Origin: Felis catus
Taxonomy: Eukaryota
Direction: 5' to 3'
DNA length: 64,000 nt
NCBI RefSeq assembly: GCF_018350175.1
Contig: NC_058375.1
Location: 139,438,001-139,502,000, forward strand
Below the pieces are notes generated by a model. It saw nothing but the letters and a program-made list of their open reading frames with translations. It did no database searches and was not told the DNA's origin. Position numbers and translations under genes: made by a program. Shown here one piece after another: positions 1-64,000 of the stretch. Positions within the stretch are counted from its first letter, which is position 1. Each line of letters starts with the position of its first letter.

Positions 1-270
1 TCCACAGAGGTTTTTAATTTTGAAAGCCCTATTTATTTTTTCTTTGGTTGTGGTGCTTTGGGCATTATATCGAAGAAACCCAGCTTTGCCCAGTCCAAGT
101 TCACAATGATTTATACTTATGTTTTCTCCTAAGAGTTTTACAGTTTTAGCTCTTGCACTTTGAGAACTTTGATCCACTTGGAGTTAACATTTAAATATGT
201 TATGAGGTATGGATCCAAATTCATTTTTCCATATGTCAATACCCATTTGTCCCAGCATCCACTTTCCCTT
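1..270 (-). mobile_element. Old LINE-1 (L1M) ORF2 fragment
   Basis: Typical antisense L1 phrases (ttttctcctaagagttttacagttttagctctt; ttgatccacttggagttaa; catttgtcccagca). Confidence 0.8.
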
Positions 271-1267
271 TCTTAACCCTACAAATTTTCTATTCATATA
301 TTTCCCAATTATTTTTATTATTATTTTTATTGTATTGTTCTTATTTTTTTAGCAGATTTTCAAGGGACTTCTATATAGTAAGAAAATTAGTCCCTTGCCA
401 TATGAATTATAAGTATTCTTTCTCAATTTATGATTATCTGTTAAATTTACTTATGGTAGGTAGGTTGGTTGGTTGTTCTCTTTTCACATTTCTGAGCTTT
501 TTAGCCATGTAGGTATTTTAAATTTTTGGTCATCAAATTTATTAGTGTCTGCCCTATGGCTTCTGGTTCCCACGTCAAGCTTTCTGTTATGGCATCTCTT
601 CTGAAGTGGTAGCAAAGCATTGAAGGGATAGAGATCAACATCAGGAAATGTCTGTGGTAACTGAAACCAGGTACATAAATGAGTTGTCTGGAAGAGGGTA
701 TGCAGAAATAGACAGAAGGAGGCCCAAGTACTGTGCTTTTGGGAACATCCAAAGCAGAGATTGAAGGAGAAGATGAGAAAGCAAAGAAAATCCAGAAGAA
801 ATAGATGAGTGTGGAGGAGGGGGAAAGAGGCGATGTGGGTCACAAACAAACAGAGGCAAGAGTCGCAAGCAGGGAGTTATGGAGAGTGCCAGCTATAGCA
901 GGAGTTCTGGAAGTGCAGCTTCCTGGGCTGTGGGACATCAGACTGCCAGGTACACAGCACAGGTGTGCGGGGAGAAGGAGGAGACCACTCGTTTAGCAAG
1001 TATGGCAGTGGAAAGAAAGAGAAAATTAGAGGGGGACCAAGGGCTCCGACAAAGGTTTATTTTCTTTCTAAAAACAGAAAATTAGGGAAATCTTGCCATG
1101 ATTTAACATTAAGAGCCAGGAGACTTTTGCTGATAAGGGTAAGGATTTAGGAGGCTTAGTTAATTCCCATGCTGCTGCCATTTTATATCCTAAGAAATTT
1201 TGAAAGTTCTATGAGTAGAAGCTAGAAGGGAGGAAAGCCAAGCATTTAAGTGAGTTAACATAGGGGC

Positions 1268-1510
1268 AGTGCTTGCGTTCATTTTGGTCTCTGGGAAGCA
1301 GACACTGAGATGAAATTAGGAGTGCAAAAGATTATCGGGTGTAATGCCCATAAAAGATAGAAAGGAAGAGGAGGAAAGATTGGGTAGGCAAAGCCTTCAG
1401 ACTATGATGCAGATCTGACAGCACCTCTGCCAACACAGTGGGGAACTCTGGGGCCAGACTGCCCATCAGAAGAGTCCTGAGCTAAGCAGAAATGGCGGGG
1501 CCCTAAACAG
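1268..1510. mobile_element. MaLR LTR fragment (MLT1-like)
   Basis: ggaagcagacactgagatg...gccttcagactatgatgcagatctgaca resembles recalled MLT1 consensus; subfamily uncertain. Confidence 0.6.
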
Positions 1511-1689
1511 TATGTCAGATAGTCATGAGTGCGAAGATATGGGGATGGGTAGAGGATACATGGGGTTACACATTTAGATAGAGGCAAAGAGGTGAGTGTG
1601 GAGCTTTGGGCAGGACTGGGAAGAAGGGATGGGAAGGTTGTAGAATAGTCGTAGTTGATGACATCCAACAGGACTGGGGTGGGGAGGAA

Positions 1690-2350
1690 ACACCATATAG
1701 AGTCACTGTAAGAATTTGGCTTTTATATGAGTAAAATGAGAAAAAAAATGCAGGGCTTTGAGCAGAGGAGTGATATTATCTGATTAATGTCTTATAAAGA
1801 TCATGGATGTGCCATTAAGAAGAGACTGAGGGGCACCTGGGTGGCTCAGTCAGTTAAGCATCTGACTCTTGATTTCAGCTCAGGTCATGATTTCATGGTT
1901 CTGTGAGATCTGCATTGGGCTCTGTGCTGACAGTGGAGCTTGCTTGGGATTCTCTCTTTCCCTGTCTCTCTGCCAGCCCTCAANNNNNNNNNNNNNNNNN
2001 NNNNNNNNNNNNNNNNNNNNNNNNNNNNNNNNNNNNNNNNNNNNNNNNNNNNNNNNNNNNNNNNNNNNNNNNNNNNNNNNNNNNNNNNNNNNNNNNNNNN
2101 NNNNNNNNNNNNNNNNNNNNNNNNNNNNNNNNNNNNNNNNNNNNNNNNNNNNNNNNNNNNNNNNNNNNNNNNNNNNNNNNNNNNNNNNNNNNNNNNNNNN
2201 TGGAAGCAGAAAGATGATGATCCAGGGAGGTGGCAGTGGAGATGGTGAGAAATGGTCAGATTCTTGATGTATCTTAAGTGGAGCCAAAAAGATTTTATGA
2301 TGAATTAGATGTGGAATGTAAGAATAAAAAAGCATCAAGGATAAAGCTCT
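1690..2350 (-). mobile_element. L2 fragment interrupted by a SINE and a gap
   Basis: gtaagaatttggcttttat, ggctttgagcagaggagtgat, ggtggcagtggagatggtgagaaatggtcagattc are L2 3' motifs. Confidence 0.7.
1830..1983 (+). mobile_element. Can-SINE (SINEC_Fc-like), 3' end lost in gap
   Basis: ggggcacctgggtggctcagtcagttaag head with Pol III A box, start of CT tract. Confidence 0.92.
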
Positions 2351-3764
2351 GTGTAATAGTTCTCTATTACTCTGTAACGAATTACTCCAAAACTTATAGA
2401 CCTGTGAGATAATAGATGGGTGTTGTTTCAAGCTGTTAAACTTGTGGTGATTTCTTATGGCAGCCACAGAAAATGAATAAACCTTCGCGAGAAGCTTGCT
2501 CTATCTTTGAATGGCACCCATCGTAAGGAAATATTTCCTTATTTGTTGCACTAAGATCCGTCACTGTGTTTCTTCCACCATTACATCTAATTTTACTTCT
2601 TGGAGCCATGTAGACAGCCCATCCTCTATTTGAAGACAGCCCTTCTGAGCCTCCCCTTCTTTGAACCAAAGATTCCCTGTGTATTCTCCTCTCTGGTTAC
2701 TTTTCTCAATTGTGTTTTATTTAGGCCCCTGGATTTGTACTCTAGAGACATGGGAATTTACTGTAACAACAATATGTTTGAAAGGCCTTTGTAAATTCAG
2801 AGTATCTTATTCTTCCATTATAAAGGAGAAATTTTCCGTCTTTATCACCAAAGATAAACATTATTTTATGGATCATTGACCATCCTATTGTCCATAGTAG
2901 GAGAGCATCATTTAGAATGACCTGGAATTGAGGAAAATGAAGTAGAAAATGGTTGGGAAGATTTTAGAAGTAGGAATCTGCATGAACATTATAGACTGTG
3001 ATACTTCATTAGGATTAAAGTTCGATACTTAGGAGGTTAACAGAGATTTCTCCAAGTGAGGTAAGCTCAGTAAAAATCAGCAGCATCTGGGAATGAAAAT
3101 GTTGAATTTCATCTGTCCATCTGGGCCTCTGAAGGAAAGAAGTTTCCTTCCTAGGTTCTTAAGAGTTGAAAAACAGGTAACCTAGTAAGGAGAACAACAT
3201 CTGAATGATTAACTATTGCATTAAAAGGTCACTTTGAAGACACACTGGCGTGAAGGAATACTTTGAAAGTGACCAAGAAAAACTAGACTCGATACGTAGA
3301 AAGACTGGGTGATTGTCCTCTTTGCTTTCTATTGCAATTGAACAGTTTCCAGTTTCGTGCATATATGAGCATTTTCCCTCAATTAAATGTTTACCTCTTT
3401 TGGAAGAATGGCTATATCTTATTATTTCTTTGGGTAAGATAAATAGCAAGTACTTAGAAAATACTCAGTTAATTGAACTGAATGCAATTGCCTGTTGACT
3501 GGCTGAGTAACAAATGAAGACATTGTTCTAACTAGAATACAGGATTTGGGAGGAAGCTAGATTGACTCAGAAGAAACCATGTGTTTCTTATTCTTCCATC
3601 TTCCTTCTTAAATGACCCATTGCTCTGGGATGTTTTCCCAAGTGTGGTCCAAGGACTGATGTGTTAGGATTGTCTGGGGATGCTTATTAGAAGTGAAGAA
3701 TTCTACATTGTACTGTCCAAGACCTACTGAGCCAGAATCTGAGAAGTAGAGTTACTTATGATTT

Positions 3765-4950
3765 TCTAAAATTGAGGTATAATTGATATACAATTAAATG
3801 CATATCTTATAAGCACACTGTTCAATGGGATTTGATAAATGTATACACCCCATGTAAACACCACCCCACTCAAGACTTCTGTCACCCTCCAGAAAGTTTC
3901 CTTAGGCCCCTTTCCAGTTACTCCCCCTCTGCCAGAAGCAATCACTATTCTCATTTCAATCACACCACATATACTCTCTCTTCTTCACTCCATGTTTCAT
4001 TCATCCACATTGTTACATGTATCAGTAGTTAGTTTCTTTTCATTGCTAAGTATTATTCCATTGTAGACATGTGTTATAATTTGTTTATACATTCACCTGG
4101 ATATCTCAGTTGTGTATTTCCTATACTGTGTAACAAGTTACTACACATGTAGCAGTTAAAAACAACACACGCTTATTATCTCATAATCCCATGGTTCAGG
4201 AGTCCTATCATGACTGACTTGGTTGGGTTCTGTGCTCAGAGTCTCACAAAACAGCAACTATGGTATCATCCAAACTACATTACTGTCTGGAGCTTGGGGG
4301 TCCTCTTCCAAACTCACATGTTGTTGGCAGAATTCAGATCCTTGCAGCTGTAGGACTGACGACATTGGCGTCTTACTGGCTGTCAGCTGGAGACTGGCTG
4401 CCTGCTGCAGTTCCCGGCCACGTGGTCCTCTCAAGGGGCAGTTTACAACAAGGCTGTCTGCTTCTTCAAAGTCAGCAGGAGAGCCTTACTCTTCCATCTG
4501 CTAACACAGAATCCTATAAAATATAAGGAAAAATAAATAATAAGATATAAGCCATGGGAGTGACAGCTTGTCATCTTTGCCATATTAGAAGCACAAATTT
4601 CACCCAGTCTCAAGGAGAGGAGATTTACACAGGCCGTGTGGATAATCGAGGTTACTTAGAGTGTATCCACTAAGGTTGTTTCTAGTTTTTAGCTATTATG
4701 AATATTAGTGCACAACTGAATATATGCTTTTACTTGTCTTAGGCAAATATCTAGAAGGGAAGTTGCTGGATCATAGTGTAGGCATATATATTTAACCTTA
4801 TAAGAAAATGCCTAGCAGCTTTTCAAAATGGTTGTACTTTGCACCCCCATCAGCAATGTAATGAGAGTTCCAGCTGCTCCCCCTTTCCTTTTACTGATAT
4901 TTGCTGCTGTCTGTGTCATTTGAGCCACTTTCTATTGGCTATCAAATTTG
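3765..4950 (-). mobile_element. L1M 3' end split by an MLT1 LTR
   Basis: aaattgaggtataattgatatacaa terminus; L1 sequence stops near 4100 and resumes near 4675 (ggttgtttctagtttttagctattatgaat). Confidence 0.75.
4105..4672. mobile_element. MaLR MLT1 solo LTR inserted in L1
   Basis: tgtgtaacaagttactac...aaaacaacac...ttattatctca; ctcacatgttgttggcagaattcag typical of MLT1. Confidence 0.7.
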
Positions 4951-4954
4951 CATT

Positions 4955-5153
4955 TGAAAAAAATGTTTCTTTATTTTGAGAGAGACAGAGAGAGGCAAAG
5001 CGGGAGAGGGTCAGAGAAAGGGAGAGAGAGAATCCAAAGCAGACTCCATGCTGTCAGCGCAGAACATGGTGTAGATCTCATGGTTCGTAGGCTCATGACG
5101 TGAGCCAAAATCAAGAGTCAGACACTCAACTGACTGAGCCACTCAGGCATCCC
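4955..5153 (-). mobile_element. Can-SINE, older type
   Basis: Ends gactgagccactcaggcatccc; degenerate TSD aaatttgcattt/aaatctacattt. Confidence 0.9.
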
Positions 5154-5170
5154 TTAAATCTACATTTTTA

Positions 5171-5386
5171 GGGGCGCCTGGGTGGCTCAGTCAGTTGAGC
5201 GTCCGACTTCGGCTCAGGTCATGATCTCGTGGTTAATCAGTTCGAGCCCCACGTCGCGCTCTGTGCTGACAGCTCAGAGCCTGGAGCCTGCTTTGGATTC
5301 TGTGTCTCCCCCTCTCTCTGCTCCTTTCCCGCTCATGCTCTGTCTCTCTCTGTCTCAAAAATAAATAAACATTAAAAAAAAATTTT
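5171..5386 (+). mobile_element. Can-SINE (SINEC_Fc)
   Basis: Full head, CT tract, aataaa, A tail; TSD aatctacattttta 5157-5170/5387-5400. Confidence 0.96.
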
Positions 5387-5489
5387 AATCTACATTTTTA
5401 ATGAGCTCTGTGGGTCATTCTTAACACATATTCAACCACTGCTCTCGATGTGAGTCATAGAGCACATGTCCAGGACTACTCAGTACAGG

Positions 5490-5675
5490 TTCCTCAGAAG
5501 TCAGTCCTCAGACCTTGGCTGATCAACTGAATCACAGGGAGCATTTGTTAAAAACAGATTCTGGGCCCTGCTCCAGACCTCCTGAATGAGCATCTCCAGG
5601 AGTATATTTCAGGAATCTGTATTATCACCAAAACTTCTAGGTGATGCTTTGACATGCTGGGGCTAGAAACCACTT
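5490..5675. mobile_element. MER5-like hAT-Charlie MITE
   Basis: gaatcacagggagcatttgttaaaaacagattctgggccc...caggaatctgtatt...ctagaaaccact. Confidence 0.7.
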
Positions 5676-5924
5676 CCTTCACTGCTTGCAGGCCTCAAAG
5701 TGCCTTTGGTGTGCTACTCACACAGAGAAAACTTCTATGAAGCAGATCTAGGACTCTGAGCTGGTGCCGTAGCACTCTGCTTCATGAATAAAATCTGCTA
5801 GCACATTCATGCGTTTGTTTGTTTCCCATGTGTCTTCCTATGCTAATGACACAACTTCATGGGAGAAAAGGAGGTGGGGAATTGCAGTGCAGATGTTTGG
5901 CTTTACTAGCAAGACTTACTTCTT

Positions 5925-6144
5925 TATTTCTTTAATTTTTTTTAAACGTTTATTTATTTTTGAGACGGAGAAAGACAGAGCATGAACGGGGGAGGGTCAG
6001 AGAGAGACACACACAGAATCCGAAGCAGGCTTCAGGCTCTGAGCTGTCAGCACAGAGCCCGACTCGGGGCTTGAACTCACGGACTATGAGATCATGACCT
6101 GAGCTGAATTTGGATGCTCAACCGACTGAGACACCCAGGCGCCC
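5925..6144 (-). mobile_element. Can-SINE (SINEC_Fc)
   Basis: Full element; TSD caagacttacttctt/caagacttatttctt. Confidence 0.96.
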
Positions 6145-6801
6145 CAAGACTTATTTCTTAGTTGAGAAAAATTTAACTCCAGGTACAACTCTATAATCTC
6201 AAGTAACAATCCCTTTCCATTTTTAGGAGGACATGAAGTTTCTTTAAGTAACTGTTTAAAAACATACCTGCCGAGCCGGTGCTATGTAGCAAGCACCGCC
6301 CAGGGCTGGTGAGTACTGGATGTGAGCCAGAGAGGAGACAGACACCAGAGGAGCGCTTGCAATCCCAGTGCTAAATGCTCAGAGGCAAAGTACAGGGCTC
6401 TCTGCGAGCACACAGCAGAGGCACCCAGTCTGAGCAAGGGGTCAAAAAGAGTCCTCCAGGCTTCTTATTCTCAAACCATCGTTTTTAAAAAACTGTGTTC
6501 ATATGAATAAATACAACTGAGCTCCTCTCTGACCAGCAGTCTTCCCCCTCAGGCCAGACCTAGGTAGTCATCTACGAGGGAGGACTGCTAGACATCTGCA
6601 AGCCACTAGAGTAGAGAGAGACAGGGGCGTGTGGCCAGATGTGCACTCGAATGCTGGTAGTGAACAGTTGACAAAACGTAGACCAGGATTTAGGAGACCC
6701 CTATCTATGCTGCCAACTGGTGTCTTTGAGATTCACATACCTCTGCTTCTTCCACAGAAAAAATATATATATAATTAAATGGTGTCTCAACAACCTGTAT
6801 A

Positions 6802-7180
6802 TAGAAGGTGTCTGAAAAGTCCAGGTATATAGGATAAACCTAATTTAAAATAGTATGCTACTGCATTTCTAAATGAGGTGCTTAATATCTTTTTTTCTTC
6901 AACCTCCAGATACCTTCTCAGGTAAAATTCTTCTAGATTTCAGTGCACTACAGAGCGTTCGAAAAAGTCTGGAAACAGGGAAAATAAGTACTTACTGTAC
7001 TTTTCCAGGTGAGGAATTGGCCTCATTCTTTACCTTTGGAGGTTCTTTATCTGAAAAGGTATCTGGAGATTGAAAAACAAACCAAAAAAAGAACAGATTG
7101 AGCACATTTTGAAAAATATAACTGATACGCTGTTTAAAAGTAATCTGTGCTGTGTTGCCCAACATTTCAAACACCTTGTA
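6802..7180. mobile_element. Palindromic non-autonomous Tc1/mariner-type DNA element (resembles DNA1_Mam)
   Basis: TA-flanked inverted termini (tagaaggtgtctgaaa / tttcaaacaccttgta); inner arms 6898-6926 and 7046-7074 match 26/29 as inverted repeats. Confidence 0.7.
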
Positions 7181-9633
7181 CATTACTACATGGAATTCTC
7201 AAAACGAGTGAGGACCTGAGGTCAGAGGTTATACAGCTTGCCCAACCTCTCCCTGTGGCTCAGTGGCAGAGGTGGCTCAGCTCACCTAGCTGAGGCACAA
7301 GCTCCAGAGCTTTCTCCTTCAGGGCATCACCCTGGAGCTCTGACCCCCCACATGGGGTTGTTGAGAGAGCCCAGCACTTTCCTGACACCTTGCAGCTTTA
7401 CTCTATTAAGTCACATCTATTAAGGCCCATCTCTTAACAGTGTGGGCTTCAGGAACCTTTCTGAGACACAGTGAATGCTATGGATCCTCCCACCAGACAA
7501 CTGGAATTTGCATTCAATGTCAAGGCACATGCAAAACCTCTGAGGGTCATCCATGGACTCCTTTGAGGATCCTGGGCCCAGGTAAAGAATCACTCCTTTT
7601 GTCAGAAAATCTCTTAAAGACAAAGATAGAGGTCTCTGTTTTCCTACTTCCATCTAACTACAGGGTGGGTATGCCGTAGAGCCATGGAAATGTTTGCTCT
7701 TACGTGAAAGTGCAGTAGAAACTGTCGGAGGGTATGTAAGGAGTCCGTGAAGCAGAAGAGGAGAAAACCTTTTCCAGTAACAATCATGTTATGGAGTAAA
7801 GTTTCAAGAAATGATTCCCTTCCCTTCAACAGAGTCTACATAATTATAAGGCACAGCCACAAGGCTGTAGCTGTTGGTCATCCACTTCCCATCTGCATTG
7901 CTGCCACAGCCAGTGTGCCCCCAAATGTGTGCCCATGCAGGCGCTGTAATTGTTACTGTCCCTTGGGGAGGCATACCGGAGATCAGCGACATGAGCATAT
8001 ACGTCTCTCCCACCGGCTACCCAGAAGGCTGAAGAGCTTTATTTCCCACCTGCTGTGCAAGGAGACACCAACCCTCTTTGAAATGCTACTCTAATTTTTA
8101 TTTATTGCTGAGAGTCAGAAAGCCCACAGAAAGCTCTGGTCTTTAATTTGCCAGAAAAAAAACGTATAATATTAAACCAACCTTCAAATCTCATTGGATA
8201 TAGAATGTTTCACTCCCCCTAAACTCAGAAAATATGTTGAGAATGAACCCATATCTCTCAGATTTCCCTTCTGAGTGCCTCTTGTCCCCATCTCCCTCCT
8301 GCTATCGCCCCAGCACCCCTGCCATGCTGTACACACCCCATCCTGATGGCTTTATTGTCCCTCTGGTGAGCATTTCTCTCAAACAAAAACAAGAGAGGCA
8401 CTCAGCTCACACAGACACCTTCCATCTTTGCATGAGGAGCCAATTCACTAATGAATGCCTCCCTCAGGCTTCACGGATAATGAAGGTAAACGCAGGATTG
8501 GGGACCGAGAAGAGAATTACCGATCCTTTGGGCACACGTATCTTAATGAAGTGAGAATGAGCCGGCAACCAGCCCAATCCTTGGAAAGTTATATCCAAGC
8601 TGCATTGTTTACATCTTTAATAAAAATATTCTGTGTGGTCTTGTACCAGATCAAGCTGACAGCTGCCCACGGGAGGAGATTTCATGAGACACAAGGAATG
8701 CATTCATTCATTCATGCAATAAACATTTTGAAGTACTTACTATGGACTAGATATTGAGCAAAGTGTGTGGATGCCGTGAGCTTGTGGTCTCATGGAGACG
8801 CGTGTGAGCGTCTGTACTGGAGGGGAATCCAGGGGCTTGGAAGCAGGAAGGAGGAGCATGGCTCGCAGGCAAGGCGACTGTGGCTGGGCCACAGGTTGAA
8901 GCTCTACAGGAATTAGGCTGAACGCATCGCGGAGGGGTAGTGTGAAGGACCCTTATACAGGAGGACCTGCAAAAGGGCAGAATGTGTGAAGATCCAGAGG
9001 AAGTGGTGTGCTGGAGCCTGCTTATACCTATTGGAAGAGGGAACTCTGTGCGTCTTTTCCCAATTCCACATTCAGTGACATGGCACTGATAACCTGAAAT
9101 GAGTCGAGGTGGGAGTATCCACATCACAGAAAGTGGCAAACACTACTAACCAGGGCTTCTTGCCCTTAAAGAGCCAGCTGACAAATACTTGCCAACACTA
9201 AGGGCCCATGATCCTAAATACTTGCCAGAGGTGATGAAGAGCATGGTAATCTAGGGGAAACCGCCTGAGGGTCAGTATGTCTGCCTTACTAATGAGATTG
9301 GTTAGTTTTGACAGGTGTGGCTGAGCGGGTCATCAGGAATTAGGTCATGAAATGCCTCAACATCACACAAAAGAGTTTGAGAGTGATGCGGTCCTGCCAA
9401 GATATTTGGGTAGACATCTACTATTTATACTTGCTGAGCATCTATTTCTCTTTCTTTTGGTAGAAGCAGCCCATGATCTAATTGGGGGCAACAGGCTAGT
9501 TGATAGCGCATAGGGCATGATGGCCCTTGAGAACAAAGGAGTGAGCTCTGATCTTCCAAATGCTGGCCCCCTGTAACCTCAAGTCTGTCCTTGTATTTAA
9601 TGGGTGGGAAATTTCAAGTCGAAGGTCTTGCAA

Positions 9634-9820
9634 GTTCAACCACAGCAGCGATAATCAAAATGTGGTCCTTGCACCAGTCATATCAGAATCGCTCAGAGTG
9701 GTTGTGGACACTGATGAACCCTGGGCTCGACCCCAGAAATACTCAGTCAGCATATCTGCAAAGAATCTGCATTTTCAACAAGAAACAAATGATTCTTGTG
9801 CACACTAAAGCTGGAGATCT
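9634..9820. mobile_element. MER5-like MITE
   Basis: caaaatgtggtcc...cagaatc...gaccccagaaatactcagtcagcatatctg...gaatctgcatttt. Confidence 0.65.
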
Positions 9821-9854
9821 AAAGTCTACAGAGGATTTTTTTTTCTCTTACACA

Positions 9855-10380
9855 CTCCATTTATTTATTCATTTATTTAACAAATATTTATTTGTGTCAG
9901 TCGCTATTCTAGGTGCTGGGAGTAAAGTAGTGAATAAGATCAGGCAAGTGCTTGCCTCAAGGAGCTTATATATAGCCTGGGGGAAGGGGCGAGAGAGGCA
10001 ATGAATTCTTTTTTAAAAAGTAATGTAATTTGGTGGTGCCTGGGTGGCTCAGTCAGTTGAGTGTCCAACTTTGGCTCAGGTCATGATCTCACAGTTCATG
10101 AGTTCAAGCCCCGTGTCAGGCTCTGTGTTGACAGCTCAGAGCCTGGAGCCTGCTTTGGATTCTGTGTCTCCCTCTCTCTCTCTCTGCCTCTCCTCTGCTT
10201 GCACTGTCTCTCTCTCAAAAATAAATATTTTTAAAAACTTTAAAAACAATGTAAATTCAGATAATAAGAACTAAGGAGGAAATAAAGTGACAGGACTTTG
10301 GAGTGTAAGTGGCTTATTGGTTCCTTTAGATTGGGTGGTCAAGGAAGGCTCCATGAGGAGGCAACAGTTCAACTGAGATG
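9855..10380 (-). mobile_element. L2 3' end split by a SINE
   Basis: ttcatttatttaacaaatatttat L2 terminus; ggtggtcaaggaaggctccatgaggaggcaaca. Confidence 0.7.
10032..10240 (+). mobile_element. Can-SINE
   Basis: Full element; degenerate TSD aaaagtaatgtaa/aaaacaatgtaa. Confidence 0.94.
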
Positions 10381-10424
10381 CACAATCTGTGGTATTTTTC
10401 CCTCTGAATTGTTATTCAGGATAA

Positions 10425-10426
<2 letters not shown>

Positions 10427-10466
<40 letters not shown>
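10427..10466. repeat. (CA)20 microsatellite
   Basis: Perfect dinucleotide run. Confidence 0.98.
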
Positions 10467-10470
<4 letters not shown>

Positions 10471-10674
10471 TTAGTTCAGTCAGACAAATCAAATGAAAAA
10501 TTCCTTAATGTAAGTTTTAATTAAGAAGATACTTCAACTGCACAGTCACATGTTTGTATTAGACATGTCAGTCATGGTACCCACCATTATTAATAAGACT
10601 ATTAGCAATCCCCTAACAACGTCCTATTAGCTGCCTCATCTACACCCCCAAGCAAGAGAATGCCAAGACTGCTG

Positions 10675-10890
10675 TTTTTTTTCAAGTTTATTTATTTATT
10701 CTAAGAGAGAGAGAGAGAGAGAAAGTGAGAGGGGGAGAGAGGACCAATGGGGGAGGGGCAGAAAGAGAGAGGGGGACAGAGGATCTGCACTGGCAGCACA
10801 GAGCCCTATGTGGGGCTCGAACTTATGAACCATGAGATCATGACCCGAGCTGAAGTTGGACACTTAACCAACTGAGCCACCCAGGTGCCC
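10675..10890 (-). mobile_element. Can-SINE
   Basis: Reverse element; TSD ccaagactgctgtttt/ccaagattgttatttt. Confidence 0.93.
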
Positions 10891-13456
10891 CAAGATTGTT
10901 ATTTTGAACCACATGATCCTATTCCTAGGTTACAACTGGCTGTGCCCAAGGGCTAACAATCCGTAGGATATCCAGAAACATAGGAGAAGATGAACAGGGC
11001 CATCAACTTCTCTCCCAGAACCTGGAACGAGGAAACACTTGGTGACCGAGGCGGGGAGCTGAAATGGTGCTTTGAGAGAAATGGGGAGGTAGGGCTGGAT
11101 CCATACACAAGCAGAGATGTTAAAGGGAAACAAACTGTGAGCAAGATGAGGAAGCAAATACTCTGAGAAAGCAAAAATAAGATGGTGGCTCAGCCCTAGA
11201 GAGAGTGGCTGAATGTCGCACGAACAGCAGGTCACCTGTGTGCAGTGGGAGAATTTCCTCCTCTCCATCTCACTGTTCCAACTCCTGCTCTTCCTCCCAC
11301 GAGGGGGGTTGGCTTTTCCTGGGTTCCCAAGAGCAACAGCAGAAGTACTGCTCCCCACACACATATTTTGAGGTAATTTGAGTGTGTCTCTGTCACTAAA
11401 ACTATTTATAGTCTTATTTTGAATGATGTAATTGTAGCATGATGGTAGCTTAAACGCGGGCACACACACGCACAACTTCCTGGATGTGAGGGAAGGGAGG
11501 TGTCTGTATTCTCACTCGCTCAGACATCGCTTCAGGAATACCACTCATACCCTCCAAAGAAAGGCCATGACTCTCGAGTGCCCTGGCACGCTCTCGCTTG
11601 CTTTTCTACAGAGGGACAGGCTTCTTTCACAGGTCTGTGACAGCTTTGAGAGATTTGAAGTTCATTGACCCCAAATAACAAGAACATTTAGCAGTTACTA
11701 CCCGGCTTCCTGAAGTTGATTTTATTCTGATAAACTCTTATCAGTGAGAAGTTGTTCCATAAAAATCATTTTTGAGAAGGCTTAAGTATTGGCTATCTCC
11801 CTAAAGAGAGAGAACCAGAATGTATAAGTGGAAAATGCATCTGATGTCAGAGCCCATCACCAGTCCCTTTGACTAATATGAAAAAGAAATGTTTTGGAGC
11901 AGCTGAGATATTTAGCTCTGAAAATTAGCCAGTAAGGAGCCACTTGGATAATGTTGAATATTTTTTTTCTACAAACCCCCCTTTGAAATAAACCAGACAG
12001 AGGTTCCTTTCACTTCCATGGGAGTTTTCAGCAAAAGGAGAAAGGAGGACTTTATAAGCCCGAAGCAGCCTGGGAGGCCATTCATAGACTTCCTAGCATT
12101 CTCTGCCATTTCCCAGTGTTGAAGGCCCTGAGTGTGGCTTCTCACTATCGCCATTGTCCCTCTTGGGTACTAGCCTGGCAGCTGAGCTCCCCAAAGCTTA
12201 TAGCCTTTGGGGTATGGGAAGACGTTGCCATCAGACACGATCACAGACCGTGTGGAAAAAGAGATGAGCCGGAACTGTGGCACTGGGGAGAAGAAGCACA
12301 TAGGGCTATTTTCATACCGTCCTGAATCACACTTCCTGTCTCCCGTGCCCAGTGCTCCTACAGCGAATCTGGAAAAAACCCTGCTGTGGGGGCACGCAGG
12401 GAAACCATCCGGACAGGCAGAGATTTCTCTAACTCTACATCCAGGCTGCTTCCAGGAGCAAGACCTCTATCACCTACTTCTTTGAAATGTCCTCCTCCCT
12501 GCTCCATTGCTGCTGGCATTCCACTGACTTGGCAGCAAGAATCCCCAGTCTTCAGTGGGGAGGAGGGTCATAAGCAGATTCTGACACCTGGAGAGTATAC
12601 AATGTGCTAGTTCACTATTTCCTCTCTAGAAAATCCTCATCCTCTTCAGGTTCTTCTTTTCTCATATGCATGATGATGTGTCTTTTCAAATCTTGTTTGA
12701 CAGGGTAATAGGTGTAGTTTTTAGCTCCACCCCCATCTCTAACACTCCCTTAAAACCTTTCATTTATTTGCCAGCTGTGAATGAATTTCCCAGAATTCCA
12801 TTCTGGTAAGCATTTAAAATAACTCAGGACAAAATAATCCTCAAAAGATCCTAATGATATTGTGCCTAGAGGAATACCCTATGAGCAAGATCTCAAGAGG
12901 CACAAGTCCCTTTAAGGACTTCAAAGTGATATTCGTCTCTGCTTGATTTCTGAACAAATCCACACAGGTCCAAGGGGAAGTTCCAGACCTTTCAATTCCA
13001 TACCTGCCTTCTCCTCACCGTCATAGGATCCCTTCTCACTCTGAGCCCTGTGCTCATTGAGATTAGAGCCAGGATGGGCTTTATAAGTAGATATCAACTA
13101 CACAATGTAATTTGGGGAAGTTTGAAAAGACAGCTGTTCTTATAATATATTACTCTCTCCATATTAGATTGGAATGCTTTTGGCCACAAAGTAATGGAAA
13201 AAATGCAATTGTGGTTGACACCATTTTATTTGTAAGAGACAGGTCCATGGTTCGATCAGTGGCTCAATGATGCTAACACAGAAATAGACATTCTCCACTC
13301 TTCCCCTCAGACATCTTCCGGGAGTTGACTTTCCTGCCTGCTTGCCTGTTGCCTTATAGTCACATGGCATCACATCCCCATACCAAAGTGACTGGATAAA
13401 GGACTCAAGAGCTTTCTTCTAATCAGGGTCTGTTTTTTTAAAACCTGAGAAGTCCA

Positions 13457-13694
13457 GAGGCACCTGGGTGGCTCAGTCGGTTGGGCGTCCAGCTTCAGCT
13501 CAGGTCATGATCTCACAGTCTGTGAGTTTGAGCTCTGTGTTGGGTTCTGTGCTGCCAGTTCGGAGCCTGGAGCCTGCTTTGGATTCTGTGTGTGTGTCTC
13601 TCTCTCTGCCCCTCCCTTGCTCACACTCTGTCTCTCTCTCAAAATAAAAATTAAAAAAAAAACATTAAAAAACTTTTTAAAAATGAAATAAAAT
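13457..13694 (+). mobile_element. Can-SINE
   Basis: Perfect TSD aaaacctgagaagtc 13440-13454/13695-13709. Confidence 0.96.
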
Positions 13695-14117
13695 AAAACC
13701 TGAGAAGTCGGAATTCAGTTATATGCCCTCTGGTAAACCAATCATTATTGAAGGAGAATCACATGACCATGACTGACTAGAGCAATGGTGATCCATCTCT
13801 GGAGCTGTAAATTAGCACTGGGGTCCACCCTGCCTGAGATCAAAGAATCTAGTTCTATGAGGAGGGAAGAGAGGCAAGAGCAAGGAAAGCGATTGTTAGG
13901 ATGGTAGCCAGCAGTGTCTACCATAACCATTAAATCTGTTCATGGCTGGGATCCCATTATTTTTCATTGGTGCTTTAACCTAACAGAGACTGTATACCAG
14001 TGAAAGAAAACATGTTACATTTTCAAGACATGTATAACACAATACGTATTTAGTTCATCCTATTTTTTTAGAATGATATTAAATAGAAAATTGAAAACTA
14101 CGAGAAACACATATGAG

Positions 14118-14320
14118 CAGTAGTGGTGTGCCTATAAATCTTTAGCCCCTGGCTGATGAGGAATGCTGCTGATTTATAGTTTGCTGATCTCCAGGGTATG
14201 AATACTCTCACCATGGTTGGTTTCAAGCTACCAATGGTTTAGCAACTGGCCAGCACGTTTCCCCAAAATATAATAATGAGCTCTTGTGAACTCGTATAAA
14301 TCAAGTTCAGCACATCACCA
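14118..14320. mobile_element. MER63-like hAT MITE
   Basis: cagtagtggtgtgc start; tttgctgatctcc...aatactctcaccatggttggtttcaagctaccaa...tcagcacatcac end. Confidence 0.65.
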
Positions 14321-14329
14321 AATGAATCT

Positions 14330-14470
14330 ACTCTATACTAATGTGCCAAGCAATTGTGCTGTATGCTCTTATCTGTTTGATATCACCTGTAATCTACTAC
14401 TTATACCTTGTGAGGTAGATATTATCATCACATTTCACAGATGGGAAGCTTGGCATCAAAGAAGTTGAAT
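14330..14470 (-). mobile_element. MIR fragment
   Basis: ccttgtgaggtagatattatcatcacatttcacagatgggaagct MIR core. Confidence 0.7.
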
Positions 14471-16404
14471 CTTTTCTCAATTCTTCTGACTATAGGTACC
14501 AACAGGAGACCCATGGGAGCTTAAGGTTGAGAAAGCTCCAGATGCTGGCAATTTTACCCAAATAAATACTTATTACTAGAATTGTGTGCACTGTCGACTC
14601 TTAATGCCCTTGGAGTAGTAAAGACTACAAGTGAACTGAAAGTCACTGGAAGCCTTTATTCTTGTTTTGAAAAAAAGAAAAGAAAAATGTAACGATCTCA
14701 TCAGAAACATCCAAAACAGAATACCTTCTGTTCTCATTGCGAATGTTCTACATTTGAGAGAAAGGTTAGGTCCTTCTTGTTTTTTATGACATCAAAAAGA
14801 AATTTTCTAAAAGAGCTCACATTGGCATTCGTTTCTACTTTTAGCTTTGTACCGAGGAACAGCCTTGTGGCTCAAATGCATGGGCAGCTCTCAGAACTTG
14901 TGTATTTCCTTATAATAGAAAAATTCCCCAGCCTTTCTGTGAGCTACGAAAAGCTACTCACTTTTCCCTTTGCCTACCTCATTTGGTTGTAGTGAGGTGC
15001 AACTGTGGTAGTGTGAAATGTGAAAATACTCCATAACAGTAAATTGCTTTTGAAAAAAAAATGTAAGGCACCATTGTTTTTGTTTCAACAAAAACCTTGG
15101 CTTGGGTTGAGATTTCTCCATTCAATGAGCCTTCCCTCACAAGAAGAGAAATATTCTGACTCCCTTTCCCCTTCTCCTGGATGATTCTTATTTCATATTC
15201 TTTTCCCTTCTGCCTATTGACGTGGAAGGTTGGAAAATTCTCTTGATTCCAATTCATCAGTCAGGGTTCCCAGCAGGGTCCAAGTCATCCACTATGGAGG
15301 CAGGGACAGGAAGCAGCTGCTGTCACATTTCTGGGATTTCACTGCCATGTCCATCCCAGTGCTCTACCTCCACAGTCTTAAGGTAAGGCCAGCTGGTCAG
15401 TAACCTCTTCCAGTGTTTCTGGCTCACTGGCCTGGTGCTGGTGTGAGGTTTTGTTGCAAGCCTAATGTCCAGGGATGGTGTGAATTCTGCCCAGGAGAAC
15501 TCTGCCTGCACCATTCAGAGCCAGAAAGATGCCAAAAGGACAGAGAGCTTTGTTTTCCTTGACAACAAACTGCGTGATGTTCTCTGCCTCTCTCTCCCAC
15601 TTCACCCAGATTCTATGTATTACCGTCTCCAAGATCCCTTCCCCTGTGGCGAGCCATGCCAACACAGGGTCCCACGTTGTTCAACATTACACAAAGGGTC
15701 TTAAGCGATGGGCTCCCCTGTTCTCTATCCTTGATTGTGAACACAACCCATTTGCTCCCCTCAGAACAACTCTACAGCTGCAACATTCTGTACGGGAACA
15801 ATTAAGCTCTTCATTTAAAAAAATAAAGCCTACTCCCGCAAACAATTGTATTACTCTCAAAGTTGTCCTCTCCTGGATGTTATAGGCATTTATTAATTAG
15901 CCACTAAATACCCTGGAGATGGAGAAGATGCAGTGAGATTGGGCACAGGTGAGAACTCAAATCAGACTGGTAGGAAGCGACCGAAATTGTGCTAAAGGCA
16001 AATTCTGGTTACAAAATAAGACATCTCTCTGAACTCCTGTTGCCTTTTCCCTCAGAAGCAAACTCGTATCTTGGTGTGCTCTGAGAATTGGGAATTAGAA
16101 GAAGCCGGCAAGACACAGTGACCTTTGAGATCGTTCTTACGCACGTTGTATGCAAAGCAAAGCAGGTTTTAGAATGAGCGCCATCATAATGCCTTTGCAT
16201 CCAAACGCAGTGTAACAAAAATGTTTCTATAACTGAGTCTGCACTCTCCCACTTATTTTTCCTTTCATGGTTTTAGAGCCATTTTCCAGTTTCTGGCTTA
16301 CACTGTTTTACAGGTGTGCTGTCTGGTCACATCATACTGGAAGATAATGCCACAACTTTGTAGAGGTCTTCCGGAAAATTTTATAGCAGATAAACTGATA
16401 CAGC

Positions 16405-16922
16405 CACTCTCAAAGAGTGCTCTGTAGACTCCTGGGAGTGCACAAGCCCCTTTTGGGGGGATTAGAAAGGTCAAAACTATTTTCATTATAATACTAAGAT
16501 GTTATTTGAGGGGCGCCTGGGTGGCTCAGTCGGTTAAGCAGCCGACTTCGGCTCAGGTCATGATCTCACGGTTCGTGAGTTCGAGCCCCGCGTCGGGCTC
16601 TGTGCTGACTGCTCAGAGCCCGGAGCCTGTTTCAGATTCTGTGTCTCCCTCTCTCTCTCTGACCCTCCCCCATTCATGCTCTGTCTCTCTCTGTCTCAAA
16701 AGTAAATAAACGTTAAAAAAAAATTTTTTTTTTTAAATAAAAATAAATAAATAAATAAAGATGTTATTTGGCTTTGCTGCTCTGTTAACATCTGCACTGA
16801 TGATGAGTGGCAGTCAAACTAGCTGGTACCTTTGCACAAATCAAGATAGTAAGTAGCCCCGGGGCAGAAAAGAAGAAAACACAAGAATAGAAAAGAAAAG
16901 AAAAAATGGATTCACACACACA

Positions 16923-16956
<34 letters not shown>

Positions 16957-17895
16957 GAAAAGAAAAAAGAAAAGGTAAGTTAAGGATTTCCTTGGCGGGA
17001 ATCATAAAAATTATCGATTTCACTTAATATTGATTCTTGAGTTCATGTCTCTTTAATATTCTAATACAATGGGAAGCATGCATAAAGCACTGTCTTATGC
17101 TGAAGTACAACGTAGCTCAAAAAAAGCAATTGTGTGATTATTTGAATTGCAAGCTGAACTACTACTTTTACATGGTTATTTTGGAGAACTTTTCTTGAAA
17201 ATTAACAAAGTGGGCCTGACATTATAAAGGAAAATAACTGACAATATTATTGTCAATAATAAACTTCAAGCCCTCGAACAAAAATTACCAAAATAACTAA
17301 TTTTGGAAAAATTGTGTCTGCCACTGTGAACTTGACAACGTCCCAATACTTAAAGAGTTTTCTGACAATAGCAGTAGTGATATTAATGGATTTTTTTTTG
17401 ATATTGCATAATAAAATGCATGAACATTTGGAAGATATGCATAACTCAGTGAGCCACGACTTTTTAAGAGACCAAACAATATGCTATTAGAAAATCATGC
17501 ATGGATCCAAAGTTCAAGATAAGGGAATATAACAAACATTTCATATTTCACATTGAATTCATCTTTTAGAAACTACCAATTGTTGAGTTTTAGAATAGTA
17601 TCAAAGAATATCCATGGTTATCTGAAAAGGCTAATATAATACTTCTTCCTTTTCCAACCACATATCTGGGTGATGCTGGATTTTTTTTCTCATATACTTC
17701 AACCAAAACAACCTAACAAAGAAATATTATTTTTAAGTGATGTCATAAATTATGTCTTTAAAATGTCTCAGTTTTAATTTTCAGTATGGTAAATACTGAT
17801 AGATATATAACCCTCATTACAAAAGCACTTTAGAGATCCTCAGTACTTTTAAAAAATATAAAGGGTCTTAGGTCCAAAAAGTTTGAGAACACTTG
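16405..17895. mobile_element. Charlie1-like hAT DNA transposon relic carrying a SINE and a simple repeat
   Basis: aggtcaaaactattttcattataatactaagatgttatttg; aaagaatatccatggttatctgaaaaggcta; terminal ccaaaaagtttgagaacact. Confidence 0.75.
16510..16757 (+). mobile_element. Young Can-SINE (CpGs retained)
   Basis: ggggcgcc head, B box gttcgagccc; TSD aagatgttatttg. Confidence 0.97.
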
Positions 17896-18084
17896 GACTA
17901 AACGAGGCATGTTGGAATCTAATTAGAAAGCAATAAAGGTAATCTTGAACAGATGTGTTAGAATTTATGCAACCAATTGAGTTGTTGCCTGTAGATTGCA
18001 GGTGGGTTGGGACCACCATCATTGGGTAACCATTAGAAGCCCCTTCTGCAGCTTCTATAGGACATGCACACACACTCCTACTAC

Positions 18085-18238
18085 TTTATTTATTTATTTA
18101 TTTATTTATTTTCCAATTTTTTAAGCTTCATGCCTAGCATGGAGCCCAAGTGGGGCTTTAACTCACAACCCTGAGATCAAGACCTGAGCTGAGATCAGGA
18201 GTTGGACGTTTAACCAACTGAGCCACCCAGGTGACCCC
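18085..18238 (-). mobile_element. Short Can-SINE lacking the CT tract
   Basis: tRNA-like portion joined to a (ttta)n tail; TSD tcctactac. Confidence 0.85.
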
Positions 18239-18494
18239 GTCCTACTACATGATAATCACAAGGCATTTTAATCAAAATCCGGCTACCTGATTGTGACAAA
18301 CTTGTTCATTGCAAATTTGACCTCAAAAGACTTATCTATCTCTGAAAATAAAATCGACCTTCAAAGGCCGGATGTTTGCTGTCTCAGCAGTAAACAAACA
18401 GTAAAAAGCATTTGTCACAGTCTCAACAATTTAGGTAATAGATGGAATTTTGGAAGGTTCCAGGATGAAAAGAGTGCCAGAAGGAAGTCTAGTC

Positions 18495-18880
18495 ATTTAT
18501 TCCCTTATTCGAAAGATATTGACCGCTCTGGGTCAGTTGCTGGGCAGAGTACTGGGGATATGGTGCTGAGCCCACAGACCCAATCCTAGCTCGTGCAGAG
18601 TAAGGTGGCACATTAGACAAGTAGACATGCAAAGGACTATCTATTGGGATAAATGCAACATAGGAGAAAAGAGACAGGAAGCACAGGAGACTATAGGCAG
18701 GGGAGACCATCTCTAGACTGGTGAGAAGGGAAGCTTCTCTGAGGAGGAAACATGGACCTGAAGGGTGAGAAAGAGCTCATCACGTGCAGGATGAGGGAGG
18801 CTGTTCCAGACTGGATGGCACAGATCTGTGAAAGTATTGGATCATCTACTTTTTGGAGGGTTGGGAAAATTCTGGGCACA
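18495..18880 (-). mobile_element. L2 fragment
   Basis: atttattcccttattcgaaagatattga terminus; gggaagcttctctgaggagg. Confidence 0.65.
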
Positions 18881-19145
18881 TGTAGCACAGCAGCTGAGAG
18901 CATAGGATCAGAAGTCTGTTTGGGTTTCAATCCCAGCTCTACTACTGGCTGGCTCTCTGACAGAGAATTTACTCAGTCTTCCTGTGTGGGCAAGGGGAAG
19001 ATGTTTTATTGGAGTATAATTGACATGCAGCCTTTCTGTGTTTTGGTATTTTCATCTATAAAATAGGAAAGGTAGTATGCTCTTGCAGATTGGTATGTCC
19101 TGTGGATTTCATGAGATAATTCATGCAAAGTGGTAGGCTCATGGC
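18880..19145 (+). mobile_element. MIR with a 40-nt internal insertion
   Basis: gggtttcaatcccagctctactact...ttttcatctataaaatagg...catgagataattcatgcaaag. Confidence 0.7.
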
Positions 19146-21126
19146 GGGGGGGGGGGGGGGATCAATCGATAGTAGTGATGTAATATTGGTTTGCAGGAAC
19201 TGAGGTAGTTGGCCCTGGCCAGGCTGAAGTATCCTAAGGGCAATGCCATGGACTTGGTTTAGCATCAGACCCCAATGAATCCTTGTTATTATATAGAATA
19301 GTGTGTATCTCAAGGCAAGCTAGTGTCAAGAATCCCAAAGAAGATTGGAAGAAATATGTTGGTGAGCGAAGCAGTTATCAAAACTCCTAATTCACATGCA
19401 TGCTTAGGGCTAGAGCTTACCGAATGGGCTCATCAAAGGCACAGACAGGTGGAGGCTGGGGTTATGAACAGGAGAGAGTGCCAAGCAGTGAGCAGGACAG
19501 ATGGGAGCATGGGCGACAAGCCCAGATCAGGACTCAAGAGATGGGGCAGGCATAAGCCAAGGCATGGTCTCAGACGGTAACTAGAATCATCCCTAGTAGG
19601 CTTCATTACCCTGAAAGGGGATCTAACAAGATCACAGTTATTAAACATTGGTGCCTATTAGTATGCTGAGCTAGGCTCCACTTACTTCATCCATGAACTT
19701 TTCAGATTGCCCTTGGTGAAAATGCTCTCTCCTCCTGGAAAATGTGAGTGAGGGTAGAGGAGAGTTCACCTAGGCATCATGTTGAGGTTGGCAACTCTGA
19801 GTTCCCATGCTCTTTGTATTTTCCTTCTGGCTCTAGGGCCCCTGTCCAGATGGCCATCTGTTCTTTGCTTCTGCAGCCTACAGAAGGCTGGGATGATTTG
19901 GGGTCTTTATCTGAACAGCTTCCTATTCAAATAAAAAATTAGGAAGCAATTTAATCTTTACTTAGGTCTCTTAGAAAATTCCAAGGGGAGAGATCGAATG
20001 TTGCTCGACACACCAGCAAACATCCTAACATTCCTTTTCATCCACCTATTGCCCTAAGGTCCTTCCCCTCCCAACATCTGCTTCTCTCCCCACCTCCTAG
20101 ACTTCCTCAAAGTGCTATGATGGCTCTCCTCACTTCAGCCACTTCTACTCCCCTCATAGGGAAAGGCAAGAAGTCTCTACTGTATGGTCCCATTACACTC
20201 CTCCAGGAGAGAGGCAGAGGTAGATTAGGTTTTATCCAGTCTTTCACACAGCTGTGTTCAAGAATATAATGGGGTTTGGAAGCTGGTGTCAACATAGTTT
20301 TTAATCTGAGCCACTACATTGACTATGAAAATTATTAGGTCTCTGAGAGAGTCGTGTAGGATTTCTCTCTGTTACTCTTTATTACTTTCAAGTGTGTATA
20401 TATTCCATCTCCCAGTAAAAAACTAGGTCACAAAAATCAAAGCTATTTTACAAATCATTGGTATTAAGTCCAAAATAATGTGATCGTCCACCCATTGGAA
20501 ATGGTGTGTAATGACACCCTGTGTGGAACAGTTTCGCCTGCCCCTCCATGTCCTCACCCTTCTCCCCCCTGTCCTGGACCCAAGGAGGCTCACCTTTGTG
20601 GACTGAGTTGGTAGATAACCCTTGCCAACTTGATTGCCACCAATAAGTAACAACAGCAGTTGAGGGGGAGAAAAAGTGACAGAGAGAGAGAGAGAAAGGA
20701 AAAAAAAGATCAAGGTTAGGAGGTGATTCTTTTTTGTGCTCCCTCCCTGCCTGATCCCTGCAAGCTGGCTGCGTCCTCTTCTGTGGCCACAGCTCATTGC
20801 AAATGGCTCTTTCTATAGCTCTCTCTGTCTTCCTCTCTCTTCCTGTAACCACTCTCCCCTCCTGTATTCCTTCAGGCCTAAAGGTGACAAGAGTGCCTCA
20901 CTGTTAGACCCAGACATGGCGCTAGCCTTTGATTTCCTAATACATCCTGTAAACAATTCCTTTATCAATCCATTTTCTTCCTGTCAAGACCCTGCCTCTA
21001 ACACCACTCTAATAAACAGACAACAAACAAATCAAAGGAAAAAGTTTAGTGCAATAAAAAGATGAGAACAGTTTAAGACCCCTTATTTGGAAAAGGCGCT
21101 GACAGCAGATAAGAGGATATAGTTTA

Positions 21127-21387
21127 GGGGCACCTGGGTGGCTCAGTCAGTTAAGCGTCTGACTTTGGCTCAGGTCATGATCTCATGGTTTGTGGGTTCA
21201 GGGCATGCGTCGGACTCTGTGCTGACAGCTCAGAGCCTGCAGCCTGCTTCAGATTTGTGTCCCCTCTCTCTCTCTGCCACCCCCTGCTCATGTTCTGTCT
21301 CTCTGCTTCAAAAATAAATGAACATTAAAAAAAATTTTTTTAAACTGTCATTGTAAGAGCACTGAAGATGTTATGTTTAAAAAAGAG
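21127..21387 (+). mobile_element. Can-SINE with extra 3' sequence inside its TSD
   Basis: TSD agaggatatagtttag 21112-21127 / agaagatatagtttag 21388-21403. Confidence 0.93.
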
Positions 21388-22279
21388 AGAAGATATAGTT
21401 TAGTACTTATTTTGCTTACATCTTCATGAAGGAAATGGTCTGTTATTCATACATGAAAGGAAAGACAAAAAATATTTACTTTGCTTTTCATTTAGCCATG
21501 GATACAGAATGTATCAGAAGCTGGATGTGATGACGGTACACATGTTCCCCAAGCTTCTCCCTGCCCTGGGTTCCCTTAAGGGCTATAGCTGCTGCCTGTT
21601 GCTTTCGTGCAGGTGGAGGCCTGCTATCTGAACATGCGACTGTAAAGTCCTTCCTGTAGTCCATTACATGAGCTTCGGCCCCTTCTGGGCGTTAACCCCA
21701 TGGCACAATACTTGCAGACGACCCCGGGCCTCTCTGTGCCCATCCCTTCAATCCCCCCTAGTGTCTCATCTGAGACTTTCCTGCCACATAATTTCATAGC
21801 TGCTCTCCACTGTCTTTGAGTTATACAGAAAGAATATTATTTAAAAGCTTTCATACACTCGAATTGCGTTAATTCTTAGATATTTCTAGTCCATGGTTCA
21901 CACCTATATTTCCTCTGAACTTTTTTGAATTTTGTTGTTGAGGGCAGAGATTACATCTTCCATCTCTGCAGCCCCATTCTCTTTTTTACAAGCCATTTGT
22001 TTATGGAGTGCCTAGTATGAACCAGATACCGTACAATAGTGAGCAAAACAGACCCAGTTTCCATTTTCATGGATCTTATAGCTCAACACGAAAATAATAA
22101 GCAAGAAAGCCTACTAATAAATGCTTAATTGCAAATCTTGATGTGTACTATGAGGGAATGGTGTACAATGTTTTAATATGTAATGGGTCATTTAAGCCAC
22201 TTGGAGGGTCCAAGGAAGGCATCCTAGAGGTGGAGACACATTAGCTAAAATATGAAGGATAAGCAGGAATCAGTTATGT

Positions 22280-22495
22280 CAGTGAGCCTCAAGTAGGACT
22301 CATTTTGCCCCCTAGGGGACATCTGGCAATATCTGGAGACATTTTTGGTCGTCACAATTGGGGTAGGGGTACTGCTGGCATCTAGTGGGTAGAGGCAAGA
22401 GATGCTGCTAAATATCCAAAGATGCACCGGAAAACTCTCAAAACAAAAACTTATCTGGTCCAAACTGCCAATTGTAGCGATGTAGAGAAGCATGA
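22280..22495. mobile_element. MER20 hAT MITE inserted in L2
   Basis: ttttgccccctaggggacatctggcaatatctggagacatttttggtcgtcacaa...ggcatctagtgggtagaggc matches recalled MER20. Confidence 0.88.
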
Positions 22496-23004
22496 ACTAG
22501 GTAAATGTAAGCCAGAGAGAAAAATATATTCAAAGACCTATCTCATACCTAGCTTGGTGCAGAGAAGTCATCCAATATTGAAGTGAACTTCCAGTTTAAA
22601 TTGTCTGGGATATCACCTCTATTTTTATCTTTTGTCTATACTTCTGTTGGTTAAAATTCTCTTTTATAAAGCAGGGCTAGAAATGAATATGACAAAACCA
22701 TTTGTCTCCAGAGTGTATGTGTAACTGAAAACTTGATTCAGGCAAGAGAGTGAAATATAGTCAATGGATTTGAAAAATTTTTTTTTACTCAAAACTGCTT
22801 GAAAATAGAAAATGCCCTCTTCATCATGACTGGTAATATGACTTCCTAAAAGTGGACATTTGTCGTTGGAATCTCCATAGGATGACCTGGGTTGGGCTGA
22901 AATGGAAATTGTGATTTTTAGGAACTAAATGAAATGGGAGTTAGGAAAAAGAGTGAAAGGTATCTAAGATTTGTAGAGTACTTTCTAAAGTCCAGGCCCA
23001 TGGG

Positions 23005-23590
23005 TACATTATTCGTTCATTTAGCAACTATTTATTGGGCTCAACTGCCCCAGATATCTGGGCTTGAAAAAAATAAAATTAAGGTGACAGATGAGCAAAC
23101 AGTGAAACAGTGATAATGTTCCAATAGACTTAATTTTGCATGAAGTACTGAGAGAAGGCCTGAATCAATGATGCTGGAGGTCAGGAGAGGATAGGAGGAC
23201 TCCCCCCATCAGGGTGTCTTCACAGAGAAGGGATTGATAGATACGAACCTTGAGGATAGAATATGAGAATACCAAGCAGAAACTCCAGGGAATAGAATGT
23301 AAACAAGCAAATTCTAAAAGAGCATGGCTGGCTTGAGGTACAGCAGATGTGTGGTATGACAGAAAAGATGTGCACATTGGGGGAGTGAGGGATGGGGAGG
23401 GGTGACAGAGGGTGAGGTCATGGAGGGCTCTGTGCCATGCTAAGGAAGCAAAGGATATGCACAAATGCATTCGCATGTTCAGAATGACCATTCTGGAAAC
23501 ACTGTGGAGACTGGATGGGAAGAAGGCAAGGCTGAGCAAGAGTGTCTAGTTAGGAGACCACTGGAATTAGGAGACCAGTAAGAGTCCAGG
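23005..23590 (-). mobile_element. L2 fragment
   Basis: ttcatttagcaactatttattg terminus; tcagaatgaccattctgg...gtggagactggatggga...ctagttaggagac. Confidence 0.65.
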
Positions 23591-24955
23591 AAAAAGCATC
23601 TGGTCATGGAGAAATGGTGCCACAACTGAGAACATCCCATGAGTGTGCCACGGGAATGAAGAGGCCACTGCACGTACAAGGAATTCAATTTATCTTTACT
23701 TTGAACGGCTTTAATTTTGCAAATAATCCATTGTTAATGACAACCTAAAAGTTAAACATAAAATAAAACCAACTGAAATTTAGAGTCAATGACAATTAAA
23801 CTTCTACTGCAGATCCTTTGAAATTTTGTGGCATACAAATATCTTCACCCTTAATTAACTTAGATTGTTTTCTGCTGTGTGAGGTAGGAATTCCTTTCAG
23901 TGTAAGGTAAGTAGTGGACTCTGCGCCTTCGACCAGGATTGAATCCTATTCTCCAGGAATCCATGGAGTTGGGAGGAATGACCTAGTGGATGCCTGAGGG
24001 GGTGTGGTTTTGAGAACAGGAAATCCAAAATGGCGACCCCAACCTCCAGGCAAAAAGACAAGCCTGTCAGCCTATGGAAGAGGAAAACAGGGAAATCGGG
24101 AGGGCTGTACTTAAAACTTTGATCCTGTAGCAAGTTGATTTAATCACAAGAGTTACAGGTGTGAAACCTACACCAGTTATCAAATGTGTACATAGAGCTG
24201 CTGTACCAGATTATATTCCACTGTGTAAAAGAGATAACTAGACTTTCCCTGGGAAACAAGGGGAGCTCGCGGTAGAGAACCTCTGGGTGTGGCTCGTGCA
24301 AACCCCTAAGCCCTCCCTCATTGGGCCCCAACCTACCAGTAAAAACTGCTTACATTTGTATAGATTTTTGTGGTTTATATATCATTTTCACACATTTTGC
24401 TATATTTTATATCTACAATAACCTTGTAGATATTTTGCCATCTGCAACAACAAAAACTGAGGATGAGAGAAACTGAGTACATTGACCAAATAGCCATTAA
24501 TAGGCAGGACCAAGATTGAAAGCTTTGCTGATGTTTCCTAGACCTTTTCACTCACCATGTTTCATTCTTCAGGTGCCTGATCCCGGAACGCATCCTATCC
24601 TTTTCTCCTTCATGTCTTTGCCACACATTTCTTTCTGCCAGGAACGTACTTCTTGCCCCTTTTCCACGTGTTCACGTATTTTTCAAAGCTCTGATAATAT
24701 TTCCCCCTTAAACTTCCTCTGTCATAATGCCCAGCCAATCAGCCAGAAGTAATTTCTCCATGGTTGCTCTTCCCATAGACTTTTTTGTGGGGTTTCTGTA
24801 AGATACCTAGCACTTCTTGTGTTTCACCATAGTTAACTGTGTACAGGCTTTGTCTGCTCTACCAAGCAGTAGGCACCTGGGGCAGATACTGTCTCATCTT
24901 TGAATCATCACAGCCTTTCCACTTAGTAGAAAGCCTTACTTAGTAAGAAAGTAGA

Positions 24956-25173
24956 GAGGCGCCTGGGTGGCTCAGTCGGTTGAGCGTCCACCTTTGGCTC
25001 GGGTCATAATCTCGTGGTCTGTGAGTTCGAGCCCCACGTCGGGCTCTGTGCTGACAACTCAGAGCCTGGAGCCTGCTTAGGATTCTGTGTCTCCCTCTCT
25101 GCCCCTCCCCTGTTCATGCTCTGTCTCTGTCTCTCTCAAAAATAAATAAACATTAAAAAATTAAAAAAAAAAA
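24956..25173 (+). mobile_element. Can-SINE
   Basis: TSD aagaaagtaga 24945-24955/25174-25184. Confidence 0.96.
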
Positions 25174-25439
25174 AAGAAAGTAGACAGCAGAGTTTGCATT
25201 ACTGAATATTTGAATGAATCAATGAAGTGAAAAAAGTAAAAGTCCCAAAGTATGATCTTTGGAAAAGAAATTGTTTTCTAGTACTTCCTTCCCTCCCCCA
25301 AGTCCCCTCTTTATTCCAGAGCTGAGAACAGAAACATACTCTAGAAAAGTTCAAAGATCCCCAGTCAGTGTACCTTCCGTTTAATTTTTATGGGTGGGGG
25401 GGGTCACCCAATTACTTACACAAAGTCAGCCAGGCATAG

Positions 25440-25600
25440 AGCATTCAACTTGGGTCAAGATATATGGTAAACCAGTTTTATAAGATGAAAAGTTCTGAAG
25501 ACCAGTTGCACAGCAATGTGATTGTACCAAACAATTAAAGATGGTTAAGATGATAAATTTGAAATTAAAAAACCACAATTAAAAATGAAAAATTGAAACA
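25440..25600 (+). mobile_element. L1MA/MB-like 3' end
   Basis: agatgaaaagttctgaagaccagttgcacagcaatgtga...aagatggttaagatgataaattt then A-rich tail. Confidence 0.7.
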
Positions 25601-25980
25601 AAAAAAATATAGAACTCTACGAAATCCAAGGAAATTTCAGGCTGTTGTTAATTTTTTAATTGACTTCTCTGTCTGGATAGATGGTAAAAGTTGGATACTA
25701 ATGTTCTTATTAATGTGGTTAATTGAGTAAAAGGAGGTAATATGTGCCTTACAGATGCTGAATAGCTCTCTACTCAATAGCACTTAATTTATCACCAACA
25801 CTAGGTACAGGATAGAAGAGGAAAGGTATATTTATGTCCTGTGAGGGATGGGAGGAAACATTTTAAGCTTTGTGACTTAAAATAAAATGCAAGGTGAGTG
25901 GTGCAAAGAACATGGGTCAATAATATGGACTTTTATTTAATGCAGACTTTTTAAAAATGTATTTAATATGGACTTTTTAA

Positions 25981-26193
25981 ATTTTTTTTTTTAACGTTTA
26001 CTTATTTTTGAGACAGGAGAGACAGAGCATGAACGGGGGAGGGGCAGAGAGAGAGGGAGACACAGAACCGGAAACAGGCTCCAGGCTCTGAGCCATCAGC
26101 CCAGAGCCCGATGCGGGGCTCGAACTCACGGACCGCGAGATCGTGACCTGGCTGAAGTCGGACGCTTAACCGACTGCGCCACCCAGGCGCCCC
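25981..26193 (-). mobile_element. Very young felid Can-SINE
   Basis: CpGs largely intact; variant motifs gactgcgccacc, agccatcagccc, gatcgtgacctggctg; TSD taatatggactttttaa/taatatggagtttttaa. Confidence 0.97.
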
Positions 26194-26210
26194 TAATATG
26201 GAGTTTTTAA

Positions 26211-26377
26211 AAAGAAGTTTATGTATTTTGAGAGAGAGAGAGAGGTGGGGGAGAGGCAAAAAGAGAGGGAGAGAGAAAATCCCAAGCAGGCTCTGTGTTG
26301 GATCTCATGAACCGTGAGGTCATGACCGGAGCCGATATCGAGTTGGATGCTTAACTGACTGATCCAGCCAGTACCCC
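26211..26377 (-). mobile_element. Older Can-SINE with internal deletion
   Basis: GA tract then catgaaccgtgaggtcatgacc...gcttaactgactga. Confidence 0.88.
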
Positions 26378-27151
26378 AATAATATGGACTTTTAAAGATT
26401 GTTATGGAATTAAATGGAGGGCAATGGCTATGTCTTTCTTGCTCACCATTCCATTCTCAGCTCCTAGGTTAGGTATAGATGGGATTCAATAGTTATGTAT
26501 GAAACAAACTAAAAGTGTCTAGTATAGTACCTGGTAAATGATATTGTTCCATAAGTGTTAGTCCTCCCTCTCCCTCCTCCCTCCCTGCTGCTCCCCATCT
26601 CTTCTTCTGGGGAATATTACCATAAAGGCTGATACTTTGTGTCCGAGAGGAAAGATTTTGTATCCTAAGAACTCATATGAGTTAATTCTGTATTATATTC
26701 TTATCTCTTTTATAAGTGTTGAGAAAAAATTAAAAGTACTCTAAATATGAGTTGTGGTAATAATAAACCCACTCTTTGAATCCATTCAAATTGTTTAATT
26801 TTAAAAAAGCTTTCTAGTAGTTACTTTAAAAGATAACCATGATAAAAATATATCATTAATAATAAGGAAATTTAAGAAGCCAGTAGTTTAATTGAAAACA
26901 TTAACCTCTTTTTAAGTTTGTATTTTACCACTCAGACTACCTTTGATTTTATTCTAACAAAAACAGTAGGAAATTTGTCAGCCATGTAAGTTTGACTCTA
27001 GATAAGATACTGCTAGTTTTAATTTTTTTTAAGGACAAAATAATCACTTCTTCTGATTGCTAAAAACATTGCTATAATTTACACCTAGCCTCATTTATCT
27101 TGAAGCATCACAGAAGAGGAATCATACTTCTTTTTATTCTGTATAGTTTTA

Positions 27152-27164
27152 CATTTTACTTATT

Positions 27165-27198
<34 letters not shown>

Positions 27199-27374
27199 TG
27201 TGTGTGTGCACAAGTGAGGGGAGGGGCAGAGAGAAAGGGAGACCAGAATCCGAAGCAGGCTCCAGGCTCTGAGCTGTCAGCACAGAGCCCGACACGGGGC
27301 TGGAACCCACGAACCATGAGATCATGATCTGAACCGAAGCCAGCTGGTTAACCGACTGTGCCCCCCAGGCATCC
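27152..27374 (-). mobile_element. Can-SINE with (GA)n(GT)n
   Basis: Perfect TSD ctgtatagtttta 27139-27151/27375-27387. Confidence 0.95.
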
Positions 27375-30300
27375 CTGTATAGTTTTAGAACTAAATGAAC
27401 ATTACAGATGCACCCTCACTTTACAGCAAGGACGATGAGACTGGAGAGGGTGCATGACTTATCCAAGGTCCCAGGTTAGCTAGTGTCAGGGCCAGATGTG
27501 GGTACCAGCTGCCTGTGTCCTGGATTGGGGCTTTTCAAACGATATTGCTTCTCTCGTGTTCGATAAAAAGTCCACGGAAGAAATAAACAAAACCAGACAA
27601 CCAGTAAATAGGTGGAGAATGGGGGTGGAGGACAGAGGAAAGGGAAGACCACAAATACAGGAGCCTCATATACAAAGACCACTGGTGAGAAATTCAGACA
27701 GTAGTTGCTCCAATCCCAGGTTTGCTGTAAGTATTTTAAATGCAGCATCTTCTAGTAGGTAGAAGCAAATACGGGCAATCGCAGGCTCAGTCCAAGATCT
27801 CTGCCTATCTTCTCCTGGCTCCTGGTGACCTCCCTCTATTAAGCATGACTGTAGAAAAGTAGGTGGCCATGATCTTTGTTCTACAATTAAAGGGGTGCGG
27901 GGGAGAGCATCGAGACATTATATCATTTTGGAACAGGCCTGAGGCTTATGAAATTGGCAGTATTTTCTTTCTTCTCTTTTCCTCATGACCCTCCAACTAA
28001 CCTCTCCAACCCTGTCCACACCTAGAGAAAAAAAAAAAAAAAGAAAAAATTAAGGGAAGAGGATAGAGATAAGGCAAGAAAAGACAAGCGAACGGGGAGG
28101 AGACATAGGGACAGCAAAAGGAAAATGAAAATTAGAGAAAAGATGAGGAAGGAAAGAGAAGCAAAGGGATGTAGCTATATAAAATACTCTGATGCAGAAT
28201 CACCTGGCATATTTGTTAAATGTACATTTCTGGGCCACATTCCAGATCAGTCAAATTGGAATCTTTGGGAGTAGAATCATTTAAAAGCAAATGAAAAGCT
28301 TTTTGATAAAATAATTACTCTTCTTTTTGTTAATTTGATTTCAGATTTTGTTATTTTGATTTCAAATCTGCAAATTCATTTACTTCTTTAAAGCTTGCAA
28401 AAAAGAAGCATTCCATTTATTTGCCTAAAAAGCTTTTCTTTTTTTGTTCTGCACAACTATTGATAACATTGCTTTACACAAAGAAGTTGGTGTATTTTCA
28501 CGTATATCAAAGCAGCTCAGAGACACAAGCACCTTCCTTCAAAAGGATGTGCTCTAACAAAAGTAGCAGGATAATGTCAAAGGCATCCTCTTCTGATGGA
28601 GGCACTGGTGGTGTGGGTGCAGGAAAATCCACACTCCACATAAGACAGTGTGCTCCTTGCCTTTTCCCTCGGGCCCGTTTGTCATGATGTTTTCTAAATT
28701 ACAGATCTTTGGTTCATCATTAAGCTTTTGCTTATTAACACTTGGCTAAAGTCAGAATCTTGCCCACCATCTTAGCAGTCCCATTGGAAAGTCCTCTCAC
28801 ATGTTGTCTGCAAGGCCAAATCTATTTCCACTGGATCCGTGGTCAGCTCTCCATATAGCAGAAACTGCTGTGCTAAACAACCTTTGCAGGGTGTCTATTC
28901 TTGAGTGTATATTGCAGTTAGCTATTATATGACATACCTCCATCAGAGTGTTTCTTCAGGGATAGTGGATGCAGTTCGGATACATGCAAATTGGCTTGGC
29001 GTATCAGTCATGGCCATGTTAGGAATCCANNNNNNNNNNNNNNNNNNNNNNNNNNNNNNNNNNNNNNNNNNNNNNNNNNNNNNNNNNNNNNNNNNNNNNN
29101 NNNNNNNNNNNNNNNNNNNNNNNNNNNNNNNNNNNNNNNNNNNNNNNNNNNNNNNNNNNNNNNNNNNNNNNNNNNNNNNNNNNNNNNNNNNNNNNNNNNN
29201 NNNNNNNNNAGAAGTCAATAATTGTGCCTGCTTTGGGCTATTAGCTATACTATTGAGAGCAAGCATCAACTTTCAGGGTGGGAAACAAATCTTTAGTCTG
29301 CAGATGGAAATGAAGTTGACATTCTCAATTCTAAGTATCTTATGGCTATTCCCTCTTTTCTTACTATTTCATATTATTTCAAATTATTTCCAATTAGGAC
29401 AAGGAATCTCTGAAAGTGATGAAATTTGTATAGACTAAGGCTATATAAAATTTAACAAATAAAATCAAGCTTGCATACTCTTTATCTTTTTCAAATAGAA
29501 TGCTTTCAGAGCTGTTTGTAAAGTTGTAAAATTAATAAAGAATAAATATCTTGTCAGGCAACATAGCACTGAGAAGGACGTTTGCTCTTTTTTGGCTGAA
29601 CTCTTAACTGGAAATTTTTCTCATATCTCAAGAATGGGGAAAGGTTAGTAAAACCAAGGCTACCAGTCTCATGCTCTAATATTTTCCTCTAAATTAAATT
29701 GTATCAATGGGTAATAAAGAGGAGAGAAGGTCAGTAGGCAACGGGCCTGGCTTAATATGCACACCAACATACAAACATCCAGATCACTGTGATCCTCCAA
29801 GGTGGAGACTTGGATAAGTTTACAGTATTTGTGGAACTCTTCTTATGGAAAAGCCCACAGAGATAGTTTACAAATCCTGTAGGCGCACCAGGATCACTAC
29901 CTTCTTCCTCTGTGACCAAAAAACCCAAAACCAAACCAAACAAAAAACCCTCAAATGGTTCGCTCACTTTAGTCACCAGGTTTGACTTTAAGAGACGTCT
30001 AGCTTTTTATAAAGCTAAGATGGATGTGTCGAAGGGCACACATTTGGGTGGATGAGTTCTGACAGATTTGTTGGAAACAATCATACAAACATTATCTTCA
30101 AACATCACTTGTAAAATTTTTTGGAAGGCCTCCTATGTTATATTATGACTCCTGCTAATATCCTTTATGATCTCACTTGTGAACCCAGTAGCCTTATTTT
30201 ACAGATGAACATAAACTCAGAGACAAGCTAGCTCATGGATTATGATGGGATTTTTCATAGGTAAGTAGCCCATTTGTTTGTGATTTTGAACAGGAGCTAA

Positions 30301-30860
30301 CTATGTTGCTGTTCAGATGGAAACTTTAACTTCTAAAAATTAGCTTTAGAATGTCCTAAAATAAGAAGAGGGTGGAAGCAAGGGACAGAAGGAGGGAGGA
30401 TGAGAGGTGGGCAGAAATTAGAAGAAAAAGTAGATCCTTCCCCTCAAATCTGTCAAATTAAGGTCATGTGATTCATCTTATCAGAATTATTGAACAGAAC
30501 TCTTGGAAAATGGAAAATAAATTGGGCTTTTCAGAGAGTCAGATTAGGTATTTAGATATAAGTGTGTCTATCCTTAATAAAGATCTTCTCTTTTTTAAGA
30601 ATCTAATGTTACCTCTTTGGCAGGGCCCTATGGCTGTAATGATTTGAATAATAGTTCCATTCCATGGGTGAAACCAAAATAGTGACAGGGAATGAGGTGT
30701 TATTGGGGGTGGGGCTGGGGGAAATGCTCTGTTTAGTTTAGCTCTAAATTTAAAAGGTCAAAGTAAACCATAAGCCAGAGTAGAAACTCAAGGTTTTGTC
30801 TTATATGTGCCACAGCTCTAATCTGAATCATCTCAAGCCATGCAAAAAAAAAAGGCAGAG

Positions 30861-31081
30861 GTAGGTGCCTGGGTGGCTCAGTTGGTTAGGGGTCTGACTT
30901 TGGCTTGGGTCATGATCTCACTATTTGTGAGTTTGAGCCCCCATCAGGCTCTGTGCTAACAGCTCGGAGCCTGGAGCTGCTTCAGATTCTGTCTGCATCT
31001 GTCTGCCCTTCCCCTGCTCATGCTCTGTCTCTCTTTCTCTCTCTCAAACATAAAAAATAAACATAAAAAAAAATTTTTTTT
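30861..31081 (+). mobile_element. Can-SINE
   Basis: TSD aaggcagagg. Confidence 0.94.
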
Positions 31082-32551
31082 AAGGCAGAGGGAAGGGAGG
31101 AAAACACAGTAGTTTTAATGTTGATTAGGCCTATCAATTTGTCAAGCACCGTATTAGCCAATTTATAGCATGTTATCTCACTTATCTCTCATCAGGAGCC
31201 TATGAGACAGGCACATTACATCCAGCTTGCAAATAAAGTCACAGAGGTTAAACAATATAGTAAGGGTCATAGAATACTAGAAACAAGCTTTGTCTCTCTC
31301 CAAAGCCCAAGTATGCTCCACTATCTGACTTTAATTCTTTAAATGATTTTTTAAACCATCTATGTGGAATTATAATCATTTAACCCTACAGAGGTGCTTT
31401 ATGAAGTAAGAACTAAGGATTTCTCTTTACTACCACCTCTTTTCCTGCAATCTCATTTCCCTCACTAGAGGGAATATTTTGGTGGAATATTCCAGACTCA
31501 TCTCTATGCTTAAACTAGGTTTCACACGTTGTTTTCTTTGGGTAACCACTCTGGTACATTTTAAATAGCTGGAGCTATTGCATACATGGGTTGAAACATA
31601 CTATTTAGGCCATTTTATCCCAATGAAATAGAGAGGCAGTAGAAGAAAGGACCAAGACAGTCAGCAGGGCCTTGAAGTAGCAAGCCCTGGACCAAGGTAG
31701 AGTTAGTTGCCCCCAAGCTTAGTGAAAGACATCAGTGTGGGGCTTTCAAACCAACATCTACTTCTGGAATCCCTTTGTTCATGGACTTCCACTAAGCTAA
31801 CCTAAAATGGCAGGTCTAGGTATTCTGTAGGCATGAGCCTGTGTACTAGTGAGGGGAAAGCCCAGTGATCCTGTGAAGGATTGCTGGAGTGGGTAAGCAT
31901 GGAAGATGAGGGACTTAGTACAAAAGTATCCCCTGCATGGCATTGAGTTGAGGAACTGATGTCTTCATTTAAGAGAAGATGCTCTGAAGCTTAGTTTCCT
32001 TCAAGACTAGCCTTGGCACAGCTGCTGGGCTACAAACGCCGCCTATGGTGAGAAGCAGAGATGGGGCTGCTCTGTAAGTAAAGGCACACCGATGTAAGCA
32101 CTGGAAGCAGTCAGAGCTAGAAAACAAAGCTGGCTATTGCTACCCACTAGAGGACAGCCTTCATGTGGATATAGAGTGCAAGAACACCTTTTCTCTGCGT
32201 CCCACCAACCATACCATCTAACCTGAGACAGCAATGCACACCTTGTTTATGCAAAGGCAAAATTACCTCTTGGCCCTGCCAGTGGATACACCCTTAGCTC
32301 ACTGCAAGAGTAGGAGGGACAGCTTTCTATTCAGGCACTGGTCCTTGGTAAGCCTCTTTCTTTCTAAAAGAATGTTAACTGCTATACTGCACAATGCAGT
32401 CATTTAAGGCATAGGTATCTACCCTTAATTGGGCATTTAGAAGGGCCACATTTTAGGCAATTGTAATAGAGCACAGTTTTGAGCTCTCGGCCACACAGTT
32501 TATCAGGAGGCAGTGGAGACAAAAACACTGTTCAGGGAGGATCGCTTGGAG

Positions 32552-32630
32552 GTCATGGAGTTCATTTACACTCTCAGATCTGCATGGGTGATCATAGAGT
32601 CCATTTATACTCCCAGACCTGCATGGGGTG
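32552..32630. repeat. 39-bp tandem duplication
   Basis: gtcatggagttcatttacactctcagatctgcatgggtg / atcatagagtccatttatactcccagacctgcatggggtg. Confidence 0.9.
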
Positions 32631-35234
32631 GGGCTCATGGCATCAGACATCCTAATACCTGCAGAATTGTGCTGGATTGCATATGATGCCATTAGTTGAT
32701 ATGGAGAATCACTATAAGAAACAGCCCTGGGATGCTTCTTTTGTGTCTTCCATAAGGATAGTGTTGAGGTGTCTGTCATACCACCTAGTTGCTCTATTTA
32801 TGAACTCTCAGGTATTCTGGTTAGGACCAGGAACAAGCATAAAGCTCCTGAGCAATCATTTTATCTAATGGACATTGTGAACTGTGAAGCTGACAAGGTT
32901 TCCTATTTTCACATGACTAGGAAATTTCATGTTACCAGGAAATTGAGAGCCCAAATGCTATCCTCACACATTTTAGCTACTCTCAAAAGCCACCTGAAAT
33001 CCCTTCTAAAATAAGGTGAAGGGTGTGGGTGAACCAGTAAATATCTAGGTAATTGGTGTATTTTAGTTCAATGGTTTCTTCCTCTGCCCAAATCACCTTT
33101 AATAGCTGATGAAAGACTAGCAGACCTGTTTTTTAACTTGGAGACTTAAAATTGCTTTCCCTTCTGGCTCCCAACAAGTCATTCTGGAGCTTAGGGGGCT
33201 CTCAGTATGCTAATACCAGAACCTTTCTTAGGAAACAAGCCATTTCGTTCCTGGGAACAACAAAGATAAGATCAATAAGGCGTGGCTGTGACTAAATCAA
33301 TTCACTAATTTTCTTTAATTCAGGACTCCAACTGCATACTTCGTTCACAAATCTGTATTTATAAACATTAGTCCTTTGGTGGCAGGAGAGATTAAAAACA
33401 TAGGTGAGGGGACCCACATTTACATGAGTAACACAAGGTTCCTGACAGGGAACTTCTCTCAGCTAACACTTTGGACCCCAGCTAGCTTGGCACTCTAGGT
33501 CTGCTTCAGTTGTCTGAGATGTGCCAGCACACCAGCGAGACTAAACTGCCTTCACAAGGAGAGAGCAAGCACCTTCCAAGTTACCTTTCAGAGATGCTTG
33601 AGGAGAAAAAAATGTGCTGATACAAGGGGCCAGGGAAGGCCACTGAGATGAATAGATGTTACAGGAGACCTAACCAGACAGGAGATGTGCACCTGGAGCC
33701 CCAAAGCCCCAGGCTCTTCAACTGCCTCCTGAAAATAATATGAAAGGTCCAGCCAGTCCCATAAATGTAATGGTGGTTTCAGCTGAATGGCAGCTATGCT
33801 GAATTTAGCGAAGTGTGGAATTTCTCGAGGGCAAGGTAGCTGAATTGGAAAGGATCCTATTTTACCACCCGTGGCCTTGCTCCATCAATTGTGTTTCCCT
33901 GTTTCAAACTCAGCACTTTTTAAAAAAATAAGGAGGATCATATTCATCACATCGATAGAACCTAGTTCCTCTCAGAAATCAAAAGTCCTGAAATTAAATC
34001 CATGGAGCTTGCTTACTGTTCGAACACAAATAGTTGTCTTAGTGGATTCATCAGCTTTGTCACAAGAACTTTACTGATTTCTGGTATCCCCATCAAAGAG
34101 CTCGAGTGGAGAGCAGCAATCTATTCCCTGTGTGCGGCATTGAGTGTGCTTTCTGGTCAGGGTGGGGTGAGAAATGGGATAGACCGTTTGTGTGATTCAA
34201 AATGGAGTGTCATGGACCCTCTGGAGTTGTATGTTTTCAAATCTGTTTCCTCTAATTACACCTGTTTCATTTTTCCTTGACTAATAAAATAGAGAGCTTT
34301 TGCACTGCTTATTTTTGAGTCTATCTGGATCCTTTGTGGAACTGGGAAGTAAATCATCAGCTTATACACAAGGTGGCACCCTGTGATTCCAACCAGGTCT
34401 GAGAGGAGCAATGCCGCTGAGTGAGCTACAGGCACAAATTTTTATTTAGCATCTTGTTTTCCCACTGTGGCGAATATAAAGGTGGAAGTAGATATTTGGC
34501 CTGTCACCTCTGAGTGCAGTCTCCATCCCTGTTGTCTCAAAGATTCAGTCAAAGGCACTGATTTCAGTTGATTGTAATGAGTGCAGACCCCACATTCAGA
34601 TTACATATGGAAAACAACGAAGCTTTATTGGTACTGGGCTCGTTCCTGGAACATAAGCGGAGGGGAGGGATGCAGTTCACATACCAACCCAATTAACTCT
34701 CAATTGGGTTTTCAGAAATAGGGAGCCAATTAGAAAGAACGTGACATTTACAAAACTCTGAAATAGTTGAATAGCAACTGTGTTTACTAGTTTTAAGGTT
34801 TCTTTCAAAAAGTAATTTGTTCATTATCTGGAAGCTGCCTGCCCTGATTGCAGTACAGGGAAATGGAAATTGGAATATAATCCCAATACTTAACAGCTAT
34901 TTGACCTCTATGCTAATCTAGGCTACATTTAGACAGTAGTTTTAAAACTATTTCTAATTCTTGGGTGTGTATATATTACACTTGCTTGGCTAAATGCATG
35001 CCATTTGGAATTGGTCCAAAGCATATTTGAAGTGGACTGATTAGAGAATAACTGTACTCAGTGCATTGTATGTGGAAATTAAAATAGGCTATTAGGCAGC
35101 ACAATCATTTGAAACAAGTTTTGACAAAAAATTTTATAACAGGATCTACCTCAAAAGTTGGAAAGATATTTTCTGTTTTTAGCTCTAACAAGTATATAGG
35201 CATTTAACAAAGAGATTAGAAATAAACTTTATGA

Positions 35235-35433
35235 GGGGCTCCTGGGTGGTTGCGTGTCTGACTTCAGCTCAGGTCATGATCTCACGGCTTGTGAGTTCTA
35301 GCCCCGCGTTGGGCTCTGTGCTGACAGATCAGAGCCTGGAGCCTCCTTCAGATTCTGTGCCCCTCTCTCGCTCTGCCCCTCCCTTGCTCATGCTCTCTCT
35401 CAAGAATAAATAAAACATTAAAACATTTTTAAA
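35235..35433 (+). mobile_element. Can-SINE with A-box deletion
   Basis: Head reads gggtggttgcgtgtc (no ctcagtcggtt); TSD agaaataaactttatga/agaaacaaactttatga. Confidence 0.92.
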
Positions 35434-36390
35434 AAGAAACAAACTTTATGAAAAATAATATTTGTATTCAAATAAAAGTTACTTTCCAAATATGAAACAG
35501 AGGCGTTCTGATTTGGGCACTGAAGTGGAAGCCAAGAATACACAGGCTGTGTCTCACTCGAAAAGAATATTGTGTTTTCAACCTCAAACTATTTTATTAC
35601 CAGCTCTATAGTCATTGACTACAGGGCAAGAGGATAGTGAAGATTTGGGGAAGAAATCTGTTACATGGTCAATGAAAAAGAAGAATAAAACAATAACTAC
35701 AGCAAAAATCTGTTACTGTAATAGAATTTCAGGTTTCAAAAGAATTTCTTTGAACTGCTTTAATTGGTTCTAAAATTCAGGGTAGGCCATAATAAGAGCA
35801 AATATTGTCAGCAATGGCTAGGTCAAATGACAGGCCAATAGGGTATGTGAACTCCAAGCTGGAATGGATCGGGGTCAGTATCAGTAAATTTCTTCAGGGA
35901 ATATCAGTCTACATGTACATCTTAGGGTCCTGCTACATGTGAGGCACAGAACTAGAGATACAGTGATTAACGGGGCAGATGTTGTTCCTGCTCTCCTCAA
36001 GCCTACTGCATCTTTTAGGCTTTGGGTTATGACTGTATTAGACACTGGTTGGGAGGTCTCAGGACTTTGGAAGAGCAACTTTAGAATGTTGAATGATCAG
36101 TAAACTGAAGAGCTTCGATAGCAGGGTGGCACTGATGAGAAAACGAGAGTTTTGGACTCAGGCTAGACCTGGATTTGAAACCACTTATGTGAATAATTAG
36201 TGTTGAAACTCAGCAAATTATCTGTCTGAGCCTGTTTCCTTATTAGTAAAATTATAACATTTCTCCATAGGGTTATAATGAGAACAAAGTGGAATTTAAT
36301 TAATTGAGATAATGTACTTTTTTAAAGTACTACTGTAGTGCCTGGTATATAATAGATACTGAATATTTCCTTTCTTGAAAGAGAGTAACA

Positions 36391-36830
36391 GGGCACCTGG
36401 GTGGCTCAGACAGTTAAGCCTCTGACTCTTGATTTTGGCTCAGGTCATGATCTCGGGGTTCGTGGGTTGGAGCCCCGCGTCAGACTCGGCGCTGACAGCA
36501 CAGAGCCTGTTTGGGATTCTCTTTCTCCCTCTCTCTGCCCTCACTTGCACATGCACGTTCTCTCTCAAAATAAATATAAACTTAAAAGAAAATTTAAAAA
36601 TGTTCTGCCTTGATAAACAGTTCTAAGCAGCAGTAAAATATAAATTTCATGAATGTTTTGTGTTTCATTTGAGTTGTATTTCAGCTTCCATTATAAACAA
36701 CATGTTCTAATTATTTTCTAAGTATTTTTTAAATTATACAGACTTGTAAAAAAGGAAACTCAAAAAACGTTGGCTCTTCCCTACTCGCACTCTTTTTGTC
36801 TCTCAAAATAAATAAACATTAAAAAAAGAG
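36391..36830 (+). mobile_element. Composite: Can-SINE + 175-nt copied unique sequence + second SINE tail
   Basis: TSD aagagagtaaca 36379-36390 / aagagaataaca 36832-36843 encloses all three parts. Confidence 0.88.
36596..36775 (+). repeat. Direct dispersed duplicate of 41572-41658 + 41848-41936
   Basis: Long shared strings, e.g. cagttctaagcagcagtaaaatataaatttcat, aatgttttgtgtttcatttgagttgtatttc, taagtattttttaaattata. Confidence 0.95.
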
Positions 36831-38079
36831 GAAGAGAATAACAATATAGAGGGGGGAAAAGTTATCTTTTCTGAATCTGAGAAGTGCTAGGCACCCAGAT
36901 AAAAACCCTGGATGACTCATTTCTTCAACCATGGCTCCCTCTACCCCCTTTTACACTTGCAGTGTTGACCACTACCAATAAGATCATGTTCTTTGCAGAG
37001 AACTAGAACTGCTCCAGAGGGTAGTACCTCGAGCAGGACATGCCCATAAGCTTGAGAAAAGTACTGCTTACAAGAAGTGAGTCATAACATCTCCATTGTT
37101 TCCAACAACAAAGTAGATGGAAAACACTTAACCCTTGCTAAATACTGCTTGAGGTTTTCTGGGTCAAATGTGTTAGACTGTGCCACAAAGTCCATATCTA
37201 CCATTTTGCCTCAAAGGGGAATGTGGTGAGAAGTGAGAAGAGGAAGAAGAGGAAAAAGGAAGAGGGGAACAAGTAGATGAGGGGGAAATGATGGAGGAAG
37301 AATTTTGATGCCATATAGAAATGACTGTAGAAATCATTTTTTTCACTTCTAGTCTTCAGCCAACCACCTACTTTTCTCTGAGCTAAATAGAATTTTTATC
37401 AGTTATTAGAAAATAGTAAAATGTGTTAGTCTTCCTAGGGATTTTGTAAGAACGCTGTAATGCTTAAAAGACTAACCAAGGAACTCTTGGCTAACCAAGA
37501 TTGATGTCAACAATAGTCTTGGTACTTACTTAATTTGTGTCAACTTCATTTCCCTTCCTCTTTAGAACATTCTCTACCCAGTTCAAGCTAATGTAATGTC
37601 TCCTTTCTCTGCTCTCTTATAGCCATTGTTGCCTGTGCAACTCACTTGGCAACTAATCATGTCCTACTGCCTTGTGTCATCTCCTGTGTAAAGAATTTAC
37701 ACTTTTAATTTTTTCCCATCATTTATATTACTTTTTGCCCAGTTCTTCAACTATTTACATCTCTTACTGTTACTCATCTTTCCAACCAACCTATCATCTC
37801 ATTAACGTGAAAGATCTCTGAGGGTTGGAACTTTATTTCAAACTTCTTTGCGTCTTCCATAATACCCAGTATTTCACACACATCTGCCACTTCGGAAATG
37901 TGTGCTGCCTTGATTAACTTTCATAAGTTTAACTCCTAAGAACACTGTTTTTGAAATCAGAATAATATCTACCATCCACTAAATAACTCTAATAAGTTTG
38001 GGTGACAGGTTCAAGGGCACTTGTTGCATTTGGCAGCCTCAAACATTAACCCTCACTGCTGCCATTAGCATCCTCCCCG

Positions 38080-40000
38080 CGAAGGATGAGCGAGGATGTA
38101 TTACCACGGAGAGCTCTTTGGGGCAGGTACTGAATAGAGGATACAGGGTGGAGGGGCTGCTTGACCGTTTTCGGGGCGGGCGGGACTCCGCAGATCTGCG
38201 CCGCTCTGAGTGGGCAGACGGAGGGGACCTTTCGCACCTCACGGGGATGTGCGAATTAGCTGGCGTTCGGGGCACGGTGGAGACTGCGCTAAGTACAGGC
38301 TCGCTGGTGGCTGTTGTGCACTGGTTGACATCTTCCTTTCCCGCTCACGGACTTCTGCAGACACGCGCTGCTCCGCGCGGCCGAGCTTTGCCCGGCGCTT
38401 TCCCTCGGGGCACTCTGCGAGCGGGGTGTCGGGGCCGCGGAGGCAAAGGTGCACGCTCGGGGGCGCGGGTTAACTTGCGCACCTGGCACCTGCCACACGG
38501 CGAGACGCGGACCAACGAGCCGAGGGCCACCGCCGCCCCCTCTCCCCCGAGCGGCCCGAGGCTNNNNNNNNNNNNNNNNNNNNNNNNNNNNNNNNNNNNN
38601 NNNNNNNNNNNNNNNNNNNNNNNNNNNNNNNNNNNNNNNNNNNNNNNNNNNNNNNNNNNNNNNNNNNNNNNNNNNNNNNNNNNNNNNNNNNNNNNNNNNN
38701 NNNNNNNNNNNNNNNNNNNNNNNNNNNNNNNNNNNNNNNNNNNNNNNNNNNNNNNNNNNNNNNNNNNNNNNNNNNNNNNNNNNNNNNNNNNNNNNNNNNN
38801 NNNNNNNNNNNNNNNNNNNNNNNNNNNNNNNNNNNNNNNNNNNNNNNNNNNNNNNNNNNNNNNNNNNNNNNNNNNNNNNNNNNNNNNNNNNNNNNNNNNN
38901 NNNNNNNNNNNNNNNNNNNNNNNNNNNNNNNNNNNNNNNNNNNNNNNNNNNNNNNNNNNNNNNNNNNNNNNNNNNNNNNNNNNNNNNNNNNNNNNNNNNN
39001 NNNNNNNNNNNNNNNNNNNNNNNNNNNNNNNNNNNNNNNNNNNNNNNNNNNNNNNNNNNNNNNNNNNNNNNNNNNNNNNNNNNNNNNNNNNNNNNNNNNN
39101 NNNNNNNNNNNNNNNNNNNNNNNNNNNNNNNNNNNNNNNNNNNNNNNNNNNNNNNNNNNNNNNNNNNNNNNNNNNNNNNNNNNNNNNNNNNNNNNNNNNN
39201 NNNNNNNNNNNNNNNNNNNNNNNNNNNNNNNNNNNNNNNNNNNNNNNNNNNNNNNNNNNNNNNNNNNNNNNNNNNNNNNNNNNNNNNNNNNNNNNNNNNN
39301 NNNNNNNNNNNNNNNNNNNNNNNNNNNNNNNNNNNNNNNNNNNNNNNNNNNNNNNNNNNNNNNNNNNNNNNNNNNNNNNNNNNNNNNNNNNNNNNNNNNN
39401 NNNNNNNNNNNNNNNNNNNNNNNNNNNNNNNNNNNNNNNNNNCACTTGGCGTACGGCCTCTGTTTACCTTCCACTCCGAACCTTCCTCCGGCACGGGGTT
39501 AATTAATGGGCGAGGGATCTTTTGGCTAGGAAAGGTTTTCTCTTCCCACTTTCAAATTTAGTTTTGCATTGGGTTCTCGTTGAAATTACTTGTGGAAAGT
39601 AAAGCGCGTTCATAACAAACACCTTCCTCCTAGCAAGGTAATCCCGGCTCCCCGGCCGGCGGTGGTGCAGCGGGATGAGGCGGTGCAGCACTGCGGCGGG
39701 GGAGGGCGGGAGCCGCGACTACCCAGCGGGGTGTAGCGGTAGAGAGCCGTTGACCGGCTGGCTCCGCGGCGGCGAGAGGGACGGCGCTGCCCACCTAGCC
39801 GGGACGGCACCGGTTCGGCACACAGCGTTAGAAAGCAAACAGGGATGTTCACCTACGAGCCGCTGGCGCTGCCCTGTCCCCGCGCCGCGTCCCCGGGAAT
39901 TGTCATCATAGAGGGTGGTCTTTTGGAAGTTGAGGATTTAATGCATCCAAATTGACGGTTGCATTTTTGATAACACAACGGTTTCTGCAAAGATTCTGCT
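38080..40000 (+). promoter_or_regulatory. CpG-island promoter of an unidentified gene; TSS/exon 1 probably in gap 38564-39442
   Basis: Sharp rise in GC and CpG on both sides of the gap; GC boxes (ggggcggg near 38174, gggcggg near 39704); + strand inferred from downstream G+T skew. Confidence 0.85.
38564..39442. other. Assembly gap (879 N); others at 1984-2200, 29030-29209, 50035-50206, 50508-50642, 50788-50938, 61067-61210
   Basis: N runs. Confidence 0.99.
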
Positions 40001-40136
40001 TTTCTCCCTGATGGAATTTGGCATACTGTTGAATTTTGTCTGGCTTGACTGTGTTTATGACTCTGGAGTGGTGTTAACTTGCGTGCGAAGTTCATAGTAA
40101 CTGCACCCTCAAGGATTTCTTCAATGAACCTGCGGT

Positions 40137-40280
40137 CCCGCCTTATTGTCAACCCTGGGTGTGCGTGGATTGGTTCTCTTGCTTCTGTGACTGTCAGAAG
40201 AAGGCTCGAGGTTTCTGTGATTGGTTTTCTCTTTTGACTATTAATATTGCAGGAAATGCTTTTATGCCTTTGATTGGCTG
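40137..40280. promoter_or_regulatory. GC box plus three inverted CCAAT boxes
   Basis: cccgcc 40137; gattgg at 40168, 40219 and 40272. Confidence 0.45.
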
Positions 40281-41385
40281 CTCCAGTTCTGACCTCATTA
40301 TATTACCCTGTTATTACTACTTTCTGCTGTGATTTAATCACATTTTTCTTTGGTCTTTGATTACTTGGAAGTCTTACACTTCCAGGAGAAAATGAATATG
40401 GCAACGGTATCGGGATGAACATTAAGTATTGAGGTTTTCAAAAAATAAGATGAAAACCCAACATTTGCTGTAGATTTAGATCTAAGTCATATGAGAATAT
40501 TCTTTTTGTTTTAAAAATGAAGTTTATTTCTAGCAGCTCAATTTTCCATGGGAACGATAATTAAAATAAAGTTATAGTATGTACAAGAATTGAATTGGAC
40601 TTTAAAAAACACAACTTTGTATTCCACAAAGTTAAATTTTTGTTAATATTATTGTATGGGATTTGACCCAAGAGGAGAAGTAGCTTATGAATCTTCAAGT
40701 ATCAGTAGTGATGTAATTACTTGGATCCAGTTATTTGGGTTTGAGAAGAACTAAAATCAAGAAGCTTGTTCTAGAATGAACAATTAACCCGAAAGATAAG
40801 TTACTTTTTGTGAACTGAGCAGCAATATACTTACAGCTTTTGGTTCTTAGTTTGCCACATGTGTCTTGGTATTTTACCTGAATTTAGGAAGAAAACTTGC
40901 AGTTTAGTTATTTTTTTAATGATGTATTAAAAACAAATAATTAAACCCTTTCACTGTTAACTTTTTCAGTAACAGTTGTGACTTTCAATCTGGAGATGGG
41001 AAATCAGATTATATTGGATTATTTTCAGTAGCCTGCTTCAGTTGCCCACTTCCAGGGAAGAAGAAATCCAGTTTATGATGGAACTAGAGTTGAAACCCAG
41101 GACTTCTGACTCTTTGGTCCTTTCTGCCTCTTTGATGTTACAAGTGGTGGTACTTAAAATCAAAACAAAACTGAACAAACCCTGACAGTTAAGATTTATA
41201 ACTATCTTTTGCTTCCCAGAATGTACAGTTGGGGTGTTTGTTTTTTCTTTCCTCTTTTTTAAATTAACGTGTAAGAAGACTTGTGCTTACATGAGTGACA
41301 GTCGATTCAGTTCTTCTGGTCCTGTTTACAGGACTTCTGTTATTAAGCAGAATTATTTGTTCATTTTAAAAAAATGTTCTGCCTT

Positions 41386-41575
41386 CGGCACCTGGGTGGC
41401 TCAGTCAGTTAAGCTTCCGCTTGATTTCGGCTCAGGTCATGATCTCATGGTTTGTGGGATCAAGCCCTAAGTCGGGCTCTGCTCTGACAGTTTCTCTGTC
41501 TCCCTCTCTCTCTCCCTCTCTCTCTCTGCCCTTTTCTCGCTCATGTGCACTCCCTCTCGAAATAAAATTAAAAAA
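41386..41575 (+). mobile_element. Can-SINE with internal deletion
   Basis: TSD aaaaatgttctgcctt / aaaactgttctgcctt. Confidence 0.93.
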
Positions 41576-41658
41576 CTGTTCTGCCTTGAAAAGCAGTTCT
41601 AAGCAGCAGTAAAATATAAATTTCATAAATGTTTTGTGTTTCATTTGAGTTGTATTTC

Positions 41659-41834
41659 TTTTTTTTTTTTAATGTATGTTTATTTTGAGAGAGAGAGGGC
41701 ATTCACGCAAGCAGGGGAGGCACAGAGAGAGGGAGACAGAATCTCAAGCAGGCTTATACTCACAACCATGAGATCATGACCTGAGCTGAAATCAGGAGTC
41801 AGACCCTTAACTGACTGAGCCACCCAGGTGCCCC
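41659..41834 (-). mobile_element. Can-SINE with internal deletion
   Basis: Perfect TSD tgagttgtatttc 41646-41658/41835-41847. Confidence 0.94.
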
Positions 41835-42554
41835 TGAGTTGTATTTCAATTCAGCTTCCATTACCAACATGTTCTAGTTACTTTTGTAAGTATTTTTTAA
41901 ATTATATAGACTTGTAAAAAAAAAATAACCTTGGCTTGTGGATTTATAATTGTTGCTTTGCATTTCTAACTATCCACAATATGACTCCTTTCCTGCTTGG
42001 TTGACAGAATCTTTTGACTTCACTTGAACCACCTTCATGAATCTTAACCTCCATTCTCACTCCGCCCCCACCCCGCCCCGGTAAAATTAAAAACTGTGTC
42101 TATTGGATTATTATTAGACTTTGTTTATATAGTCATTGACTCAGTTTTGAGTTATATTTTGATAATACTTAGATGAGATAATCTAGGCATTCTTTGACAT
42201 TGGTAGCACTCTCATCATTCTCTTAGCTCTTTCTTTTCTTTTGGACATGTAGGCATCTTCTTTTGTTCCCTTTCCTCATTTTCCTTGTCTTTTGCCTAAG
42301 GTCTGCCAGTAGGCATCCTCCTAAACTTGGTCTCTATAGTGCTCTACATGACACTTGATTTAGGTCAAATACTGTTAACTTGTGTTTATTTAGAATCTAA
42401 ACCAGAATGATCAGGTGATCATCACAACACCCCTTGAGTGTTGTATAGAGATAGTTGATGTTTTTTGATAATACAGTACTTAACCATTTTTCGACTACTA
42501 CTTGTGTCCCAGATACTATGTTAATAACTTTACATACGATTAGTTCATTTAATC

Positions 42555-42995
42555 CTTTTTAAAATTAAGTTTTTTGAGTTATTTATATGCAATAAAATGT
42601 GCTCATTTAAAGCATAGAGTTTATGAGTTTTGACAAACATGTACACACAAGGAAATGCCACCACAATCAAGATAAAGCAACATTTCAAACACCCCAAAAA
42701 TTCCCTTGTGCTCCTTTGCAAGTCATTCCATCTACACCAGTAGTTCTAAGCAATTACTCATTTGTTTTCTTTCCCTATAGATTTTAGTATTGTTTTTTCT
42801 AGAATTACATTTAAATGGATTTCACATACTCTTTTGTGTCAGGCTTCTTTTGCTTAGCATGATGCATTAACGATTCATCCTTGTTACATGTATCAGTCCA
42901 TTCCTTTTTATTACTGAACAGTATTCTAGTGAATTGTTGTAATATATTCATCCATCCATCTGGATATTTGAATTGCTTCCTGTTTTTGGTTTTCA
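42555..42995 (-). mobile_element. L1M 3' end inserted in a MIR
   Basis: aataaaatgtgctcatttaaag...gagttttgacaaac...accacaatcaagat; MIR halves near 42480-42555 and 42997-43140. Confidence 0.75.
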
Positions 42996-43287
42996 TTGAA
43001 TCTTTGTAACAACAGCCTATGTAGTATTATTGTTTCTGTTTTATGGATGAAAAAACTGTGGGTCTCACTGTTAGTAACTGGCAGGGCTATAATTCATGCC
43101 CTTGGTTTTAATATCACAAAACCCGTTCTTATAACCACTGTGATTCATGTTGACTTCTTACAGAATCCCAAATTAGCTTCTGAACTGTTAAGTTCATTAC
43201 AGGTTTTGTAAGCATTGTTTTACTTTTTGTAATTGGGGAACTTTGAAAGATGACATTGATTTGATTGGAATATTAAATTACTAACTA

Positions 43288-43514
43288 GGGGCGCCTGGGT
43301 GACTCAGTCGGTTGAGTGTCCAACTTCAGCTCAGGTCATGATCTTGCAGTTCAAGAGTTTGAGCCCCGCATCGGGCTCTGTGCTGACAGCTCAGAGCCTG
43401 GAGCCTGCTTCAGATTCCGTACGTGTCTCTCTCTCTCTGCCCATCCCCGGTGTGTGTGTGTGTCTCAAGTAAATAAACATTAAAAACAATAAATTATTAA
43501 AACAAATAAGTAAG
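43288..43514 (+). mobile_element. Can-SINE
   Basis: TSD taaattactaact/taaattgctaact. Confidence 0.94.
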
Positions 43515-44199
43515 TAAATTGCTAACTGTAGTTTTTCATCACTTAATTGTGTATGATTTTTGCTTTTGGCTTTTCAGATTTTCTGTTTCTTTTTCCTTTT
43601 TTCTTAGAAGTTTATTTACTTTGCTTCTCTGTAGTGGTACCATTATGTTTATCTGAATGTTTACGTTACCATAAGCATGTAAGAAATTTGTGGGAAACTA
43701 TTATTTTTTATTGTTTAGATTTTATTTTAATAGAATATAATCTATGTAAGGACAAGGATCTTTGCATATTTTGTTCATTAATGTATTCCGAGTATCTGAA
43801 ACTGTGCCTGGAACATAATATATGTTTGCTAAATGTTGGTTAAGTGTTGAATGAGCCTCTTTTTTTTTCTTTCTATACTAAGATCTATGTTTTTATGAAA
43901 CACTGTGTGTGCGTGCATACGTGTGTGTGTAATTCATTAGCAGATTTTGGGAAATTATTCATGGAATTCTTTTTGGTTTCTTACTTTGATACAACATGTA
44001 CCTAAATACTAAATGTATATATTTTTTCCCTCTTGAGTGAGAGGCCCCTTTAAATACACAATTTTGAACACACAGGTATGGCTGCAATATTTTTATTTTG
44101 TGTTAATTACCCTTCTCATAGGTGTATGTAGATTTGTATAAGATACCTTTTTGTATTAGAGTGAACCAAAATTTCTATAAAGCATGTGATTCTTATTTT

Positions 44200-44407
44200 C
44201 AATTTTTAAAAATGTTTTATTTATTTTTGAGAGAGAGACCGAGTATGAGCAGGGGAAGGGCAGAAAGAGGGAGACACAGAATCTGAAGACAGCTCCAGGC
44301 TCTGAGCTGTCAGCACAGAGCCTGACGCGGGGCTCGAACTCTTGAACTGCGAGATCATGACCTGAGCTGAAGTCAGACGCTTAACTGACTGAACCACCCA
44401 GGTGTCC
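44200..44407 (-). mobile_element. Can-SINE
   Basis: Full reverse element. Confidence 0.94.
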
Positions 44408-44423
44408 AATTCTGCTTATTTTT

Positions 44424-44638
44424 TTTTAATTTTTTTTTTAATGTTTATTTATTTTTGAGACAGAGACAGAGCATGAACAGGGGAGGGGCAGAGAGAGAGG
44501 GAGACACAGAATCCGAAACAGGCTCCAGGCTCCGAGCTGCCAGCACAGAGCCCGACGTGGGGCTCGAACTCACGGACTGTGAGATCATGACCTGAGCCGA
44601 AGTCGGACGCTTAACCGACCAAGCCACCCAGGCGCCCC
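44424..44638 (-). mobile_element. Young Can-SINE, tandem to the previous one
   Basis: TSD aattctgcttattttt 44408-44423/44640-44655. Confidence 0.96.
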
Positions 44639-45305
44639 TAATTCTGCTTATTTTTAAAGAAAAAGATCATGACTGATTTGAATTGCCATTTCTCCTTTTA
44701 TGCTTTAGTTGCCTAATTTTGATATCCTCTTAATATTTTAAGCAACAGTGAGAGTAGGAATATATTCAGTGTTTCTTACATTTCAGAGTTTTTTTTGGCA
44801 CTAATACATTTCATGTTTCAGTATAGAGGAGTTCTAGAGAGGGTATAAAATAAAATTTCGTAAATTGATATTGTAAAAACACTGAGCATTTATTCTTTCA
44901 ACAAAAGCATATACTAGCCAGTTATCATCTGAGTGCCCGGTGTTATCTAAATATGACATCAGGAAACTTTTGAAGGGGTAACCATGGATAAGAGTATTTG
45001 TAAGGCTGTGTGCTGGAGTGTTGCTAGGATTAAAATTAAAGGAAGAATATGATACAGAACTTGACTTCGGGAAATGTAAATGAGTCATTGAGGTCAAAAA
45101 CATATCTGGAAAGTTAGCAGAAACTACCAGGTTAAGTTGACCTGACAAAGAGCATTAGAAATAGTTAAATTGTAGTATAGTTAAGAATTAGAGAAAACTG
45201 TTACTAGAATGTATAGAGGAATTGGAGAGAGATTTAACAAGTTGGGCTTTCAGGTTTGATTGTGTGGTGTGTGTTGAAGCAAATACTTGAATCCAGGAAT
45301 GTTTA

Positions 45306-45533
45306 CTTTTTTATTAAAAATTTTTTTAAAATGTTTTTATTTATTTTTGAGGGGGAGAGAAACAGAGTGCGAACTGGGGAGGGGCAGAGAGGGAGGGAGA
45401 CACAGAATCTGAAGCAGGCTTCAGGCTCCGAGCTGTCAGCACAGAGCCTGACGTGGGCTTGAACTCGTGAACCACAAGTTCATGACTTGAGTGGAAGTTG
45501 GACGCTTAACCGAATGAGCCACCCGGGCACCCG
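45306..45533 (-). mobile_element. Can-SINE
   Basis: Perfect TSD gaatccaggaatgttta. Confidence 0.96.
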
Positions 45534-48500
45534 GAATCCAGGAATGTTTACAGCAATTTCTGTGGATGTTAAGTAGAGTAAAGGAAGTACTGCATCATTT
45601 CTGAGCACGCCATTCTCTTAGCTCTTTCTCTTTGGTTTTTTTGGACTTACATATGGCTTTTACTTCTTCTTACTTTGTTCTGTGCTATATCTTCAACACT
45701 AGAAACTGTTTGTAACAAAGAAGGCACTTACTAAATATTTGGCGAATTAATGAATAGAAGTTGAGGTGGAGATAAGGCTGCAAAAGGGGTACAATTATAC
45801 CAGATGACAGATAGTTTCAAATGTTAGCCCAGGGGGTTGTAGAATGGTGTAGAAAAAAGAGCACTGACTTGCAAGTGTGAAGTCTCTTTCTAGTTTTGTT
45901 TCTGTTCTTTAGTGGCCAAATGATCTGGGAAAGTTGCCTACCTTCTCTGAGTCTCAGGTCATTCATCACTACCATCACAGCTACCATTTATTGTGCGTTA
46001 GTGAGTGTGTTGAGTACATGCCAGGCACTTTGTTAAACTCAGTAGGTGGTTTACGACTCATTATAATGATAGGATGTATAGTAGGTGCTGTTAAGTCTTT
46101 TCTAGAAGACGAAGCAGGCTTTGGAGATTAAGTATCTTGCCGAAGTTCACTCCTACTTGGACTAGAACATAGTAAAGCCAGTATTTGAACTCAAATCCTG
46201 TGAGTGATTGAGTCTAGAGCTCTGACCTTTACCACTGTACTGCTTCCATCTGTAAAATGAGTGGGTTGAGAACTAGATGATACCTAAGTTTATTACATTT
46301 TCATTGTTCTATACTACCATGGAAGAGTCATTAAAAATTTTTGCCTCGGGGAATGATATGAAAGAAGCTTTAAGGTGAATGCCTTTTGTAAACACATTTC
46401 TTTCTTTTTTTTTTTTTTTTAATTTTTTAATTTTATTTTTTTTTGGTAAACTCATTTCTTTAACACAAACTTTTAAGGAATGATTTATCTGTGGGGTAAG
46501 TTTAGATTTCATCAGTATCAGGTCTCTAAAAACGAGGCCTAAAAATGTTTAACAGGTAGGATCATTAGGTTGATTTCAAGTAACAGAAACCAAATCTGGT
46601 TTCTTTAAGATTCCTAGGTGTTGCCTTGAAGACCCCAAAGAAGGCTTGAACGGTCAAGGCTTGAGAATGCCAGGAACCAGGGCAGCTATGGGCTTTTTAG
46701 CAGCAAGTGACATTAATATCACTAAACTCTAACAATTCCCAGTCATTTGAGAGGTAGTAGTATAGTGTTGTGGTGAAGTGCATATCTTCTTCTTTGAGCC
46801 AGACTGAATGGTTTTGAGTTCATCTATAAAATCTCATGGGTTGTTGAGAGCATGAATTGTGTGCTTGGGACAGTTTGTGGCATTCAGTAAGCAGTCAATA
46901 AATATTAGCTGTTATCATCATTGTTATGTTTCCTTTGTTTCAGAATCGCAGATCCTGGTCATTATTGGTTTGGCTTGAATCAGGTGTCTGTGTACCTATA
47001 AGTCTGACAGTCTGACAGGGGAGGTTAGTACATAAGTGCTGTTAAGGGCTACTTTCCTGAGAATGAGGCTTTAGTCAGGAGCTGCCCTTTAGACATTTAC
47101 TGCTGGTGTGTATATAACATTATGACCAAAAGTTATGAAGTTAAATTGTTAATTAAATTGTTTTAATCCATAGTTTGATCCAAGGTGAATTTGGATACTT
47201 AGGGTATTTTTATAGACCTTAAGTTTGTAAGGTGTTTTAATGGGATAACGATATTTTACGTATTTCACAATATAATGGTAGGATGTGTATTGCCTTTTTT
47301 AAATGAAATTTAAATTAAGGATTATAGAAGAAGTCTCCAGAATCTTTTTAAAGAAAGCATACCCTTCATACTAATTTTCCAAATAGTAAGGGATGCATTT
47401 TGTGTGACCTCAAAGAAGTTATTTAACTTTCCTGGCCCTTAGTTTCCTCATTTGTGAAGTAGAATTGGATTGAGTGACCGTTAAAGTACCTTTGGGTCTA
47501 AAAATTACTTGCTTCTGTGAATCCACATATCTATCTACAAGGTATATTGTCCAGAATGTTAATTAGATGAAAAGAACTAACAAGCGAAAGACTAAATATT
47601 AGGAAGATACTAGTAGTTAAGCTTTATTTAAAGAGTTAATTATTGTAATTCTGTTAATTTGGTTTAGAGTCCTTTTTTTGTGAGGTTCAGTTATATTCAT
47701 CCACTATTTAATACTGATTTTTCCTAGAGATCAAAAGAGAAGTCCCCTCTGTATGTTTTGGATATGATCAGTTCCCTTTTCATGGAATTTTCTTTTACTG
47801 TCTCTTACTGTAAATGTCCTGAATTTTGGTATACTTTTAGCCCAGACAATTTGAGTTTTAAAATAAATTTTTTAGTATCTCCTGCTTCTCACTTGAGGGA
47901 TGTATGTGTATATATGGATATAGATATATGCATGAGAGAGTGATAGATACTTGTTTTCCCATTTAGACCAAATGCCTTAAGGAAGGTATAAAGTCTTTGT
48001 TTTACTCAGCAGAGGCTGGATTACCTATGCAGGTTCTTACGTGGTAGAAAGTTTGTGATACAGGCATTGACCATAATACTGGCCACTGGGATTGGATTTG
48101 ATTGTATTATTAAACGTACAGCTCTGCATCTTCGTTTCAAGTACAGTTGAGGTAGAAAAACCAGTAATGGATGTGTAGGTGACAGCTGGTAGGAATAAGC
48201 CATGAATGAGACCAATGTAGATAGCAGTAGGTCCATCATGATTATTTGATTTTATCTTAAAACTGATCCTTGCTGATATTTTGACTTGTTTACACTTGCA
48301 TGAAATAGAACTTTGGGTTTGCCTAGTCTGTCATCCACCACTGTTTTTTTGTGGGATCAATAGTGGAGGAAGATGACAGCCACTTCCAGATTCTTCTTAG
48401 CACCATTTCCTTACATTTGTTTTTAGGTTTCTTTTTTCTTGCCAGCTAGTATCACCGTGCAGTCAGAAGAATGCAGAGTGAAAGAGTCAGCCTCTCTGCT

Positions 48501-49184
48501 AGTTCTCTAACTTATATCTTTACTTCCAGCTTTCTCACTTCCCTTTTTTGGGAGGAATGTGGGCAAAGGATAGGAGGTTGTTGGTTGGGGAGTTGACAAG
48601 CAGCCCTTATTTGTACTGTTAATTTGATGAAATTGGTACTTCAGAATAGTGCCTTAGGTTCCAGGCCTGGCCTCTGTCACTTTCTCTTTGGGCAAGATAA
48701 ATTACTTCATCTCATTAAGCCACTTTGCTTCATCTGTTTAATGAGAAGTATCTTGAAAGGTAATCTTAAAGATTATCTTTTTGTGGACTTAAGTCAGTGC
48801 CTTATACAGGCAACTGCTTTTTTTTTTTTTATTATTAATAACAGTCTTCAGTTATATAGGCTAATAAATGTGAAGGAATATGGAAAAGTAAAATATACAG
48901 AGTGTCTCCATACATTATTCTGTGGAATAATTTGTGCTTCACATTTTTTCTCCAGTCAATTAAATATATTTTTATAGTTGTCAAACATCAGCAGATTGAT
49001 ACGTATATTTTCCTCCTTCCATCTCTTCCTGGCAGAGCATTTTAACAATCAAAATGATTTAAAAAATTAAAGACTTTAAAAATTAGCAAAGAAACTAAAT
49101 TTTCAGCTAATCCTCAGAGTAATATTTGACTCCTGAATAATTGATACTGTATTTGTTTTTAAAAGTGATTTCCTTTTTTCTTTC

Positions 49185-49416
49185 TTTTTCTTCTTCCTTT
49201 TTAAAATTTTTTAAAAATGTTTATTCATTTTTGAGAAAGAGAGAGAGAAAGGGGCGGGAAGGGTCAGAGAGAGAGGGAGACATAGAATCTGAAGCAGGCT
49301 CCATCCAGACTTTGAGTTGTCAGCACAGAGCCTGACGTGGGGCTCCAGCTCCCGGACTGTGATCATGACCTGAGCCAAAGCAGGACACTTAACCAACAAA
49401 GCCACCCAGCACCCCC
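49185..49416 (-). mobile_element. Can-SINE
   Basis: Full reverse element ending gccacccagcaccccc. Confidence 0.92.
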
Positions 49417-49842
49417 GCTTCTTTATTTTTTTGATTGTTAGTTGGTCATGGGGAAAATAAATTTTAGTGATGAAAATCTGTTCAGTGGGTGGTATACATT
49501 AGAGAATCAAGTGACGAGAGACATTCTAATATACCAATGAACTCTGGGATGAACACTTAAGTTTGGAACTTTGGAAAGCATGGTACCAAAGAGGTAATCT
49601 TGCCATTTGATCCTTGAGATATTTCTCAACTGGCATGGTTTTGGCATTCAGTTTTTTGGGTGTATGGGACTGTCACAGGCATATCATGAAGTTTATTGAT
49701 ATCCTGCCTGCTAATTGCGATAACCCTGAAATGTTTTTTTCTCGATTTCCAAATGAGGGCCGTGGGATCTGATTTAAGAACCATTGTCCAAGGCTTCTTA
49801 ACCTTTTGTGACTTGGGACTTTGACAGCTTGATAAAATTCCT

Positions 49843-50507
49843 GCTTTTCCCATCCCCTGCTGCAACCCCCAGTTTGTCCTCTGTATTTAAGAGTTTGTTT
49901 TTTTGGTTCGTCTCTTTTTTTTTCTTTGTTCATTTGTTTTGTTTCTTAAATTCCACATATGAGTGAAATCATATAGTATTTGTCTTTGTCTGACTCACTT
50001 CACTTAACATTTTACTCTCTAAATCTATCCATGGNNNNNNNNNNNNNNNNNNNNNNNNNNNNNNNNNNNNNNNNNNNNNNNNNNNNNNNNNNNNNNNNNN
50101 NNNNNNNNNNNNNNNNNNNNNNNNNNNNNNNNNNNNNNNNNNNNNNNNNNNNNNNNNNNNNNNNNNNNNNNNNNNNNNNNNNNNNNNNNNNNNNNNNNNN
50201 NNNNNNGGCTTATAAATAATGCTATAGTAAACATAGAGGTGCATGTATCTTTTTAGTAGTGGTTTTGTTTTCTTTGTTCCAGTTCTTTGTCCCAGTAGGG
50301 GAATTACTGAATCATATGGTAATTCTACTTTTAATTTTTTGAGGAATCTCCATACCGTTTCCAACAGTGGCTGCCCCAGTTTGCATTCCCACTAACAGAG
50401 CATATCGTTCCTTTTTTTCTCCCACATTCTCTCCAGCATTTGTTTTTCCTTGTCTTTTTTGATCATAGCCATTCTGACAGGTGTAAGGTGGTTTTGATTG
50501 TGATCTC
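49843..50507 (-). mobile_element. Carnivore L1, ORF2 C-terminus and partial 3' UTR
   Basis: Translations METVWRFLKKLKVELPYD and WIDLESKMLSEVSQ match the L1 ORF2p C-terminus. Confidence 0.93.
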
Positions 50508-50642
50508 NNNNNNNNNNNNNNNNNNNNNNNNNNNNNNNNNNNNNNNNNNNNNNNNNNNNNNNNNNNNNNNNNNNNNNNNNNNNNNNNNNNNNNNNNNNNN
50601 NNNNNNNNNNNNNNNNNNNNNNNNNNNNNNNNNNNNNNNNNN

Positions 50643-51528
50643 ATAATACCTGGGAGTAAATTTAACCATGTAGGTGAAAGACCTGTACTCTGGAAACTAT
50701 AAAACAGTGATGAAGGAAATTGAGGAGGACACAAACAAATGGACGGATACTCCATGCTCTTGTATCGGGAGAACCAATATTGTTGGTNNNNNNNNNNNNN
50801 NNNNNNNNNNNNNNNNNNNNNNNNNNNNNNNNNNNNNNNNNNNNNNNNNNNNNNNNNNNNNNNNNNNNNNNNNNNNNNNNNNNNNNNNNNNNNNNNNNNN
50901 NNNNNNNNNNNNNNNNNNNNNNNNNNNNNNNNNNNNNNAGACATCACAATCCCAGCTTCAAGATATACTAGAAAGCTGTAGTAATCAAAATGGTATGGTA
51001 CTGGCTCAAAAAATACACACAGAGATCAATGGAATAGAATAGAGACCCTAGAAATAAACCTGTGCTTATATGATCAATTAATCTATGACAAAGGAAGCAA
51101 GAATATACAGTGGGAAAACTGGATAGCTATGTGCCAAAGAATGAAACTGGAACACTTTCTTACGCTGTACACAAAAACAAACTCAAGAGTGGATTAAGGA
51201 CCTACACGTGAGACCTGAAACCGTGTAACTCCCAGAAGAAGACATAGGCAGTAATTTCTTTGACATGGGCCATAGAAACATTTTCCTAGATAGGTCTCCT
51301 GAGGCAAGGGAAACAAAAGCAAAAATAAACTATTGGGACTACACCAAAATAAAAAGCTTTTGTATAGCTCAGGAGACCATCAACAAAATGACAAGACTAC
51401 CTACTGAATGGGAGAAGGTATTTGCAAATGATGTATCTGATAAGGGGCTAGTACCCAAAATATATAAAGAGCGTATACAACTCAATACCAAAAAGAATCA
51501 AGTAAAAAATGGTCAGAGAGCCTGAATC
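50643..51528 (+). mobile_element. Carnivore L1 ORF2 segment in opposite orientation (5' inversion)
   Basis: [22 protein letters not shown] and KAKINYWDYTKIKSFC...PTEWEKVFAN match ORF2p downstream of the RT domain; frameshifted. Confidence 0.93.
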
Positions 51529-51664
51529 AGTACGGTTTTAAATGCATAAAATAGAATCACATAAAGCCAATTATATTGAAAGTTATCAAAATAATATAAG
51601 TTTGTAATTTACATGCTTTGGTAATACATTAATGACAAGATTTAGAGTTGAATCTAATTATCTT

Positions 51665-51681
51665 AGTTGTAATGTTTGAGA

Positions 51682-51724
<43 letters not shown>

Positions 51725-51903
51725 AGCGACTGAGCACGAGTGCGGGAGGGGCAGAGAGAGAGAGGGAGACACAGAATTCGAAGCAGGCTCCAGGCTCCAA
51801 GCTGTCAGCAAAGAGCTGGACGCGGGGCTTGAACTCCCGAACCATGAGATCTTGACCTGGTCTGAAGTCAGATGCTTAAATGACTGAGCCACCCAGGCAC
51901 CCC
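51665..51903 (-). mobile_element. Can-SINE with long (GA)n
   Basis: TSD taattatctt. Confidence 0.94.
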
Positions 51904-53361
51904 TAATTATCTTTTTAAGTAGTGATAAGTATAAACAATATTTAAGTAGTGATAAGTATTAACAACCCCTAATTATCTTTTTAAGTAGTGATAAGTATAA
52001 ACAATATTTGGACAAGTGCAACCACTGTAATAGGACAATGAAACGATCTGTGATTTCTGTTGTATTGCTAGTCCTGAGTATTACTAGTACTGTTATTTTG
52101 CCTTTTGCCTACATTAGTAATTGAAGGAAATGTTAAATTTGATAGAAGTTAGTGGAATAAGAGAAATGATTGTTTTCTCACCCAAGTTTATGGCCCCTCA
52201 ATTCTTTCTTTGGAAGTTTTGAAGGTCTTTGACCTGAGGTTTAGAATCCCTCAGAAGAATTTCTTTGGCCCAAATGGCAACCTTATTGCCATGTCATCCT
52301 TGTCCCAAATATATAGTTAGGCTAAAGATTTTATTATTACTATAAAGGAGATGTTACTGTAAACAGAATATGTTATTTTTGTATTTAAGATATTTTCTAC
52401 ATTTTTTAAGTTGGAAAATAATATACCCACATGATGTAAAGATAAAAATTTATACCACAAAATGATATATATGAAAAGTAAATGTCCTTCCTCCCCACAT
52501 CCCAGACACTGTACAGAGGCAGCTGTTGTTGGCATCATGCATGTGTATCCTAGAAAACTGCTAAACAAATGCTTATTTCTTGTATTCATTTTGTAAGTAA
52601 TATGTGACCTTAGAGTTAGTTTCTTAATCTAGAGTCATTCATTAAGTCAGGTAATTTTGATTTTAAATTTAAAAATCTCTGAGGAATTGAGAATTGGCAA
52701 ATTGTAGCTTTCTAATTCGATTGTTTGGAGTTTAGATATAAAACCTTAATCTTTTATTCCCACGTTGCAGTTTGGCTGTCTGTAAGCCTTGCATTGTGCA
52801 TAGGACTTTTGTTTATTTTTCTATATATAAAATAAGTATTTTAAAGTCCGATTAACTATTAAATGTCTTGTCAGTGAATTTTTTTTTTACCAATTATTTA
52901 TGGCCTTAAGTAGCAGTTTAGGTCAGAAGAGCAATAATAGGCTCCCCTTTTGAAGAAAGTCGTCTTATTTCGGGTTATCATATTGGTAAGCTGGATCTTT
53001 CACACAGACTGCACTCTTTCAAACTTTCATTGCAGTTGTTTGTGTTCATTCATTAAGTAGCTCCGTGAATGCATGGACTGTGTCTGTATTACCTTTGTAA
53101 TACAGCTGCTTACTAAATAGTTGCTGATGGAGCGAGCAATGCCTGTTATGTACTTTAGGTTACAGAAAGGAATAGAGGTGGTACCTGTCTTCAAGCAGTT
53201 TGTAGTCCCAAAGAAAAGAGTTGTACATGGATGACTGCATATAAGGTTTAATGTGTTATGTAAAAAGTAAAAATTATATTGTGGAAATTTGTGTCACAAG
53301 GACGTGATTTGAACAAGAGTATGTCTGAGCTCATGTAATAGCTAGTAGAAGATACCAAATT

Positions 53362-53532
53362 GGGGTGTCTGGGTGGCTCAGTCGGGTAAACATCCAACTC
53401 TTGGTTTCAGCTCAGGTCATGATCTCACTGTTGGTGGGGTTGAGCCCTGCACTGGGCTCTGTACTGTCAGCAGAGATTCTCTGCTGTCTCTCTGGGATTC
53501 TCTCTGTCTCTCAAATAATAAACTTAAAAAAA
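53362..53532 (+). mobile_element. Older Can-SINE
   Basis: ggggtgtctgggtggctcagtcgg head; A tail. Confidence 0.9.
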
Positions 53533-53551
53533 ATACTACTGAATTATTTTT

Positions 53552-53776
53552 TTTTTTTTAAATTTTTTTTCAACGTTTTTATTTTATTTTTGGGACAGAG
53601 AGAGACAGAGCATGAATGGGGGAGGGGCAGAGAGAGAGGGAGACACAGAATCGGAAACAGGCTCCAGACTCTGAGCCATCAGCCCAGAGCCTGACGCGGG
53701 GCTCGAACTCCCGGACCGCGAGATCGTGACCTGGCTGAAGTCGGACGCTTAACCCACTGCGCCACCCAGGCGCCCC
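53552..53776 (-). mobile_element. Very young felid Can-SINE
   Basis: Same variant motifs as 25981-26193; TSD tgaattattttt. Confidence 0.97.
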
Positions 53777-54314
53777 ATGAATTATTTTTTACAAATGAGT
53801 TTTGAAGTTATTTCGTATGCCACGATGTCATGAGTTTTTTGTTTATGTTTTTTTTTCCTGGTACATGTCATTGCTTTTCATATTGGAAAGTGTGTGATGT
53901 CCTGGAGAGTTGTTAGAGGGTTGAAAGAATTTTTGTGGTCTAGTGTAGAGTCACCTTTTAGGATAGGCAGACTTGTGTTAAGAGCATTTCCTGTTGTTTT
54001 TGTTTTGGTTTTGGTTTTAAGAGCAGTTCCTGTGTAAAGAGCTGTGGGAAGAGAAACTTTGTGATATGAAGGATGATCTGAAGAACTAGTGCTGCCTTAT
54101 TTATTGTACAAGTAATGTGGAGATTTTATTTATTTTGCTTTAGAACACAGAGGACACTTTCCATGGAGAAAGTACTTAGAAGATTTTCTGTACATTATAG
54201 GTGCTTCAGACAGCAGTAGTTCCCCTTCAACTTTATCTGAAATACCAGCTCAGCCATCTTACATTCATCAGGGCTTTCAAAATACCTCCAAAAGAAATAC
54301 AGAAGGTTTAGGTC

Positions 54315-54496
54315 AGTGATTCTCAAACTTTGTCATGCATCAGAATCACTTGGAGGGCTTGTTAAAACACTGATTGCTGAGCTTCATTCTGACATTGTAG
54401 TTTTTAGTGGATCTGGAATGGGACCTAGGAATTCGTATTTTTTAACAGGTTCCTGATGCTGCCTGTCCAGTGACCCCACTCTGAAAACTACCACTG
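54315..54496. mobile_element. MER5A
   Basis: cagtgattctcaaactt...gcatcagaatcacttggagggcttgttaaaacac...ctctgaaaactaccactg. Confidence 0.85.
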
Positions 54497-54741
54497 TAGG
54501 AGGAAGAATAGCAGTTCCATCTTGACCACATAGCAGAACAATCTGGGGTGCTTTTGTAAAGTGCATGTGTTTACCTTAGACTTCCCAGCCAAATCACAGT
54601 TTATGGGTGATTCTGATTCTAGGTCGAAAAAACAGTTAGTTATGTATGCCCATGTCCCCTGCCTGTCTGCCTTGCCATTTTACCATTCCAGTAAGGAGTA
54701 TTTCTCTTATTCATTGGCTTTTGAACTCTTTTGATTGACTC

Positions 54742-54743
<2 letters not shown>

Positions 54744-54784
<41 letters not shown>
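54744..54784. repeat. (TG)20 microsatellite
   Basis: Perfect run. Confidence 0.97.
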
Positions 54785-54786
<2 letters not shown>

Positions 54787-54845
54787 CTGAAATAAAACTG
54801 AAATAAAGTGTGTCTTGACATGCACACACACTACACACACAAATA

Positions 54846-55469
54846 TACTGTTGGGTGTTTGTTTATGCAGTAGTTCTGTCAAGTTGCCACAAACAATGGA
54901 TTAATGAATACTGAACCATTGCTTCTAAAGGAAATACAGGGCTGGTTCACAGGAACCTCTCTGGTCACAACATTTTCATCAAACAAATCAATACAAATTC
55001 TTGTTTTATGCATGTTTGTGTTTTGAAGATACTTTATTTAACATATACTATTGATTCTTGGCATTGAACTCACAGCCAGCAGCACTGTAAGTCATGCCTG
55101 AATGAAACTTGTCTAACACAGTTTCTCTGTAAGTTACATCACAGCCGTCTTGTGCTTAAGAACATTATAGCACTTCACTACTGCATTTGGGGAGTCCATA
55201 AACAATGAAATCATCAAAAAACTATAAAAATGCAAAAAAGTGGCACTGAATAGAATGTTAGAAATACACTTATTTATAGTATAAGAGCTGAAAGAAGAGT
55301 GTCACCTCCTTTGACCTCAGCTGGGAACATATGATTGGGATGATTTGAAAGCTGCTTTGCACATTCTTTGAATGACTGAAAGTACTGCACATATTGATTT
55401 TGGGGATCACACATTTGTGTGAGGTGAATTTGCAAACACAGAATTTGTGAGTATTGAGGATTGGCTATA
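54846..55469. mobile_element. MER82-like Tigger-family DNA transposon
   Basis: gaatactgaaccattgcttctaaaggaaatacaggg...ctctggtcacaacattttcatcaa; end gaatttgtgagtattgaggattggctata; TA flanks. Confidence 0.7.
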
Positions 55470-55620
55470 CATATAGCCAATAGAAATAGCTATTTCTGTT
55501 TTGTTAAATGAGCTAATTACTGATTTTATGATTGACTAGAGATTCAACCCATAGTTTGAAAAACACTGTTCTGATACAGCAACACATGTTACATATAACT
55601 TACTAGTTATGCAGTGTTAA

Positions 55621-55640
55621 GTAGTCAAGTGATATTAAGC

Positions 55641-55671
<31 letters not shown>

Positions 55672-55702
55672 GTGTGTGTATATATATATATGTATATATA
55701 TG
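55621..55702. repeat. Compound (TA)n/(TG)n microsatellite
   Basis: Direct reading; pure run starts at 55641. Confidence 0.9.
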
Positions 55703-56086
55703 CGTGTTTGTGTGTTTCCTTCATTTAGAGTATATAAGGTTTAATCTTGATAATGGGGAGCTGTGGTTTTGGAGGGTGCATCATCAGGTTTGTATTTGTA
55801 AAAGATCATTGTTGATGGATGGGTTGTGGAGGGCAGCACATGGCTAGCAGTGATAGTGGTGGTGGCAGAGGTGGCAGAACAGAGACTAAGCGAGTTGTAA
55901 GGCCAAAGCACTGGAAATGTGATTTCTAGCTATGTATTTTCAGCAGATTTGTGACAGAGTAAAGACAATTGGGATGCTTTGTGGATTAAGGGATTTCAAT
56001 TAAGTCTTAATTTTATATCAGGGATTCTTAATTGAAATTTCTGGTACCTAGATAGACTTAATGGGGTCTGTGAACTTACTGATTTT

Positions 56087-56248
56087 TAAAAATTATTTTA
56101 TTTTAGAACAAAAGTGGGGGAGAGGAGCAGAGAGGGAGAGTGAGAATCCCAAGCAGGCTTCCTATTCAGGGCTCAATCCCATGACTCCAGGATCATGACC
56201 TGAGCTGAAATCAAGAGTCGGATGTTCGACTGAGCCACCCAGGCACCC
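56087..56248 (-). mobile_element. Short older Can-SINE
   Basis: TSD cttactgatttt. Confidence 0.88.
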
Positions 56249-56471
56249 CTTACTGATTTTTTTTTTTTTAACCACAGTTTTATGTAGGTCTCCTGATTAC
56301 TCCTCTCATCATCAGGTTATTAATGAAGAAAATGACCTAGAGGAGGTTAAGAATTACAGTTTAGTAGATAGTACAGATTGCTTTTTTCATTGTTAATCCT
56401 TATTGTATATGAATCACAAAGTTCTAAATTTTCTGAGAATTCGAAGGAGGTATTTAAAAAGCTTTAGACTG

Positions 56472-56636
56472 GGGCACCTGGGTGGCTCAGTCAGTTAAGC
56501 GGCTGACTTCCGCTCAGGTGATGATATCATGGTTCATGAGTTCAAGCCCCACATCTCTCCTGCTCTGTGCTGACAGCTCAGAGCCTGGAGCCTGCTTTGG
56601 TTTCTGTGTCTCCCCCTCTCTCTCTGCCCCTCCCCT

Positions 56637-56668
<32 letters not shown>

Positions 56669-56690
56669 AAAAATAAACATTAAAAAATTT
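56472..56690 (+). mobile_element. Can-SINE
   Basis: TSD aaaaagctttagact. Confidence 0.95.
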
Positions 56691-56907
56691 AAAAAGCTTT
56701 AGACTGAGTTTGTGTTATTATGAAATGCAGAATTTTTACGTGGAAGCACGTTACTGAAGAAAGTAAATGTACTTAATGTAAAGAAGATTCTTTGAATCAT
56801 ACTTTACAAAAGTAAAATTTAGATAATTGTTTGCCTGTATTGTAGTGAATTTGTGTTTAGAAACAGTGGTGTAATTAAAATTTGCCTAATATGTTTTTTG
56901 TATTTAG

Positions 56908-56947
56908 GGCATGATACAGCACAGGAAGATACTCATTCTATAGAGTG
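56908..56947 (+). other. Candidate 40-nt internal exon
   Basis: Branch point cctaat 56885-56890, tgttttttgtatttAG acceptor, GTG|gtaatg donor; one open frame (HDTAQEDTHSIE). Confidence 0.4.
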
Positions 56948-57278
56948 GTAATGCAGTACACATGATCACTGGAAATGTGCTCAGCCACCTGAGCATGTCT
57001 GAAGTAGCTAATGTCTCTGTAAATTGGAAAAACAAACCCCCAAAACATCCAGCTTGTTTTATCTGTTTTTGAAAATCCCCACCTCTCCTTTGTAGCAGCA
57101 TCATACATATATGTTTATATGTAAAACATTCAGAATATACCCATAAGTATAAAGAAGAAAATACAGATCCCTTGCAATCCTACCATTCTGAGATATCCAC
57201 GTTTTTGACCTTTGTGGATGTACTTCCTTCCTTGCTTTTTTTCCCTCTGCATTTATGTATTTATAGGTATATAAGTAT

Positions 57279-57281
<3 letters not shown>

Positions 57282-57325
<44 letters not shown>
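57282..57325. repeat. (GT)22 microsatellite
   Basis: Perfect run. Confidence 0.97.
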
Positions 57326-57327
<2 letters not shown>

Positions 57328-57809
57328 AGAGAGAGAGATTTGCTTTTTAATCTCTTCCTTTCAGATTGAGAAATCTGTGGCCCAGCCTGAGTCATCTTGT
57401 CAATTATTGGATTAACCCTAGTTACTGTAGCCTGAGAAGTGGACGGTATAAGAGAATGGCAGTTTGCATTTTGATCATTGGTGTAAAGGGAGTTTGGGGA
57501 GGAAGGAACAGGGATTCCCCAAAACAAGGGATTAAGGCATAAATACAGTTGTTAAAAAAAATTCCTGTGGGATAGGCATTGATTCTGATTTTTAAATACT
57601 ATAAGTAGGTGGTGTTCCATTGTACATTTAATCAGTGTCCTCTTGATGGATATTGGTTGTTATGTAGCCAAAATTTTCATTTCTTAATGAAAGAATGCTT
57701 CTGGTTTTTTAATTAAAATTAAGGTCGTTTTGCCACCTCTCTCAAAATTTACCTCAAGATTTCTTCTAGAACCTGTCTGATTTGTTCTAGTACGCATGGC
57801 TCTGTAGGT

Positions 57810-59230
57810 CCGTTTTTTTTTTTTCCATCTAAATGCATGTCCAGTTGTCCAAACACCATTAAAAAAAAAATCTTTTCTTCCTGGTTTGAGATGCCACTTT
57901 CATCATCTTTGAAATTTCTTAGCCATTTGGATTTATTTTTAAATTTTCTATTTTGTTTCATTGGGCAGAAGACTTTTTAAAACACGTTTTTTTGAAGATA
58001 TACTGTTGTAATATCAATCATTTCATTGTTTTATTTTTATATTTTTATCATTTAAAAAATACATGGTGAGGCTAGTTCTAACATTCTTACTGCTTTCCTT
58101 TTCAGAGTTTTCCTTACTATTGTTGCTCGTTTATTTTTCCATATGACCTTTATAATTTTGTCTGACTTCAGAAAGAAAATGTTGGTGTTTTACTGGCACT
58201 TACCATACATTTGTAAATTAGCTTATAGATAATTGACATCTTTGTGATGTTGACTTTTTATCCAAGAACATGATTTGTCTCTTCATTTGTTAGAGTCTAG
58301 TTATATTTATTTTCAGGAGCATTCTTTTTCTGTTTGCTTTGTTTTTGGTTAAACTTATTTCTCGGAATTTTATTTACTTGGTTGCTATTGTAAATGTTAC
58401 CTTGTTTTCTATTATACTTTATAACTTGTTATTATTTGTATTTTTAAAAACTATTGATTTTTATATATTAATTTTATATCTTGTGACTTTAAGTTACCTG
58501 ATTGTACTTACTTTTGCATGGGTTCTCTTGAGTTATTGAGCTATAAATATCATGTAACTTACTTAAAGAGATAGTTTATTTCTGCTTTTCTAACTAGTGT
58601 GCTTCTCATTACCTTTCATTATTTAAAATTTCTGTTGGAAAATTATTTCCATTCCATATTGAATAGTAGTAAGGATAACGGGCATCTTTGTTTCTTACTT
58701 CAGTGTGACTGCTGGTAGTGTTTCTCCATTAAATAAGATGTAGATTATTCTAGACTGATTTATAGACGTAGAAAACAAAATAGGTATTTACTCGGGCACC
58801 TGGGTGGCTCAGTTGGTTAAAGGTCGAATTTTGGCTCAGGTCATGATCTCACAGTTTGTGAGTTCAAGCCCCGCATCAGGCTCTTTGCTGACAGCTCAGA
58901 GCCTGGAGCCTGCTTCAGATTCTGTGTCTCCCTCTCTCTCTGTCCTCCCCCACCCCCTGCCTCTCAAACATAAATAAACGTTAAAAAAAATATATAGGTA
59001 CTTACAGTAGAATATTATACATATGTATGTAATTTCATAAAAATAATATGTAAAACCTCCAGTGTTTCTACCATAAATGAGTCTTGAATATTTTCAAATG
59101 CCTTTTTGGAATTTGTGGAGATTTTCCCTTCAGATCTGTTCATTATTGATGAATTATAATATTGAACCATCCCTAGCATTTGTGGAATGAACACCATTTG
59201 GTGATGAGGTATTATTCTTTTTAAAAATAT
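57810..59230 (-). mobile_element. Old L1 (L1M/L1ME) fragments split by a SINE
   Basis: ccagttgtccaaacaccatt; aattgacatctttgtgatgttga...tccaagaacatg; ttgttgctattgtaaatg-like; atattgaatagtagt; ttgaaccatccctagcatt. Confidence 0.7.
58794..58992 (+). mobile_element. Can-SINE
   Basis: TSD ataggtattta/ataggtactta. Confidence 0.94.
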
Positions 59231-59839
59231 TTTTAGTCTTAATACATTCTTCTCTGTAACAGGATTTACAGAGATTTGGCGTCTTGTTGGCCCAAGGTGG
59301 CCACTCGATAGCTTCTAAATTTATATCTATTTAAGCAGAAATCTCTGGCTGAGAGTAGTGATTCACTCTCATTTCTAACTTCCCAGGAGATATAATATGA
59401 TTGACCTAATTCAGGTAAGGTATCTAGCCTGATTCAGTTGACTGTGTTTGGGGTAAGGTGAGATGATTGACTACCTTGGTGGATAGCAACCCACTCCTGG
59501 GGAGACAATGGTAGTTGAGAGAGTGGACATTGGTGGGAGTGAGACTGACTTCTCAAAAGGTGTCTAACTATAATTTTGTATTTTGCAAAACCCTGTTTAT
59601 ATAGTTACATAGTTAGCAAAATTCCAGGTTTTACTGAAACAGACTAAGATTTCTTTTTTAAATTGTAGTCTATTATGGGATCACCACTGGCTTTCTTATC
59701 TACTCTACAGTACATGTTTTCAGTGGTTACTTGGAGTTAAGAAAGATCCTAAATGGCTGTCCCTCTGAGTCACCTTTCACCACTACTGCCTACCCCACTG
59801 CAAGGGGGAAAGTTCTTAATCTTAGCATATGTGTAAAGG

Positions 59840-60630
59840 TGTATATATTCAGTTCTGACATCTATTCCAGTGTGGGGGATTCCGCCCCCCCCCCCCCCCC
59901 CCCCCGCACACACACACCAAGCAATTCTCTGACATCAGTGGAGTGTCCTACAATTCAACTCAATTCTGACACTGGAGATAGCATTAGATCCTAAAGGTTA
60001 AGGGCTCAGTTCTACAAGACTGTTCCTCTCCTCCACTTTCAGATGCCAATCACGAGTTCAGGTAGTCGCCTGTGCATCTGACTGACTGGTTCTAGATCGG
60101 CGTATCCAACCACCCCCTCCTTAGGTTCAATTAATTTGCTAAAGTGGTTCACAGAACTCAGAGAAACGTTTTACTTGGTAGATGACTGGTTTATTAATAA
60201 AAGGATAAAACTCGGGAACAGTCAGGGAGAAGGCAATTTATAGGGCAACATATGGGGAAAGGGGCATGGGGTGTCCATACCCTCTTGGAATTTGCCACTC
60301 TTCCAGCCACCTCCATGTATCTATCAGCCTGTGAACTCTCTGAACCTAGTCCTTTTGGGGTTTTTTATGGAGGCTTCATTACATAGGCATAATTGATTAA
60401 CTATTGGTGATTGATCTACAATCTGTAGGCCATCTCCTCTCCCCAGAGATTAGGTTTGGGACTGAAAGTTCCAATTCTCTAATCCCATGATTGGTTCTCT
60501 TGACAACCAGCCACCATGCTTAGATGCTTTCCAAAAGTCACCTCATAACATAAACTATATATGCTTGAAAGGGATTTGTTAGGAATATCAAGTCACACTT
60601 ATCACTTAGGAAATTCCAAGAGTTTTAGGA
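59840..60630. mobile_element. MER21-like solo LTR
   Basis: caccaagcaattctctgacatcag...gtgtcctacaattcaactcaattctgacac...ggttaagggctcag...acagaactcagagaaac...cttaggaaattccaagagttttagg. Confidence 0.8.
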
Positions 60631-60754
60631 GTTTTGTGCCAGGAATTGGGACTCACATCGAATGTGTATTTCTTGTTATCACAGTATTACATGGGTTTTC
60701 AAAAGTTAGAATTTAATTATTTATGTATAGCAAATTTTCTATTTGAAAGATGTC

Positions 60755-61320
60755 TTTCTAAAATAGATTTGTTGAGGTATATTGATGAATGAACAGCACA
60801 TACTTAACATGTACAATTTGTTGACATTTATATACACCTGTAAAACCGTTATTACCACAGTTAAGATAATGAACATATTTACCATCTCTAAAAGTTGTTT
60901 CCTCATGCTCCTTTATAAGTCCTCTCTCCTTTTTTCGGGCAAACACTAATCTGCTGTCACTGTGGATTAGTGGTTTGCATTTTCTAGACTTTTATATAAA
61001 TAGAGTAATTAAGCATATATTCTTTCTTGGTCTGGTTTCTTTCACTCAGCATGATTGTTTGAGATTNNNNNNNNNNNNNNNNNNNNNNNNNNNNNNNNNN
61101 NNNNNNNNNNNNNNNNNNNNNNNNNNNNNNNNNNNNNNNNNNNNNNNNNNNNNNNNNNNNNNNNNNNNNNNNNNNNNNNNNNNNNNNNNNNNNNNNNNNN
61201 NNNNNNNNNNTTTGGGTAAATACCTGGAGATTAAACGGCTTGATTATATAGTGGGTATATTAAAACTGTTTAATTTTTTTGAAAAGCTGTTAAACTGTTT
61301 TCCAGAGTGGTTATACCATA
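60755..61320 (-). mobile_element. L1M 3' end
   Basis: ttgttgaggtatattga terminus; tttgcattttctagacttttatataaat; aaactgttttccagagtggttatacc. Confidence 0.8.
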
Positions 61321-61349
61321 AAGATACCTTTTGTGAGATGCATAGTTTA

Positions 61350-61510
61350 GAACCTTGCTGTTCAGTTTGGTCTGTGGATATGGCATTACTTGGGAGTTTT
61401 GTTAAAATTGCTTGAATTTGAAGTCTCATTCTACACCTGTTGAATCAAAAATGTGCATTTTAAAAAGATCGCTAGGTGGTTCATATGCACATTAGAATTT
61501 GAGAAGCTTG
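61350..61510. mobile_element. MER5A-like MITE
   Basis: tgtgcattttaaaaagatcgctaggtggttcatatgcacattagaatttgagaagc. Confidence 0.75.
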
Positions 61511-62824
61511 GGTTTAGAGCAGTAGTTCTCAACCTTTTTTTTTTTTTTTTTTTTCCTGTAACATCTGAGGGTTTTGATACATTTCTATGAAATTCTCAAA
61601 TGGGTCCAGGAGATGGAGGATGGTTTTTTAAAATCTAACATAATATTGATGAATGCAGAGTATTCTGCCTCCCCCACCTCCCCTATGTGATTGCTTCCTT
61701 CATAGTGGCAGTAGAGTGTTTTTGTCTATTGCCCATTTCAGATTTGGTGGTTTCCGGAAGAATTGCTTTCCAAGCATTTTTCCAAGTATAGAGCTCTATA
61801 GTCTGGCACAGTTTTTTTTGTGGGTGAGAGATACTTATTTTCTTTCTGTGTAATTTCTGGGGTGAATGAATCCAATTTGCTAGCTTTTTTTTTTTTTTTT
61901 TTAATGTTCTTATTTTTCCTTTGCATAACCAGTGATCGAATTCTTGGTTGTTTTCACATATAGGTATCTTGAAATTTTCTGTAAGAGCTGTCTCTCTACT
62001 CTTAGTATTCAAGAAATGCAAAATTATACCGGAAATAACTTTGTTAATCAATAGATGAATTTGCTCAGTATCAAATAGTGCTTTTTAAAACCCTGTGTCA
62101 GTGATTTATTTTTGCTTAGTTTTGAATTTTCTCTACTACTGCTCATTTCTGTTGTTGTTTGTGGACATTTAAGAGCAAGCCAGCCATTGATGTTATTATC
62201 ACCTTCCTAAATTAGTGTTGATGTTGAAGGTCAGGGTCTTAATCAGCATCAGGAAATTCTCAATTTAAAACAAGGCTTCAAAAACCCAACAATTAGATAA
62301 CAAAGATTAATCATTAGTTACTTTATCAAGTGGAACTAGTTGCTGTTATATAACTTCTGATTGACTTGTTTTCCAAAACTGGATTTGTAAGTCAGGTTCT
62401 AGAATTATTACGTGTGTGATAAAATATGTCTATACAATAGGATTACTTTCACTTTTACATTTCTGCTTAAGGTATCAGTTACTCCAGCCTTTAAAGTCCT
62501 CTTACCTTCTTTTCTTCTTCAAATCCCCACAGGCAGTTAAGATAGAGAAACTGAGGGTGATTCAGTTCTTATTCATTTAAAATTTAACACAGCTGTTTTT
62601 CAGAAGAGAAAAATCTTTACCCTGTTATTAAATTCTAAAAAGAATTTATTGCAAATGGGCACTTACCTGTTTAGTTGATAAATGTCTTTAAATCCACTTT
62701 TATAGAAAAAAACAGAAACCTTAGTAATGTGACTTTATTGATTTTTTAGCTAAAGCTAATATATTTCTTTGGGAGGCAAAATTAATGAAATACATATAAC
62801 TTTACTTACAAAAGCAGTATTTAG

Positions 62825-64000
62825 AATATTAGAGGAATGGATAGGTAGCATATTGAGAGTAGATATCCTGTCTTCCTAATTTTAGGGGAGAAGCATTCAG
62901 TATTTCACTGAAGTACGGTGTTGTGGGTTTTGCTTTTAGTAGATCTCCTTTATCAGATTGAAGAAATTCTCTTATATGTTTTTAGTTTTCTGTGAATTTT
63001 TAGAAAGGATGTTGGATTTTGTAAATGCTTTTTCTGTGTATAGAAATGATCATGGCTTAAAAAAAATTAATATAGTGAATTACACTGGTTTTGAAATCAA
63101 TGTTGCATTCCTGGGATAAACCGTATTTGGTCATGTATTCTCCTTTTAACATGTTGGATTCTGTTTGCTAAATTTTTGTTTGGGATGATTGTATCTGAAG
63201 GGATATTCATCTGTAGTTGTCTTCTCCTGAAATGTCTTTTTCTGGTTTTGGTATCGTAATACTGGCTTCATAGAATGAGTTGATAAGTATTCTTTCCACT
63301 TCTGTATGATGGAAAAATTTGTGTAGAGTTGCTGTTTCCTCCTCAAATATTTTGTAGAATTTGTCAGTGAAGCCATCTGTCCCTGGAATTTTCTTGTATG
63401 AAGGATTTTTAACTATAGCTCAGTTTCTGTAATAGAGGGTCATTCAAATTATCTGTTTCTTCCTGAGTGAACTTTGGCAAAAGTTTGTTTCTTTTAAGGA
63501 AATTGTCCTTTTCACTTATTGACAAGTTTACTGGTATGAAGTTCATAATACACTCTAGGGTGATGTTTCCTCTTATGTTCCTGATATTGGTAATTTGTGT
63601 CTTCCCACTTTTCCCCTCATCAGTCTGGCTAGAAGCTTATCAATTTTATTGATTTTGTTAAAGAATCAGCTTTTGGGTTCATTGGTTTTTCTCTGTTGAT
63701 TTTGTTTTGTTTTATTGATTTCCACTTTAATCTTGATCATTTCCTTTCTTCTGCTTACTCGGGTTCTAATATGCTCTTTTTTCTAGTTTCTTAGGGTGGA
63801 AGCTAATGTTATTGATTTAAGACCTTTTTAATGTAAGTATTGAGTACAATAAATTTTCTATTTTAGCAATATTTTGCAACTTTTTGTTTAAATTTTCGTT
63901 CACCTTAAGATACTTTGTAATTTTCCTTTTGATACTTCTGACCCTGGGGTTATTTAGAAATGTGTTAGTTTCCAAATATTTAATGGTTTCACAGAGATTT
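62825..64000 (-). mobile_element. Old L1 ORF2 fragment running off the window
   Basis: gcattcctgggataaa...tgctaaatttttg; atactggcttcatagaatgagttg; ttttgtagaatttgtcagtgaagccatctg; aagaatcagcttttgggttcattg. Confidence 0.85.

What the first reader, a model, noticed from the sequence alone, without database searches (positions are those of the whole stretch)
36379..36843. Two-tailed SINE that captured about 175 nt of unique DNA from the far side of the promoter
Seen: one TSD (aagagagtaaca/aagagaataaca) encloses a complete Can-SINE (36391-~36595), a non-repeat segment (36596-36775), and a second, different SINE 3' end (ctcttccctactcgcac...aaataaacattaaaaaaa). The middle segment is a direct-orientation copy of the sequence right after the SINE at 41386-41575, starting with that SINE's own TSD (tgttctgcctt) and ending at a shared ttggct. 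Inference: SINE-homology-primed templated insertion, in which a broken end in the 36.4-kb SINE invaded the 41.4-kb SINE, copied its tail and flank, then returned to its own CT tract by microhomology. L1 reverse-transcriptase template switching onto nascent pre-mRNA is an alternative, since the donor is in sense orientation in the inferred first intron. Simple Pol III 3' transduction fits poorly, because the copy runs through a T6 terminator (36725-36730) and ends in a SINE tail rather than poly(A).
Basis: partly seen in the sequence, partly recalled or inferred. Interest (0 to 1): 0.8.

Follow-up and report, generated by a model that had tools for sequence, protein, structure and literature searches.

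The report
Cat-family SINE holding copied neighbouring DNA
An old jumping-element copy in a cat-family genome contains a 175-base piece copied from about 5,000 bases away, most likely the scar of a faulty DNA repair between two similar repeats; it is a real but ordinary kind of rearrangement with no sign of function.

Summary
The structure is real. One target-site duplication (36377-36390 / 36830-36843) encloses a full Can-SINE, 175 nt copied from 5 kb downstream (about 5% diverged) and a second SINE 3' end. The copy is therefore older than that insertion, probably pre-felid, and is not an assembly chimera.

Best explanation (0.5): a DNA end in the 36.4-kb SINE primed on the same-orientation 41.4-kb SINE, copied about 175 nt past it and rejoined its own locus. 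Main support: the copy starts exactly at the donor SINE's TSD, and only 14 of 154 A-run clusters lie in SINE tails. Not shown: that the first tail comes from the donor (tests flip with window and score), or microhomology at the return junction (2 nt at most). Rivals: a truncated second SINE with templated filler inserted into the first tail (0.2); reverse-transcriptase template switching (0.2). No orthologues or repeat library could be searched. A new example of a known class; low interest.

The parts
36377..36390 (+). Left TSD (14-mer; core 12-mer 36379-36390), preceded by TT
36391..36534 (+). SINE1 5' body and CT tract: full-length Can-SINE with the subfamily-I-type insertion (TCTTGAT)
   Evidence: subfamily motif from PMC4084570 section 6
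36535..36600 (+). Tail 1: SINE 3' end and A-rich tail; source (donor SINE or SINE1's own) unresolved
36601..36775 (+). 175-nt copied segment (27% GC); with the preceding A-run it begins at about 36593-36596; lacks SINE3
36776..36829 (+). Tail 2: 5'-truncated Can-SINE 3' end with its own A-rich tail
36830..36843 (+). Right TSD
38001..40000 (.). CpG-rich putative promoter, interrupted by an 879-N assembly gap (38564-39442); strand asymmetry points to + strand transcription downstream
41366..41385 (+). Left TSD of the donor SINE (19 of 20 match)
41386..41576 (+). Donor SINE, same orientation and subfamily-I type as SINE1, with internal deletions
41568..41587 (+). Right TSD of the donor SINE, where the copied sequence starts
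41577..41658 (+). Donor segment, part 1 (79 of 82 identical to 36601-36682)
41659..41834 (-). SINE3: reversed Can-SINE inserted into the donor after the copy was made; TSD 41646-41658 / 41835-41847; exact TCCTGAT motif
41848..41936 (+). Donor segment, part 2, ending at TTGGCT

Best explanation
A SINE-homology-primed copy-and-rejoin event at the DNA level. SINE1 first inserted normally at 36.39 kb, making the outer TSD (hallmarks shown; order inferred). Later, or while the insertion was being completed, a free 3' end in its CT tract or A-tail paired with the then nearly identical, same-orientation SINE 5 kb downstream (inferred). Synthesis ran about 175 nt beyond that SINE into unique DNA (the copy is shown), was released, and was joined back to the other end in SINE1's CT tract with little or no homology (junction shown; mechanism inferred). 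Two sub-versions: tail 1 is the donor's tail and tail 2 is SINE1's original tail (about 0.35-0.4), or tail 1 is SINE1's own and tail 2 a re-copy of it (about 0.1-0.15). Had synthesis simply continued, the 5 kb holding the CpG island would have been deleted, so this may be the surviving, aborted form of a SINE/SINE deletion (inference). SINE3 inserted into the donor afterwards (shown by its TSD and absence from the copy). No function is implied.
For: The copy begins exactly at the donor SINE's right TSD, next to a same-orientation SINE of the same subfamily type; only 14 of 154 clusters of A5+ runs on the + strand lie in + strand SINE tails, and 4 of the 15 + strand SINEs carry the subfamily-I motif. 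One outer TSD and none at SINE1's usual position. On a 41-nt window with CpG transitions forgiven, tail 1 and the donor tail are reciprocal best matches among 27; 0 of 20 other subfamily-I pairs and 0 of 133 I-II pairs reach that score, and 19% of simulated sister copies score as low. The two SINE 5' regions differ at 4 of 70 non-CpG sites, second lowest of 36 subfamily-I pairs, so they were good pairing partners; 12 nt of in-register identity precede tail 1. Homology-initiated synthesis ended by end joining is shown experimentally in mammalian cells (PMC5104497, abstract and passages); Alu pairs prime template switches with homologies mostly under 25 bp (PMC6071635, passages).
Against: Tail 1 differs from the donor tail at 5 of 32 non-CpG sites against 7 of 150 in the flank (Fisher p=0.039; 0.058 with the ragged end). 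On raw score the donor ranks 7 of 27 for tail 1. With the A-rich part included it ranks 4 of 27 CpG-aware and outside the top 8 raw, and only 2.7% of simulated sisters at the flank rate score as low (30% at twice the rate); the tail 1/tail 2 version fares the same (2.5%, 28%). The CpG-aware score was chosen after seeing the data and the simulated ancestor was built from the sequences tested. Neither tree joins SINE1 and donor, and shared rare states do not single the pair out (39 of 435 pairs equal or exceed it in the tail). The left junction also fits the pre-insertion donor site. Microhomology at the right junction is 2 nt at most, although in PMC5104497 junctions used microhomology and/or added nucleotides.
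Confidence: 0.5

Rival explanations
1. Two insertions. SINE1 (with tail 1) inserted first. Later a 5'-truncated second SINE inserted into SINE1's A-tail, and its cDNA picked up 175 nt of nearby template (DNA or nascent RNA) before being joined through A-rich pairing. The donor SINE plays no part and may have inserted later at the same TT/AAAA site.
For: Needs no relationship among the three tails, which fits the unresolved tests. Both tails end in AAAAGA, a possible 6-bp inner TSD (the pattern occurs in 4 of 28 tails including these two). SINEs sitting in or beside another SINE's tail occur in this window (26192 in 26372; 53775 beside 53363). The junction fits the empty donor site. L1 insertions with templated non-L1 pieces under 250 bp are described (10.1101/2024.08.27.596794, passages).
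Against: It leaves as coincidence that the filler starts at a same-orientation SINE's TSD (14 of 154 A-run clusters). The templates in that study typically lay within 15 bp of the insertion site, not 5 kb away. A 6-bp, A-rich TSD is weak evidence, and a re-copied tail explains it equally.
Confidence: 0.2
2. One retrotransposition with reverse-transcriptase template switching. L1 ORF2p primed on a SINE RNA (tail 2), jumped after about 55 nt to RNA from the donor region (nascent pre-mRNA, or a read-through transcript of the donor SINE), copied the flank, and finished either on the donor SINE itself or after a second jump onto a SINE RNA.
For: All parts are in one orientation inside one TSD with an endonuclease-like site and A-tail, as in full-length-Alu/L1 chimeras (452 cases, PMC13174262 section 12). 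The donor is on the strand that strand asymmetry marks as transcribed (T-A skew +0.13 right of the island, -0.017 left). SINE1 and donor 5' regions are no more diverged than the flank (4 of 70 vs 7 of 150), which a whole-SINE copy would give.
Against: A Pol III transcript would have to pass T4, T4 and T6 present in both copies; four T suffice for termination and no Alu transduction was confirmed among 118,489 AluY (10.1101/2024.04.29.591526, first third of the text). A Pol II template gives no reason to stop at the SINE 5' end, so two jumps are needed, the first landing by chance within 175 nt of a SINE tail. No shared rare states mark SINE1 as a copy of the donor; they differ at SINE1 position 77, the likely B-box site that the subfamily paper calls diagnostic. 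The segment matches no Rfam family and folds no better than shuffles.
Confidence: 0.2
3. Homology-independent patch or multi-step history: a break in SINE1 was patched with a nearby fragment that happened to include a SINE end (class-2 templated sequence insertion), or a larger duplication was later trimmed by deletions to the present form.
For: Class-2 insertions lack TSD and poly(A) of their own and are enriched for transcribed donors (PMC5110952, passages); the inner piece has no clear TSD of its own.
Against: No remnant of a larger duplication: flanks on either side do not align. An in-register SINE/SINE left junction is not expected of a random patch.
Confidence: 0.08
4. Assembly artefact: reads of the donor region were mis-joined between two SINE reads.
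For: The window is a gapped assembly with 7 N-runs.
Against: Copy and donor differ by 10 substitutions in 165 columns, 4 gaps and a whole SINE with TSD; the outer TSD closes the structure.
Confidence: 0.02

Closest known systems
[quoted passage not shown] 2016, PMC5104497; the term one-sided invasion was seen only as a reference title)
   Same: Homologous left junction, synthesis beyond the homology, non-homologous join to the second end, giving a short duplication at the break.
   Different: Those are induced events in reporter cells using the sister copy of the reporter, with kilobase tracts; here the partner is an ectopic SINE, the tract is about 175-240 nt, and the event is an old germ-line fossil.
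Alu/Alu-mediated and TE-mediated rearrangements (AAMR, PMC6071635; TEMR, PMC9675761)
   Same: Two same-orientation SINEs a few kb apart, a junction that rebuilds one complete SINE, short homology, replication-type template switching proposed; junctions in poly-A tails and Alu-to-unique junctions are reported.
   Different: The catalogued products are mostly deletions, tandem duplications and inversions; here there are two junctions and the outcome is a short dispersed insertion that leaves the intervening DNA intact; Can-SINE rather than Alu.
L1-type insertions with templated non-element sequence (10.1101/2024.08.27.596794) and RT-switch chimeras such as Alu/L1 (PMC13174262)
   Same: Several same-orientation pieces inside one TSD; short copied genomic segment under 250 bp; full-length Pol III element at the 5' end and a truncated element at the 3' end.
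   Different: Three parts rather than two; template 5 kb away rather than within about 15 bp; both retroposon parts are SINEs.
Templated sequence insertion polymorphisms, classes 1 and 2 (PMC5110952)
   Same: Short unique sequence duplicated into a new site with the donor left intact; donor probably transcribed.
   Different: The unique piece has no poly(A) or TSD of its own (not class 1) and begins at a SINE junction near the acceptor rather than at a distant site; polymorphism unknown.
SINE 3' transduction (searched for in Alu, 10.1101/2024.04.29.591526)
   Same: SINE followed by the unique flank of another SINE locus, an A-tail and a displaced TSD.
   Different: The flank runs through three T-runs and ends in a second SINE end rather than poly(A); SINE1 is not shown to be a copy of the donor SINE.

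Membership tests
L1-mobilised Can-SINE insertion (outer element) | TSD flanking the element | tested here: met
   12-14 bp, 1-2 mismatches; 10 of 4807 random windows score as well
L1-mobilised Can-SINE insertion (outer element) | Endonuclease-type site and 3' A-rich tail | tested here: met
   TT/GAAA, one mismatch to TT/AAAA; A-rich tail before the right TSD
Feliform CanSINE subfamily I (PMC4084570) | TCCTGAT motif near position 36 | tested here: met
   Exact in SINE3; TCTTGAT in SINE1; CTTGAT after a 3-nt deletion in the donor SINE. No reference consensus was available, so assignment rests on this motif.
TE-mediated rearrangement, homologous junction (TEMR-HR / AAMR) | Two homologous elements in the orientation that fits the product | tested here: met
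   Both + strand, 5.0 kb apart across an N-gap
TE-mediated rearrangement, homologous junction (TEMR-HR / AAMR) | Chimeric element whose 3' part derives from the partner, with an in-register homology at the switch | tested here: inconclusive
   Supported on one window and score, not on others; 12-nt in-register identity exists
TE-mediated rearrangement, homologous junction (TEMR-HR / AAMR) | Unrearranged allele known, so that breakpoints can be mapped | not testable with these tools
HR initiated, end-joining terminated conversion | Copy extends beyond the homology into unique donor flank | tested here: met
   175 nt past the donor SINE's tail
HR initiated, end-joining terminated conversion | Microhomology or added nucleotides at the join to the second end | tested here: inconclusive
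   2 nt (CT) at most, no added bases visible, original sequence unknown
SINE 3' transduction | No Pol III terminator (4 or more T) inside the transduced flank | tested here: not met
   T4, T4, T6 in both copy and donor (criterion)
SINE 3' transduction | Flank ends in a poly(A) tail next to the TSD | tested here: not met
   It ends in a second SINE 3' end
SINE 3' transduction | Inserted SINE is a copy of the source SINE | tested here: inconclusive
   5' distance 4 of 70, second lowest of 36 pairs, but no tree or shared-state support
RT template-switch chimera | All parts in sense orientation within one TSD | tested here: met
RT template-switch chimera | All parts arrive at the same time in the species tree | not testable with these tools
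   Needs orthologue alignments as in PMC13174262 section 10
Class 1 TSIP | Unique insert with its own poly(A) and TSD | tested here: not met
   Neither is present around the 175 nt itself, apart from a possible 6-bp AAAAGA
   Only two copies in 64 kb and no Rfam match; no Dfam or mammalian genome search was available

The most novel reading that the evidence does not exclude
The composite is a single retrotransposition in which the whole donor SINE plus 175 nt of its 3' flank were carried as RNA and fused by a reverse-transcriptase jump to another SINE's tail, that is, a true SINE 3' transduction rescued by template switching and inserted 5 kb from its source. This would show a route by which SINEs move flanking DNA despite Pol III terminators, something a dedicated Alu survey failed to confirm.
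Probability: 0.1. Interest if true: 0.6.

Novelty: new member of a known kind. Interest (0 to 1): 0.3.

Why it matters
As a single locus it matters little: no gene, RNA or regulatory role is evident. It is a tidy, internally dated fossil of repeat-guided copying in the germ line, and possibly of a SINE/SINE deletion that aborted and so spared a CpG-island promoter. It has a practical use: such composites mimic SINE 3' transductions (displaced TSD, unique flank, A-tail) and could be miscalled. A genome-wide count of SINE-flank-SINE-tail composites with nearby donors in carnivores would measure how often homology-primed synthesis is rescued by end joining, and would separate DNA-level from RT-level routes.

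Tried and rejected
Gene identification: 147 of 474 stop-free frames of 48 aa or more were scanned against Pfam; one sub-threshold match, no exon identified; a whole-frame scan was not possible. The host gene stays unknown. Rfam: 0 matches for 36300-36900 at E up to 1 and 0 in the whole window at gathering scores, so a snoRNA or other known RNA as template is unsupported; the segment folds worse than 188 of 200 shuffles. Trees of 5' and 3' SINE halves were unresolved (21 of 27 and 19 of 25 inner branches open). Shared-rare-state counts were uninformative. TSD mismatches are too few to date anything. Two scripts failed and were corrected (the part printed before the error is used). The automatic tail extraction dropped 2 copies and cut some wrongly, so rankings are taken; those use 27 of the 30 copies plus tail 2 (1831 is cut by a gap; 18235 and 53363 lack a comparable tail). 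Rejected: assembly chimera; larger eroded duplication; simple Pol III transduction; 36.4 kb as the donor (it would leave the single TSD and second tail unexplained); a parallel SINE insertion into the copied endonuclease site (needs a deletion ending exactly at the TSD). The protein, structure, phage, plasmid and bacterial genome collections were not used because they cannot hold this non-coding mammalian locus. Ten literature searches listed no report of this locus or of such a Can-SINE composite; I judged most from titles and abstract starts, subscription papers are not covered, and no supplements were read, where locus lists could bear on this.

Full report
Context. The window is from a cat-family genome: it holds 30 Can-SINE copies of near full length, two of which (26192, 53775) carry the A-box change and one-base deletion that PMC4084570 (section 6) gives for the felid subtype IIB. 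It is a gapped assembly with 7 N-runs. No gene was identified.

Observation. A 12-14 bp TSD (36377-36390 / 36830-36843) encloses a full SINE (SINE1, 36391-36600), a 175-nt segment (36601-36775) and a second SINE 3' end (36776-36829). The TSD score is reached by 10 of 4807 random windows. SINE1 has no TSD at the normal distance, while 23 of the other 28 copies scored do; the only other copy with a strong distant TSD (26372) has a younger SINE in its tail. The middle segment matches 41577-41658 at 79 of 82 and 41848-41936 with 7 substitutions and 4 gaps; up to the last A-run the difference is 7 of 150 (4.7%, 95% interval 1.9-9.4%). Nothing outside the segment aligns, and it has no third copy in the window.

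The donor is split by a third SINE (SINE3, 41659-41834, minus strand) with a perfect 13-bp TSD; the copy has the TSD sequence once and no SINE. The simplest reading is that the copy was made before SINE3 inserted. SINE3 has the exact TCCTGAT motif of subfamily I; SINE1 and the donor SINE have variants of it. In PMC4084570, 26 of 28 subfamily-I loci date to the feliform ancestor and 2 to non-felid lineages, so the event probably predates the cat family. About 5% divergence in 27%-GC sequence is compatible with a few tens of millions of years at rates near 1-2 x 10^-9 per site per year (rate recalled, not from a call); the interval is wide. These differences also exclude an assembly chimera. The 5-kb distance and the orientation rest on scaffolding across an 879-N gap whose two edges are both CpG-rich; such gaps at GC-rich gene starts are typical (PMC7980453, search listing only).

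Transcription. With SINEs masked, 40001-64000 has T-A skew +0.13 and G-C skew +0.085, against -0.017 and +0.031 for 1-38000. Excess T and G on the coding strand is the known mark of germ-line transcription (recalled). So the donor is probably in a + strand transcript and the acceptor upstream of it. 'First intron' is not shown: 147 of 474 frames gave no exon in Pfam.

Did the donor SINE take part? For: the copy starts exactly at that SINE's right TSD. If the junction only needed an A-run, the chance of this is about 9% (14 of 154 A5+ clusters lie in + strand SINE tails) and about 3% if only subfamily-I copies count (4 of 15). SINE1 and donor are close in their 5' regions (4 of 70 non-CpG differences, second lowest of 36 subfamily-I pairs), and 12 nt of in-register identity precede tail 1. 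Against certainty: the junction sequence also fits the empty site, because the donor TSD itself starts with TT and an A-run.

Where does tail 1 come from? On a 41-nt window with CpG transitions forgiven, tail 1 and the donor tail are reciprocal best matches among 27 (57 vs 55 for the runner-up; 55 vs 45 the other way); 0 of 20 other subfamily-I pairs, 0 of 133 I-II pairs and 40 of 171 II-II pairs reach that score; 19% of simulated sisters score as low. But on raw score the donor ranks 7 of 27; non-CpG differences are 5 of 32 against 7 of 150 in the flank (p=0.039); with the A-rich part included the donor falls to rank 4 of 27 and only 2.7% of simulated sisters at the flank rate score as low, 30% at twice the rate. 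The alternative that tail 2 is a re-copy of tail 1 scores alike (2.5%, 28%) and would explain why both tails end in AAAAGA. Trees and shared rare states give no support to either. The CpG-aware score was chosen after looking at the data. Tail rankings use 27 of 30 copies plus tail 2.

Right junction. Homology ends at TTGGCT; the 10-mer pattern around it occurs 4 times in the window, including these two. Tail 2 continues in register with a SINE CT tract. Shared bases across the junction are at most CT, so 'return by microhomology' is possible but not demonstrated.

Mechanism. Best (0.5): a 3' end in SINE1 primed on the neighbouring SINE, copied about 175 nt past it, and was joined back. Homology first and a sloppy exit second is the order shown for non-canonical termination of recombination in mammalian cells (PMC5104497, abstract and passages) and fits Alu-primed template switching (PMC6071635, PMC4888836, passages). 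In this direction the template must be the donor's bottom strand, hence DNA and not the sense pre-mRNA (inference). Completing the switch would have deleted the CpG island, so the aborted product is the one likely to survive (inference). Rival 1 (0.2): a truncated second SINE with templated filler inserted into SINE1's tail; nested SINEs occur here and templated pieces under 250 bp occur in L1 insertions, though typically from within 15 bp (10.1101/2024.08.27.596794, passages). Rival 2 (0.2): RT template switching in one insertion; orientation and TSD fit (PMC13174262, abstract, passages, sections 10 and 12), but a Pol III template must pass T4, T4 and T6 and a Pol II template needs two jumps. 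Simple 3' transduction fails two defining tests; none was confirmed among 118,489 AluY (10.1101/2024.04.29.591526, first of three parts). The canine paper read for comparison treats L1 transductions only in the passages seen (PMC13141329). Homology-free patch or multi-step history 0.08 (PMC5110952, passages); artefact 0.02.

Relation to what is known. It works like a TE-mediated rearrangement with one homologous and one non-homologous junction (PMC9675761, PMC4356517, passages; PMC10760644, passages, added nothing specific). Formal membership is not established, because the chimeric origin of SINE1 is inconclusive and the unrearranged allele is unknown. Ten searches listed no description of this locus or of such a Can-SINE composite; coverage is open-access only and no supplements were read.

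Verdict. A real, old, probably neutral composite; a new example of a known kind. Orthologues, Dfam and long reads stayed unchecked and would decide between the mechanisms. Interest 0.3.

Noticed in passing
window 41659-41834 (-): A reversed subfamily-I SINE with a perfect 13-bp TSD splits the donor segment; it dates the copy and is now part of the analysis.
   Followed up: yes
window 51899-52009: A 45-nt stretch at the 5' flank of the SINE at 51902 is repeated 66 nt further on with 100% identity, with a third partial copy between: a recent local duplication with a templated junction, or an assembly slip.
   Followed up: partly
window 25915-26385 (-): A young subtype-IIB SINE (26192) sits at the 3' TSD of an old, internally deleted SINE (26372); the target sequence occurs three times plus a degenerate copy, suggesting reuse of one insertion site.
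   Followed up: partly
window 44196-44637 (-): Head-to-tail pair of SINEs; the one at 44637 has a 16-bp TSD ending at the start of the one at 44407.
   Followed up: no
window 53363-53775: Tail-to-tail pair: a young reversed SINE inserted just after the tail of an old, rearranged + strand SINE.
   Followed up: no
window 4960-5390: Head-to-head pair of SINEs only about 20 nt apart (5152 minus, 5172 plus).
   Followed up: no
window 38001-40000 and 40001-64000: CpG-rich region with an 879-N gap, followed by at least 24 kb of strong T-over-A and G-over-C skew with no exon found: probably the start and long first intron of an unidentified + strand gene.
   Followed up: partly
window 3999-4112 and 42873-42975: Weak non-SINE similarity (69% over 114 nt, E=1.6e-4), probably two copies of an ancient repeat.
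   Followed up: no
window 6891-6926 and 7046-7081: A 36-nt inverted repeat, 86% identical, about 120 nt apart; possibly a small DNA-transposon remnant.
   Followed up: no
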